Source of the DNA: Chrysemys picta bellii | Taxonomy: Eukaryota | Direction of reading: 5' to 3' | DNA length: 64,000 bases | Assembly (NCBI RefSeq): GCF_011386835.1 | Contig: NC_088797.1 | Location: forward strand, 41,726,001-41,790,000 | Shown here: in pieces, positions 1 through 64,000 of the stretch | Layout: each line of letters begins with the position of its first letter | Position numbering within the stretch: position 1 is the first letter of the stretch | Made by a program: the position numbers and the translations under genes | The notes under the pieces: model-generated | The model's database searches: none | What the model saw: only the letters and a program-made list of their open reading frames with translations | Told to the model about the DNA's origin: nothing

Positions 1-710
1 ACTAAAAGCTGGTAGAGATCTAACTTGTTAGTTTGAGACTATTCCATGCACTGGGGAAAAAATATTATCTTGTGGCTGAGGAAGCGGGGCGTGGGCATTG
101 GGACTCCTGGGTTACATTCCCAATTTTGCCATCCACTTTTTGTAAAATCCTGAGCGAGCCATTATAGGTACATCTACACAGGTAGATAAAAGCCCTGTGG
201 CACAACCACAGCAGCCCAGGTCAACCTCCTGGTTCCACTGCCCCTGAACCAGTTTACTGTGGTTTGGGGCTTTGTGTTAGGTCACTGCTGGCTCACTCCC
301 ATTGTAACAGCCACTATTAAAATAGTTATAATCTCACATTAAAGACACAGAAAAGTAAAAACCAATTAAAGGATGTAAAACTTAGAGAACTACATCTTTC
401 ATTTTATCAAATCACCATTCTCTCTAACTATTTGGAGTCTATTACAGGGGAAACCGTTGCTGAATCTTCTTGGAGTGCATTACCAATCCTTTCTGAAGGA
501 AAAGGAAAAGTTATGTTTCGGTGATCTTCAGCGGCTGTTGTTTCTGAAGTCCTGTGCTGTTTCTTTGCAAATAAAAAGACAAACTCAGACAGAAGGGGAG
601 AGAAAAGAATAGCAACAACAGGTAATCCAGCTTCTGTCTCTGGCACTTGTTTTCTCTTGCAACCTTCCTGGAGAAACATAGTCACAGCACACTCTCTTAT
701 CAGCCACTCT

Positions 711-950
711 GGGTACATCAACACTGGAATAAAATACCCGTGGCACGGGTCTGCTGATGCAGGCTTGCAGAGCTAAAAATTACTGGGTAGACATTCGGGC
801 TCAGGCTGGAGTCTGGTCGCAGAACTTGAGCTCCAACCCAAGCCCTGATGTTTACATAGCAGTTATACAGCATTGCAGCTCAAGCCCTGGAAGCCTGAGT
901 CAGCTGACCTGGGCCAGCCAGAGGCATTTAATTGCTGTGTAAACATACCC
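711..950. mobile_element. Non-autonomous PIF/Harbinger-like MITE (turtle GGGTAYGTCTACAC family)
   Basis: Imperfect TIRs GGGTACATCAACAC / GTGTAAACATACCC and a 3-bp direct repeat TCT on both sides (708-710, 951-953). The internal sequence resembles the copy at 45452. Confidence 0.65.
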
Positions 951-1065
951 TCTGAGACCTGGCAAACTTTGACCAGTGTCAGATTGAAGATATACCTTGC
1001 CTTGCTGGTCAGAGGCTCACAACTGAGCGACACAGGTTGTCTTGACAGGTCAGAAAGGAAAAGGG

Positions 1066-1091
1066 GAGAGAGAGAGAGAGAGAGAGAGAGA
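1066..1091. repeat. (GA)n microsatellite
   Basis: About 13 GA units, directly visible. Confidence 0.95.
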
Positions 1092-1879
1092 AAAGAGGAG
1101 AAATGAAGCAAGGAATGCAAAAGACACATTAGGAAGGGGGTGGCAGCAGGAACCAGAAGATCAAATTCTGAATCCTATGTGGTGTTCAGGATTTAGCTGA
1201 GGCCAGTGAAGGTGGTATGACATAGCCCCCTCCTTCTGACCAGATCTGGACAGAACATATTTCTGGATCAGGAAAATAAGGACCCAGCAGTGGCATAGTG
1301 CATCTCAGAGTGCATGGGCAGCAGCAGCCATAATGGTGAAGCTTCGTCCTTCCAGTCCACCCATCCCTCTGTCCCAATGAGTGACCCCAAATAAATAATG
1401 TCTAACCTTGCTCTAATAAAATTAACCAATCAAAACATATTTTGATGACTTGAACTACAGTTCTTTCCTTCCATTTCTATAACTCATTCTTATGCCAATT
1501 TAGGACTTCAGCAGGAGACTTGAATACCCCTTAACACAGTTAATACTAATACTTGTCTCCTACTTTGCCCACTGTCACAAATTTTGTATAACAGGCTGAG
1601 CTGGAGTTTTATTTTTAACTTTGAATAATTTAGAATACAAGCTTCTATGCAATAGTGCACAGTTTGAGTTGCCTGTAAAGGGGTCTGGTTTTCAGGAGGT
1701 GACTGCTCAGCATTGCCCGAAGGTCTAGCAGCATTTGCATGTGTATCATATTGCTGATCTGAAAAGAAGACATATGCCCCAATGAGGTTGACTGGGAATT
1801 TCCCCCTGCCTACTGCCTCGTCCTGACTATTAATACTTGATCATTATCCTCCTGCTACTGCCTATCATTACACATAGCC

Positions 1880-2230
1880 TGGATGTGAGGACCTAGAGAT
1901 ATGTTGAGTAAGGAGAGGAGAAGGATTAGGGGAAAGTAACCACCGTCAACTTGAAATGATGGTTAGACATCCACAAGGAGATGTCATAGACAGGCCAAGA
2001 TTTTGGTTTGGACAGAAGAAAATGGGTCTGGAGTAGAAAGGTAGATCTATGAGTAGTCCACATAGATAGTTGAATTTGTGTTTGCAGATGAGATTACCCA
2101 GAGATAAGGTTTAGCAGCAGAAGAGAAGGTGGCCAAGGACGGAGCCCTATGGAACCCCGACACAAAAGGTGGAGGGGGATGAGGAGGATCTTAGGAGTAC
2201 TTAGCAAGGTCAGAGGAGAAGCAGGAAAGG
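1880..2230 (-). mobile_element. Old L2/CR1-clade LINE RT fragment
   Basis: The minus strand near 2130-2160 reads GGGGTTCCATAGGGCTCCGTCCTTGGCC (GVP*GSVLG), the decayed GVPQGSVLGP RT motif. The flanking purine-rich plus strand is typical of antisense L2. Confidence 0.6.
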
Positions 2231-2509
2231 GCAATGATCTCCCTGATGCACTGTGAAGCATATAGAAGTATGTTCAGCCAATCAGGGAATTAAGGGGAAA
2301 AAAGCCATATGAAAAAACTCAATCAACCTACTTTGAAACTTGAAAATGCACCCACAAAAGGCAGCCCTGGAATTCATGGTTATCTAGATATTGCAAGAAC
2401 ACATCAGACCTCACTTGAATTACACACTGAATTACTGACAAATTTGAATGGAAATGATACAGAAGCACTACAAGCTTAAAGTAGCAAACTTCCACTTTTT
2501 GGAGTTAAG

Positions 2510-5315
2510 CATAGAGTCAGAGTTTAAGATCAGAAGGGACCAATATGATCGTCTAATCTGACCTCCTGCACAATGCAAGCCGCAAGCAAGTGACCCATGC
2601 CCCACGCTGCAGAGGAAGGCGAAAAACCTCCAGGCCTCTGCCCTGGAGGAAAATTCCTTCCCGCCCCCAAATATGGTGATCAGTTAAACCCTGAGCATGT
2701 GGGCAAGACTCACCAGTCAGACACCCAGGAAAGAATTCTCTGTAGTAACTCAGATCCCACCCCATCGAACATCCTATCACAGACCATTGGGCATATTTAC
2801 CGCTAATAGTCAAAAATCAATTAATTGCCAAAATTAGGCTATCCCATCATACCATCCCCCCCATAAACTTATCAAGCTTAGTCTTGAAGCCAGATTTGTC
2901 TTTCGCTCCCACTGCTCCCCTTGGAAGGCTATTCCAGAACTTCACTCCTCTGATGGTTAGATTTCAAGTCTAAACTTCTTGATGGCCAGTTTATATCCAT
3001 TTGTTCTTGTGTCCACATTGGTACTAAGCTTAAATAATTCCTCTCCCTCCCTGGCATTTATCCCTCTGATATATTTATAGAGAGCAATCATATCTCCCCT
3101 CAGCCTTCTTTTGGTTAGGCTAAACAAGCCGAGCTCTTTGAGTCTCCTTTCATAAGACAGGTTTTCCATTCCTCGAATCATCCTAGTAGCTCTTTTCTGT
3201 ACCTGTTTCAGTTTGAATTCATCCTTCTTAAACATGGGAGACCAGAACTGCACACAGTATTCCAGATGAGGTCTCACCAGTGCCTTGTATAATGGTACTA
3301 ACACCTCCTTATCTCTACTGGAAATACCTCGCCTAATGCATCCCAGGACCGCATTAGCTTTTTTCACGGCCATATCACATTGGCAGCTCATAGTCATCCT
3401 GCAATCGAGGTCCTTCTCATCCTCTGTTACTTCTAACTGATAAGTCCCTAGTTTATAACAAAAAATTTTTGTTATTAATCCCTAAATGCATGACCTTGCA
3501 CTTTTCACTATTAAATTTCATCCTATTACTATTACTCCAGTTTACAAGGTCATCCAGATCTTCCTGTATGATATCTTGGTCCTTCTCTGTATTGGCAATA
3601 CTTCCCAGCTTTGTGTCATCTGCAAACTTTATTAGCACATTCCCACTTTTTGTGCCAAGGTCAGTAATAAAAAGATTATATGAGATTGGTCCCAAAACCG
3701 ATCCCTGAGGAACTCCACTAGTAACCTCGCTCCAGCCTGACAGTTCACCTTTCAGTATGACCCATTATAGTCTCCCCTTTAACCAGTTCCTTATCCACCT
3801 TTCAATTTTCATATTGATCCCCATCTTTTCCAATTTAACTAATAATTCCCCATGTGGAACCATATCAAATGCCTTACTGAAATCAAGGTAAATTAGATTC
3901 ATTGTGTTTCCTTTATCTAAAAAATCTGTTACCTTCTCAAAGAAGGAGATCAGGTTGGTTTGGCACGATCAACCTTTTGTAAAACCATGTTGTATTTTTT
4001 CCCATTTACCATTGACCTCAATGTCCTTAACTACTTTCTCCTTCAAATTTTTTTCCAAGACCTTGCATGCTACAGATATCAAACTGACAGGCCTTTTTTT
4101 CCCTTTCTTAAAAATAGGAACTATGTTAGCAATTCTCGAGTCATACGGTAAAGCCCCTGAGTTTACAGATTCATTAAAAAATTCTTGCTAATGGGCTTGC
4201 AATTTCATGTGCCAGTTCCTTTAATATTCTTGGATGAAGATTATCTGGGCCCCCCGATTTAGTCCTAATAAGCTGTTCGAATTTGGCTTCTACCTCAGAT
4301 GTGGTAATATCTACCTCCATATCTTCATTCCCATTTGTCATCCTGCCATTATCCCTAAGCTCCTCATTAGCTTCATTAAAGACTGAGGCAAAGTATTTGT
4401 TTAGCTATTGGGCCATGCCTAGATTATCCTTAACCTCCACTCCATCCTCAGTGTTTAGCAGTCCCACTTCTTCTTTCTTTGTTTTCTTCTTATTTATATG
4501 GCTATAGAACCTTTTACTATTGGTTTTAATTCCCTTTGCAAGGTCCAACTCTACATGGCTTTTGGCCTTTCTCACTTTATCCCTACATGTTCTGACCTCA
4601 ATAAGGTAGCTTTCCTTGCTGATCACTCCCATCTTCCACTCCGTGTAGGCTTTCTGCTTTTTCTTAATCACCTCTCTGAGATGCTTGCTCATCCAGGTTA
4701 GTCTACAACTCCTGCCTATGAATTTTTTTCCCCTTTCTTGGGATGCAGGCTTCTGATAGGTTCTGCAACTTTGACTTGAAGTAATTCCAGGCCTCCTCTG
4801 CCTTTAGATCCACAAGTTCTTCAGTCCAATCCACTTCCCTAACTAATTTCCTTAATTTTTTAAAGTTAGCCCTTTTGAAATCAAAAACCCTAGTCACAGA
4901 TCTATTTTTGTTTATCTTTCCATTTAGTTTGAACTGAATTAGTTCATGATCGCTCGAACCACGGTTGTCCCCTACAACCATTTCTTCTATGAGGTCTTCA
5001 CTACTTACCAAAACCAAATCTAAAATGGCATCCCCTCTTGTTGGTTCAGCAACTACTTGGTGAAGGAGTCCATCAGCTATCGCATCCAGGAAAATCTGAG
5101 CCCTATTATTATTACTAGCACTTGTCCTCTAGTCTATATCTGGGAAGTTAAAGTCTCCCATGATCACACAATTCCCATTAGTATTTACTTCATTAAAAAC
5201 ATTAAAGAGCTCTCTATCCATATCCAAGTCAAATCCTGGTGGTCTATAGCACACCCCAACCACTATCCCAGGGGAGGCTCTAGTAGCTTTCTTCCCCAAT
5301 GTGATTTTAAGCATT
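2510..5315 (-). mobile_element. CR1 LINE, 5'-truncated within the APE endonuclease, ORF2 broken by frameshifts/stops
   Basis: Minus-strand ORFs give the endonuclease motifs VGVCYRPP..IMGDFNFPDI (5129-5314) and SDHELIQF (4703-5017), the RT motif LIKFADDTKL (3453-3695) and the C-terminal RPHLEYCVQFWSP...RRLRGDMI (2957-3397). The CR1-type 3' UTR ends near 2510. Confidence 0.95.
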
Positions 5316-8300
5316 TAATACAGTTCCAGATTAAACAAAACATCAATATTTTGAAGAGAAGAACATGCTAAAATGACTTGTTCAAGAAGTGAGCACAATG
5401 AATAGTAATTTCTTATTGAGGCATTTGCTTTCTTTGATTCAGATCCACTTGTCTTTACTGATTGGGTTTCCCATGTAAGACAGGCAGCTCATTTGCAAGT
5501 AAACAATTTGCATCCAAAGTCCTCAAATAGGGACTTTCATACTGATATTCTTGAACATAATTTATGTCTAATTAACAATATAGCAATGTAATTAAAGTAG
5601 CCATTCTGCTTTCACACCTTTTCTATTAACTATTCTATATCTTTGCAAAACACAATTGTAGCACCAATGACAATCCCTGTTAAGTGAGTTCAAGTTAACT
5701 TTATAATAAACAGTTCTATAAATCATGGACAGAAAAGAATTCCTAGTTATAAAACATTAAATAAAATTGATTGACTACCACCTAAGCAAAAGATTGTGTG
5801 ATTCTCTACCGTGGTTGATAGCCTGGTTACCAGTCCTAACTTCATTTTCTTCCATGTAATTTTTAAGGACTCAATTCAGCAATCTATTCCTGCTCACAGA
5901 ATCACCTAACCACATACTTAAATCTTCAATGGAACTTAAAAGTATTGCTGACTGGGTATGAGCTTAAGCATGTGCTTAAATACCCACCTGAACTGGGGCC
6001 TTAGAGCTGCTGTTGTCCTGTAGATGGTCAAAATAATCAGTTTTGGAAGTTGGAATATTGATTTATTGATCACTACAGGTGAAGGCTAATTAGACTGCAC
6101 TTAGGTCAGCTTGCTTCAGTTCTGGAAGAGCATGTTAAATCTTATTTGTCACTCATGGAAGAAGTTAAATCAGGGACACAATGCTGGTGACAATACCATT
6201 TAGAGATTAATTGAAGGATATGCTGACTAATATAAGTAAAAGCTGAACGGAATCATAATAATTTCTGAGGCAGACATCTTAAAGTGTGCTTCTAAGAGAA
6301 TCTTTTTTAAAATAAACCAAAATGGCCCCATCATGCTCAGACATTTTTCCTATATGTATCCAGAGTTTCTGAACTTACTCCAGGAATTAAAACCAGCTTT
6401 TACCATCATTTACTGCTTTAGCGCTATAGAGTCAACAATTAATAAGAGAATGAGCTAGCTTCTATTCCACCTTCTGCATCATCAAAATTATTTAAGAATT
6501 AGTGATATTCAATAGCATCAGTGAAAATCCAGCAAAGGCAACAGGTTAGCACAGGTGTAGCCTAGGAGGCAGAACTTGGCATGCAATATCTCAACTACAG
6601 ACAACAGTGGGTGAAAAAGAAAGTACCCAGATCCATTTCTAGAGCCCAAACAGAGTTAATGGAGCTGGCAGCTTATTTAATAACATCAACAAAAGTTTTA
6701 ACCCAGCACATTCCATATCAAAACTGGGACACAAACATGGAACTCCAAAATGCTATTTTATAAAGTCACCTTTCAGAGCAAGCCCACACAAATTGTGTGG
6801 GTGTTTGCTTTTTACAATTTGTCAGATGAGAGGGTTTTTAATGTTGAATACAAGTGTCTATGCACCATTACACTCCAGTGATTAATTTTTCCATTGGAAA
6901 TCTCCACCCTTTCCTGATTTGACATTTCTCATTGACAGTTCTGATCAATCTTCTGCAGAGTAGCTTATTCCTACAATATGCTCCTTGTTTGGGTTTAAGT
7001 CCGAGGCATTATTCTAACCCCCTTTTAATCAGAGGTCCCTCTATTTTACTATATTTTTATCCTTGTATAAATCTTACTTCTATTAGAGAAGAGAAGGATA
7101 TTTGTGGTGAGTAGCACCATCACAAGCCAAATATCACTGGGAGACCACTTCTAAACTTCAGGAATAGCCTCTGGCAAGGCTCACACTTATCTGCAAATCC
7201 TCAGTTCCAAGTATTATTATCGGCATTCAGAAGTGAGGTTTACAGAACTCTCTTGTCTACCCAGCCAGGTCAAAGAAATGTCCTAATTTCTCAGGCTGAT
7301 TTGAGAAATATCCCAGGATATCCCACTGCCCAAACTCTTAATTTAAAAATACATGGTACATGTTTTCTTTCCTACTACACAGGATACATCAAGCTTTCTT
7401 ATAGCTGTTTGCAGGTTTTATATGCTTACTACATACACTTTTAAAAACAACAACCATCCATTTAATGCCAGGTGCTGAACCAACAACAGTTGAAACTCCT
7501 TTTTACCTAAAAACAAGGGTAGAAGAGATAGTGGTAGTAGTGGACCTTCCCCGTGCTGCCATACCAATGTGCCTCAACTCTGATGGATAGCAACAATAGA
7601 CAAAAATCCTACTAGTGGTGCTGCTAGGTTCCTAGAGCTGCCTTGCCCACTCCCCGCAGTGGAGAGGGAAAAGTTGCCCAGTTTCCACTGTCAGATGTTT
7701 ATTCTGCTGCTTGCCTGCCTCCTGCTTGCTCCAACTCTAGGCAGACCCAGGAGCAACACATAGGAAGGAAGTCACCTGTCTAGAGTAGAAGCAAAAGAGT
7801 ATTGAGTAAGGGACAGACACAACAAGGGTTAGGATGGGGGGTGGAAGCAGCAGGGACTTGGGTCTGATGAGGTCAGGCAAGAGCAGAGCTGCCAAGGAGT
7901 GAGGAGGAAGGAAAAAGTAGGTGATATGAATGGACTGTGTGGATGGGTTTCAAAAGGGGCAGGGCTTGTTAAGGGGCACTTCAGTTATATAGCTAATTTA
8001 TGCCTGGTTTCCCATCAGTATATTGTTATGGCCCTGGGAATACCCACAACATGGGTGTGAGAAATGACATTAAATCTCCGAGTCAATCCAGTCATTCTGT
8101 TTTGTTTGCCAAAAATGCCAAGAAATCATTTAAGTTATGCTTATCACAGAGGAGCCATGTATGCAGTGGTTATCTATCTTATAGGAACTGAGCTGACATT
8201 ACCAACTCTTTCTGCACTGGTACTCAAAAGCCACACAAACATGGCACTGCAAAAATAATCAATATCAACAATTTCACATGGTAGTTTCCAGTTGCTATTG

Positions 8301-11145
8301 AGCTACGTTTGATCTGAACCAGAACTAAAAAGCATGGGATTACAGTAACAATCCCCTATCCTCTAAGTGTGACTCTAACCATTTTTCCAATTTAAAGTTA
8401 GCCTGCACTATGTATTTACTGATGTGGATAGTTTTCATATAAGTAGTTTTATTAAGATTAAAGCTTCCAAGAGAATTGTATGGCTCAGGAAACAGGTAAT
8501 AGGACATAGAGCTTTTCACCTCCTGTCTGCTGGATGAAATCCATCCCAGGTAAGTAAGGACAAACGTTGCTACCATCTGATTGTTCAACAGACTAATTAA
8601 TGGTCTCAGCCTAGTTCTCAGGGTAAAAGGCATCCACATATTGACATTAATTCTTGCATCATTGGCAGTCCCAAAAGAGAAGATGAGTGTTGCATGGGCC
8701 ATGGTAACTGAATTCCCCCAACTCCCTCATCAATGGAAATGGTCCCTCCAGCTGAGCACTGATGGCAAGCATTAGTAGGGGAACATGAGGAGGTTTGTAC
8801 TGTAGATGTCCATGCTGAAACTCTTTTGTGGTTAAAGAGAGGGCTTCGGAACTATTCAGCCAGTGCTTTACACAAGCAGCAAACTAAATCACCAACACAT
8901 GAACTTATTTTAAAAGATTAAAACCCATATTTTGTCATATGGTTTTATTAACAGTGTCTTACAAATGTACGGTCAGTAAATGTGAATGTCCTTAGCTTGC
9001 AAAACTTCAATTAAAATAAACAGGCTTCTATATAGTGCATAACTATATTCGCAAATGAGAATCAAGTTGTATTTATTTTCAAGCAATGTACAAGGGACCA
9101 ATACAAAATAAAGCCAATAAAGCAAAAGTGGCAATCTAATACAGCATTAGTAGTAGTCTAGTAGCTGGTCAAATGTAACTTGATTATCACACCATAGTTT
9201 AATAGCACTTAGTCCTTTCTGTGTAATTTTTAATACATGGAAACTGAGACTATTTACTTTTCCCTGAGGTACAATGTGAAAATCATTTAAAAATTAACAA
9301 AATGACCTGTTCCTACAAATACTGTAGAGCTGAAAGAGCTAAAATCTGTAGCGATTTATAGCCTGTCCAATCCCATTGACATATAGAATTAATATCCCAG
9401 CAGGCTTAAAAGAACTAGGGTAAGACTGGAAATTTCATGGATTTCATGCCTGTCTTGCTGACAGAAGTTGGGTATTTTTCTACTGGGAAGGGCATCTTCT
9501 CAAAGAGAGTAATGAAAACAAACACTTTCATTTCTCCCAAGAGAATGAGAATTTACAATATCGTTTAGTCTTCAGAGCATCCCTGATTCTGATGAGTTTA
9601 GGAAGACAGAGTGAGTTTTTTATAATAAATACTATGACTAAATTAAACAGAAGTTGTAGGGAGTTTGGGCTGGAATTTCGAACCTGTAACAAAGAAATGT
9701 CCGTAGGCACAGATGGAAAAGAGACACTGGCCAAGTGGATGAAGACTTGAGATATCCTCTACACTTGAGGATTTATATGGGCAAAATCTATTACATGAGC
9801 ACATGGTCGTGTGTTGTCTGTCTTAAATATTAGCAATTTCCTTATTAGGGATTTCTCAGTGGTAACAGCTCCCACCTCATGGACTTGAATTCAAATATAT
9901 AGACCAATGTACTTAAACATCTTTGAGGATCTGGGCATTAGGGTTCAAAATAGTAGAAAGAATCATTTCCCCTCTATCATTTTGAACCCTAATGGCCAGG
10001 TCCCCAAAGGTATTTAGATGCCTAACTCCTATTGAAAATCAGTGGAAGTTGGGCACCTAGGTACCTTTGAGGATTTGGACCTTAGCGCTACCAGTCCATG
10101 TTCTGCCTCAGACTATCATCGGCAGTCCCTTTGCGGTAGTTGGGTCCTGACAGGTACATTAGCAGTTACACAAACAAGCATTATGAAGTGTTTGATGCAT
10201 GAATGCCAGAGAGTTGCTGTAGAAACAGCTGGATAACTTAAGAACAGGACACAGTCGCAAGACAGGGTATTTGGGGGGCTATCAATATGTGCTTCACCTT
10301 TTGAACAATGACAGTGAAAGGGCTTTGAGGACCTCAGAACAATGTCTGGGGTGGGGTGTATTTATTTGCTTTACCTACTCTCCCCAGGCAGGAAGAGATT
10401 GCCATCCTCATCCTGATGCTGACCACAAGGTGCATGAGATCCTGAGTGGGAGATAAGACTCATTCTCCACCAGGTTAGGTGGAAAAAGGTGAAAAAGCTC
10501 CAGGTTCAGTTGAGCTACTGATTTGTCTCCAATAGGGATGATCCTAAACACTCCTCAACCCTCAGCTTTGTGAAAACTTCAGTTGACTTCAAACAAAGCA
10601 GAAGGGCATAAAATTGTATGCCAAGTCCCTGCTTAGGCAGAATCTCTGGTGCTGAACTGCTGTCAGCATGCAGCGATAACCATGTTGAAAGTCCACCGAT
10701 ACCAGACAGTTAGCTAGGCTGTCTGAACAGATACCAGTTAGAATTTTGCAATGGTGACAAATATTTTTAACACTTTACGTTTAAGATGGGTTTCTTCCTT
10801 GTGACTTTTGGGGTACAGTGAAGTAAATAAAGTAATTACCTGTGATTTTACTCTGCTGAGCAGGGATTAACAGTTAGCTGGATGCTTTGCAAGTATTTAA
10901 GTGAAACTTGGACTTGGAACAGCACTCCTGGGGAGTATAAGAAGTCTAGAAGCTACTAAAGACCCTGGAACACTGCTCAGTAAAGCAACTGATGAACCTC
11001 CTCTGATCTAAGCATAAAGAATCTCTTCGCTCTTACATGGTTGTAAATCAGAAGTTATTCCAATGAAATGTATGGAGTTCTGATAGTATAAACTTAGCAT
11101 GAAAGGTGAATCAGGGCTCTTGTCTGAATTCTTCATAAATTAGGG

Positions 11146-11198
11146 TGTGACGGTCCACGCTCCTGGGGTCAGGGCAGCGTGGACTATCAGTCACAGTC
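11146..11198 (-). repeat. 53-bp inverted copy of the LTR right (U5) terminus
   Basis: The reverse complement GACTGTGACTGATAGTCCACGCTGCCCTGACCCCAGGAGCGTGGACCGTCACA matches 13379-13431 with 2 mismatches and ends in the terminal CA. Confidence 0.95.
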
Positions 11199-12547
11199 AA
11201 CCCACCCGGGACGAACCAACCTTATGAGCCATCATATCGCAACGACGCCCGGCCAGAAGGTGAGGGACAACCATCAACCGCTGCCCCAGAAGATGTGGGC
11301 CACGATATGACAGGAATTGGATACGATGCTGGAGATGGGCGTGGTCGAGGAGTCAAAGAGTGAATGGCACAGTCCAATCGTTCTGGTCCCAAAACCCAAC
11401 AGGACCCCCCCCCCCCCCGATTCTGTATCAATTTCCGGAAGATGAACACTATCTCGCGGTTCGACGCGTACCCAATGCCATGGGTGGAAGAACTCCTAGA
11501 ACGACTCGGGGAAGCGAAGTATTTGTCAACACTAGATTTAACCAAAGGGTACTGGCAAATCCCCCTTACACCAAATTCCCGGGAAAAAACTGCCTTCCCA
11601 ACACCATTCGGCCTCTTCCACTTTGTAACCATGCCGTTCGGGTTACATGGGGCCGCAGCGACTTTTCAGCAGCTGATGAATAAGCTCTTGCTATCTCATG
11701 ACCGATACGCAGCGGCATATATAGACGACATTGTGGTCTACAGTAACAACTGGAAGGACCACCTCAGACACCTCATGGGGGTCCTCCAGGCCCTCAGAGC
11801 AGCCGGACTCACGGCCAACCCGGCGAAATGCCATCTCGGACAGGAAAAGGTGACCTACCTCGTGTACGTCATAGGGGAAGGGAAATTGCGCCCCAAATCA
11901 ATAAGGTGCAAGCCCTTATGAATACACCCACACCCAAAACAAAGAAGCAAGTGCGCCAGTTTTTGGGACTGGCCGGGTACTATCATCGCTTTGTACCAGA
12001 CTTCGCATCCCTGTCAGACCTGACGAAGAATTCTCAGCCGCGACAGGTACTGTGGTCCGATCCGTGTGGCAAGGCCTTCAGGATTCTGAAAGAACGGCTC
12101 ACGCAGGAACCGGTCCTGCGGCACCCCGATTTTACAAAGGAATTCATACTCCAAACGGACGCTTCAGAGGTAGGCTTAGGGGCAGTGCTCTCCCAAGAAT
12201 GGGAGGGGGAGGAACACCCGGCACTGTATCTGAGTCACAAATTATTTCCTCGAGAGCAACACTACTCAATGATAGAGAAAGAGGCCCTGGCCGTGAAATG
12301 GGCTATGGACGCCCTGCGCTATTATTTACTGGGGTACACCTTCAAATTGATCACTGACCATGCCCCCCTCAGATGGATAAACAGCATGAAAGACGCAAAC
12401 CCCCGAATCACGCGCTGGTACCTGTCACTCCAACCATACGACTTCCGCGTGTTTCATCATCTGGGTAAGGCTCATGCTAACGCGGATTTCTTTTCTAGAC
12501 AGGGAGAGTATGATGGGGAGACGTACCGCCCCGGGGGTCCTTTTTAA
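11199..12547 (+). pseudogene. Retrotransposon reverse transcriptase + RNase H (frameshifted)
   Basis: Begins THPGRTNLMSHHI...ELDTMLEMGVVEESKSEWHSPIVLVPKP, then RFCINFRKMN, LDLTKGYWQIP, MPFGLHGA and AYIDDIVVY. RNase H motifs are FILQTDASEVGLGAVL, EKEALAVKWA and LITDHAPLRW. Confidence 0.95.
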
Positions 12548-12558
12548 GGGGGTGTGTG
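12546..12558 (+). other. Polypurine tract preceding the LTR
   Basis: AAGGGGG(TGTGTG) lies immediately after the pol stop and directly before the TGTGAC LTR start. Confidence 0.7.
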
Positions 12559-13431
12559 TGTGACGGGGCCGTCTTACCACGCACTAGCCCTGACAGGGTT
12601 AAGTCCCAGGTGTTGACAGCGGAAGTCCTGCCTCCCTGGCAAGACTGGGCATGCTCCAAGTGCTCTAGTAGTATAAAGGGTGGGAGACCGTCTCATTCTG
12701 GGCTGGAGACTGCAGGGGAAGGACTTGCCTGGGAAGCTCCTGCAGGGGGCCAGCCACAGCCTCTGACTACGCCGGGAATCGCAGCCGTCCACAGCCCGCC
12801 TGCACCCCAGCGACTGGAGATGACTGGACCTGCCGAACACAGGGGAATCGACGTCTCATGGGAAACCCCATCACAGACTCTGGTAGGAAGTGACCCAGGG
12901 AGGGTGTCGGAGTGGTACCTCCCACCCAGGGAAACTCAGCGTGTTTTGGCAGGACCCCCCGCTTAGTCAGTGGCAAGCAGCTACGCCACTGTTAGGGCCC
13001 TGGGTCGGGGCCTGGTGGAGTTGGGTGGGCCCGGCCCCCCTACCGGGGCAGCCACACCCCAATGCTATAGACTCTGGCCACTAGGCCACGCTACCCTGCC
13101 CCAAAGAATCACTTTATGGACTCCGGCCATTAGGCCCCACTGCCCTGTAGCAAAGGGTGGCGCTATAGACTCTGGCCACTAGGCCACGCTGCCTGGCACC
13201 CAAGGGTGGTGCTATAGACTCTGGCTGCTAGGCCACGCCGCCCTGCACTGAAGGGGGTGCTATAGACTGCAGCCACTAGGCCATGCTGCCCTGCGCTGAA
13301 GGGCTGCTTTATGGACTGTGACTGATAGTCCACGCTGCCCTGACCCCAGGAGCATGGACCATCACAGGCTGCTTTACAGACTGTGACTGATAGTCCATGC
13401 TGCCCTGACCCCAGGAGCGTGGACCTTCACA
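12559..13431 (+). repeat. LTR of the Gmr1-like element (873 bp)
   Basis: Termini TGTGACGG...CCTTCACA, with the PPT on the left and the PBS on the right. TATAAA occurs at 12672-12677 and tandem ~49-bp units fill the 3' part. Confidence 0.9.
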
Positions 13432-13433
13432 CG

Positions 13434-13451
13434 TGGTGGAGAATGTGGGCA
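13434..13451 (+). promoter_or_regulatory. Primer binding site complementary to tRNA-Ala(AGC) 3' end
   Basis: TGGTGGAGAATGTGGGCA starts 2 nt after the LTR end. It is the reverse complement of ...TGCCCACATTCTCCA+CCA, recalled as a vertebrate tRNA-Ala(AGC) 3' end. Confidence 0.85.
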
Positions 13452-13519
13452 ATGCCCGGGACCTGCTGAAAGGTCCAGTGCAAGGAATCTAGACGGCGGG
13501 AGCCCCACCGCCATCTAAG

Positions 13520-14600
13520 ATGGATACAGAGAAGCTTCTAAAGTGGTTGCTGGAGAATCAGTAAGAGCAGGCGGCCCAACAGCGACAGCAGCAGGCTCAC
13601 ATGATGCAGCAGATGGCCAGCCAGCAGCAGTTGCAGATGACCCAGCACCAGGAACAACAGCAGCAACTCCTTTGAGAGCTGGCTGCCTAGCAACAATTGC
13701 AACAGGAATGCCTAATCCAACAAGTGGCAACTTTACTGCACACGCTGGGAGCTCCAGCCCCCACACCTACAGGAGCGGGATCTGGAGAGGCTCCAGTGGG
13801 GCTGCCAGTTCGCCTCACTAAGATGGGACTAGGCGACGACCCCGAGGCATTCCTGGTCACGTTCGAATGGGTCACCACTGCTGCTCGGTGGGCCCCAGAA
13901 CACTGGGCCACCATGCTAGCCCCTTATTTGATGGGACAGGCAGAGACGGCTACCATAACCTTGATCCCTGAGAGGCTTTGGAGTAACCCCGGGTGAAAGC
14001 GGCCATTTTAGACCAGACCAGCATTAGCCCTGAGACGTACCGCCAGCGCCTACATAAAGAACAGTATCCTCCTGGGGCTCGACCTTGGGCCATGGCCCAA
14101 CGGGTACAGAACCATTGTTGGAGATGGTTGGAGCCAGAAGGCTTGACTGGACCTCAGGTGGCGGAGATGATGGTGCTCGAACAGTTCACCCAGATCCTCC
14201 CGGCAGGAGGGAAAGCATGAATGCAACATCACCGGCCGGCGACCTTGTCAGCAGCCGTGGGCCTGATGGAGGACTACTTGGCGGCCGAAGGAGCCGAGGC
14301 AACCCCACGGAGGTCCAAAAACCTGAGCAGGAATCTCCACCCAACACCAGCCCCAAACCCACTAAGCCTCCCAGCCCCGAACCCAGGCACAGAGTTCCGC
14401 GGACTCCGATTCGAAGGGAACGGCCCCCACAAGGGGGGCGGAGTCCGCCAAGGGAAGGCCTTGGACCCTCGGAAGGCCGGAATCGCTGCTGGGAGTGCGG
14501 ACAAGAGGGACATTTCCAACGGGAATGCCCCTTCATGGATTGCAACTATGGGCAAGTGTGGGTTGCCGGACACAGAGCCCAGAAAAGGGGGCCAGGCAAA
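13520..14600 (+). pseudogene. gag with Gln-rich N-terminus, SCAN domain and CCHC zinc knuckle (stops/frameshifts)
   Basis: MDTEKLLKWLLENQ* is followed by a Q-rich stretch, then KMGLGDDPEAFLVTFE. A SCAN-like ETYRQRL...CWRWLEPE...MVLEQFTQILP...AVGLMEDYL spans about 14030-14285, and CWECGQEGHFQREC is at 14487-14528. Confidence 0.88.
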
Positions 14601-14852
14601 TTAGTGATCCCTGTGCGGGTCGAGGGGACCCCCACGAATGCTCTTGTGGACTCAGGATGCAGTCAGACCCTCTTACGGGAGGGGCTGGTCCCAGATCTTA
14701 GACTTTCCGGGAAAAAGATACACCTACAATGTGTCGATGGGGACATCCGCCCTTACCCCATAGCCTGGGTGAGGATCGGGATTGGCCAGCGGGAGGAAGT
14801 CCTCCACGTGGGCGTAGCCCCCAGATTGGCTGACCCCATAGTGCTGGGATGA
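14601..14852 (+). pseudogene. Retropepsin-type aspartic protease
   Basis: ALVDSGCSQT active-site motif, ending in the IVLG(*D) motif. Confidence 0.9.
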
Positions 14853-15229
14853 GACTGGCCAGAATTTAGGGAGATCCTCCAGCAGTATCAACCACCCGCT
14901 GCACAAATGGAAGGGGCTACGTCTGCAGGAAGGGGACTCCTCGGACACACACCGGAAGCAGATCCCGGGGAAGGGACGTCTACGGTGGGGAAGGCACCTG
15001 CTAACGCCCGACATCCCTCCGTGGAAGACGCGCAGACAGAGCTGGAGCGGGATATTGACTTTGTGAGGGAGCAGAGAGAAGACCCGACTCTGAGTAGGGC
15101 CTGGGAGCAGGCCACCATCCCCAGCCCTGGAGAGGACACCTCTCCGAGACCTCCGCAGGGGCCTCGGTTTGAGATCCAGTGGGACCGCCTATATCGGGTG
15201 GCTCGGGAACCACAGACACCGGAGCCACT

Positions 15230-16310
15230 TCATCAGTTGTTGGTTCCCCGGAGGTTGCAATGAGGCCTCCTACAGGTATCGCATGCAAACCCACGGGCAG
15301 GACACCTGGGGCAGGAAAAGACCCTTCAGAGGGTGGCCCGCCGATTTTTTTGGTCCGGCATTCACCAAGAGGTCCGGGAGTATCGCGCGTCTCGCCTGGA
15401 GTGCCAGCGGGCCGGACCAAAGGGTATACCCTGAGCCTCATTAATACTCCTACCCATGGTTGGTGTACCCTTTGAAAGCATCGGAATGGACTTGGTTGGA
15501 CCCTTAGACAGAAGCAAGACAGGGAACCGATTTATTTTAGTGATCGTGGACTACAGGACACTTTACCCCGAGGCTGTTCCCCTCCGTGCAGCTACGGCGC
15601 CAGGGATTGCCGCCGAACTCGTGAAGGTCTTCGCTAGGGTGGGGATACCCGCGGAGATCCTGACTGACCAGGGGACTAACCTATCCTCAAAACTGATAGC
15701 TGAGCTGTGCCGCCTCCTGAACATACGGACACTGCAAACGTCGGTTTACCGTCCACAAACAGACTGTCTAGTGGAGTGTTTTAATGGTACCCTGAAGTCC
15801 ATGTTGCAGAAGTTCGTGCAGGAAGACCCCAGCCATTGGGATACACTATTGCCAGCCCTACTGTTTGCCATAAGGGAGGTACCCCAAGCATCGACCGGGT
15901 TCTCACCCTTCGAACTTTTGTATGGCAGGCAGCCCTGAGGAATCCTGGACCTCCTGAGGGAAGACTGGGAGGCACAGGAGTCGCGAGTACTTGGGACCAC
16001 TCAGTATGTGCTACGCCTCCGAGAACGGCTCCAAGCCTTGGAAGCTTTCACCCGGGAGAATCTGCTGTGGGCCCAAGAGACACAGGAATGGGTATATAAT
16101 AGAGGGGCTAAGGTAAGGAGTTTTGACCCGGGGGACCAGGTGTTGCTCTTGTTGCCCTCGGCCGACTCAAAGCTCCTGGCCAAGTGGCAGGGGCCTTACG
16201 AGGTGATCCCACGGGTCGGGCCCGTAGATTATGAAGTCCAGTTACCCGGACGACGGAGGGACACTCTGACTTACCACGTGAATCTTTTGAAGGCATGGAA
16301 GGCCAGGGAG
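15230..16310 (+). pseudogene. Integrase (HHCC, rve core, GPY/F-type C-terminus), disrupted
   Basis: PFESIGMDLVGPL, ILVIVDY, ILTDQGTNL, YRPQTDCLVECFNGTLKSML, KLLAKWQGPYEV and YHVNLLKAW. Confidence 0.93.
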
Positions 16311-19300
16311 GCCTTATTCATCATTCCATCGCCCCTGGACCCAGAACTGGGACCACTAGCTGGGGAACCCCTAGACTCAAGGCAGGCTACACTTGGGACC
16401 AACCTCACCACAGCACAGCGGGAACAAATATCGCAACTCATAAAGGAATTAAACAGAGAAGATAGGATTGGGGACCCCAAACTCTTCAAGTGAAGTTCAT
16501 ATTAAACAATGACTTTCTCCGATGAAAGCACCTGACTGGACTATTATAGAAGGAAAAACAGCAAAAATTCTGCCATGAGAAGAAGGAACATTTCTTGGGA
16601 ACTTGAGAAACAATATCTTATGTGGCATGAACATGAGCTTGAACTTAGTTCAAAACACATCTAAAAACGAAAGGATTCTCTCTGTTTCTGTAAGAGTACC
16701 AGCTGAAATGCAAAGGGATATCTTGGACCACCCTCCCCATGGAAACAAATGAAGGCTTCATTGGAGAGTTGGACTAAGAGGTAGCTTTCCTGGATGATCC
16801 AGAAGTTCTCACCACCTCCACTATGAACAGAGAGGTACCCAGAGGGAACCTATGGAGACAATGCAGTCTTGATTTTGTAGACATGAAATATCCTGATGCA
16901 TTTTATTAAACCTTGAAAGATCTTGTTGAAAATAAAGCCACGTCTCCAGATTACCAGGAATGTTTGCCTGATATACAGTATCAGATGCCAGAAAGGCCAT
17001 ATTAGAATGAGAATACAGGGGAGGCTCTTAACTTTCTCACTCATCTGCAGTATTAGCTTGTATTTATTAAGGATATTCTGAAAATATTGCTGTCAAACTG
17101 CAAGGACTCAATTATCTAAGTTAACTGGCAAGTTTAAAGTCCTTCCACTGTTGTACAGGTCAGGGGTAGTTCTAAGAAAAATGTGTCTACTGTGTGGACT
17201 TTCTGACTCTTTTGCTGGGTTATAATCTGTACATTGCATCAGTCCGTTTTGTACTGCATACAGTACATCTGTATGACATATGTACACACACATGTCTTTA
17301 GCTTTGTGAGTGAAAAAGGAATTTGGAATTTGATACTGAATTGTTACACAACCAAAATTTATCCATCAAAGTATTTTTCCAGTTTTGTAGGGTGATTCTG
17401 CTTTTATGAGGTGTTTGTTTCTTTATGTTTCTTGATAGATTAATCAGCATTTTAGAACAGCTGTCTTAAACATACTTATCTGATGAAGTTAAGAAAGGCT
17501 TTTTTTAAACAGTTGAGTCACCAAGAAGGGACTTTCCAAGTTGTGCATTAGTGGAGTATGATTAAGACACAAACATTGATTTTTTGGACTCTGCATCCTT
17601 TTTGGTCTGTACTAACATACATAAATAGACCTAATAATTGAGCATACCCTGATCACTCTGGAGAAATGAGTCCTTCTGCTTTGCCAGAACAAGGAGTAAT
17701 AAAGTTTTTAAAACTAATAAAATATTGAAAGGCAATTAACATATTGTGCTAAATTCTATCCTCTAATACAGATGAGTTGAAGAATACTCCAGGGATGAAA
17801 ACCTTGATCCAATTAGTTCAGTGAGAAAACTCCCATTGACTTCACTGGGCCACAATTTAACGTCAGAACTCTAGTAGCATAGTATCTAAAATATTCCAGA
17901 AAGAACTCTGTCCAAAATAAAATCTAAAAATATTATCGGGATTGATGCATATAAAAATGACAGCTTACAGTACACTGGTCTGCAAACTCATGGAATCATA
18001 AATTAGAAGTGGAAAAGACACATCACCGCTGAGTTCAGAACGATTCACAGTTTACAGATTCACTTACTAGTGTGTGGTCTAATATGAACTGAAATGTCCC
18101 ATGCAAAGAGGCCTTCAACTTTCATTCAGGGACTTCTCTGCTGTTTAAAATATATGACTATCCAGAAGCTTTGGGATCTCAAATATTCCCTGATACTTCT
18201 GACTCCATGAATCATGCTAAATTCCTCTCCATCCTTGATATTCACACCCACCAAATATTTTCAGAAAACTGTAACCACTTTGCATCTTCATCACCATTAG
18301 GCACTCTATCTAGCACATCTCTAGCTCTCTTTAATTTTTCCGTTCAACCCTAAAATTTATATAATTCTTTTCTGAACTCCCTCCAGTTTGCCGATAACTA
18401 GCTTGCAATGTGATGCCCAGAAAGGAATGCAAAAAACCAGGGTTGAAATCCTGACTCCACTAAAGTCAATGACAGTTGTCCTCCATTCTATGAAACCTCT
18501 GCATATCCATCTCAAAACTGCATTGGCTCTTTTTTTCTGCCATATACATGAAGCACTCTATATGCAATAAACGGCATAAAAGTATATTGTATATGTAATT
18601 AATAAAGCTACTCACCACGGTGGTCAACTACTGCTTTCTCGAACATACCTTTTTTTTTAAACCCAAAACTATAATGCTTAGAATACTGAAAATGGCCAGA
18701 AGCAGTTTTTGTCAGCTTCTTGCATTAGTCAAAACAGGTCACTTTCACCCTTGCATGTCTCTTTTTTTTTTTTCTGAAAAGTCTGACTGCAAACTATCAA
18801 TAAGCACTTTTCCAGCTGGGACTTTTCCAATCACAACATAAAATACTCAGAGCAGTGACGCTTACTCTGCTGCACTGAACATGATGTTAGATAAAATTAG
18901 AATAGAAGTAGGCAGCGAATGCCTTCAGTGGATGACTACTTCGATAGCATAGACACACCAAATATTACAGAAATATATTACCCAAGGATCAATGGTATCT
19001 ATACATCATCTGCCTAACATCCTCTGATGTACCTGTAGTGCAAAATCTAGATTACAATGTGACTAACAAGCATAGTCCCTACAAAACTAAATAGTGTGGC
19101 TTTGGCATTTATTTATGCTGTTAACATCTTCTAGGTCCAGGATGTTCAGGTTGATATGTTTTCAATAACTAATGAATTTTAAGTAACCCCCCTTCCTCCA
19201 TCTCAATCGCCACACACATTTCCACACAGTCTTCTTTGGTAAATAATCACTTGACATTTGACAGAACCAAGCAGAAGGCAAACCCAAGCAAGAAAGCCCA

Positions 19301-19650
19301 AAGGATCCAACTGTCCATATTCTTGTGACTTATGTGATGTCAAAATTGTTTGAACACGATGGAATTTCTGGGTTTTTCTTTTCCAGTTTGCTTTTATAAA
19401 AAACTTAGTAAATTACATACATAAAACTACATTAAATTAATGTTAAGGTTGCAAAGTCAAGTACTCTAAAGTTAGGAAATGCCAGAATTAAGGTTGCTCA
19501 TGCAACTTTCAATTGCCGCCCTTGTGTGCATGAATTAGCATAAAGTCTTTAATGACATTATTACATACTGTATTTTCCAAAGGACTCTGGCCTCATTCAG
19601 TTCGCAGGATAGACCTGCTTTAGGGGATGAATCAGGATTTCATAGTAAAG

Positions 19651-19868
19651 GGGTATCCCTACATAGCATTTTGGAGAGAGTGGAAGTGAGCCTCCCAGTC
19701 CAGGTAAACAGACTTGGGCTAGTGGGACTCACACTAGCCCTCTAAAAATAACACAAGCTGCAACTTCAAAGTGCTGTCTATAGAGCTATTTTTAAGAGAG
19801 CTATTGCAAGTCTCACTAGCCCGAATCTGTCAGCCTGGGCTGGGAAGCTTGCTCCCTGTAGCCTATAT
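19651..19868. mobile_element. Decayed Harbinger-like palindromic MITE
   Basis: The start GGGTATCCCTACATAGCA resembles the GGGTATGTCTACAC TIR, and the interior is self-complementary (GGGCTAGTG/CACTAGCCC). The right TIR is poor. Confidence 0.4.
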
Positions 19869-20009
19869 TTAGGTTGAATGGATATAGTTGTATTGTTGGC
19901 GGATCAGTTGCCAGCTCAGGCCAAGGCTGTAAGTGTCAGCTGAACACTGACAAATTCATAGCTGGAAGCCAGACCAGTTCACCTATATATTAGTATTGTT
20001 CAAGATAGG

Positions 20010-22215
20010 TAGAGTGACCATATTTCCTATGCTGAATATAGGACACCTGGTAAAATTACTCACATTCAAGCGAGTTCAACGGTAATCAATCAGAACTATG
20101 CAGTACAAACATTCAAATTAACATCAAGTTGACTGAGCCCATTAAAAAGAAATACTGCCTAGTTGGATTCTTTTTATTTACCTTATCTTTAAGGCTTTAG
20201 GGTTCACATGGGGAGAGGTGACATACACACCCCCATGGGGAGAGACACACCCACACTCCCATACTCCTCTCTCACACAGGGGGTGGGGATGACCAACCAA
20301 CCCAATCATCCCTGCCCGGTGCTCTCTGCCCTCCAGGCCTGGCTGGGCCCCCGGGATGGACCCGTCTCTCCTTGTACCTGGTGCCGCGTGTTCTCGAGGC
20401 AACACGTGGGGGGACGCAGGTTCACATGCCCCCCATTTCAGATTTCTGCCAGGGCTCAGACCAGACCATGGCCAGTAGTAGCCTTTCGGCACTGTGTGGG
20501 AGGGAAGGGACGGGAGCTGCTTCCAGCCACAAGGGAGAGGGGGAGGGATGACCTGGCTCATGTCTTTGCAGAACTCATCTCTTCCCCCCTAACCCTCACT
20601 CCCCTGTGGCTGGAAGCAGCTTGTCCCTTCCTGCCCGCACAGTGTTGAAAGGCAGCTAACAGCTCCAGGCTGCTGCTGACCACTGACATAACCCAGCCAC
20701 CTCCTGTCCCCCGGCTACAGCACAGGCAGGAAGGGGTTAAGCCGGGGTGGGCAAACTTTTTGACCTGAAGGCCACATCTGGATATGGAAATTGTATGGCG
20801 GGCCATAAATGCTGATGAAATTGCGGGTTGGGGTGGTGGGGGGGTGAGGGCTCTGGCTGGTGGTGCGGGCTCTAGGGTGGGGCTGGGGATGAGGGGTTGG
20901 ATATGCAGGAGGGTGCTCCGGGCTGGGACCGAGCAGTTCAAAGGGCGGGAGAGGAATCAGGGCTGGGGGAGGGGGTTGGGGCGTGGAAGGGGGTCAGGAG
21001 TGTAGGATCCAAGCGGCGCTTACCTCAAGGAGCTCCCGGAAGCAGTGGCATGTCTCCCTTCCGGCTCCTACGCAGAGGCGTAGCCAGGAGCTGTGCGTAG
21101 GAGCCAGAGGGGGAACATGCCACTGCTTCCAGCACGCAGAGCCATGGCACGTGCGGAGCGGGGCAAGCCAGCAACCCCGCTCCCTGGCTGGAGCACTGGA
21201 GCAGCGCAAGCCCTGGACCCCACTCCCGGACAGGAGCTCGAGGGCCGGATTAAAACATATGAAGGGCCGGATGCTGCCCCCGGGCCATAGTTTGCCCACC
21301 CCTGGGGTAAGCCCTAAGGATGCATTGTGCACCAGGGCCCAGGGAACCTAACTGCAGGCGCTTCAGCAAACCCGGTCAGAGAGGTGGCTCAGCAAGGTGC
21401 CTGGGGGATGGAGCAGCCCCGCACTCTCGGAGGGCAGGACCCAGGGCGGGACAGGAGGGGAAAGAGGGTGCTAAGCCCCTGCCCAGGGGACTGCTGTGGA
21501 GCCTGCAGGGTCAGGGCATGAACAGACTGGAAATTGCTCCCCTTCTGCCACTCCAGAGTTTAGCTGAGGAGTGGAGAGGCTTCCCCATGCCAGCGCTGTG
21601 CGGGGCTCCAGCACACACAGGGCTCAGCTCCTCCTCCTGGGCCGGAGGGTCTTGGGCTTTCCCAGGGTGCCGGCCAAGCCAGAGGCAGTGGGGGAAGGAA
21701 GGAGCCTGCTGGCCAAGTTGTTGGTCAGCTGAGCACTCCTACCAGGGGCTGGTTCTCTGCACAGCGCGGGGTGCAAGATGCGCCCCGCCAGGTGGGATAT
21801 GGAGGAGCAGTGGGGCTAGCACCTGCCTACACTCACCAGCCACTGGAGCTCACAGCCAGAGCTGGCCGGAAACAAGATGGAGGATGGGGCCCTGCTGGCC
21901 AAGAGCCAGTATGCAGCAGGGGCTTTGCTGACGGACCAGCAGGGGGAGCGGCCAGCCCCGCGTGCTGCTTTTTTGCCCCACCAGTAGCCTTGCACTCCCA
22001 CCTCCATCATCAGCCACTGGATCCCCCCACTCACCACTGATGGGCAGGCAGCTGGTGAGCAGGGATCCGGCCAGCAGCAGGACCCGCCAGTACTGGTGGT
22101 GGGGGAGACAGAAAATACAGGACAATTTGCCCATTTTTAAGAAAAAGTCAGGACACCTGCAGGAGGGCTTAAATATGGAACTGTCCCTTTAAAAACAGGA
22201 CGTCTGGTCACCCTA
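20010..22215. mobile_element. Non-autonomous hAT element (TAGGGTGACCA TIR, MER96-like)
   Basis: TIRs TAGAGTGACCA / TGGTCACCCTA and 8-bp TSD AAGATAGG (20002-20009) / AAGATTGG (22216-22223). Confidence 0.8.
20743..21304. mobile_element. hAT (Charlie-like) MITE nested in the previous element
   Basis: TIRs C(A)GGGGTGGGCAAAC / GTTTGCCCACCCCTG and TSD GGTTAAGC / GGGTAAGC (7/8). Confidence 0.85.
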
Positions 22216-24202
22216 AAGATTGGTGTTAGATTTGTAAGAATGTGTTCAGTCTCTATAACATGTTTGTAAGTTGCTGCATGCATTCATCTTATTTGTAATG
22301 TCTGTATTCAATGATACAAGGTAAAATATGTTTGCCTTAGTACTGTAAAAGTGTCTGCACTGAACTTGTGAACCTAGGCAGGAAACATGGTTTCCCTGGC
22401 TATCAAGAAGAACTATCAAAACTAAGTGGGCCATTGCCGGACAAGAACTTTGTTGATTGTGCCCTCCATCTATGAAGAAGTTATATGCAGGAGTACTTGT
22501 CCCATCGGTTTGAACTCTGTGGGGAAGGGCATCTAAAGATGCTCACAAGAAGAAATAGTTATCTCTTTGCTGTTTGAACTCTCTCAGGCCTAGAGACACT
22601 AAACTGAAGCAGAAAGCCTAAGGATTATCCCAGAGGTCCTGCCTGAAAGACATTTTGAACTGACGGTTTACGAGATCACCATTTGGAACCATAGACTGTA
22701 ACTCATTTGTTGTGCACATATGTTGTCTGCTTTAACATGTAAATAACTCTCACATTTCTTTTCTTAGTTAATAAATCCTTAGTTTACAATAAAATTGGCT
22801 ACCAGCATCATCTTTATAGTGAGGTTTGAGGTACAAATTAACCTGTGATAAGTGACTGGTCTCAGGAGACTAGAAGCAACCAGAATATTTTGTGACCATT
22901 TATCACTAGGTCCATCTTGCCGGGGTGGCAAGATAACTGGAGTGCCAAAGGGGACTATCTGTGACTCCATGGTAAGACTGGTATAGGGCTTCAGAAGTTC
23001 ATATTTGTTACTGGGTTGGTGAAGTCTAATTATAGAACATACCATCAATTGGGGATATCTGCCCTACTTTTGGCAATCTGCCCTGAGGCTGGCAGACAAG
23101 GTCGTGAGCCACTCCAGATAGTGTGATAATAGTAATCAATAGTTCTGTGTTAAACCACAGCAGGGGCAATGCTAGTGAGTGGCAGGAATGGTCACATGCC
23201 CCTCCCCAGATGCGGGGGAGGGGGGGAGGGGGCACATCCCAGAGGGGGCGGGAAGTTACAGCTGTGCTCAGGTAGGTGCCTCAGGTCAGGAGGAGAGTAC
23301 CTTGCCTGTGCTCTGAGGCTGCTTGCCCAGCCCTGGTGAGCTTCTTTCTTGCAGTAATGGGACAAAATGGCAGGGCTCAGGGGAGGGAGGAAGGGAGAGA
23401 GAGCAGGGAGGAAGGGGCGGCTACTGGGGACACTGGGGATGATCGTGGGGATCATAGGAGGGAGAACGGGGCAGCATAGGCCAGGGCTGGGAGTCTGGGG
23501 GCGAGGGGGGGTGGCTGCAGCAAGGAAACAGCCATGTGGCCTGGATGGATGGGCATCTGGGAGGGTGGGGGGGCAGCAGGGCCAGAGGCTAGCAATGGGT
23601 GTGTGTGTTTGGGAGAGAAATAAACCCATGGGGGATGGGAGGGCTCAGGGAAGAAGGAAGAGGGGGCCGCTGGGGACACTGGGGATTATCGTGGGGATCA
23701 TGGGAAGGGGGGCGGGGGGTCAGCATAGGCCAGGGCTGGGAATCTGGTGCGGGGTGGTGGCCGCAGCAAGGAAACAGCCATGTGGCCTAGATGGATGGGC
23801 GTTTAATTTTTTTTTAAAGATTGAAACAAAGAGAAGCACTGAGCACATCTCTGGCTTGTAGGAAAAGAGTGGGGTAGAGTCTGTGTGTGTAGTGGTAGCC
23901 CAGGGAAGAATGCTTGCTCACTCATTGCCCTCCCAGAATCCCAGGTCAGAATTAAAATACCCTAGATTTCCTCCCTCACATGATGAATCCTTTAGGATTA
24001 ATTATGGTAGGACCACAATTCCCAGGAATTTTCTGTTCATGCCATCGTGTGTGCAGACAAGTGAACTTCACTTTGCTAAGGCCCCTACTATTGGGGTTGA
24101 CAAGAGTAGCTCAAGGCCATGGGCCACCTGAGTTCTCTGGGCTGGGTGTAACTGCTTGAGCTCTCTGGTTGGATGCTCACGTGGACTTTCTAACATGCCC
24201 AG

Positions 24203-24566
24203 CAGGGCCGGTTTTAGCAGGTGCGGGACCCCACGCCGGGACGCGAATTGTCTCACCCCCCTGCCCCACCCCGACTCCGCCCCCTCCCTGCCCCATTGGA
24301 TCCTTCCCCAAATCCTCGCCCTGGCCCTGCGTCTTCCCCAAGCACGCCGCATTCCTCCTCCCCATCCCTCCCTTCCAGGCTTGCGCTGATCAGCTGTATG
24401 GCGGTGCAAGCGCTGGAGGGAGGGGGGAGAAACAGGACGCAGCTTTTCTTTTTTTTTTTTTTTCTTTTTTTTCCCGCGCCGCCGTCAGCCCTGGATGTTG
24501 CGGGGCCCTCTTAGGCGCGGGGCCCCATTCCGGGGAATCAGCCGAATCGGCTTAAAGCCGGCCCTG
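24203..24566. mobile_element. hAT (Tip100-like) MITE
   Basis: TIRs CAGGGCCGG / CCGGCCCTG and TSD ATGCCCAG / ATGCCCAC (7/8). Confidence 0.85.
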
Positions 24567-25234
24567 ATGCCCACTGCCCCTTCTTTGTTTCCTTGCCCCT
24601 ATACTGAATGGGCAGGACTAAACTGGGAAAATAGGCAGTGTTTAAAAATGAGTTTGCTAACATGCTTGAACTATCACGGTTTTCAATACAACCTATTTCC
24701 TAGTCTGGACAGGGTGGGTCAATGTCATATCCCCATATTCCATTCTTCCCTCAGGTATAGGCTTTAAAGAGGGAAATTGCTCTATTGTATAGTAAGCAGG
24801 GCTGTGGGTGTATTTTCCAGCAATGTGTCTTTTGGTTTTCACCCTCTCTCATAGCCTTGAGACAGAAACAGTTGCTGACTCTAGGCTCCTCAGAGCCTCA
24901 AACCCCTCTCCTGTTTTTGCTGGGAGTGTGATTTGCATCTAATGCTGGAAGAGCTGTATGGATATTTAGCTGATGGCCTCCTTTCACATTATACCCTTAG
25001 CAGCACATCCCGAGGTGGCACCTCATTTCTTATGTAAAGTCTTTTGATTGAAGAAGTTTGGATAGGTCAGGTAGTTTATTTGCATTAGCACTCTGGTTTC
25101 CGTAGGTCTACAGCATATGCGCCCTATTCCCATAGTAGCATTTTGGTGGTCTTGCTATGTAACAGGAAAGCCACTTCCAGCTCACACTGGAAATACAGAA
25201 AGTAGCATTGATGGCAATGTTTTCACTGCAAAGA

Positions 25235-25489
25235 AAACAAGGAGTCTGGTGGCACCTTAAAGACTAACAGATTTATTTGGGCATAAGCTTTCGTGGGTAA
25301 AAAACCTCATTTCTTGGGATGCATGGAGTGAAAATTACAGATGCAGGTAATTTTCACTCCATGCATCTCAAGAAGTGAGATTTTTTACCCACGAAAGCTT
25401 ATGCCCAAATAAATCTGCTAGTCTTTAAGCTGCCACCGGACTCCTTGTTGTTTTTGTGGATACAGACTAACACCGCTACCCCCTGATAC
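25235..25489. mobile_element. Penelope-like element 3' remnant with 5' inversion (fold-back)
   Basis: Two ~104-bp inverted arms separated by an 8-nt loop, ending in the PLE-type tail GTGGATACAGACTAACAC...GATAC. A 13-bp TSD TTCACTGCAAAGA lies at 25222-25234 and 25490-25502. Confidence 0.88.
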
Positions 25490-27014
25490 TTCACTGCAAA
25501 GAGTTTGCCAAGAAAGGATAAGGACAAAGTGTTATTAGCTGCTGTCTCCCACTAAGTGCAAAGTACACAAGAGGTGTGCAGCGATCCTGAGTGTCACTTT
25601 ACTGCACCCATCCCTGCAGTGGCTGAGTGTTACATGGATACATACTTCAATATTATTTCTATTACAGTACGTGGATACCTAATAGGGGCTTATAAATTAC
25701 AAGCTCTGAAAATACTGTGTATAGAGTGGGGTATTAGAAGGTATGCTGTATTGTATACAGTGGTGGGTTGGAAGGTATGGCATATTGTGTACAGTAGGAT
25801 ATTGGAAGGTATGCTATACTGTATTGTATACAGTGAGGTACTGAAAGGTATGACATATTGTTGCACTTTGAAAGCTAGGGGTATAATTAATCTGTTGAAA
25901 TTCCACTGACTCCAGTGAAATTACACCAGGGGTAAAATTGGCTTAGTAGATTTAATTCTTTTTCTGTACTGCTGCAAAAATATCTTATGGCTTACATTGT
26001 TCCAGAAATTCTCAGCAAACATACAGTTAGTTAATGTTTGTTCCCTGCACTTTAGTGTAACAAAAAATAAAGAGAAATTTAAGGCTTAAGCCATGAAGCC
26101 TGCAGGTCAAATGTATAATTGAAATGACTGAGCAACGCAATAGGTGTCCAAAAGCTGGGCTACTAAGGAGAACCTGGTGTCTGGTGGAGAGATGCAATAG
26201 ATCTGCTCTGGTCCCAAAGCCAAACAGAAAGTAGCAGGTCAGTGGTGATAGAGGAAGTAAACCTGGTCTAAGATGATCACACCATTATCTGTCCCTGGTA
26301 TTACAGACCTAACGGACAGTTCTCTGCTTATGCAGCACAGAGTGAACTTGAAACAGCCAAAGGAATCTCCCTAGTGGCAGCGATGGTTCTGCTGCCTTCC
26401 ACATCTGCCATCTACTCTGCTGGAACCCACTGCATGGCATAAGGAAAAGCAAAGGCTTCTCGGAGGGAAGGAGGAGACAGAGCATGTGAGGGAAGGGGAG
26501 GAGGCAGAGTTAGGCTCTGATATACTCAGTTCTCAGCTGATTTAAGGTCCTTGTGGGAATCTTTCCACTTGAGCACAGTGGAGAATTAAGCCCAAATCTC
26601 TGAAATAGACCAGAGTAATGGATCACTGAAATAAGCGTCTTGGCCTGGTATCCCCATTTATATAGCTGTTGTTACAGGAAAACTGTCTCTTACATTTTTA
26701 GCCCATGGCTGGTTATTTTAAATAAGTAATACAGAAGTAAAGGTGGATCAGCTGTCTCATTGGTTTGATGGGGATTCAGCAGCTCAAGGGCATAACATTC
26801 TCATTCACTTTAGCAGGGTTCAAAGCCAGCTAGATAGCAGATCAATGACACATTTTTGTACTCCATCTGAGCAAGACCTTACCAATTTGCTTGTAAGTCC
26901 CCATTCTATTGCCCAATTTGCTGGGCGCTCTCCCAAGACAAACTCTGCCTAGCAGTGTACTTTGCTGCCTGCTTGCAAGCTGCGAGACAGTATGTCTCTT
27001 GGCAGCCATCTTCT

Positions 27015-27558
27015 ATGGACACAAAGCAGACATCAAGAATTATAACATTCAAAAACCAGTGGGAGAGCATTTTAATCTCCCCAGACACTCAATTTCAGAC
27101 TTCAAAGTGGCCATGCTTCAACAACAAAAACTTCAAAAACAGACTTCAATGAGAAACTGCAGAGCTAGAATTAATTTGCAAACTTGACACCATCAAATTA
27201 GGCCTGAATAAAGAATGGGAAAGCCTGGGTCACTACAAGAAGTAATCTCCCATCAACTGTTGTGTATGGGCCATCCATCCTGCTGGAATTTGCCTCATTA
27301 GCACTACAAAAAGTAATTTTTACTTTGTTGACATTCACATCTTCTTGTCAACTGTTGGGAATGGGACACATCCACCCTGATTGACTCATTGACCCCCCAC
27401 TTGGTAAGGCAACTCCCATCTTTTCTTGTGCTGTATATTTATGCCTGCCTACTGTAATTTTCACTCCACACATCTGAAAAAGTGGGTCATAGCCCACTAA
27501 AGCTTATGCTCTAATAAATTTGTTAGTCTTTAAGGTGCCACAAGACTCTTCATTGTTT
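27015..27558 (+). mobile_element. Penelope-like element 3' fragment (GIY-YIG endonuclease C-terminus + 3' repeat)
   Basis: GHKADIKNYNIQKPVGEHFNLPRHSISDFKVAML is followed after a frameshift by KNFKNRLQ*ETAELELICKLDTIKLGLNK. The 3' end AAGCTTATGCTCTAATAAATTTGTTAGTCTTTAAGGTGCCAC is shared with the other PLE ends in the window. Confidence 0.9.
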
Positions 27559-28548
27559 TATCTTCTGTTGAATATCTCTAAACCACAAAGTGCGGGTAGA
27601 ATGACCGTATCTCTGAGCAGCTGCAGGAATTTTTCTGGGAAACGTAAACTTGTTGGACGGCTAAGATGCTCCTATTATGCCAAGCTTTCACCCCAATGGC
27701 AATGCTTGCATTCTGCGCGGTTTAACGGTCTGCTTGCATCTTTGTCGCTAGAATCAGGAAAATTCCTTGACACTGCCTATGAAATTAATATGCATCAAGT
27801 GTGCTAATATAAATAATTTGTTATCTTAGTGCTTGGGAACGTGAACGAGGGATAGGACTTCACTCCAAACAGTGTTTTATTAAAATAAAGATGGATTTTT
27901 TTTTATCAAAACCTCACTTGGTTTGGTTGTAATTATAAAGCTGTATGCAGTTGTGTTGGCATTGTGTTGGGGTTATATTTATTCACAAGACTGATTCTGG
28001 CACTTTATTGTAAGGTGGCAGTGAGCACACCAAAGAAAAAATGACAAAATGCATAAGAATTTCTGTGAGCGCTCTTTTTTTTAAGAATCTCAAATGTCAG
28101 AGCCAGCAACGTACAAATTGGTCTTAATACTAGCCACATATTAGGACAACTTTCTTAAGATTTTTAATGCACGTACGAAACATACAATCATGGTTTTCTT
28201 CATGTGTAGCTCTCTTTTAGAACAATCTCCATCTGCTATTACATGGTATCATAAAATATGACATCAAAAGTAGTGCTAGAAACCAAAACTCCTTTGTCTC
28301 ATGAGTACCTGCCTTGAACCCTGCTGCATACCACCATAATCTTTAAATTGTGCCCCCTTACTATCGGCAGTTACTAGTCACCTATGAACCACATTGTCTT
28401 CATAATTAACCACAACATCCTGCTCAATCCAAAATGCCGTATAGACATATCCAAGAGGCCTCTTCCTGTGGAATCCTGCCTCATTTGTTAGAAGGTATGC
28501 AGTGAATGAGGCAGGAGATTGCAGGAAGAGAAGGAATGGTATTATGGT

Positions 28549-29578
28549 TAGGGCCCTACCAAATTCATGGTCCGTTTTGGTCAATTTCATAGTTATAGGA
28601 TTTTTAAAATCAGAATTTTCATGATTTCAGCTATTTAAATCTGAAATTTCATGGTGTTGTAATTGTAGGAGTCACAAGGTTATTGTATGGGGGGGTTGCG
28701 GTACTGCTACCCTTACTTCTGTGTTGCTGCTGGCGGCAGCACTGCTTTTAGAGCTAGGCAGCTGTCCAGCGGCGGTTGCTGGCCAGGATCCCAGCTCTGA
28801 AGGCAGAGACATTGCCAGCAGCAGCACAGAAGTAAGGATGGTATGGTATTGCCAGGTCTGGCTCCAGCGTTTTTGCGTTTTTGCCGCCCCAAGCGGCAAA
28901 CAAACAAAACAAAACAAAACAAAAAGCTGTGATCGGCAGCACTTCGGCGGCAGCTCTACCACCACCGCTTCATTCTTCAGCGGCAATTCGGCGGCAGGTC
29001 CTTCCCTCCGATAGAGACGGAGGGACCTGCCGCCAAATTGCTGCCGAAGAGCCGGACGTGCCGCCCCTTTCCGTTGGCTGCCCCAAGCACCTGCTTGCTG
29101 CGCTGGTGCCTGGAGCCAGCCCTCGGTATTGCCATCCTTGCTTCTGCACTGCTGCCTGCAGAGCTGGGCCCTCAGTCAGCAGCCGCCACTCTCTGGCTGC
29201 CCATCTCTGAAGGCAGCAATGCAGAAGTAAGGGTGGCAATACCATACCATGCCATCCTTCTTCTGTACTACTCCTGGCGGAGTGCTGCCTTCAGAACGGG
29301 GCACCTGGGCTGGTCAACAGCTGCCGCCCTCCGTCTGCCCAGCTCTGAAGGCAACACAGAAGTAAGGGTGGCAATACTGTGACCCCCCTAAAATAACCTT
29401 GCAACACCCCTGCAACTCCCTTTTGGGTCAGGACCCCCAATTTGAGAAAGGACTGGTCTCCCCGAAGAAAACTGTATAATATAGGATAAAAGCACATAAA
29501 AGACCAGATTTCACGGGGGAGACTGGATTTCACGGTCCGTGACATGTTTTTCATGGCCGTGAATTTGGTAGGGCCCTA
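28549..29578. mobile_element. Non-autonomous hAT element (TAGGGCCCTACCAAATTCA TIR)
   Basis: Perfect 19-bp TIRs TAGGGCCCTACCAAATTCA / TGAATTTGGTAGGGCCCTA and TSD ATTATGGT / CTTATGTT (6/8). Internal repeats of CTCTGAAGGCAG...AGAAGTAAGGGTGG are present. Confidence 0.85.
28853..29124. mobile_element. hAT (Tip100-like) MITE nested in the previous element
   Basis: TIRs CAGGTCTGGCTCCAG / CTGGAGCCAGCCCTC and a perfect 8-bp TSD GGTATTGC (28845-28852, 29125-29132). Confidence 0.85.
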
Positions 29579-31125
29579 CTTATGTTTAAGGCAGATGAAT
29601 GCTGCCTTGCAGAACTAGATTCTATCCCCGCCTCTACCACAGAGTTCCTATGTGATGCTAGGTACGTCACTAATATCAGACTTTTCAGAAATGGTTAACT
29701 GTGTGTTCCTCGTTTTGGGGGTCTGATTTGAGACTCTGGGATCTGACTTGCAGAAGTGCTGGGAGGAACTATGCTTTGAATGTATAACATGCTAAATAAC
29801 ACTCAGTACATAAAAAGTCCTTAGACTACTGTACTGTCAGTATTGGAACTTAATGTTCTCTCACACTGTGACATTATCAAATATTCTGAATCATAAAAAC
29901 CCTATTAGAATCACTTTTTACTCAATAGCAGTCTTATGATTAAAAGATAAAGATGTATGTACTATCAGTACAGTGTCATTTCTGCTCAGCAGCACTCCAG
30001 TTCCCTTGGTTTTTCACCATACCCACAGGATGAAGCTATGTAAGAATATACTATTTCTAGTCTAGAAATTATATAGTCATATTTCTCCATTCCAGGTTCA
30101 GCAGATGGAAATGCTGTTGCCAGGAAATAACTTTTTTCTAATAAATCATCCTCTTGCAGCTAGAGATATTTGCTAACTTCACTTCAGAAGCAAAATCATG
30201 ACTGTCATTAATACAAACTATTGATTACATTTTTGCGGTAGTAATCAACTCTTACAACGTCAGCTGAAGCAGTTGTTGGTAACCAATCTCTCAAAAGTTT
30301 GCTGCATTGGAAGTAGATTGGCTAACGTTTACCCTTTGAAGATTGAATATATCCTTGAATGGCGGAAGCAGAGTGTTTGCAGATTGTGCATTTTTATAAA
30401 CTAGGCTCATATAGCTTCCCTGTCAAAAATATCCTCCTCCTACTGCCCCTTACTTATCCCCTCCTTATCTCAAAAAGGACTGCAGATAAGAGAGGCTCAT
30501 TGAAGATTTCGTCAAAGAAAAACATAATCTTGCCTTTCCCAAAATATTTATTTTTATCTCTAATGGCTTTTCCTACCTTACAGAGTTGGGGCAGGGAGGG
30601 CATGGAAGGAAGCAAAAGATCATGGCACAAGTCCAGTTCTGTGAAGTTAAGATTAGAAAACAATGGGTCTGATTCTCACTAATGTTAATTTAACACCTTC
30701 AGTGGCATTGTTTCTGATATACACAGGTATGCTATCAGTCAAGTCCAGTGTATTCAGTCCCTCACTAAAGGTTGGATCCATCCTTCATGGAAGTCAACTG
30801 GAGTCTGTCCAAATAGAAATTGGATTGGGCTCTAAATTTTGACCTTACTCTTTAAATTGTCAAAAGCTTGAAAAAACAGTCTTTAAAAAGTCAGTAGCTC
30901 CCTAAGAAGGGATATCTGGTCATATACTTCTGCAAAGTTTGAATTAATGCTCCCTCCATTTTTTTTCTCCCTCACTGAAGTGTTTCAGAAGAACTGACTT
31001 CTAAATTTCACCATGAGGGCAAAACTTTGAGAGGGGAAAAGAGGGAATTCTAATTTTTAAAAAATATTGACAAGCAACAGTTTAATTTAGTTAACTGTCC
31101 AAATAAAGAAAACTGTTCACTACTA

Positions 31126-31317
31126 CACTTCTATCCCGATATAACGCAACCCAATATAACACAAATTAGGATATAACGCGGTAAAGCAGCGCTCCGGGGG
31201 AGGGGGCAGGGCTGCGCGCTCTGGCGGATCAAAGCAAGTTCGATATAAGGCGGTTTCACCTATAATGCAGTATGATTTTTTGGCTCCCGAGGACAGCGTT
31301 ATATCACGGTAGAGGTG
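31126..31317. mobile_element. Tc1/mariner (Tigger-like) MITE
   Basis: TIRs CACTTCTATCCCGATATAACGC / GCGTTATATCACGGTAGAGGTG, flanked by TA on both sides. Confidence 0.85.
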
Positions 31318-32277
31318 TATGTCCAAAACTGCACATGATCATTCCTTGGTGATTCAAGACTCAATTACAGTTTTAAATTAGCCTAGTTGTAATTTTTCAT
31401 AATTTCCCTTAAGGAAACTATTCCAGTCTGAAAAATTGCCCTCTTAGGAAGCTTCTTGATATTTAACCTAACTTCCCTCTTGCTAATCCAAAATGCCATT
31501 CTTTGGGGAGGGACAAGGGGAAGCTAGGTAGCAGATAGCAGTATTAAGCCTTATGCACTGATCCAAGCTCTAGAAGTTTGGGTTCAAAACCAGACTCAAG
31601 GTATTAGTAAAGATGATCTTGGTGGTTTTCACCATGCCATCTTGTATGTTTAAGCATAAATGGCAGTTTTCTGAAAATGTTTAAGCCCTAAGGATGGTTG
31701 CATATGCTCCCGTAGCTTATGTGCTAAGAAGTTTAGCAGCTTGCTAAATTCTATATACAAACTAAAATCTCCTACTTTATATGCTGTCATAACAATTTAT
31801 ACTAAAATGGTCCCAGGAAACGTACACAAAAGATCTTCCAACTCCGAAAAAAAAAAAAAAAAGATTGTGGCCTGAAGGAGTCACAGCAAAGCCATGCAAC
31901 CCTGGAAATGCAAACTTACTGCAGACAACTGAATGTAATGCTGCTCTAAGAGGCATCAACTTGCTATGGGCAAAAATCCACAGTCCTTATGGCAAAGCAT
32001 GTTTCACTGAATGTCTTAGCATCCATGCAACATCTGCAACCAGTGGAAGTGTGCTGGGTTCATCTCAGACTGCAAGAGGCTGGGGGGGAAAGTTCACAGT
32101 GCTTTTACGTATTCTGTGGCTTCATGTTACAGATTCTGCTGCTTACGTACAATGTGCACAGTTTGCTACTTCTCCCTCTCTTTGTCAAAACTTTTCTAAG
32201 GATGTCCAATGCTGGTTACTGCAAATATTTCTCTTTCCTAATTGAACAGCATGATGTGAGGAAGCTAGGAACTTATA

Positions 32278-32639
32278 TACAGCTAGCCAAAAAATGAGAA
32301 TTATTTTCCATGAAAAGTTTTGAACAAAATGATTTTTATTTGATTGGAAACTTTACATGAAACAAATGTTTTTTTCAATTGGAATTATTCCATTGAAAAA
32401 TCAGGAATTGAATGCAATTCCCACTCCCCTTATTTAATTTATTAATTTATTTGCACTACAAAAAAGAGCAATGGGGGAAACAAACTAAAACAAAAAAAAT
32501 GTTTATATTGTATTAGATAAGGAAAATATTTTTAATAGTTTTGCTGAAAATTTAGATATTTTTAAACAATACAAAATTCTTTGTATTCTTTGATGAGTCA
32601 TTTTTCATAAGTTTTTGATGAAAAATTTCAACTGGCCTA
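32278..32639. mobile_element. Decayed AT-rich MITE (TAGAGCTGGTC-type TIR)
   Basis: The ends TACAGCTAGCCAAAAAA / TTTCAACTGGCCTA resemble those of the 55755-56277 copy. The TSD matches only 5/8. Confidence 0.35.
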
Positions 32640-34494
32640 CAGTTTTAGAAGGCACTAGACTGGGAAACAAGATAGCAGCAATCTCATTTTTACAATTTAT
32701 TGTATTATGGAAGGCCCAATTGGCCTCAGTTGTGACCCTGGCCCCTGGGAGGCACTGTACAGACACACTACAAAAGTAAATGTCCCAAAGATCTACCACA
32801 GGCAATACCCTTATTTATTCTGTGCCTCATTTTCCCTTCCTAAAACAGGAACATTTCCCTTCCTCATACTACTGTTGAGGCAAAATATATTCATATTTGT
32901 AGTAGCACTACAAATACTAATGTGACAAGTACTGTAGAAAAAGCAGTAAATAGACTTAAGATCAGTGCCATAGTAGTCTTACCCTGTTTTTCAACAGTGT
33001 AGTGCTATGGAGAAGCTAGAAATACCCACCTCTGCATTAAGAACTGCCTTAATTCCACCATGATTGGAACTGTCTCTTACTTTTGGCATGCCCTGGAGAA
33101 TTCTTATTAAGGAAAATGATATAGTTGTAAAGTATATTGAAATGTTGACATTTGCCTATGCATGAATATGCTTTCTGCCTTCTCCTGACAAAAGTGGGCT
33201 GTTGATTTGAGATGTAACCACCTTCTTGGGTGGCAAAGATCTATTTGATAAACTCTTGCAGCTCTTTTCAACAGAGTCATGCTGCAGCTACAGAATTCCC
33301 CTTTCAAAATGATAGCACTGTACCCTGCGCAAGTTAGGTAACCTATTTTACTTTGTCAGAAATAACACAGCCATATGAATGTCATCTCAGCAAGGTCTCA
33401 CACTGTTAACTCAACATTTGAAATGAACAAAGCAACATACTAATATATTGCTGTGGCCCTATTGTGTCTGCTCAGTAAAAGTGACTATCTCCAGAAGCCA
33501 GGGTGGGAAAGTTTTCATAATAATGCCTCTTGACACTAGGACTTCAGATAGCAGTCCCTGTTTTCACAGGCATTAAATTTTAATAGTCATTTCCTCACCT
33601 TCAGACCCGCAAGTCAAAAAGTGTTTGGAAGTACAGATTTACTTAGTTTCGGTGTTTCTCATCCAGCATTATTAAGAAATGCAAAAGGAGCTCGTATTGC
33701 CTAAATTCATCTGCCACAGTCAATCACATCCGACTTATGAAAAAACAGTTAAACGTTCCCTTTTTCCCTACAATATTTCTGATATTTTAACTTTAGTGTC
33801 TTATGAAGGCTTTCTAGCTTTAATATGCTATGGTGATTTTAAATTGTTGCAGTGGTTTCGTGACTAATATATGCAGCTTTCCCTTGTGTGTCTTGCAGGA
33901 TCCAACTCACAACTAGAACTTGTGAGGGGAGAATGCCTACGAGAATAGCTCTCTCACATAAAAGTGCTCACCAGAAAGAGAAACTATTTATTTGTAATAT
34001 TGAGATTTTGTATTTTGTGCAGCATCTACATTTCTCATGGGCTGTCACAACATTTTTCAGTATAATGGTTCCGAAAATTCTTATCAGGCTGCATAAATTT
34101 AAAGACTTCAGATTTGTTGATAATATTTAAGATACTAAAAAGAATTCTGTGTGGTCAACAATGCTGTCAAAATATATACTGGATTTTTCCTGAGACTTTT
34201 GTCAAGTTTACATCTACACAACTGAAGGAAAATTTAAGCTTACTCCTGTCTAATGTAGCTACTTCATGAACTTAAAAAGCTCAAAGCCTGGTTCAGAATA
34301 AAGCTTGCTAAACTTGTGCCCTCCGTATGCTCAGGAATGTTAAGGATTAAGGTAAGCAGCACACCATGTTTGCCAACATGTTTCCATGGGATTCTACTTC
34401 TGAATAAACATGAATCAACCTTTGGTCGTTCTGTTGTAAAATCAGATACTCCAAAGGTCAAGAATTGACTTCAAATAAAGTATGGATTGTCACC

Positions 34495-34570
34495 TACAAG
34501 TAAGAGAACGTGACCTTCAGTGGTGACCTCCTTACAAGTAAGAGAACGTGACCTTCAGTGGTGACCTCCT
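34495..34570. repeat. Perfect 38-bp tandem duplication
   Basis: TACAAGTAAGAGAACGTGACCTTCAGTGGTGACCTCCT x2. Confidence 0.95.
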
Positions 34571-34835
34571 TAAAATATTTTCTATGAATACTTTTATCAG
34601 AAACATCTATCTGCCAAAACAAAGTGTAACATTATAAGGAGACAATAGAGAAATACTCATAGTTTTATTAAACACAGCTAGCTCAGCACTTACATAAAAA
34701 ACATTATGGTATATGAGTATCTCAACATGCTTTACAACAGTGAGTAAGTGTCCCCATTTTACACAGGGGAAAACTGAGATGAAACCCCTAAATTAGGAGA
34801 AACTATGGTGTTGGACACAATAGAAATGCCTATAA

Positions 34836-34900
34836 AGGATTACAGATAGACTCCAACAGCCTTTTACAGATAGGATTACAGATAGACTCCAACAGCCTTT
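34836..34900. repeat. 36-bp-period tandem duplication
   Basis: AGGATTACAGATAGACTCCAACAGCCTTT starts at 34836 and again at 34872. Confidence 0.92.
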
Positions 34901-35416
34901 ACACAGGAATAATTGTTTATTTAACTTGAGAAAGTTATAAATGTATTGAAAGATATCAATTCATTTTCACTGTAGATTTGGTACATGATTAAGTGCCAGT
35001 TCTAGGGAGTGCTTTCTATAAAAGAAATTGGCTGATTACACTGCGTTTTCTTTCATGCAATCATACAGCTGAAATATTTCTTTGCCTATTCAATAGTCTG
35101 CAGACAAAGGCAAAATACAGACTTCTCTAGATTCCTTCCATTATTCTAATGTATAATTTCTCTAATGTCACAAGATGTTATTCTGAAAGATTAATGCAGT
35201 CTCTAGGGAATTACACTTGAAGAGCCAGATCTTTCTGGTGCATCTTAATAATCGATTTATTTTTAATCTACATTGTTCAGTAAACTGCATCCAGAGCAGT
35301 GCAGTACAGCAGCTGTAAAGGGGTTAATGAAGACATTCAATTGAAAGGAGAGGAAAGCAGAAAAATACTGAGCCATCACACTTTTAAAAAAAATTCTATG
35401 TTGCCAGGACCAGGGA

Positions 35417-35418
<2 letters not shown>

Positions 35419-35466
<48 letters not shown>
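35419..35466. repeat. (TA)n(CA)n compound microsatellite
   Basis: Directly visible. Confidence 0.95.
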
Positions 35467-35467
<1 letters not shown>

Positions 35468-37107
35468 GTACTGCTTCTGATAAAATACAGTTTCCTAAAG
35501 TTCTTGCATCCAAGGAACTGTCCGGTAGAAAAGGAAATAAGTTACTTTTGCAAATGGGCTAAGTTTTTACTGCTAAAGCAAAATTTCTTTCTACAGCAGA
35601 AGTGTTAGCTGGTGCTGTAATATTTTTAATAAAATACTTATTCTCTTATATTTACAGAATGCTAACATCAGAGAATTAAAATACAAGGATAAGTAGCAAG
35701 ATAGCTGTCTGTTGGCTTTATTTTATTTTATTTTATTTTATTTATTTATTGGAAGGCCCACATAGAAATCAAATCTTCTCATGCCCTCTTTCATGCAAGG
35801 TTGGAAATATCCCACACAGTGTGGCTCAAAATAAGTGGACTCTGCTTGTGTGAGCTAAATTTAGGGGACTTCTTTATTTTCCAAAGCATACATAAGTTCA
35901 GTTTCCCCTCTTTACTTCCTAAAAGCATTCTCTTCTGCCTTTTAAATTTGATCTTTCATATCTTAAGCAGTCCTGAAAATGTTACATTTCTGCAGATATT
36001 TCATTGTATGGAGAGAGACTTCACTGTAGATTAATTTAAATAAAAATTCACTAAACTAAAAAAAAAAAAAAAACCCCAAAATTTGTTCAACTGAATTTGC
36101 TTTTCCCCCCTAACATTCCTGCTACAGTGTTGTATGTCAATATTTTCCAGGCAAAATGTGCTTTTTATCTTAGCTATAGCAGAGAGAAAGTATTCTCACA
36201 AAGTAAAAGTACCTCTGATGAAGAACAAGCGCCACCTCTTCAATCCTAATCTGATTAGGACAAAATGGCCTCTGTTCTGGATTATACTTTACTTGATGAC
36301 AAAATTGGTATTTCCCCAAATGCCCTGAAAATAGAAGGGTTGGGGCTCATTTCTTCCTCCCCTGGGGCCTTCTTATGTTTCCCACTCATACATTTAAGAT
36401 TGCAGATAAATCTTGAATGCTACATGGAGAATATGAAAACATAAATTCTGAGGTTCCAATTGTATTTAACACAGCGATTCTGTAACAAAATGAATGAGTC
36501 CTTTTCTTTCCTTGGGCTTCACACAAAGTTCCTTGAGAAATTCTCAAATGATGAAATTACCTTGATAAATGATCAAACAGTCTCCTATAATCAACCCCCA
36601 TTTTGTAAAAATTTGCACAAACTTATTTTTCAGGGATCCTTTCAATTACTTGACTTTCTCCCATGGCTGTACCAGTATCTCAAATGCAGCTCAGTGAGAG
36701 AAAGAAGATCTTTGCAATGGAAATGCTAATACAACTAACTAGTCAGGGACAGTTCCACTATAAAAACCCGTTGACGAACCCATGGAGTCTAAGCTTTGTT
36801 ACAGTATAAAATCTGTAGATAAGAAACTTTTTAATGACACTATTCCCAACCAGAAAAGCCCTCAATTTATCCTAAAGTATAGATAGATACACATGAATTT
36901 CAGGTTTCTAGGGCCTGATCTAAATCCCACTGAATTAAACAGGCAATCTTTCTACTGACTGCAGTTTTGGACAGGACTTTAAGGTTAAAACCAAAACAAT
37001 ATTTTAAAAAATAAATAACAGCTAGTCAAAATTAAACTTTAATTTCCAAATTTCAACAACTTCAAATTTCATAATTTGAAAAATAAACAAGAATTTTTTA
37101 TTAAATG

Positions 37108-38253
37108 TGTAATGGTTTCGGTCACAGAGACCCCCTTGAGACTGTCACCTGACATGCTGAGATTACCTCTGAACCCATTTTCCCTGCTAGCTTGGGACTC
37201 CAGAACCCTGCCTTGTTGAGCCAGACATGCTAGCCTGCTGCAGCACAGACCCAGGTCTGGGCCACCCCCCAAAGCTGCAGACTTTAACCAAAAACTGCTC
37301 AGCAGGTCACTTATCTCCAGCACCCAGACACCCAGCTCTCAATGGGATCCAAACCCCAAATAAATCCGTTTTACTCTGTATAAAGCTTATACAGAGTAAA
37401 CTCATAAAATGTCCACCCTCTATAACACTGATAGAGAGATATGCACAGCTGTTTGCTCCTCCAGGTATTAATCACTTACTCTGGGTTAATTAATAAACAA
37501 AAGTGATTTTATTAAATATAAAAAGTAGGATTTAAGTGGTTTCAAGTAACAACAGAGAGAACAAAGTAAGTTATCAAGTAAAATAAAGCAAAAACACGCA
37601 AGTCTAAGCCTAATACATTAAGAATCTGTTTACAGGTAAAATCTCACCCTCATAGATGTTCCAATAAGCTTCTTTCACAGACTAGACTCCTTCATAGTCT
37701 GGGCCCAATCCTTTCCCCAGTGCAGTCCTTGTTAGTTCCAGCTCAGGTGGTAGCTAGGGGATTTCTCATGACTGGTAGCCCCCCTTGTTCTGCTCCACCC
37801 CCTTGTATAGCTTTGGCCCAAGGCAGGAATCCTTTGTCTCTCTGGATCCCCACCCCTCCTTCTAAATGGAAAAGCACCAGGTTTAAGATGGATTCCGGTA
37901 TCCTGCGACATGGTCACATGTCCTGTGAGACTTCATTCTTCATTCTTCCAGGGCTGACCCATACCCAAGTCAGTAAACAGAGCCATTTACAACCGATTGT
38001 CCTAGGCAATGGGAGCCATCAAGCTTCCAAACCACCATTAATGGCCCACACTTTGCATAGTTACAATAGAACCTTAGAGTTATACTTTATATTTCTAGCT
38101 TCAGATGCAAGAAGGATACATGCATACAAACAGGATGAACACACTCAATAGATTATAAGCTTTGCAATGATACCTTACAAGAGACCTTTTGCATAAAGCA
38201 TATTCCAGTTACATTATATTCAAACTTATAAACATATGGAGTGAAACATCACA
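37108..38253. mobile_element. Solo LTR (1146 bp)
   Basis: TGTAAT...ATCACA termini and a perfect 5-bp TSD AAATG (37103-37107, 38254-38258). No adjacent PBS or internal domain. Confidence 0.85.
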
Positions 38254-41200
38254 AAATGTTAGTTAATTTTCCTTGTTGTTTGACCAATTACATCAATATT
38301 TCACTCACAGGCATAAATCAACTTAATTTATGAAAAGTTATAGGCATGATTCAAAATTAGGCAGCAATGAATCAGATTATTCACTGACAAACACTTGACC
38401 AAATTCAGAAATGAACTAACATGCTCAGGGTCCCACATCAGATTTTTGGTACAGATAGGAATAGAATCTGTGTCTCATGAGACCAGTGCCCCATCCAATG
38501 CTCTGACCTACATTTAAGTTAACTATATGGTTATCATGAACTCTATTTAATATCATTTCTACTGACAATGTTCCTTCATTACTGCAGCCATGGGCTAGAG
38601 CACGGTGTATTTTTCCACTGATGTAAACAGTTGTGTAGCTTTCCTGAGCATTGTTAAACAGGTGGAACATTCTACACCAGAGATGACTGCACTTCACAAG
38701 CCAGGTACACAGGAATATTGTAAAGTTACCAAAGCAGGCTGATTATTTGGGATGAAATATGCTTGTAAGAGTAATGACTGACTCGGTTCTAATGAATTCA
38801 ACAGGAATAACTATGTGTGCAGTTGTAACTCTTTACAGGACTGGACTAAGAGCTGGTGCGTTGGATGGACCGTGTATCTTTAATTTGAATGTAAGTTAAA
38901 ATGTTTCAGGTTCCTTTGTAAAACAGCTGGGAACACAAAATACATGGAATAAAATGGGTCCAGTTATCTTCTGCTACATAAAACCCCACAAAAAGAAACT
39001 AAGGGCATGAGAAATCTGAGATTTCCTTAGACTGCTCCACTCCACTATCATTTTAATTGCTGATGCTGATGCATCCCCTTCTGCCATCTCCTCCATCCAA
39101 ATAAGAATCCCCAGGAGATCAGCAGGAGGGCTGCTTTTGGGTCTCTAAAGAGCTCTCCCCTCAAAGTGCAAGTCCAATGGATTCTTCCTTAACTACAGAT
39201 GTAAAATTAGATCTTTCTCCCCTCACTCTTTCTGTTTCAAACATGCACTAGAAATTGACCTACTTCATTACTACTGATTCTAGAGTTCTAGAATGCCCCA
39301 CTGGGTCCTGCTGCCACACCAATTCTCAGTCACTTGAAGTAACTTCTTTGTCTGCTGATTTGGTTGAGTTATTTCAGTACTTATCCATTCACTCACTCCC
39401 CAGCAACTCCAATGGAAATTGTATTGTCTCAGATATCAAGTCTCCTAGGAATGCTAAAACAAGGAACTTAAGCTTTCTGCTAATTGTACCATAAGAGTTT
39501 GTGGGGAGATAACGATGTAAAAATGGCAATGTTGGTATGTGCTTCATCTGCCCCTAAGCTAATATACTTCAAAGAAAAGAAATATTGCCAAACTTTAACT
39601 TTCTCTATATGTTACATTTAAATACAGTATTGGGTCTTATTCTCACACTGTTCAATTTTTCAGAAATGATACCAGTCCAGTACTGTCACTAAATCTCCAG
39701 CAGACTTAATCCTATACAGTTATCTGAATTGACCAGTATATCACTATGTTCTATGCACAAAAACATGACTGGTTCAGGAATATGGGCCTGACCCAACAGT
39801 GTCCTTCGACAGAAAGCACACATATAAAATAAAAAAGTTTAAATAATCATCCTACCTGTAAATCTGATGGATTGATTTTTTGGGCTTTTATTCTTCCTTT
39901 TGTAATAAAACAAATTCAAAAATAAAGCTAGGCTACAAAGCTCACAACTACTACTACTAAGTATTATGAAGGCACCACAATTGTGGTTCTACAGTTAAGC
40001 CTGAGTTCAGTTTTTCAGTTAAGGTGACAATTAGACCTTTGTTTTGCATGGAGAATAGTATTCTCTCCCCTAAATTTACAATATATAATCTATAAGTGAA
40101 GATTGAGATTTTTCTGATGATTTTCAAGTAAATTTGTTAATTACTTTAAGTTAAAATTAATTAAATCAATGATTTTAGAAACTTTACTTTCAATCTCTTA
40201 TTTCAATAACCTCCTGGAAAGTGGGTAGGGGTGAGAGGAAAAAGGGAGAGAGAGAGGTGGTTATTTGAAAGTTATTTCACATGTAGATTTTCAGCAGGTT
40301 ATTGTGTTATCTTTTGGTTTGATAATATCGGTCATAGCAGTTAAAAAAATCTAACTCTCCTAATTGTGTGAAAAATCTTGAAAATATGGACAATATTATA
40401 TTTTGTGGCTAGTTTTACAAAAATAATCTCATTTTACAAAAATAATCTTGAAATTCCTGTTCTTTGTGGAAGTGTAAAAAGCCACTTTGACATCCTTTCT
40501 AAAAATACAAAATGGTCCAAAGGAAGTACACATAACACAATGTACATCTATCAGACAAGACTGCTGCACACACACCGCCAGACAAAACCTCAAAAAGAAA
40601 TGAAAAGTGAAGCCATCTAACTGCACACACCCTCTCCTCATCTACCCAGTGCCACACACCTCAATACAAGTACTCTATAATTCAGACACTGGTTCACAAT
40701 CTTAACACTGCCATAATAGGAATGTTTGCCTCCCAGTAGTTCCTTCCCCAAACTTGAATCAGTATGGTCCCAGACTGATGGGACAGTATGGCCTGGGAGG
40801 AATCTGATTTGTTTGATAGGTAACAGGAGGTAAGACTCTGGAGAACAGTGTGCAAAAAGATTGGCAACTCTGTCCCAATAGGGATGAGGCTGTAGTGTAT
40901 ACACATGGGGGTTTAGTGGCTGTGCGTGCAGTAAGGTGCATCACTGCATGGAGGAAAAGGGTTATATACTGTAAAACAAATTATTATTTCCTTTTCTTGC
41001 TTTTGAAGTAAATTATGGGTGTAGCCAGCCTAGTGTTTTTGGTGTAAGTATAGTTAAAACCTGACGCAGTTACCTAGAGAAACCCAGGAAAAATGTATAT
41101 GGCTACTTTGTGCGACCACAAGTGACAGAAGGTACCTTGTTTTCTTTTTCAAATACTCATGGTATGACATAAAATGCAAGCTAAGTGTCTCCACACTTCT

Positions 41201-43640
41201 ATAATGTACTTGAACATCTTCATCTTCAAAAACATATTATTTCACTTATAAAGGTTTCTTTAACTTTTGGGTATCTATAAGGACAACCTGGCATTGATTA
41301 ATCTCCTTCAGCCTTTAACAAGACTATTGGGCACTGAATGCATTTTTAGTAACTTTTTGAGATGCTAAGATAAAACAATGTTCTCTGCAAGGAACTCATT
41401 CAATTTTCATGACTGAATTCTTAAGGGGATAAATATAATTTCAAGTGGCACCCAAAGAGGGAATGGCAATACTTGCTCTGCCATCGGACTTCTGCTTCTA
41501 AAACTTAATTGTCATAATCAAAAGACCAAAAATGGAAATCAATTGCAAGTCAGTAAACTGCATTTCAGCAAATTTGATACAGCAATTCAGACTTCTTCCA
41601 AACCAGGGTTCGTCCAGTTTTCTCATCTCCAGGGTGCTATCACTCTGTTCACTCTCTCTAACACAGTGAAATGGACCCCTTTCCATGTGATTGTTTTTTA
41701 CTGATTTTAGATACATTAAACAAGAGCTCTAAAATAACACAATAGCAGGTTCCCTGCCCCTTCACCCCACATGCTCTTAGGACTGAAGGCTACTTCCATT
41801 GAAGCCAGATACATGATTCTTTATCTAGAGTTAGCTAGCTTGCCTTCAAGTACAGTTTCACTCTGAAATGTGAATCTCTAGGAATGACATTGTGGGGTAC
41901 CATTTCATTACCCCTTAATGGCTTTCAGATGAACTACACAAATAAATAAATAAATAAATATGTAAACAATAAACATTTGTAAATATTTATTTTTAAATAC
42001 AAATATGACTGTAATTGCCAACCCTGCATATTCAGTCTAGGAACAGAAAGTCAAGCTAGAATCTGTTTTATAGATGGTGATGTGTATGAAGGAAAGATCA
42101 TGGAGGCCAAATTCTGCCTGAGGTAATATTCTCGTAACCACAGTAAAGACTTGTGATGCCTGTGCAACCTCAGAAAGAATCATTTGACATGCTGAATATT
42201 TATGAATTGATGTGTGAGAAGAAACAAACCCATCATGTTCAGAACCCAAGCTGAGTCTGAATTACTTTAGTAAAATTTTATCTGGGAGTTGCTATGTCAA
42301 ATCTCAGTTCCACAGTAAAATTGGATATTTTACTGATTTTGGTGCCATTCCCGAAGATCCTCTGCCTATCTATCATAGGAAGGAAAAAACACACGTTATA
42401 CTTTTGAGTATGAACTCCTGCTTGTTGAAGAAAATATTTGTGTCAGCTGAGTAGAAAGTCGGTCCATTTCAGTCTTTAATAGAGTCTTATAAAAACCCTC
42501 AGTAGCTAACAACTTCATTAATAATACTTCCCTCTGCCAAGGAATTCAAGTTGTTATACTTAAATTATTAATAAGAAAAGATTACTTAAACTTTCCAAAG
42601 TTATAGGACAGAAATATTTCTTCCCAATTTTCTGAGTAGTTCTCATGAAGTCACATCCTTAAACTATTCCCAAATTTTGAAATTTAGGTCACGCTATGAA
42701 ACTGTGTCTAGATAACTTGGGTTCCTTTTTCATTTTTTGTATCGGATACCTCCTAATCCTTCTTTAAGAAGGAATAGTTTCAGACAGGACAAAACAAATT
42801 GGAGGAACTTAGGCACCAGTGGAGGTGCCTCCTTATTTCTTTTAGCCTGCTGGTTAGAGGGCTCACCTAGGATATGGGTCACTGGGGTTCATTTTCCCTC
42901 TACCTGAAGTGCAGAAGGGATTTTAATTTGGGTGTCCTATATTTCAGGGGAGTGCTCTAGCCACTCAGCTATTGGATATGGGGTCTCTCGCTCCTGTTGA
43001 AGCTGTTCCACTATGTATAAGTAATTAAATAGTAATTGGTTATCGGATAACCAATAGCAGACAGGCACACTTTGACCAAATTACCCAAGCTTTGACACAC
43101 ACCTTTTTCTACAATTCTAAAGTACTGACAAATGCAACAATTCTTGCAGCCTTAAACTGAAGTTTCAATGAAGTAGAAACCAAGACAAGCACTTAGATTA
43201 GGAAGCAACCACAAAATACGAACTGTTCCTGCCTAGCCTTACAGATATTGTTAATACAATTACTAACTACCTATTCATTGGAAGTAATTTATTGTGAATC
43301 TGAAGGTGGAAGTCAACTTCAGAGGAAGTGAAAGGGAAAAAAAACAGGTTAAAGCAAATTTAGATAAGATAGTGTATTCAAATCACCAGGGCCTGACACA
43401 ATTCACCCTTGGATATTTAAGGAACTAGCTGAAACAATTTTGGAACCATTAGCAATTATCTTTGAGAACTCCTTGAGGATGGGTGAGGTTGCAGAGGACT
43501 TGGGAAGTGCAAACATAGTACCTATCTTTAAAAGGGGGAACAAAGAAGACCTGAGGAATTATAGATCAGTCAGCCTAACTCTGATACTTAGAAAGGTACT
43601 GGAACAAATTATGAAACAATTAATTTGTAAGTCTCTAGAG

Positions 43641-44345
43641 AAGTGGTTTTCAAACTTTTTTTCCGGGGACCCAGCTGAAGAAAATTGTTGATGCCTGCAA
43701 CCCAACGGAGCTGGGGATGAGGGGTTTGAGGTGTGGGAGGGGCTCAGGGCAGAGGGTTGGGGTGCAGGGGTGAGGGCTGCGGGGTGGGGTAGGGGGTTGG
43801 GATGTGGGAGGGGGTCAGGGCTCTGGGCTGGGGATGAGGGATTTGGGGTGCAGGAGGGGCTCTGAGTTGCGGGGGCTCAGGGCTGGGGCAGGGGATTGGG
43901 GCGCGGGTACAGACTTACCTTCGGCAGCTCAGCAGTCAGGGTGCACTGCGGACTGCGCTGCACCCTGGAAGCAGCCAGCAGCCAGCAGCAGGTCCGGCTC
44001 CTAGACGGAGGCGCGCAAGCGGCTTTGTGCAACTCTTCCCCACAGGCACTGCCCCCCCCCCAGTTCCCATTGGCCAGTTCCCAGCCAATGGGAGTTCGGA
44101 GCCAGTGCTCGGGGCGGGGGCAGTACACGGAGCCCCATGGCCCCCCTGCCTAGAAACCGGACTGCTGCTGGCCACTTCCGGGGCGTAGCGCAGTGTTGCA
44201 ACAGGTAGGCACTAGCCTGCCTTAGCTGGGCAGCACCGCCGACTTTTAATGTCCTGCTCGGGGGTGCTGACCAGAGCAAGGCAACCCAGCGCCATACATG
44301 CCGCGACCCAGTACTGGGTCACAACCGGTGGATTGAAAAACACTG
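43641..44345. mobile_element. hAT (Charlie-like) MITE nested in CR1
   Basis: TIRs AAGTGGTTTTCAA / TTGAAAAACACTG and a perfect 8-bp TSD CTCTAGAG (43633-43640, 44346-44353), the NTCTAGAN target preferred by Charlie-type hATs. Confidence 0.92.
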
Positions 44346-44951
44346 CTCTAGAGTATAATAGGGTGATAAGTAGTAGCCAACATAGACTTGTCAAGAACAA
44401 ATCATGCCAAACCAACCTAATATCCTTCTTTGATAAGATTACTGGCCTAGTGGATGCAGGGAGGGGACGCAGTAGACATGATATACCTTGATTTTAATAA
44501 AGTTGTTGACACAGTCCCACCAAGACATTCTCATAGGCAAATTAAGGAAATGTGGTCTAGCTTAAACCACTATGAGGTCGGGGCAAAACTGTTTGAAAGA
44601 TTATACTCAAAGAGCAGTTATCAATGGTTCACTGAGAAACTGGCAAGATGTATCTCATGGGGTCCCTCAGGTGTCAGTCTTGAGTCCAGTATTATTTAAT
44701 ATTTTTATTAACTACTTGGATAATGAAGTAGAGATTATGCTTATTAAATATGTGGATGACTCCAAGCTGTGAGAGATTGCAAGCTCTTTGGAGGACAGGA
44801 TTTGAAATTCAAAACAACCAGAGGTATCATATCTAAGACGCGGGAGGTAGTTTTTCCATTCAACTTGGGTTTGATAAGTCTAACCTAGAGTACTGGGCAC
44901 CACACTTTAAGAAAGATGTGGTCAAACGGGAAAGAGTCCAGTGGAGAACAA

Positions 44952-44990
44952 CATCTGATGAAGTGGGCTGTAGCCCACGAAAGCTTATGC
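44952..44990 (+). ncRNA. Minimal type I hammerhead ribozyme motif
   Basis: Stem I CAT/ATG, core CTGATGA (44955-44961), stem II GTGGGC-TGTA-GCCCAC, GAAA (44979-44982) and a palindromic AGCT stem III. The predicted NUH is CUU. Confidence 0.75.
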
Positions 44991-45040
44991 TCAAATAAAT
45001 TTGTTAGTCTCTAAGGTGCCACAAGTACTCCTGTTCTTTT
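44952..45040 (+). mobile_element. Penelope-like element 3' stub nested in CR1
   Basis: CATCTGATGAAG...AAATAAATTTGTTAGTCTCTAAGGTGCCACAAGTACTCC matches the PLE 3' ends at 27470-27558 and 25360-25450. The CR1 sequence resumes on both sides. Confidence 0.85.
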
Positions 45041-45451
45041 TTTAGAAGTTATAAAAGGTTTAGAAAACCTGACCTATGAAGAAAGTTTAGAAAAACTGGT
45101 ATGCTTAGTCTTGAGAAAAGAAGACTGAGGAAGGACCTGATAACAGTCTAAATATGTTAAGGGCTGTTATAAGGAGGATAGTGATCAATTGTTCTCTATG
45201 TCCACTGAAAGTAGAGCAAAAAGTAGTCAGCTTAATTTGCAGCAATGGAGATTTAGAATAGACATTAGGAAAAGTTTTGTAATTATAAAGATTAAGCACC
45301 AGAATAGTTTACCAAGGGGGTTATGGAATCTCCATTACTGGAGGTTTTTAAGCACAATTAGACAAACACCTGTCAGGGATAGTCTAGTCTTGGTGCTGCC
45401 TCAGCAGAAGAAGAGGAATTCCGGAAGGGCGGAGTGGGAGATAACCTCTAA

Positions 45452-45600
45452 GAGTATGCCTACACTGCGATAAAAAAACATGCAGCACCAAGTCAGAGCC
45501 TCGGTCAACTGACTTGGGCTGAAGAGGCTCAGGCTGCAGGGCTAAAAATTGCAGTGTTATGTTTGAGCTTGGGCTGGAGCCTAGGTCCCTTGTCAAATCA
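45452..45600. mobile_element. Harbinger-like MITE fragment (same family as 711-950)
   Basis: Starts TAA|GAGTATGCCTACACTGC, and the internal GGGCTAAAAATTGCAGTG...GGGCTGGAGCC resembles the 711-950 copy. The right end is unclear. Confidence 0.55.
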
Positions 45601-47465
45601 GGCAATTGTAAAGTGCAATGAATAAATGCACTAGTTCTACTGTGCAAATTGCAAGTAAGTCCAGGGTAGCCTGTTCACACTCATATCCCTGTGAAACTGC
45701 AGCATATGTTTCACTGAACCAGTCTGTCAAAAAGGAGAGGCTAAAGGAAGAGACAGCACACAACTGCATTCTAAAACATCAGTCCCAGAGATTGTAATTG
45801 CTGCCTTTGGCTGTTTCTTTTGTGCAGCAATGTTCTGAGTCTGATACAGGCTGACATCATATGAGCCTACATAGCACTGTGATTGTTTGCAATTCCAATT
45901 TGTACTCCTAACTAATACAGAACATAGATGTCTGAAACTCTTACAAAAAAAAATTAGCAGCATAAAAGTCTCTATTAGATCTTTCCCCTTCCGAAAGGAT
46001 GGAAAACACACATAATACAATGTTTAGAAATTTATGATTATACAACAGCTTTTGTTTAAATATTTATATGGGCATTGCAGTAGGTTAAGCACTGTACAAA
46101 AACAGAGGTAAAACAGGCCCTACGCTGAAAAGCTTGTAGTCTAAGGCCTTGAATTGCAAGCTCTTGCATGGGCAGATCCCAATGACATCAAAGACGCTCC
46201 AGGAGATGCAAGGTGGTGCTGCGAACATGAACTTATTTGGCCCTAAAACTTCAATTTTGAGCACTTTAGATGTTACCTAAGAACTTATCTATTATACAAG
46301 AGAAAATGGAAACTGGGTAATTAATTTTAGAAGCCTAGTCGTACATGGATTGCAAATACCTAGAAGTACTAATCTTAGAGACAAGATTATCTCTAGTGGG
46401 TTCCTGAAAAAGTATGAAATAATGAATTCATCTAAATGAACATCCTCAATGGATCACACTTAAATATATTCATTCAACAAAGAAGACACTCTGCAAAAGA
46501 GGATGCACAGTTTGTGGCTTTATCCTCTCAAACTGCAAATCTGTCAAAAACAAAAAGTGCTTCCACTTTGTGGGATTATAATGCAGTTATCACTGTACCT
46601 TGTGGTCAAATTCTCCAACTGGACACAGTCTATTAGTCCCCTGTTACATGGCTGAGATGTAGTGTGTGTGTGTAGCATGCAAATCAATCTATTCTAGTAT
46701 CAAACTAGTACTTCATGGTTTGTAGCAGCAGGATTATCAGGTGAGCCAAAGGACAACTTCTATTGGCTACTAATGATATTTATGGAACAAAGTGACTTAA
46801 AATCTGTTTTCAGTGTAATAAGAATTTCTCAACTGAAAGATACTCCAAACACACAGCAGTCGTTTAATAAGCTCAGCAATTATGTTGTATGACATGAGTA
46901 ACAATCAGTGCCTAGCGCAGGAGCACAAAATGAGGGAGAAATGGCTATTTCTTACGGATTTGAAGACAACTGAACTAAATGAGGTATATAGGAATTATGC
47001 AAGACTTAGGAGCTCTCCAAAACCAGTTTGATATTATAATTAGCAGAATTGGTCCAAATACATAAAAATAGGTGGCAACTCTGTTAGCCCTCTCCCGTCT
47101 TTCCCAAAGAAGTTGAGGGTGTTAAATAGTCCAGTCCCTCTTTTTACAACAAAACTTTTAAAATAAATCTCAGAAACCACAGTATATCTTAGAATATAAA
47201 TGACAGTCTCTGTTCCAGAATACTCTACGCCTGTTGCATTTTCTTGAGCCGCAATCAGACAGCTAAAGCTAAAATCTTGAGATATCTACCAAAAGGTGAG
47301 GTGGTCTATTCTTGCAGATCAGGTACAGCAAGTGTCTGTCCGCTGATATCATATAAAGCCTGAATGTCAAAACCCATAAATCTGCTATCAGCAGTTAAGT
47401 CAGGAGCTGCCCTTCCTTGTTTTCCTGATAAATGTGTACATTATGTAAACAGAGGCAAGCCAGGG

Positions 47466-47632
47466 GGGAGGGATATCTCAGTGGTTTGAGCATTGGCCTG
47501 CTTACCCTAGGGTTGTGAGTTCAATCCTTGAGGGGGCCACTTAGGGATCTGGGGCAAAATCAGTACTTGGTCCTGCTAGTGAAGGCAGGGGGCTGGACTT
47601 GATGACCTTTCAAGGTCCCTTCCAGTTCTAGG
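47466..47632 (+). mobile_element. tRNA-derived SINE (tortoise PolIII/SINE type) with CR1-derived tail
   Basis: A box TATCTCAGTGG (47474-47484), B box GTTCAATCC (47519-47527), and the tail TACTTGGTCCTGC...GATGACCTTTCAAGGTCCCTTCCAGTTCTAG, similar to the CR1 3' end at 49040-49105. Confidence 0.9.
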
Positions 47633-48537
47633 AGATGGAATATCTCCATTATTTTAATTTAATTTTTAATTTAATACCCACCTAACTCTTCTTTGGAACG
47701 GAAGATACTTCTGGATCTAGGAAATGGGAACAATCTGATAGAAGTAGAACACAGTGCTGCAGGGAAACAAGTCTCCCTCTGGCTTTTCCTCATCTATGTA
47801 TCCTGCATGTCTGGGATGATGTCCTTTCTCCCCGCAAAATCTTTTGCCTACTTACTGTCCAATCCTGGAAATACACATGATTATCCTTACTACTACAAGT
47901 AGTTCCAGTGAAGCAAACAGACTGAACAGCAGAAATGGATGCCTGTTGTAGTGATGCCCAAATACAACCTGCCACACTTGAAAAATCATTGCTAGGTTCT
48001 ATCTTCTGAGGGCTGATGCTGTGATCTTGGCACTACCTTGGTGAAGACTTCCAGAGCTGTGGCTAAGCCAAAGGGCAAAGGAAGAGTAGTGCAGGAAACT
48101 AATTCCTTTATTTGGTGAGTATTTCATGGCCTAAAGCACAAGGGATGGTATACTTAATTCTATTATTAGCACCTATTTAAATCCTTTTAAAACTGGCCAC
48201 ACAAAATGATAATCTTCTTTTGAACCCTAATCTTTCTGATTTCCAGTGGCAGTGGGTTCGTCAAGTTCACGATGCACTATATTATCAAACCTTTAATTTC
48301 AACATTGTGTCTTTAACAATGCCTATAAGCCTCCACTTTCAAGGTAGCCATCCAGACTGATGGATACATTGCATTTTAATGCGCCTCTCAATCACAAACT
48401 GCTGTTCAAATCACTTCAGAGTTAGGATCCATAGATCCTCTTTAAGACATGAAGCACAGATTCTATCCATGATTCTCTCCCAAAAGTGACAGCTCATCTG
48501 ATTGACACAATGGAAATGGAGTGTGAAAATTACTCAC

Positions 48538-48568
48538 TTTTGGTTTGGTGACAATGACAATGTCTTTC
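48538..48568 (-). other. Candidate 31-bp internal exon of an unidentified transcript
   Basis: The minus strand reads ccttcctttgcttcccag|GAAAGACATTGTCATTGTCACCAAACCAAAA|gtgagt, with consensus acceptor and donor. It is open in all three frames, and the product is not recognised. Confidence 0.35.
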
Positions 48569-49006
48569 CTGGGAAGCAAAGGAAGGTGAACAAACAATGA
48601 CAGCCTCTATTATAACTAAACTAATCCAAAGCACAGTCTTTGAGTAGATGGCCTGTAGGTTTCTCCATTCATGCCTCACAAAGCGTGATGGCTATCAATA
48701 ATAGGGAAAGCGGAGGCTGGCAGCTAACAGCAGGGAGTAGGAACAAGTGCTCCTTTGGAAAACTTGCTGGAATTTTCTATAACCACAGACAGACTGAAAG
48801 GACCGAGTACGGTCTCTCTCGACAGCAGTATTTCCCAAAGCTCGGGAGCATGGGTGTGCAGATAAAACTCTCAATTGTCCTCCAGAGTCTTGGCTTTTAT
48901 GAAGAAAAATTAGCCTCCAACTTCAAAATGTGACACAAGTGTAACTCATGTAACATCGTCTGCCTGATTTTACAAAGAGTACAGTACCTCTGAGAGATGA
49001 CTATCT

Positions 49007-49122
49007 AGATAAATGTCTATCAGGGATGGTCTAGACAGTATTTGGTCCTGCCATGCGGGCAGGGGACTGGACTCGATGACCTCTCGAGGTCCCTTCCAGT
49101 CCTAGAATCTATGAATCTATGA
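49007..49122 (+). mobile_element. CR1 LINE 3' terminal stub
   Basis: CAGGGATGGTCTAGA...GAGGTCCCTTCCAGTCCTAG followed by the terminal (AATCTATG)2 octamer repeat. Confidence 0.9.
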
Positions 49123-51836
49123 CTTTCCCCATTAATTTCAATAGGTGTTAATTCAGGGGTCAATGGTACTTTTAAAGATCAACCTTAACCCTTTCATTGT
49201 TCAAAGCATATAAGAAAAGAGGGTTTCTATCCATCGATATCATGAAGATCTACCCCAAAAAAGTTAAGGACACATTTTAACACAATTTAACTTCATTTCA
49301 TTAAAATTATAAAGTTAATTAAATTTATAAATTAAATTCTAAAATTTCATTAAAATTCTAAAATATGGGCAAGCCTCTAACACAGGGCAAGGTTGAAGGG
49401 GAGGGTGGGAGGTTTCATTTCCCTGAAGGGCTGGGGGAGGGAGGAAGGAGCGGTTCAGCAAGATTCCTGCTCCAGAGAATTTGAAATTAGAAGAGGAGAA
49501 CACATAAGGAAACCTAGTATTTATATATAAACAAAAATCCTCTTCACTTCTCGAGGTTAAACTGGTGACTCTCAATATAACCAGTCACCTATGAAACCTA
49601 AGGCTAACATTACATCCTCTGTGTTCCCAGCATTTTTCTTGCTTTCCTAGACTCCTCTCAAAGATTTAAATCAAAGACACAAGCTGACAGACTATTTTCT
49701 TTCAGGAGTTGTAACTGTCTCTAGTGAAGCAGAACTGGCTCAAACGTCACATGGCCTCAAGGTGCAAAAAGTCAATCTTAATGGGTGGTATTGCTGCTTC
49801 CCATCTCAAGAGCTGCACTTCGTCTGTAGTGAAGATATTGTCACAGTTTTGCCAAGTCTCAGTTGAAATATAGGTAACACTTTTTATGAAGGGTACATTT
49901 GTAAATTGCTGAAGGATTAACAAATGTTACAAGCCTCAAACTGTGGGGAATGCAAAAGTTATCAGGGGAGTGCAAGGACCAGATAGGTTAAGAATTTTTC
50001 TTGTTTCTTGTTTTCTAGTTTCTAGCCGAGTCTCCAGCTCCTGCTGGCTCCCGGACCACAGACATCTGTGGAAATACTGTTTTTAGACAGAGGGTGACAT
50101 GTATGTAACATAAATCTCTGAATGGGGGTGGGGGGGGGTCAGAAAATGTTTGGAAACCTCTGTTATAAGCATGTTACAGGCATTAATAGTGAGTTATTAG
50201 CAACCTCTTTGGCTCCATTATAATTGATTTGTTACATATTAAAACTGCTATCAATCATTTATTAACTCTTTTTGTTCACCCATGAGTGAAATCCTTAAAA
50301 TATAACAAAAATATTGGTAGTACATTAGCCAGAGGCATCTTTGTTTCTTTGTTGTTTGTTTTTTACATTCACAAATCCTTTCCTGTAGATGAACAAATTA
50401 AGAATAAGCCTGTTCCTCTAACTAGATAGTTGAAAATAGACATTAAGAGCTTGTCCCAGAGTATCATTCACCTAAATAGTTCCAAAGGCCAACCATGTAA
50501 AAGCCCTATCTCTGACTGTCACAGACAAATAAAAGCTTCAAAATGCAAGAGTAATAAACTAAAGGGTAACATGAAATAAATAGTTTACTTTGGGGCTTTA
50601 AGATGTCTAATGTGTGTTAAGTTTGACACTGGAAAATAATTTTTATTAGTTAGCTTCTATATTCCAGTGGGCAGCGAACAAATATATGAACAGGGGCTAA
50701 TGGAAAAAAAGCTATTTTTATTTAGCTGAACACTGCTGAATAAGTGAAGGGGGAAAAGGTAATATCAACAGGGAAATGCACAGCTTTTAGCTAAATAAGC
50801 AATTTTAAGACTCGCTTTGCTATTTTATTTAGTGCTATTCCTTTTGCAATCTGTGGTAAAGTCAGCACCAATTATAAAACTTTTATTATAAGCTGTTAAC
50901 ACTCCTCTTTTGAGTTCTAAAGAGATTAGGCTTGCATTAAAATAACTCCTTCAACTTGCTTTTATATATAAGCATTTTTCATTACAAAGACAGTTAGCTA
51001 ATTTTCATAACTGAATTAGATATATTACTGTTTCCTTTGATGCTGTGTAACACTTTTTGGTTCTGTTAAGTGGAACATAATTACACTTTTTCCCCCTCTG
51101 CACATCATAAATCACTCATCTTTCTGACAGCTTCAAATAACTATTTAAGCTTTAGAAAAGTATGCAGTTATGTGAACCTTAGTTTAAAACTTATGTGAAG
51201 TTGCTAAGCTTTTTGATGCTAGGAAGGGATTAACCCGAAAGCTCTGAAGGTTGGTGGCTCTATTCCATTTCTTACCTTCAGGCACTATTCTCCCAGAAAG
51301 CCATTTCATCCATCGCTTTAAATTGAAGATTATACCAAAACAATCTTGAGTATTTATTTCCTTGAAATTTGTGAACTCCTTTTGTAGTGTTAGTTGTGAA
51401 TATTTAGAGCCACTATTCATGGTAGCCACTAGGGTGCACATAGCAAGGAGGTAAGGCTCCATGTAAACAGGAAATAAAGACATCTCGCATTCACCGTAAC
51501 CATGCTCTGCAGGCCTCTAATCTCTACACCTCCCACTTTCAGTGCTCATGCAGAGACCCATTGGACCAGTTCTCTTCTTTCCCTTTCAACCTTAAAATAT
51601 CTTGGAAAGATAGGTGACCATGTTGGTACACTCTCACACTGCATTAGCTCATATTATAGTGTTTAATACAAGAGAGGCAATTAATAAAACATGGCATAAC
51701 AATAGCACTTCATGAAACAGTGAAAAATAGATATTATGAACTAAAGAATGTCTTTGTCTTTACAAAGATATTCCGCACATTGTGACCATATTTGCTGAGA
51801 TCAACAGAAAATCTTTTTATGCTTAGTAAACTGATG

Positions 51837-52662
51837 GAACATAAGAATGGCCATAGCAGGTCAGACCAATGGTCTATCTAGCCCAATATCCTGTCTTTTG
51901 ACAGTGGCCAATGCCAGATGCTTGAGAGGGAATAAGCATGACAGGGCAATTTTTGTGTGATCCATCCTCTGTCCTCCACTCCCAGCTTCTGACAATCAGA
52001 GGTTTAGGGACACATCTTGGCTAATAGCCACTGATGGACCTATTCTTCATGAACTTATTCTTTTTTGAACCCCATTATGCTTTTGGCCTTCACAACATCC
52101 CCTGACAACGAGGTCCACAGGTTGACTGTGCATTGTGCGAAGAAGTACTTCCTTATGTTTGTTTTAAACTGGCTGCCTATTAATTTCATTGGGTGATCTC
52201 TGGTTCTTGTGTTATGTGAAGGCGTAAATAACACTTCCTATTTATTCTCTCCACACCATTCTTGATTTTTTAGACCTCTATCAGATCCCCCCTTAGTCAT
52301 CTCTTTTCCCAGCTGAACAGTCCTAGTCTTTTTAATCTCTCCTCATATGGAAGCTGTTCTATACTCCTAATCATCTTTGTTGCCCTTCTCTGTACTTTTT
52401 CCAATTTTAATATATCTTTTTGAGATGGGGTGATCAGAAATGCACACGGTACTCAAGGTGTGGGCACACTATAGATTTATATACAGGCATTATGATATTT
52501 ACTGTCTTATTATCTATTCCTTTCCTAATGGTTGCTAACATTCGGTTAGCTTTTTTGACTGCTGCTGCACATTGATCAGATGTGTTCAGAGAACTATCCT
52601 CAGTGACTCCAAGATCGCTTTCTTGAGTAGTAATAGCTAATTTAGACCCCATCATTTTGTAT
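51837..52662 (-). mobile_element. CR1 LINE 3' fragment (second subfamily, ...CTTATGTTC tail)
   Basis: The minus ORF reads [36 protein letters not shown]. The 3' UTR begins GAACATAAGAATGGCCATA on the plus strand. Confidence 0.9.
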
Positions 52663-52747
52663 TACCCTCCACACTATTTAAATCTCTGCACTGATATTTC
52701 ATGAGCAGAAAAAGTCATAAAAGGAGAAACACAGGATCTTCACTTAC

Positions 52748-52810
52748 CTCACATAATACCACACATATTGAAGGCTATGAGTGCCAGCAACTGCTATTCT
52801 GGCACATGCA
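52748..52810 (-). other. Candidate 63-bp internal exon of an unidentified transcript
   Basis: The minus strand reads ggctcccttattacag|TGCATG...TATGTGAG|gtaagtg. There is one open frame (ACARIAVAGTHSLQYVWYYV), and the product is not recognised. Confidence 0.3.
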
Positions 52811-53140
52811 CTGTAATAAGGGAGCCAAGGCAACCCCAAAGCTACCTTTTAGTTTATAAAAAAATCCAACCCTGCTTGGTTTAGAGTAAAAATTTCTTGC
52901 TTGGAGGTAAGGAACTTTGCATTGTATCAAATGTAAACTCTAACTTTCTTTGGAATTGGAAAAATTGGGCTCATATAAAAATATATCCTGTCAGCAATGT
53001 TTGTGGCCTACTAAAGTAGGACAACACTGTACAAATGTTGCAAGTGTGCATAGGAGTCTTCCCCTCAGAGTGAGCACAAATCATAGTAAAACATCCTGAC
53101 TGGAAGCGTAACTGGCTGGCTGGTTTACTTGATAGGCCTG

Positions 53141-53143
<3 letters not shown>

Positions 53144-53204
<61 letters not shown>
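53144..53204. repeat. (GT)n microsatellite, about 30 units
   Basis: Directly visible, uninterrupted. Confidence 0.97.
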
Positions 53205-53209
<5 letters not shown>

Positions 53210-55047
53210 GTTCACTGTATTAGGAGTCATACCTCAGCTAATGGGATCCTCCTCTCTGAAGAACTTAAATAACCCCTAACTTAGACCCAGCTCTCCAAGG
53301 TGGGTGACTGCTGATAGCACTGCTATAAAGACTCAGGAACATGTAAAGATAAAGTAGGAAAGGGCATACCTACTATAATATATTGGAAAAGTGGAGGAAT
53401 ACTGCAGAGCTATATTGCAGTTTCGGAATGCATTCAGGTGACCAAAACCAAAGTACTCTAGAATATACATTGATTAGTTTTGTGAGTATGTCTAACTCCT
53501 TTTATTCCCTGACATTTGGGTGAGTGAGCTTTTATGCACCAGAACATAGAGTGAAAACTAAACCATCGCTAATACTAGCCAAAACTAATATTCACAAGAA
53601 TGTTTTTACTGGAAGTGCTCTGGGGCCATTTTGAATTTTTTTATTAATAATTATTATTATTCACATTAAATTTTCTAACAATTACAATTGCTTGCAGGTA
53701 ATTTTCTCTTTTTTATAATGCCTAGATCATCCAGTTGGCCAATCAAAACACCACCATGAGGCTTAGGTGATCAGCTGTAAGGCACAAATTGTGAATAGCA
53801 AATTGCCAGTTGTTAACTATGCAAAATAGCAATAGTTGCAAATAGTTGTTACACCTAGCAATAGCCAGAGTGACTTGTCAACTTCTGACTTGTTTGTACA
53901 ACACTCTACCTGGAAAAATTGCAGCTAAGCATTAGTTCTTAAAAATCTATTTGCAGCTAATTCATGGGGAAAGTATTCAGTTCATAAGAAGTTTATTCCA
54001 GGAATTGAACTAGCACTAGCATGCAGTATCTTTGGGACATTATCACTATGCCAATAAAATGGAGCAATGATACATTCTTGTAAGGGTTCCCCCCGCAAAA
54101 AAAAATTACTGCATAATACATTCACTACTATGCTTACACGACCACACCTTAGATTCTTCTCTTCAGCTTCTCCGATAAAGGACAGCAGTATAGTCACCTC
54201 TGATACGTTTAATATATGCACAGATAAGAATTGAGTGTGTTTGCCAAATAAATGAATTCAGCAAATAGTTGCACAGCCAAATTTGCAGCCCTTAGGATAG
54301 CAATAATTCTGGTTTGGCCAGCCAGCCGTAATGCAGCAATGTTCTCAGGCAAAGCCTCAATAAATATATATTCCATCACTATGCCCATTTTTTAATAGAA
54401 GGGAGGACAATTTTCTGTAGTTCACTGACCTCTAGTATCAGAATTATGAAAGGCTAAAAGTGCTGAATCTACTCTTGCAAATGAGCTTTTATGTAACTCA
54501 GAACAAATCTGGGCAGTGAGGTGTCTCTAATATGTTACCTTTTTTCCTTCTGTCAGATACTGAAAATTAAGATTATACTATGTTTTTATTCAAATTTGGG
54601 TCATGTCTCCTCCTCCAGACCTGCCACTCCCTGTTTTGTTTTGGTTTTTTTGTTTTGTGAATAGGATATTCTGCAACATGTTTCTGTAGCAGGTGATGCT
54701 GGGTAAGCCCCCAACTGTCTGGATGCTTCAACACCATAATATTTAAATAGTTCTCTAGATTTTCCTAATAATTTCTTGACTGCAAAGCTGGTCTAGAAAT
54801 TTCATAAGAACAAACTTAAGTGATTGCTCGCCCACAGCAATCCAGCATCTCATTTTGCAGTTCTGTTTGTAAACTATAAAAACAGGGGCTTATAAAAGTT
54901 TGAGATTGAGACAATTAATCTAACACTATCAAATCTCACAGAAAGTTTACTTTAGATTCACATGGGGCAACTGTCTGGGTAAACTCTTAATTTCTCACCA
55001 CCTTTCCCTATTATTGGTCTCAACTGAATGAAACTGAACCACACTTA

Positions 55048-55324
55048 GGCCTGGTCTACACTACCACTGCCGGTTCATCTAAGCTACGCAATTTGAGTTA
55101 TCTTAGTAGCGTACTCAAGTCGACATAGCTTAAATCTACTTACTGCGGGGTTCACACTAAGCTATGTCGATGAGAGATGTTCTTCCGCCAACATTGCTTC
55201 CACATCTTGTTGAGGTGGAGTACAGAAATCGATGGGAGAGTGCTCTCCCATTGACTAAGCATGTCTTCACTAGACCCGCTAAATCGATGCCGCTGCTTAG
55301 TTTGTCCATAGTGAAGACAAGCCC
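55048..55324. mobile_element. PIF/Harbinger-like MITE
   Basis: TIRs GGCCTGGTCTACACTA / TAGTGAAGACAAGCCC and TTA TSD on both sides (55045-55047, 55325-55327), the TWA target typical of PIF/Harbinger. Confidence 0.85.
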
Positions 55325-55754
55325 TTAGTTATGGGCAATTCCAACACCTACCCACTTCCTTGCACAAGTAAATGTCCCAATAGAGAGGAAATCCAGTGCA
55401 ATTTATCAATCAAGGGTAATTGGCCCATACAATTAATGTGAGATCTGTCAGATTATGTAGGTCTACTAGCCAAACTCTTCTATTACCTTCCCCTCCAAAA
55501 GGGGGTGAATAGCTGTAGATGTCAACCAGCCCTGAGGCTGCCACAATAGTTATCAATTGTTTTTGTTGCAGCTCTATGGCCTAAATGGGAGGAGTGAATT
55601 TCCCTATATACACCCATCCCCATTGTTGACTCCTTTCCCCAAGCCTGTTGACTTTGCCTTATCACTAGGCAGTGGATTTATCCCTAAAAGCTTGGTATTA
55701 TGCTGCAGCCCCATGAAGACACATGTGCCAACACAGGAGAATCTGATTCCTGAA

Positions 55755-56277
55755 TCGAGCTAGTCAAAAAAATTTCCATTTGATTCATTTTCTGATGGAG
55801 AATGCCCTTTTTGCAAAACCAAAATTTTGTTGCAAAAAATCAAAATGATGGCTCCTTGACTGCCCACCCAAAAGGCTCTTGTCAAGTTCATTTTCTGCCA
55901 GTGAAATGGGCAAAAGTTTTCCTGGAGGGCTGCTGAAGCAGAGTTCTGGGGAACGGGGAGAGACAGAACTCAGATGCTCTGCTTCTGCACCTCCACATCA
56001 GCTCCAGGAGGCAAAAGAACCTCAAAGGCAAAGGTGCCCCAACTCTCTGCTGGTCTGGAGCTGGAGGTTTAGCAGGGAGACTGAAGGCGTGGGCTCTCTG
56101 CCTCCAAGTCTGCCAAGAACCTTTCTGGTAGGCAACTGCAAAGCCAAAAAATTCCATTTTGATTCTCCCTCAACTGGAATTTGTCTTTGAAACCCTTTCC
56201 ATGACAAATTTCACGTCTGATGTTTCAAAAAGATGATTTTCCCCCCAGAAATGGATTCCCTTTTTCAGACAGCTCTA
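55755..56277. mobile_element. Decayed hAT-like MITE (TAGAGCTGGTC-type TIR)
   Basis: Ends TCGAGCTAGTCAAAAA / TTTTCAGACAGCTCTA and TSD TTCCTGAA / TTTCAGAA (6/8). Confidence 0.5.
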
Positions 56278-57937
56278 TTTCAGAATTTTAAATATCCTGT
56301 TAGCCTTGTTTACCTCTTCCACTGCATTAGCTGCAGATTGCTTAATGCATCATCTGAATTGGTTTGAATTATGCAAGTTAGATTTATTAGTCCTCTGAGG
56401 CCTTTTTTAAATGTCAGGAAGTGAATTTAGTGCTGTTGAAAGGTGCCAGATTAATACATCATTGGAGACTGAAGTCTTCTACTTTCAGGAGAAAGTACAG
56501 CACTTCGATTCCTACTGATGAACCTCACACTCAATCTACATCTAGAAGGGGCATATAGCTAAAACCATGATTTTTAAACGTGTAGTCTCCAATTAGACTG
56601 AAGACAAAGGTGTCTGTGAAATGCTGTGGTTGTGAGCTCATCTCATCTACCTATTTAGATTAAAATATCAACTAATTTTCCTTCGACCAATGCACTTCAG
56701 ATAATCACTTTCATTATCCTCTGCTTGGAAACTACTTTAACCTGAATGACCTGAAACATAGTGTCTTTCAGAATGCATTTTTCCCCATTAAACATGGCTA
56801 AAATGGTTAGCTCCTCTTGAGTTTTGAAGTTTCACTAAAACTAAAAAAATTTCATGTTTTATGACAAGTTTGGGCCATAAAAACCTTTGTTTTGAACAAT
56901 CCATTGAGCATGTGTGTGTATATAGAACTATTGATGCTTAGAAGTTGTTTTCAAATTACTTACAGCCAATGTTAATAAACTTCATTGCACACCACAAGCA
57001 CAAAAATATGGAGCATTTATTGAATGTAGGCCTGTGATATTTTATTTAGATGATTAGGTCCTGAACCTAATATACTTTGAATTGCTTTTCTCACATTATG
57101 CAATAAGATAGATGTTCCTGTGCATTAAAAATTTAGCTTCTATTATATCTGTGATTCTGTAAAAAGAGACCTGTCATTACATATCACAGTGAGATCATAC
57201 TTAGCATTCAATGAGCCTGCAAGCAAAAATGTTTTACAGATTTTTAAAACTTGTAAAAACACTCTTAATTTTAATGTGGATACATATAATACTTGCTTTT
57301 CACCACCGCCATCAGTTTATTGCAAGGATTCAAGCATTTTTTTAAAGTGATTGTTTTTGGTCTCTCTCTTAAGTGATCAAAACTCCCCTATTAATGATTA
57401 CAAATTAGCTAAACAAGCACAGTAATTACTTCCAGTTGATTTACAATGAATACCACAAACCCACAATCCACCTCAAATGCTGGACTTATTTACTGCATGG
57501 AACTTGAGAGCTTGTGTAATATCCTACATACTAGTGCTTTTGTTTAAACATTTAAAAGCTAAAACACCTTCAAACATTTTTGTGTCCAATCCTGCATTCA
57601 TTGTACACCCACAAATGGCCACCAACATCACTGAGCGTTTGAGTGTATGGAGAATACAGATTCAGACCCATAACATCAGCCAGCATTTAATAAGAAAAGC
57701 AAACCAATTAAAAAACAACAAATGTGTTACAGTCTCTGTAGGTCTGTGTATCTAGTTAGTGAGGCATCCAAGAAGAGGGGGAGTCCACTATTTATTATAA
57801 ATATTGAATTGGTAACCATCACTGTAGTATCCACGTTCACAACAAGCAAGGGAAAAACACCTCCTATGTAAAAAGTTAAAACATTATTCAGCACTTTGTA
57901 AGGACAGAGATGAGGAAGATTGCTATATGGATTAAAA

Positions 57938-58334
57938 CAGTAGTTCTCAAACTTTCCAGACTACTGTACCCCTTTCAGGGGTCTGATTTGTCTGGCGTGC
58001 CCCCAAGTTACACCTCACTTAAAATTACTTGCTTACTAAACTCACACATAAAAATACAAGTGTCACAGCACACTATTACTGAAAAATTGCTTACTTTCTA
58101 TTTTTTTATAATTATAAAATAAATCAATGGGAATATAAATATTGTACTTACATTTCAGCATATAGTATGTAGAGCAGTCATTGTCTGTATGACATTTTAG
58201 TTCGTGCTGACTTCGCTAGTGCTTTTTATTTAGCCTGTTGTAAAACTAGGCAAATATCTAAGTGAGTTGATGTACCCCCTGGAAGTCCTCTGCGTACCGC
58301 CAGGGGTACACGTACCCCTCATTCAGAACCACTG
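57938..58334. mobile_element. hAT (Charlie-like) MITE
   Basis: TIRs CAGTAGTTCTCAA / TTCAGAACCACTG and a perfect 8-bp TSD GATTAAAA. Confidence 0.9.
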
Positions 58335-59250
58335 GATTAAAAGACAATAGAAATTATTGCCACAATTATCGAGAAACCTACAGAAAGTCATGCATCTTCC
58401 AGTGCATTCCGATTGGGACCAGGCTTGGCTTAAAGCCAATCTTGGCAACAGCTAATTCCAGAGGCAACGGTCCATTTCTGAGAATGGCCCTGCTTCTGAT
58501 TTGCTTGGGCTTCGTTCTTTGGGATGGTTAACCTTAAATGTCCTAGAACATTGGAGACGGTGGTGTGGGCCATATCAGAGATTTATTCCCAACCCATGAC
58601 AGGCTTTATAGATAGTAACACCTGCATCATATATTACACACATTTACTAGCAGCCAGTGCTGAGCAGAAGTGCAATATCTTCTCAGGATCCACCTGGATG
58701 GATGGCAGGTGAACAAGCAACATTCCATGTTAACTGAAGATTCTGGTGCCTTAGTATCAGTCTCACTGAGAGCACAGTGCAGTAGCATAAACAAGAAGTC
58801 ACAAAAGCATGGATGCCTGAAGTGAATCAGAGGAAAAGAGGGTTCTCCTTTCTTGCTATCTGTAAACGCAGAACAGTAAAACCTGAAAAAGAGGGACCAC
58901 TTTGACATGGGGTAAGCAGATCCCTTCAACCTATGGGGCAGTTAGATTATTTTCCTCAAGACATTTGCTCTTGTCTAAGGAGTGCTCAGTAGTCTAGGTC
59001 CCTGTCTCTTCCAGAATCTATGAAAGAAGAAGAATGGCTCTGAAAAGACCTTCAGGGGAATTTCATTTGTATATGGATGACCCTACAGCTTACACTACCT
59101 TACAATCTCCCCAGCCCCAGTAGCTTCAAAGACCTTTCAGACAGGATCAAGTAGAACCACTTAAAACAATTCTTCTCCCTCTCAAGTGCAACAAACATTG
59201 GCATTTCCTAATTAACTGAATCAAATCTCACCACCAAAAGGATCTCAGAT

Positions 59251-59854
59251 TAGAATCATAGTTCTGTAAGGGACCTTGAGAGGTCATCCAATGATGGAGA
59301 TTCTACAATCTTCCTAGGCAATTTTATTCCAGTGCTTAACCACCCTGACAGGAAGTTTTTCCTAATGTCCAACCTAAACCTCCTTTGCTGCAATTTAAGC
59401 CCATTGCTCCTTGTCCTATCCTCAGCGGTTAAGAAGAACAATTTTTCTCCCTCCTCCTTGTAACAACCTTTTATGTACTTGAAAACTGTTATCATGTCCC
59501 CTCTCAGTCTTCTCTTTTCCAGACTAAACAAACCCAATTTTTTCAATCTTCCCTCATAGGTCACGTTTTCTAGACCTTTAATCATTTCTATTGCTCTTCT
59601 CTGGACTTTCTCCAATTTGTCCACATATTTCCTGAAAAGTGGTACCCAGAACTGAACACAATACTCCAGTTGAGCCTAATCAGCGCAGAGTAGAACGGAA
59701 GAATTACTTTTTGTGTCTTGCTTAAAACACTCCTGCTAATACATCCCAGAATCATCTTCACTTTTTTTGCAGCAGTGTTACACTGTTGACTCATATTTAG
59801 TTTGTGATCTACTTTGACCCCCAGATCCCTTTCCACAATACTCCTTCCTAGGCA
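59251..59854 (-). mobile_element. CR1 LINE 3' fragment with internal deletion near the tail
   Basis: The minus ORFs read [44 protein letters not shown] and ERDLGVKVDHKLNMSQQC. The TAGAATCATAG terminus is at 59251. Confidence 0.92.
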
Positions 59855-60660
59855 GGACATATTATGTCTCTCCACTACACTTATGAGATCAGACCATTGA
59901 GACTCAGGATATTTATGTACTGTGTCCTGCTCTGAAGCCTGACTGATAACAAAAAAATCCAGATGTCAATTGCTATCATCACCTAAGTCCTAGAAAAGGG
60001 AGTTTAAAGACCAAGTGATCATTTGGCCAAACTCTCTCTCAAATGCAGCCAGACTGCCATGTGCTTGAGGGTGGCTAACAGCTGGCCATCCCTCAAGAAG
60101 GCATTAACAAGCCTTAGCAATTGCAGGTGCATTTACTCCCTACTCAATCTTACCATCAACAAGGGCCAAGGACCCAATTCACAGGTGACCATGTGGACCT
60201 TCCAAAATGTCTCTTGAACGCTGGATTGGGAAACTGCATTATTGAAGAAATAATAGTTTACTTGCATATGATTACGGCACATCAGATTATCTGTAATTAA
60301 TCTGGGTTTCATACATTTTAAAATAACTACTTTGCATTTGGCTTTTATTTATATTAATTAAAAAAAAACCTCATCTGCACAAATGAAAACTTTATCATTC
60401 AATATATGGTACCTAATGATAAAATCTTGTCTTGTGGTCCTCTTTGTGATGAGGCTTTACATAAAGGCAAGTTTTACAAATAATATAAACTGGAGTCACT
60501 TGACCCACCTGTAAAATGCATCCATCCTCTCATGAGGAAAATGATATATATTGAATAACTCACAGCAACACACCGCAGTATAACCACCTGCTTAACTTTC
60601 CTATGTATTGTTTTTTGGGGTAGGCATGTTACATTTCCTTGAGCTTTTAAGACTTGTGAC

Positions 60661-60783
60661 CAGCGGTGCTAGAACAATTTGTGGAGGTGCTGAGAGCCAT
60701 TGAACCTAACTGTAAACCCTATATATGGCAGAAACCACTTAAAGCCAGTGGGTGCAGCAGCCCCCTCAGCACCAGCACTTATG
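60661..60783. mobile_element. Short hAT-type MITE
   Basis: Perfect 8-bp TSD CTTGTGAC (60653-60660, 60784-60791) and imperfect TIRs CAGCGGTGCT / AGCACTTATG. Confidence 0.75.
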
Positions 60784-62184
60784 CTTGTGACTGAAGACCT
60801 GGGGGAAAGGCAGTGTGTGACACCATGTTCCAATGCCTTTATGTATAAGTTTAACAGTTAGTCTAAATAGAGCCTACTCACTTACAAATTGTCAAAATAC
60901 AAGAAACTGATCAACTATTTTAGTACGTTGTTCATCGTAGAACTAAGTTGACATGATACTGCAAGTTCTAGAGATTTGAAGAAATGATACTAAGTTCAGA
61001 ATCACAGTATGGGGGGGTGGGTAGGGGGGGGATTAAGAATTGTATTCATCTTCACAATACACACATTATTTCCATCTGTTTTCCAGGCTGAAAAAAAAAG
61101 GTTTTAAAGCAAGAGCCTGTACCATTGCTGCTACTACTGACGTATCACCTTAATTCAGTCATGTCTAGATTGCTTTACCTAATGGGCACAGGCTACAGCA
61201 TAATTTGTTTTTGCCAATTTAATAGTCGATTTTATTGGAGCTGGACCGGGCACAAACTGCTACAGTAAAACCTGAGGAAGAGTTTCTATTAAAACATTAT
61301 TTCAGCAAGTTTCACCATTTGGGCATATTTTTCATCCCATGTGTCTATCTTACAGGTGGCTTTTTATTTTGTATTTTTTCAAGTTTAAGCAAAATCCCAC
61401 TGGCTGTTACTGAATGAGAAGAGTGGATTTTTTCTTCTTAAAAAAAAAATACTGCAACTTTTTTCAGAGGGTAATGGCATGTTTGAAAAGTTCAAAGTGG
61501 AAATAAGGTAGACCTTTAACTGCAACGTTATCAACCATAGGAACAGATTACCAAGAGAAATAAATAATTTGTCATTACTTGAAGTCCTTAAATCATAAGA
61601 ACTGACTCTCTCTCTAAAAAGGGATGCTCTCTTGAACCATTTATTCCTTCAATGGTTTGGTTCCCTGCTACTGAAATGAATAGTGAATGAAGATCTAGGA
61701 GTTATGCTGTGCAGGAGGTAGGAGTAGGTTGATTATAGTTTTCTATTCTGGCTTTAAAAATCCATGAAAATAGACTGAACCTTTAAACATGAAATTTGAT
61801 ATGTATGTAGTCTTTGAGCACGGGCTTTGGTAAGTCCAGGGCACCTGGGTGTAAAAGGAGTTAGGAATGTTTGAAAATCAACTCGGTCATACAGAGTAGA
61901 ACCTTTAAAAAATATATTATGTAAAAACCTGAGTATGCAAATCATTGAAAAGAGTTGTAGTGCAACACCTCGGCCCCTGTACTGCACTACACAGGTCACA
62001 ACAGCTTTCTGAATGTCCAGGATCTAATAAAAAGAGATACTTTTCTTTTCCCTCTTGCTGCTTCCCCACCACTCAAGCACTACAGAATGAGCATGGGGCT
62101 GAGAAGCAGGAAGCAAAGTTCTATTTCAACCTCTTCCTCTGATTAATGTTAATACTCGATACTTGAAAAACCTTATTTTAGACT

Positions 62185-62325
62185 CACAGCAGTGCCCTAA
62201 GAAGTAAGCAAATATTGTCCCCCATTTTATAGTTAGGGTAGCTAAAGAACAAAGTAGTTAAGTGACCTGCCCAAGATGAGATAGGAAGTTTGTATGGCAA
62301 GGCTGCAAGTGAACCCAAATCACTG
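62185..62325 (-). mobile_element. MIR/CORE-type ancient SINE fragment
   Basis: CCCCATTTTATAG...GTTAAGTGACCTGCCCAAG resembles the antisense CORE domain. Confidence 0.6.
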
Positions 62326-64000
62326 AAATATCACATCAAAGTTGTCTTCACTGGATCAGCATACATCTCATGTAACTGGTCTGATCTCCACTTTGTATGG
62401 ATATGTGTAAAATGGGGTGGCTTATGGTTATCCACTTCTGTAACAGAAACTTCTATGTTCTTGTCCAATTAGAAACCAATTTTCTATATGAATTCTACAT
62501 AAATTCTCACTCTCTTCAAAGAAAGTACACCCAGTGGTTTGAAAAAGTAATACTCAAACTTTATTAAAACAGTCTGAGGATAAGTTACATGGAAAACTCA
62601 AAATAGATACTTCTATATAATCAGATGGTGAAACAATAATGCCTTTAAAAATATAAACAACTCTTCTAACAGAGAGAGAATCATTCAAGTTCCTCAATAA
62701 GTTGCTACTGGTCAGTGGCCCATCTGTCTCCAGAGAAAAACGATATCCTGATGAACATATACTGTAGTACACTGTAGCTGACCACATTATTGATATATAT
62801 CTTAAAAGACTAAGTCAATGCATACAAAGACTAAGTCAATTAAGCTGTACTGGACCATTAGGACAATTAAACTAGTTTAAATATACAAAACTAAAAAAAA
62901 TTAAGTTTCTACACAACTGCATCTAAGGATGTAAGAAAATGTTTTATGATTGCTCAACTATTCACTAGTCCATAATCATTTCCAGTGTTTCTGAGCACCC
63001 ACAACTGGTTGAGCTTGATGCAGCTCTCCTCACCATACTATCTGAGTGCTTTAAAGACAATGGGATATATTGGAAGTTGAGAACCTCAGAAAAAGGAGGC
63101 CATTCAGGTGCCTAAGTACAAATCTGAATGTCCAGCAACAGGCACCAAAGTTGATAATATCATCTTCACTCATCTAATGCATACAGCAAAGTTGCCTTTC
63201 CTAACTACTGCTCAATGAGATATGTTTGTCCTTATATCCAAATGCCCACTGCCATATTGGTTGTGTTGTGACTGCCATTTTGGGTCGACCTCTTTAGATG
63301 TCAGTTGGCATCAACAATTTCCCCTCTTTGGAAAGATTGAACTTTGCTTGCTTCTTCTTCTGCACAAAAGCACCAAGAGTCAATGTGATGGCTTCAAATT
63401 GCCCTCGCTGTTCTGGATAACCATGATTGCAATATAAATGCTGAGACTTCCTATTCCTGATGTTCTTACATGATTTGGGATGGAATCTCTCTCTCTGTCT
63501 TTCCCCCCATGGGGCTTCATCCTGCAAGGTGCTGAATACCCTCAATGCCAATTAAGTTAAACAGAAGTGGAGGACACACATGTATTGTTTATGAGTGACA
63601 TTCAGTTACAAAAATGTAAGTGCTTGCTGTAAATTTGAATTAATGTAACAAGAGGATACTCAGCCCCTGGGAGGATTTAGCCCTAAATGGAGTGGGAAGG
63701 TTGCTAGGCTGCTCCCTTTCTGTAACATTCCCATCCGCTTTCTCCAAGATCCAGAATTAGATGCCTAAAAGGAACTAAATTGATATCCTAGCTCACCTAT
63801 CCAGCCTTATTCCTCCAGTCACATGTGTGAAAATCCACATCATTGACTCCATGACCTATATTTCACCATGACAGTAAACAAAGCAACAGTCGGCAAGACA
63901 ACAAAGTTGACAATCAGTTACCACCAGGTGGAATCTTAACATGTGTTCATATTTACATGAATAAAAAATATGGCTATCAAGCTATTACAAAAATTAATTG

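Follow-up and report, generated by a model that had tools for sequence, protein, structure and literature searches.

A rotated whole-genome copy of a Gmr1-like Ty3/gypsy retrotransposon capped by an inverted U5 end in Chrysemys picta bellii

How does a retrotransposon come to lie in a chromosome with its parts in rotated order and its left edge formed by an inverted piece of its own LTR? In the window (the whole 64,000-nucleotide stretch of DNA that was analysed), the parts of one 5.25-kb element read RT-RH-PPT-LTR-PBS-gag-PR-IN, which make up a whole Ty3 retrotransposon of Gmr1 order, and the left cap is an inverted 53-bp U5 end (Table 1). Pfam searches placed reverse transcriptase and RNase H at 11364-12547, and the zinc knuckle, protease and integrase at 14058-16490; a 101-aa gag piece, compared with Pfam for a SCAN-related gag, matched no family. 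The intact copies of the family are ordered LTR-PBS-gag-PR-IN-RT-RH-PPT-LTR, with TG...CA LTRs, a tRNA primer binding site, a polypurine tract and 5-bp target duplications. The primer binding site matches tRNA-Ala(AGC) genes (6 of 30 loci are such genes). Integrase before reverse transcriptase is the order of Gmr1-like Ty3/gypsy elements, and on this domain order the element is provisionally named Gmr1-like.

Table 1. Coordinates of the rotated element and its junctions in the window.
Feature	Position	Strand	Basis or remark
Host 5-mer TAGGG adjoining the CA of the stub; would-be target-site duplication	11141..11145	.	No second copy at the right junction
Inverted U5-terminal stub, 50-nt hairpin plus 3 nt	11146..11198	-	Corresponds to the start of minus-strand cDNA
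2-nt microhomology TC, common to stub and linker	11197..11198	.	
3' part of the element (rest of the IN-RT linker, RT, RNase H; frameshifted, dead)	11199..12545	+	Pfam PF00078, PF17917/PF17919
Polypurine tract ahead of the LTR	12546..12558	+	Sequence; same placement ahead of the 3' LTRs of intact copies
LTR, TG to first CA end, including 49-bp tandem repeats	12559..13366	+	
LTR CA end joined to LTR position -65	13366..13367	+	Integrase-type target, without microhomology
Terminal 65 bp of U5, repeated	13367..13431	+	5/65 differ from the first copy
Primer binding site against the 3' end of tRNA-Ala(AGC)	13434..13451	+	After the 2-nt spacer 13432-13433
5' part (leader, gag with zinc knuckle, protease, integrase, linker start; stops and frameshifts)	13452..16450	+	PF00098, PF13650, PF00665, PF22938
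Right junction: no LTR end, no target duplication	16450..16451	.	Element ends 13 nt short of where 11197 resumes

Four segments of the body are 90-93% identical to copies L033-L036 and L039 and 80-90% identical to three other copies, and the U5 type of the stub is also that of the L033-L036/L039 group. The arrangement is peculiar to this locus, where the LTR has a polypurine tract before it and a primer binding site after it; of the other LTRs with a PBS whose start could be located, 10 in number, none has this combination and none has RT-RH-PPT upstream, and no second permuted copy was found. The locus is a genuine, old and dead insertion present in one copy, for which we claim no function.

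The presence of an inverted 53-bp LTR terminus after the host TAGGG, which the original prediction had described, was borne out by the comparison of 11146-11198 with the LTR, since the stub is the reverse complement of 13379-13431 with two mismatches (E 2e-19 for the match within the window). The stub can also be aligned with 13314-13366, again with two mismatches, which differ from the former ones. All four mismatches fall at CpG sites, and eight other U5 ends differ from the stub by a single base. Therefore, the difference between the stub and the LTR terminus is ordinary decay after insertion, and the idea that the stub retained a perfect terminus that the LTR had lost is not upheld. The start of the stub coincides with the start of tRNA-Ala priming, and its fold is unusually stable (-17.7 kcal/mol, z -5.9, with 0 of 200 shuffles as good). 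A 19-mer from the stub-linker joint occurs once in the 2.37-Gb assembly, and its reversed control gave no occurrence.

A second joint, at 13366/13367, had been overlooked in the original prediction. The LTR ends twice, the first CA (13366) being followed directly and in the same orientation by the last 65 bp of U5, with neither microhomology nor spacer bases; no sibling with this 65-bp repeat was found, and the exact joint pattern gave one match. The site was scored with a target-site matrix built from 50 host half-sites of other copies and with a second matrix built from 32 further, independent half-sites. Rows L086 and L128, near-duplicates of L081, were dropped, as were L069 and the U3 side of L114, which are ends without a common duplication; L034 and L109 were excluded in the second-matrix scoring. 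The integrase of the element prefers C or G at positions 1 and 5 and A or T at positions 7 and 8, and the -65 target ranks first among 793 LTR positions in all eight matrix variants and also with the 32 independent half-sites. These target scores suggest that 13366/13367 is an autointegration-type joint made by integrase. An origin of the repeat by slippage was rejected, there being no microhomology on either side, and ligation of a flap during gap repair would fit the repeat of L034, which is in the 3' LTR only, but not the target-site ranks. The claim that no autointegration was involved is thus contradicted by an LTR, the only one at the locus, that has an end joined to element DNA at the top-ranked site of the LTR. 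The locus is not an autointegration inversion circle: only 53 bp are inverted, and the CA end is joined to host DNA.

A U5 end that landed in the U5 of its own 5' LTR would give a circle reading PPT-LTR-repeat-PBS and keeping the whole genome, and this layout is that of the middle of the locus. The rotated order, together with a gap of 13 nt described below, would point to a circular form of the molecule, which may have been this very circle or may have inherited the repeat from RNA made from one. Two integrase-made U5 joints require either two molecules or an inherited repeat, since a single cDNA offers only one free U5 end.

The switch of orientation into the pre-RT linker after the stub was confirmed and placed at 11197-11199. 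When the microhomology GTCA, suggested for 11195-11201, was compared with the linker loci, it was reduced to TC, which is present in 21 of the 23 loci and preceded by A in all 23. In 10 of 10 single intact copies (10 used of the 14 fetched; L040-L042 are without the linker, and L044 is rearranged there), exactly 13 nt separate the base matching 16450 from the base matching 11197, and these 13 nt are missing here, which argues for one molecule opened once. Several explanations of this joint were discarded. Homology-guided priming at the linker was rejected, as the observed TC site pairs with the stub no better than others (the fraction as good or better was 0.06-0.69 over 18 tests). A longer microhomology through the 6-nt match CTATCA lies near the joint and not at the joint position. 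A cryptic CA within the stub as the integrase-joined end was also rejected, since the base after it agrees with the LTR and not with the linker (23/23). The opening point as an integrase target scored in the top 1-5% in three of five copies and not in the other two, with several registers possible. The stub-linker joint is known from the assembly alone.

At the left host junction, the element ends at the CA, and the 2-nt cDNA spacer, which is CG, TG or CA in sister copies, is absent (one of the two bases matches). The left half-site ranks among the best 5%, 29% or 10% of the host positions, depending on which of three training sets is used, and its fifth base is an A, whereas 40 of 50 true half-sites carry C or G there. 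It outscores, in register, the sites shifted 1-4 nt into the host, with a density ratio of about 4-5 toward true sites for the first matrix. On these scores, integrase would be favoured at the left host junction a few-fold and no more. Because the base of the hairpin coincides with the CA end, a join that is exact at CA does not by itself prove integrase action. The right junction (about 16450) had been described as having no LTR end, and the element indeed stops at 16450 inside the linker; no 5-bp duplication was found there, although the family makes 5-bp duplications. The sequence TAGGA at 16463-16467 was rejected as a decayed duplication, as 73-90% of host positions are as good and, by our own arithmetic, such a match has about a 1-in-5 chance. 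No template for the 12 bases after 16450 was found within the window, and no Pfam family was found in the flanks in 12 read-through frames. A search for an empty site by flank paralogy gave none: the right flank is unique, and the left flank has one 51-69 bp paralogous match, which ends 53 bp before the junction.

To place the outer junctions in time, contigs from four runs (organisms A-D) were compared with 10000-17600. Contigs that run from host into stub were present in all four runs, reaching 27, 29, 29 and 44 bases into the stub, and contigs that run from element into host at 16450 were present in three of the four (33, 22 and 14 bases); under a 31-letter rule, one run bridges each side, X14 the left and X9 the right. 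No empty allele appeared among the listed contig joints of the four runs, all of which carry the filled left junction. Both outer junctions occur together in organisms B, C and D, whose flanks differ at 10/994, 14/1170 and 16/1078 bases, respectively. Thus, the stub and the right junction predate the splits of B, C and D.

The family was then surveyed through 66 distinct U5 ends, a lower bound that includes the three of the window and some duplicated loci. CA-joined U5 repeats were found in 3 of the 66 ends, namely the 65-bp repeat of the window, one of 112 bp in the 3' LTR only of L034, and one of 38 bp in L109. The L034 target ranks 2-7 of 758 positions (2-3 with the second matrix) and that of L109 ranks 9-14 of 685; the combined ranks gave a Fisher p of about 1e-5 when the whole LTR is considered and of 2-4e-4 within its last 130 bp. 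Because -65 and -112 correspond to each other within the 49-bp tandem repeat, the three repeats are not fully independent. The copies of the repeats differ at 5/65, 14/112 and 2/38 bases, in line with an LTR-LTR divergence of 3.2-9.8% in five two-LTR copies, and the U5 repeats are therefore about as old as the insertions.

U5 stubs were found in 2 of the 66 ends, those of the window and of L040, in searches to which stubs much shorter than 30-45 bp are invisible. In L040, an LTR, a PBS and 162 bp of leader run straight into a U5 stub in normal orientation, and one 5-mer flanks the copy on either side. The L040 stub is broken at -52/-53 (or as far as -56, should one CpG have decayed) and the window stub at -51 to -53; the chance that two breaks fall within about 5 nt of a 700-bp LTR is near 1% by our own arithmetic. 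Both breaks lie 1-3 nt outside the base of the hairpin, and L035 is broken inside the U5 hairpin. Either the nascent minus strand may fold and release after copying the stem, or the hairpin may block the trimming of a broken end. Release of the minus strand and blocked trimming at the hairpin predict the same polarity. A confinement of stubs to copies with the full outer stem was not seen (2/49 versus 0/17, p = 1).

The explanation that we prefer, and hold tentatively, with rather less than even confidence, is a single germline accident that brought together two products of one element, in which an integrase-joined U5 end, shortened at its hairpin, was patched to an opened whole-genome circle. 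Integrase would first have joined the U5 end of one cDNA to a site 65 bp inside the end of that cDNA's 5' LTR, to give the whole-genome circle; alternatively, the repeat may have been passed on by a parent RNA transcribed from such a circle. The circle would then have been broken once in the IN-RT linker. The U5 end of a second cDNA would have been joined by integrase to the chromosome, at one end only, and this second cDNA would have been trimmed or stalled at the base of the U5 hairpin, leaving a free tail of 1-3 nt. Finally, end joining would have linked the tail through TC to the RT side of the opened circle, and the integrase side to the host. What is observed of this sequence of events is the rotated order, the 13-bp loss, the CA-joined repeat, the hairpin stub, the TC joint and the lack of a duplication. 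The five steps themselves are read from a single locus. The proposal of a one-ended integration or template-switch repair stands in part: the CA join without spacer and the right end without LTR or duplication agree with it, but the preference for the host site lends modest support, and the stub-linker pairing is not special.

A single error of reverse transcription inside one particle could also account for much of the locus. A minus-strand start that ended after the hairpin, at 53 nt, would have primed plus-strand synthesis in the linker of a completed minus strand, gone round a circular intermediate and stalled slightly before its own start; integrase would have joined the good U5 end of the product, the other end would have been repaired, and the 65-bp repeat would have been inherited. 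The top strand indeed reads as a minus-strand start and then plus strand, the stub begins at the tRNA-Ala priming point, and the 13-nt gap is explained without a nuclease. L040, with its 5-bp duplication on both sides, is what a short cDNA jump onto RNA would leave, but may instead be a later deletion. We consider this course of events unlikely, as the stub and linker do not pair beyond TC, at a site no better than the others in the 18 tests, and no sibling from which the repeat could have come was found. Taken jointly with the preferred accident, which has the same feature, it makes an integrase-made left junction in a single event somewhat probable.

Integrase may have had no part at all, a chromosomal break being patched with an opened circle and an aborted minus-strand start, both of them cDNA fragments; this would suit the 1-nt and 2-nt microhomologies and the lack of a target duplication. 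Breaks are reported to capture Ty1 intermediates with a hotspot in the LTR (PMC11372161), and several pieces are captured together in mouse zygotes (PMC4516963). Nevertheless, the yeast LTR pieces kept cDNA-only bases in 40 of 56 cases (PMC11372161), whereas the 2-nt spacer is absent in the window, and the left half-site scores best in register and, with the first matrix, sides with true sites. We rate this possibility lower, as quite unlikely. Lower still we place an origin in two stages: a normal minus-strand insertion or a solo LTR would have occupied the site first, and a later deletion would have left nothing of it but the hairpin end, with an opened circle, perhaps released from that very copy by LTR-LTR recombination, filling the gap. 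The stub end is of the normal integration type, resection could have been halted by the hairpin, which could also have formed in a nascent strand, and L035 was broken in the same hairpin; but no remnant of the other end or of a duplication is left, the near match at 16463-16467 being a poor half-site, organisms B, C and D each have both outer junctions, the stub belongs to the same subfamily as the body, and a pop-out circle leaves the CA-joined repeat unexplained. A mis-join of the assembly at the stub-linker joint, a joint recorded in the assembly and from which an X3 contig connects 11198 with 13294 in opposite orientation (most simply explained as a further copy of the LTR, with a depth of 94 versus 34-45 in the flanks), is highly improbable, given that both outer junctions are present in independent species and that the joint has an overlap of only 2 nt and the same break point as L040.

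In this family, autointegration may not always be suicide: a circle formed by a U5 end in the 5' LTR could be transcribed, recombined or pasted back, with CA-joined U5 repeats left behind at roughly one LTR end in 20, and the U5 hairpin could act as a minus-strand terminator that releases a portable integrase end of 51-53 nt, having made both the rotated insertion and the mini-element L040. We regard this proposal as a whole as doubtful but conceivable. If general, short CA-joined U5 repeats would preserve autointegration as fossils that can be counted and would be one way in which LTR ends lengthen, and the terminal hairpin would be a source of truncated or non-autonomous elements. The value of the locus lies in the family-wide signs to which it led, namely U5 repeats of integrase type at 3 of 66 ends and breaks that recur at the U5 hairpin. 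Both autointegration circles and one-ended integrations have been described from cell culture and particle sequencing; at this locus the two are apparently fixed in a vertebrate germline, and the joints can be scored against the integrase preference of the element itself.

In the literature searched, which covers a minority of subscription papers, no natural case of such an arrangement was found, and within the family itself, whose intact copies have the gag-PR-IN-RT-RH order and the usual termini and 5-bp duplication, only the window locus is rotated. The nearest systems each share a part of it. Aberrant HIV-1 and ASLV proviruses (PMC5041404) likewise have one normal LTR-host junction, another end that is truncated and was joined by the host cell, and no short target duplication; the bad end of such one-ended proviruses is sometimes joined to viral DNA in either orientation. 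In contrast, the turtle locus is a natural germline Ty3 fossil, formed with no drug or mutant, and its normal end is 53 bp long and bears a rotated whole genome. Autointegration deletion circles of Arabidopsis SISYPHUS (PMC7197481), Drosophila HMS-Beagle (bioRxiv 10.1101/2022.09.25.509424) and HIV (PMC3148978) resemble it in that the LTR CA end is linked, without a change of orientation, to an integrase-type site within the element itself. These three sources describe neither deletion nor inversion circles as productive, although the HIV review (PMC3148978) adds that 1-LTR circles can be transcribed. Whereas the published circles are treated as non-productive or as dead ends, the target here is in the U5 of the 5' LTR, so that the circle would keep the whole genome, and the joint is fixed in chromosomes. 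Capture of cDNA at double-strand breaks, as described for yeast Ty1, with its LTR hotspot (PMC11372161), and for mouse zygotes, where several retrotransposon pieces are joined by 1-5 bp of microhomology (PMC4516963), is alike in the several pieces, the microhomology of 1-2 nt, the lack of a target duplication and the hotspot at the LTR start. The pieces published there are mostly short and often carry cDNA-only bases, whereas the locus holds a 5.25-kb rotated genome with a clean CA end. Taken together, these comparisons place the locus as known chemistry in an unusual natural fossil.

The break point of the U5 stub that caps the window element (11146-11198) was found again in a mini-element elsewhere in the genome (L040), which is flanked on either side by a 5-bp duplication. 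Among other copies of the family, two carried U5-terminal repeats joined to the CA end of the LTR, and the longer of these, in L034, was confined to the 3' LTR. The 3' LTR of a further copy (L035) stops at 6727, 18 bp before its full end and close to the hairpin apex, and is continued by unrelated sequence.

U5-terminal features of other family copies
Feature	Length	Position in locus	Strand	Genomic location	Remarks
L034, CA-joined U5-terminal repeat	112 bp	7780-7892	-	G000:C9:41.434 Mb	integrase-type target
L109, CA-joined U5-terminal repeat	38 bp	6570-6608		G000:C1:273.874 Mb	integrase-type target
L040, mini-element	937 bp			G000:C1:139.562 Mb	full LTR, PBS, 162 bp leader, 53-bp U5 stub

One contig of the sequencing run X3 connected the inner end of the window stub (11198) to the LTR at 13294 on the opposite strand, with a depth about twice that of single-copy sequence, and this contig probably derives from other LTR copies.

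The right flank of the insertion (16451-17040) is purine-rich and unique. Parts of it resemble a degenerate reading frame, but the segment matched no Pfam family. At 25229-25456 lies an inverted repeat whose 110-bp arms are 93% complementary and separated by 8 nt; it consists of a dispersed repeat that recurs at 27470 and 44951. Elsewhere in the genome, a tRNA-Ala(AGC) PBS appears to be common to several unrelated LTR families (L135-L164), and three near-identical solo LTRs with identical flanking sequence (L081, L086 and L128; G000:C1:356.58-356.65 Mb) represent a local segmental duplication.

What the first reader, a model, noticed from the sequence alone, without database searches (positions are those of the whole stretch)
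11146..16450. Circularly permuted Gmr1-type retrotransposon: footprint of an integrated one-LTR circle
Seen: the element reads RT-RH-PPT-LTR-PBS-gag-PR-IN with one complete LTR in the middle. It stops at LTTAQREQISQLI(KE) near 16445, and the left part starts at (S)THPGRTNL at 11199. Known: Gmr1-clade elements run gag-PR-IN-RT-RH, and their IN-RT linker has the form L..Q...L..LL.EF.DVFS..PGRT. The two ends therefore sit only about 4-8 codons apart in the intact pol. Inference: the whole genome is present once but opened at a single point inside pol. This is what a one-LTR circular DNA would leave if linearised and captured without normal LTR-end integration, and no TSD is visible. One-LTR circles are usually treated as dead ends, so a germline-fixed permuted copy would be unusual.
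Basis: partly seen in the sequence, partly recalled or inferred. Interest (0 to 1): 0.88.

Follow-up and report, generated by a model that had tools for sequence, protein, structure and literature searches.

The report
Circularly permuted single-LTR turtle retrotransposon copy
A decayed Gmr1-like gypsy retrotransposon sits in the genome as one unit-length copy, opened inside its pol gene with its only LTR in the middle and a short inverted LTR-end hairpin at one edge, so it most likely entered by a non-standard route, but this is a single unverified locus.

Summary
Window 11146-~16450 reads RT, RNase H, PPT, one 873-bp LTR, PBS, gag (SCAN, CCHC), PR, IN.

Against intact Gmr1-order polyproteins of turtles, the right end and the left start map 0-11 residues apart. 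In the closest one, P0162, they map to aa 873 and 877. Only about 12-27 nt of pol are missing and nothing is present twice.

Both halves show equal CpG decay. The flanks are ordinary AT-rich host DNA. The 5-bp target duplication made by an intact relative (L001) is absent.

The left edge is not pol joined to host. It is a 53-bp inverted copy of the LTR's U5 terminus (11146-11198). This copy starts exactly at the processed TG/CA end, forms a strong hairpin, and meets pol with 2-3 nt of microhomology.

The "captured one-LTR circle" reading is therefore plausible but incomplete. A natural cDNA end was also involved.

I could not obtain the orthologous empty site, same-family copies or read support. 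The exact breakpoints, the state of the host site and the correctness of the assembly remain open.

Verdict: real, unusual, and a new variant of known non-canonical retroelement insertion. Interest is moderate.

The parts
11146..11198 (-). 53-bp inverted copy of the LTR 3' (U5) terminus. Its outer end is the LTR terminal TGTGA (the complement of ...TCACA), directly abutting host DNA. It forms a 50-nt hairpin plus a 3-nt tail.
   Evidence: It is 96% complementary to 13379-13431 and to 13314-13366. As ssDNA it folds at -17.7 kcal/mol, z = -5.9. The CG dinucleotide that separates the LTR from the PBS is absent at the host junction.
11197..12547 (+). 3' part of pol: RT and RNase H, from the Ser codon of the (S/T)xxPG(R/K)T linker motif to the pol stop TAA at 12545. 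It is broken by a stop at 11308 and by frameshifts near 11400-11417 (a C-run) and 11880-11960.
   Evidence: Pfam RVT_1 and RT_RNaseH. blastx to P0162 aa 877-1312 at 74-78% identity. Stops listed.
12546..12552 (+). Polypurine tract AAGGGGG upstream of the LTR.
   Evidence: Homologous to the PPT of the intact relative L001 (AAGGGGGAGGG).
12559..13431 (+). The only LTR (873 bp; TGTGAC...TTCACA). Its 3' part consists of 49-bp and 65-bp tandem repeats (13063-13431).
   Evidence: Its start and end are homologous to the LTR ends of L001. Tandem repeats. No second LTR in the window.
13434..13451 (+). Primer-binding site TGGTGGAGAATGTGGGCA, 2 nt (CG) after the LTR.
   Evidence: 17 of 18 nt identical to the PBS of L001. 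Assignment to a tRNA-Ala is from memory only.
13520..14400 (+). gag with a SCAN-type capsid domain. It is broken by stops at 13562, 13673, 13688 and 14218, and by frameshifts.
   Evidence: Pfam SCAN, 3.7e-14. blastx to P0162. Stops.
14484..14849 (+). CCHC zinc knuckle and aspartic protease.
   Evidence: Pfam zf-CCHC and Asp_protease_2/RVP.
14850..16454 (+). Integrase (zinc region, rve core, SH3/p58 C-terminal domain), ending in the IN-RT linker. The true end lies between 16438 and 16454. In-frame stops at 14850, 15261, 15432 and 15936.
   Evidence: Pfam rve, SH3_Tf2-1 and Integrase_p58_C. A single blastx HSP 14412-16454 to P0162 aa 190-873. Homology of the 161-aa ORF to 150 relatives stops at query residue 148-149 at the latest. 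Linker alignment.

Best explanation
What it is. One reverse-transcribed genome of a Gmr1-like Ty3/gypsy element entered the chromosome as a unit-length, circularly permuted DNA. Its form was a one-LTR circle, or the equivalent circular reverse-transcription intermediate, opened in the IN-RT linker. It was joined to a chromosomal break by end joining rather than by the normal two-LTR-end integrase reaction.

The two junctions. On the right, the broken pol end is joined to host DNA. On the left, a 53-bp fragment lies between host and pol in inverted orientation. This fragment carries the natural U5 end of linear cDNA and forms a self-complementary hairpin. It meets pol with 2-3 nt of microhomology.

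Later history. About 12-27 nt of pol were lost at the opening. The copy has since decayed and is non-functional.

Shown: the permuted anatomy, the near-coincident breakpoints, the inverted U5 end, the lack of a TSD and the equal decay of both halves.

Inferred: the circular precursor, end joining, and the order of events.
For: - Anatomy RT-RH-PPT-LTR-PBS-gag-PR-IN with one LTR.
- Intact relatives have gag-PR-IN-RT-RH in one ORF, flanked by two LTRs and a 5-bp TSD (P0162/L001).
- The two ends map 0-11 residues apart in 10 or more full-length relatives, and 3 residues apart in the closest.
- No part of the internal region is duplicated.
- CpG-to-TG/CA decay is the same in the RT-RH, gag and IN segments: 37%, 35% and 34% of the relative's CpGs.
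- GC content and CpG o/e change sharply at both edges. The flanks are 0.37-0.40 GC with CpG o/e 0.15-0.17.
- The flanks are unrelated to the element.
- The flanking pentamers TAGGG versus AACAG or AAGGA do not match (4 sequence).
- The 53-mer differs from each terminal LTR unit by only 2 of 53 positions, three of the four being CpG transitions in the LTR units. It was therefore near-identical to this LTR at insertion.
- One-LTR circles are the dominant fate of germline LTR-retrotransposon cDNA in Drosophila oocytes (bioRxiv 10.1101/2022.09.25.509424).
Against: - A pure circle has no U5 terminus. The exact TG/CA end at 11146 needs a second, linear cDNA fragment or a different precursor.
- In lentiviral vector work, one-LTR circles are poor substrates for integrase-independent integration compared with linear DNA (PMC4510976).
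- No empty site, no same-family copy and no read evidence could be obtained. Contiguity of the flanks and the exact breakpoints are unproven.
Confidence: 0.5

Rival explanations
1. The precursor was an aberrant linear reverse-transcription product, not a closed circle. A strand started and ended at the same internal point, and the R/PBS strand transfers gave it one LTR in the middle. Its 3' end then switched template onto the 5' end of a minus-strand DNA, just beyond the U5 hairpin, and ran off. This created a normal U5 end. Integrase joined that U5 end to the host as a one-ended integration, and the other end (in pol) was joined by NHEJ.
For: - The outer end of the 53-mer is exactly the processed CA/TG terminus, without the CG that lies between the LTR and the PBS.
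- The inner end lies 3 nt beyond a strong hairpin.
- It meets pol with 2-3 nt of microhomology at the Ser codon.
- 53 bp is ample for an integrase att site (general knowledge).
- One-ended integrase events repaired by host end joining are described for HIV (from memory).
Against: - It needs an unexplained internal start of synthesis.
- A PBS-like site in the linker of the relative (9 of 12 matches) is no better than 7 other such sites in that element.
- The penultimate LTR repeat unit also ends in TCACA, so the apparent terminus could be internal.
- Nothing here tests integrase involvement.
Confidence: 0.2
2. The 53-bp inverted LTR end is the remnant of an older, normally integrated copy or solo LTR in the opposite orientation. 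A break inside it later captured the permuted DNA, with loss of the rest of the older insertion.
For: It explains the clean LTR-end/host junction without invoking integrase on an odd substrate. Nested insertions among LTR elements are common (PMC11899658 background).
Against: It requires deletion of the remaining ~820 bp of the older LTR, plus its other junction. The 53-mer looks like the ancestral state of this very LTR, so there is no sign that it is older. The permutation would still need the circle-type explanation.
Confidence: 0.12
3. A tandem array (LTR-internal-LTR-internal-LTR), made by unequal LTR recombination or by dimeric cDNA, was later trimmed by two independent deletions.
For: Tandem LTR-retrotransposon structures sharing a central LTR are common in plants and are reported in animals (PMC11899658).
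Against: The two truncation points would have to fall within 27 nt or less of each other in a ~5.3-kb unit, which is about 1% by chance. No base of the internal region occurs twice. This does not explain the inverted 53-mer. The flanks carry no element remnants.
Confidence: 0.08
4. Assembly artefact: two different copies, or the two LTRs of one interrupted copy, were joined through a collapsed LTR.
For: An LTR is a repeat at which assemblers can mis-join. No read data are available here.
Against: - There is no N or gap in the window.
- Both halves show the same decay.
- It would still need matching breakpoints in two copies.
- The copy is old, so its LTRs would be diverged enough to assemble.
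Confidence: 0.07

Closest known systems
Gmr1-like Ty3/gypsy LTR retrotransposons of vertebrates (e.g. the intact Chrysemys picta copy L001 encoding P0162)
   Same: SCAN-type gag, CCHC, PR, IN, RT and RNase H with IN upstream of RT. TG...CA LTRs. Homologous PPT and PBS. 70-78% amino-acid and 71-74% nucleotide identity.
   Different: The intact copy has two LTRs, collinear gag-pol and a 5-bp TSD (AGGTG). The window copy has one LTR, is circularly permuted, has no TSD, carries an inverted U5 end and is riddled with stops and frameshifts.
One-LTR circles (eccDNA) of retroviruses and LTR retrotransposons
   Same: Unit length, with a single LTR flanked by PPT on one side and PBS on the other. This is exactly the internal topology seen here.
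   Different: Circles are extrachromosomal, are regarded as dead ends, and integrate poorly without integrase (PMC4510976). Here the topology is chromosomal and is accompanied by a linear-cDNA U5 end.
Integrase-independent or one-ended (aberrant) retroviral integration repaired by host end joining
   Same: No TSD, junctions inside viral sequence, small deletions, microhomology and filler fragments.
   Different: These events are known from cell culture with integrase mutants or inhibitors (partly from memory). This would be an old germline example in a retrotransposon.
Tandem LTR-retrotransposon arrays sharing a central LTR
   Same: The same local order: ...RT-RH-LTR-PBS-gag...
   Different: Arrays contain more than one unit and end in LTRs with a TSD. 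Here there is exactly one unit minus 12-27 nt, and no terminal LTRs.

Membership tests
Gmr1-like clade of Ty3/gypsy (Metaviridae) | pol domain order PR-IN-RT-RH (IN upstream of RT) | tested here: met
   In the closest relatives the order lies in one ORF (P0162: SCAN, Integrase_H2C2, rve, SH3, p58_C, RVT_1, RNaseH). The window's IN end and RT start map to adjacent residues of these ORFs. In the window itself the order is seen only across the permutation point.
Gmr1-like clade of Ty3/gypsy (Metaviridae) | gag with a SCAN-like capsid C-terminal domain and a CCHC knuckle | tested here: met
   Pfam SCAN 3.7e-14 and zf-CCHC 3e-05. SCAN derives from Gmr1-like gag (PMC3424704).
Gmr1-like clade of Ty3/gypsy (Metaviridae) | RT groups with Gmr1 in a phylogeny | not tested
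   No tree was built. The nearest hits are turtle, fish (including Gadus morhua) and amphibian 'Gypsy retrotransposon integrase-like' polyproteins.
Canonical integrase-mediated LTR-element insertion | Two terminal LTRs and a short TSD (5 bp in this clade) | tested here: not met
   There is one internal LTR. The flanking pentamers differ. L001 shows the 5-bp TSD AGGTG.
Chromosomally captured one-LTR circle | Exactly one unit; single LTR between PPT and PBS; both ends at one internal point | tested here: met
   The gap is 4-9 codons and nothing is duplicated.
Chromosomally captured one-LTR circle | Both host junctions lie in internal (non-terminal) sequence | tested here: not met
   The right junction does. 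The left junction is the terminal TG of an inverted 53-bp U5 fragment.
Chromosomally captured one-LTR circle | Flanks contiguous in an uninserted (orthologous or allelic) site | not testable with these tools
   No turtle genome DNA search is available. The window's ORFs are not in the protein collection.
Tandem LTR-retrotransposon array | Two or more internal regions, with sequence present more than once | tested here: not met
   Self-BLAST finds only the 53-bp inverted match and the intra-LTR tandem repeats.

The most novel reading that the evidence does not exclude
The locus is a fossil of a reverse-transcription intermediate rather than of a finished circle. The precursor was a permuted linear cDNA whose end was rebuilt by a hairpin-guided template switch onto the minus-strand 5' end. 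Integrase inserted its single U5 end, and host end joining attached the other end. This would be a natural germline record of one-ended integration in a vertebrate LTR retrotransposon.
Probability: 0.15. Interest if true: 0.7.

Novelty: new variant of a known kind. Interest (0 to 1): 0.5.

Why it matters
One-LTR circles and aberrant cDNAs are usually counted as dead ends of retroelement replication. A heritable, unit-length permuted copy would show that such by-products can occasionally enter a vertebrate germline through host DNA repair. The junction details (exact U5 end, hairpin, microhomology, small deletion, no TSD) would then record how. It is a single decayed locus with no effect on the host that I can see. 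Its value lies in mechanism and in prompting a genome-wide search for more such copies.

Tried and rejected
1. Same-family copies, to fix the breakpoints at DNA level. A HMMER search of 1.84 billion representatives and a word-indexed search with the IN-C ORF gave at best 66% identity. The best full-length relative (P0162/L001) is only 71-74% identical in DNA.

2. The orthologous empty site. An exact look-up of 10 window ORFs, including flank ORFs and the junction-spanning ORF, found none in the collection. The DNA collections offered hold no turtle genomes. No host exon was recognisable in the window: large ORFs outside the element have no Pfam hit.

3. Flank repeats, to rebuild the pre-insertion site. 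None were found.

4. Filler of element origin beyond 16454 or before 11146. None was found.

5. An ectopic tRNA priming site in the IN-RT linker. The relative has TGCTGGAGAAGT there (9 of 12 matches to the PBS), but 7 other sites in that element match equally well. Rejected.

6. Autointegration products, worked through by reasoning. The two small circles are not unit length. The inversion circle predicts IN joined to an inverted full LTR, which is not what is seen. Rejected.

7. A simple inversion of a normal minus-oriented provirus. It gives the order LTR-gag...RH-LTR, not the observed order. Rejected.

8. The shared 7-mer TCATAAA (11133-11139 and 16438-16444) as a TSD. It is not adjacent to the left junction and is not the 5-bp size of this clade. 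Left as a possible chance match.
Full report
**What is there**

The window has no N. Between 11146 and about 16450 lies a GC-rich block (0.53-0.62 GC, CpG o/e 0.36-0.77). It is set in AT-rich host DNA (0.37-0.40 GC, CpG o/e 0.15-0.17) with sharp edges.

Pfam assigns the following, left to right on the + strand:
- RVT_1
- RT_RNaseH
- then, after an 873-bp non-coding block, SCAN (gag)
- zf-CCHC
- aspartic protease
- rve
- the SH3/p58 C-terminal integrase domains

The non-coding block is an LTR at 12559-13431 (TGTGAC...TTCACA):
- It is preceded by the polypurine tract AAGGGGG.
- It is followed by CG and an 18-nt PBS.
- All three signals are homologous to those of an intact relative.
- Its 3' part is made of 49-bp and 65-bp tandem repeats.
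- There is no second LTR and no other copy in the 64 kb.

**Is it really a permutation of one unit?**

A HMMER search with the last integrase ORF (16008-16490) returned many polyproteins in which this domain lies in the middle and is followed by RT. No alignment went past query residue 148-149, which is about 16450.

blastx of the region against those proteins, and against turtle proteins found with P0002, shows that the right end and the left start of the element map to nearly the same residue of one protein:

| Protein | Right end maps to | Left start maps to |
|---|---|---|
| P0162 (Chrysemys picta bellii; closest, 70-78% aa identity) | 873 | 877 |
| P0004 | 508 | 511 |
| P0034 | 632 | 637 |
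| P0060 | 975 | 982 |
| P0002 | 767 | 767 |

The linker alignment reads:
- relatives: ...L(T/D)xxQxxxhxxLLxxFxxV(L/F) | (S/T)xxPG(R/K)T...
- window, right end: ...LTTAQREQISQLI(KEL)
- window, left start: (S)THPGRTNLMSHH

Whether KEL (16446-16454) is still element sequence is uncertain. It matches only 7 of 15 nt of L001, and the conserved F is an L. The right boundary therefore lies between 16438 and 16454, and 4-9 codons (12-27 nt) of pol are missing. Two independent truncations would coincide this closely about 1% of the time (inference).

P0162 is encoded in locus L001 by a full-length element with gag-IN-RT-RH in one ORF. That element has two 99.4%-identical LTRs, the same PBS and PPT, and a 5-bp TSD (AGGTG).

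The leftmost 53 bp (11146-11198) are not pol. They are an inverted copy of the 3' (U5) end of the LTR.
- They are 96% complementary to both terminal 65-bp repeat units.
- The outer end, which abuts host DNA, is exactly the LTR terminus (TGTGA...). It lacks the CG dinucleotide that separates the LTR from the PBS in both this element and L001. That is the position at which integrase-processed cDNA ends.
- As single-stranded DNA the 53-mer folds into a 50-nt hairpin with a 3-nt tail (-17.7 kcal/mol, z = -5.9, no shuffle as good).
- The tail's TC is shared with the Ser codon at which pol resumes. This gives 2-3 nt of microhomology.
- Three of the four mismatches to the LTR units are CpG-to-TpG/CpA changes in the LTR. 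The 53-mer therefore looks like the ancestral state of this same LTR.

**Age and unity of the two halves**

The copy is dead:
- in-frame stops at 11308, 13562, 13673, 13688, 14218, 14850, 15261, 15432 and 15936
- frameshifts near 11400-11417, 11880-11960, 13890-13950 and 14334-14412

I used the young L001 copy as a yardstick. The share of its CpGs that read TG/CA in the window is 37% in RT-RH, 35% in gag and 34% in PR-IN. Retention is likewise equal at 40%, 35% and 36%. The halves do not differ in decay, which is what a single insertion predicts.

**Host junctions**

The flanking pentamers (TAGGG on the left; AACAG or AAGGA on the right) do not match, so there is no clade-typical 5-bp TSD. A 7-mer, TCATAAA, occurs 6 nt before the left junction and again at 16438-16444. 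I cannot tell chance from a real duplication. The flanks are unique in the window and unrelated to the element.

**Mechanism**

The body of the insert has the topology of a one-LTR circle, or of the circular reverse-transcription intermediate, opened once in the IN-RT linker. This is the simplest source of a unit-length permuted copy.

Such circles are the main fate of germline retrotransposon cDNA in Drosophila oocytes (bioRxiv 10.1101/2022.09.25.509424). They are, however, poor substrates for integrase-independent integration in lentiviral vector studies (PMC4510976).

A circle has no U5 end, so the inverted 53-mer needs an extra ingredient. There are three candidates:
- a co-captured fragment of linear cDNA acting as end-joining filler (my preferred reading)
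- a template switch onto the 5' end of minus-strand DNA next to the hairpin, followed by one-ended integrase joining (rival 1)
- a remnant of an older inverted copy at the site (rival 2)

A twice-trimmed tandem array and mis-assembly are less likely, for the reasons given in the rival explanations. Tandem arrays that share a central LTR are well documented (PMC11899658), but they contain more than one unit.

**Limits**

- No same-family copy, orthologous empty site or read evidence could be reached.
That step is referred.

**Verdict**

The structure is a new variant of known non-canonical retroelement insertion. It is of moderate interest, and it would rise if long reads and empty sites confirm it or if more such copies are found.

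Noticed in passing
window 11140-11145: The six host bases directly abutting the inverted LTR terminus read TTAGGG, one vertebrate telomere repeat unit. A single unit may well be chance, but telomerase-type filler at repaired breaks is known.
   Followed up: no
window 11133-11139 and 16438-16444: The 7-mer TCATAAA occurs near both junctions. It could be chance, microhomology or a displaced duplication.
   Followed up: partly
window 13063-13431: The 3' third of the LTR is built of 49-bp units and two 65-bp units. Each 65-bp unit ends in a near-palindrome that mimics the LTR terminus (TGTGAC...GTCACA).
   Followed up: partly
window 11401-11417: A run of about 14 C inside RT coincides with one of the frameshifts.
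   Followed up: no
window 2957-3397 (-) and 59256-59624 (-): Two ORFs (146 and 122 aa) share motifs with each other (...KVQ(K/R)RA...LGLFSL.KRRLRGDMI...). From memory they resemble the C-terminal part of CR1-type LINE ORF2. They have no Pfam hit.
   Followed up: partly
window 20000-24500: A GC-rich block (up to 0.60 GC) with long ORFs on both strands that have no Pfam hit and look non-coding. An internal duplication is visible in ORF 23367-23861. It could be a CpG island or another repeat.
   Followed up: partly
P0001 (1170 aa, metaclust): This database protein matches the window's integrase C-terminus twice (aa 402-635 and 886-1118) with RT in between. This is an IN-RT-IN arrangement, which suggests a rearranged or tandem copy elsewhere.
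   Followed up: no
L001 8004-8690 versus window 12547-12960: The intact Chrysemys relative has about 680 bp, including a C-terminal ORF extension, between RNase H and the PPT. The window element lacks this. Part of it shows weak similarity to the window's LTR.
   Followed up: no
window 9914-10016: An imperfect palindrome of about 100 bp (78% self-complementary) in the left flank.
   Followed up: no
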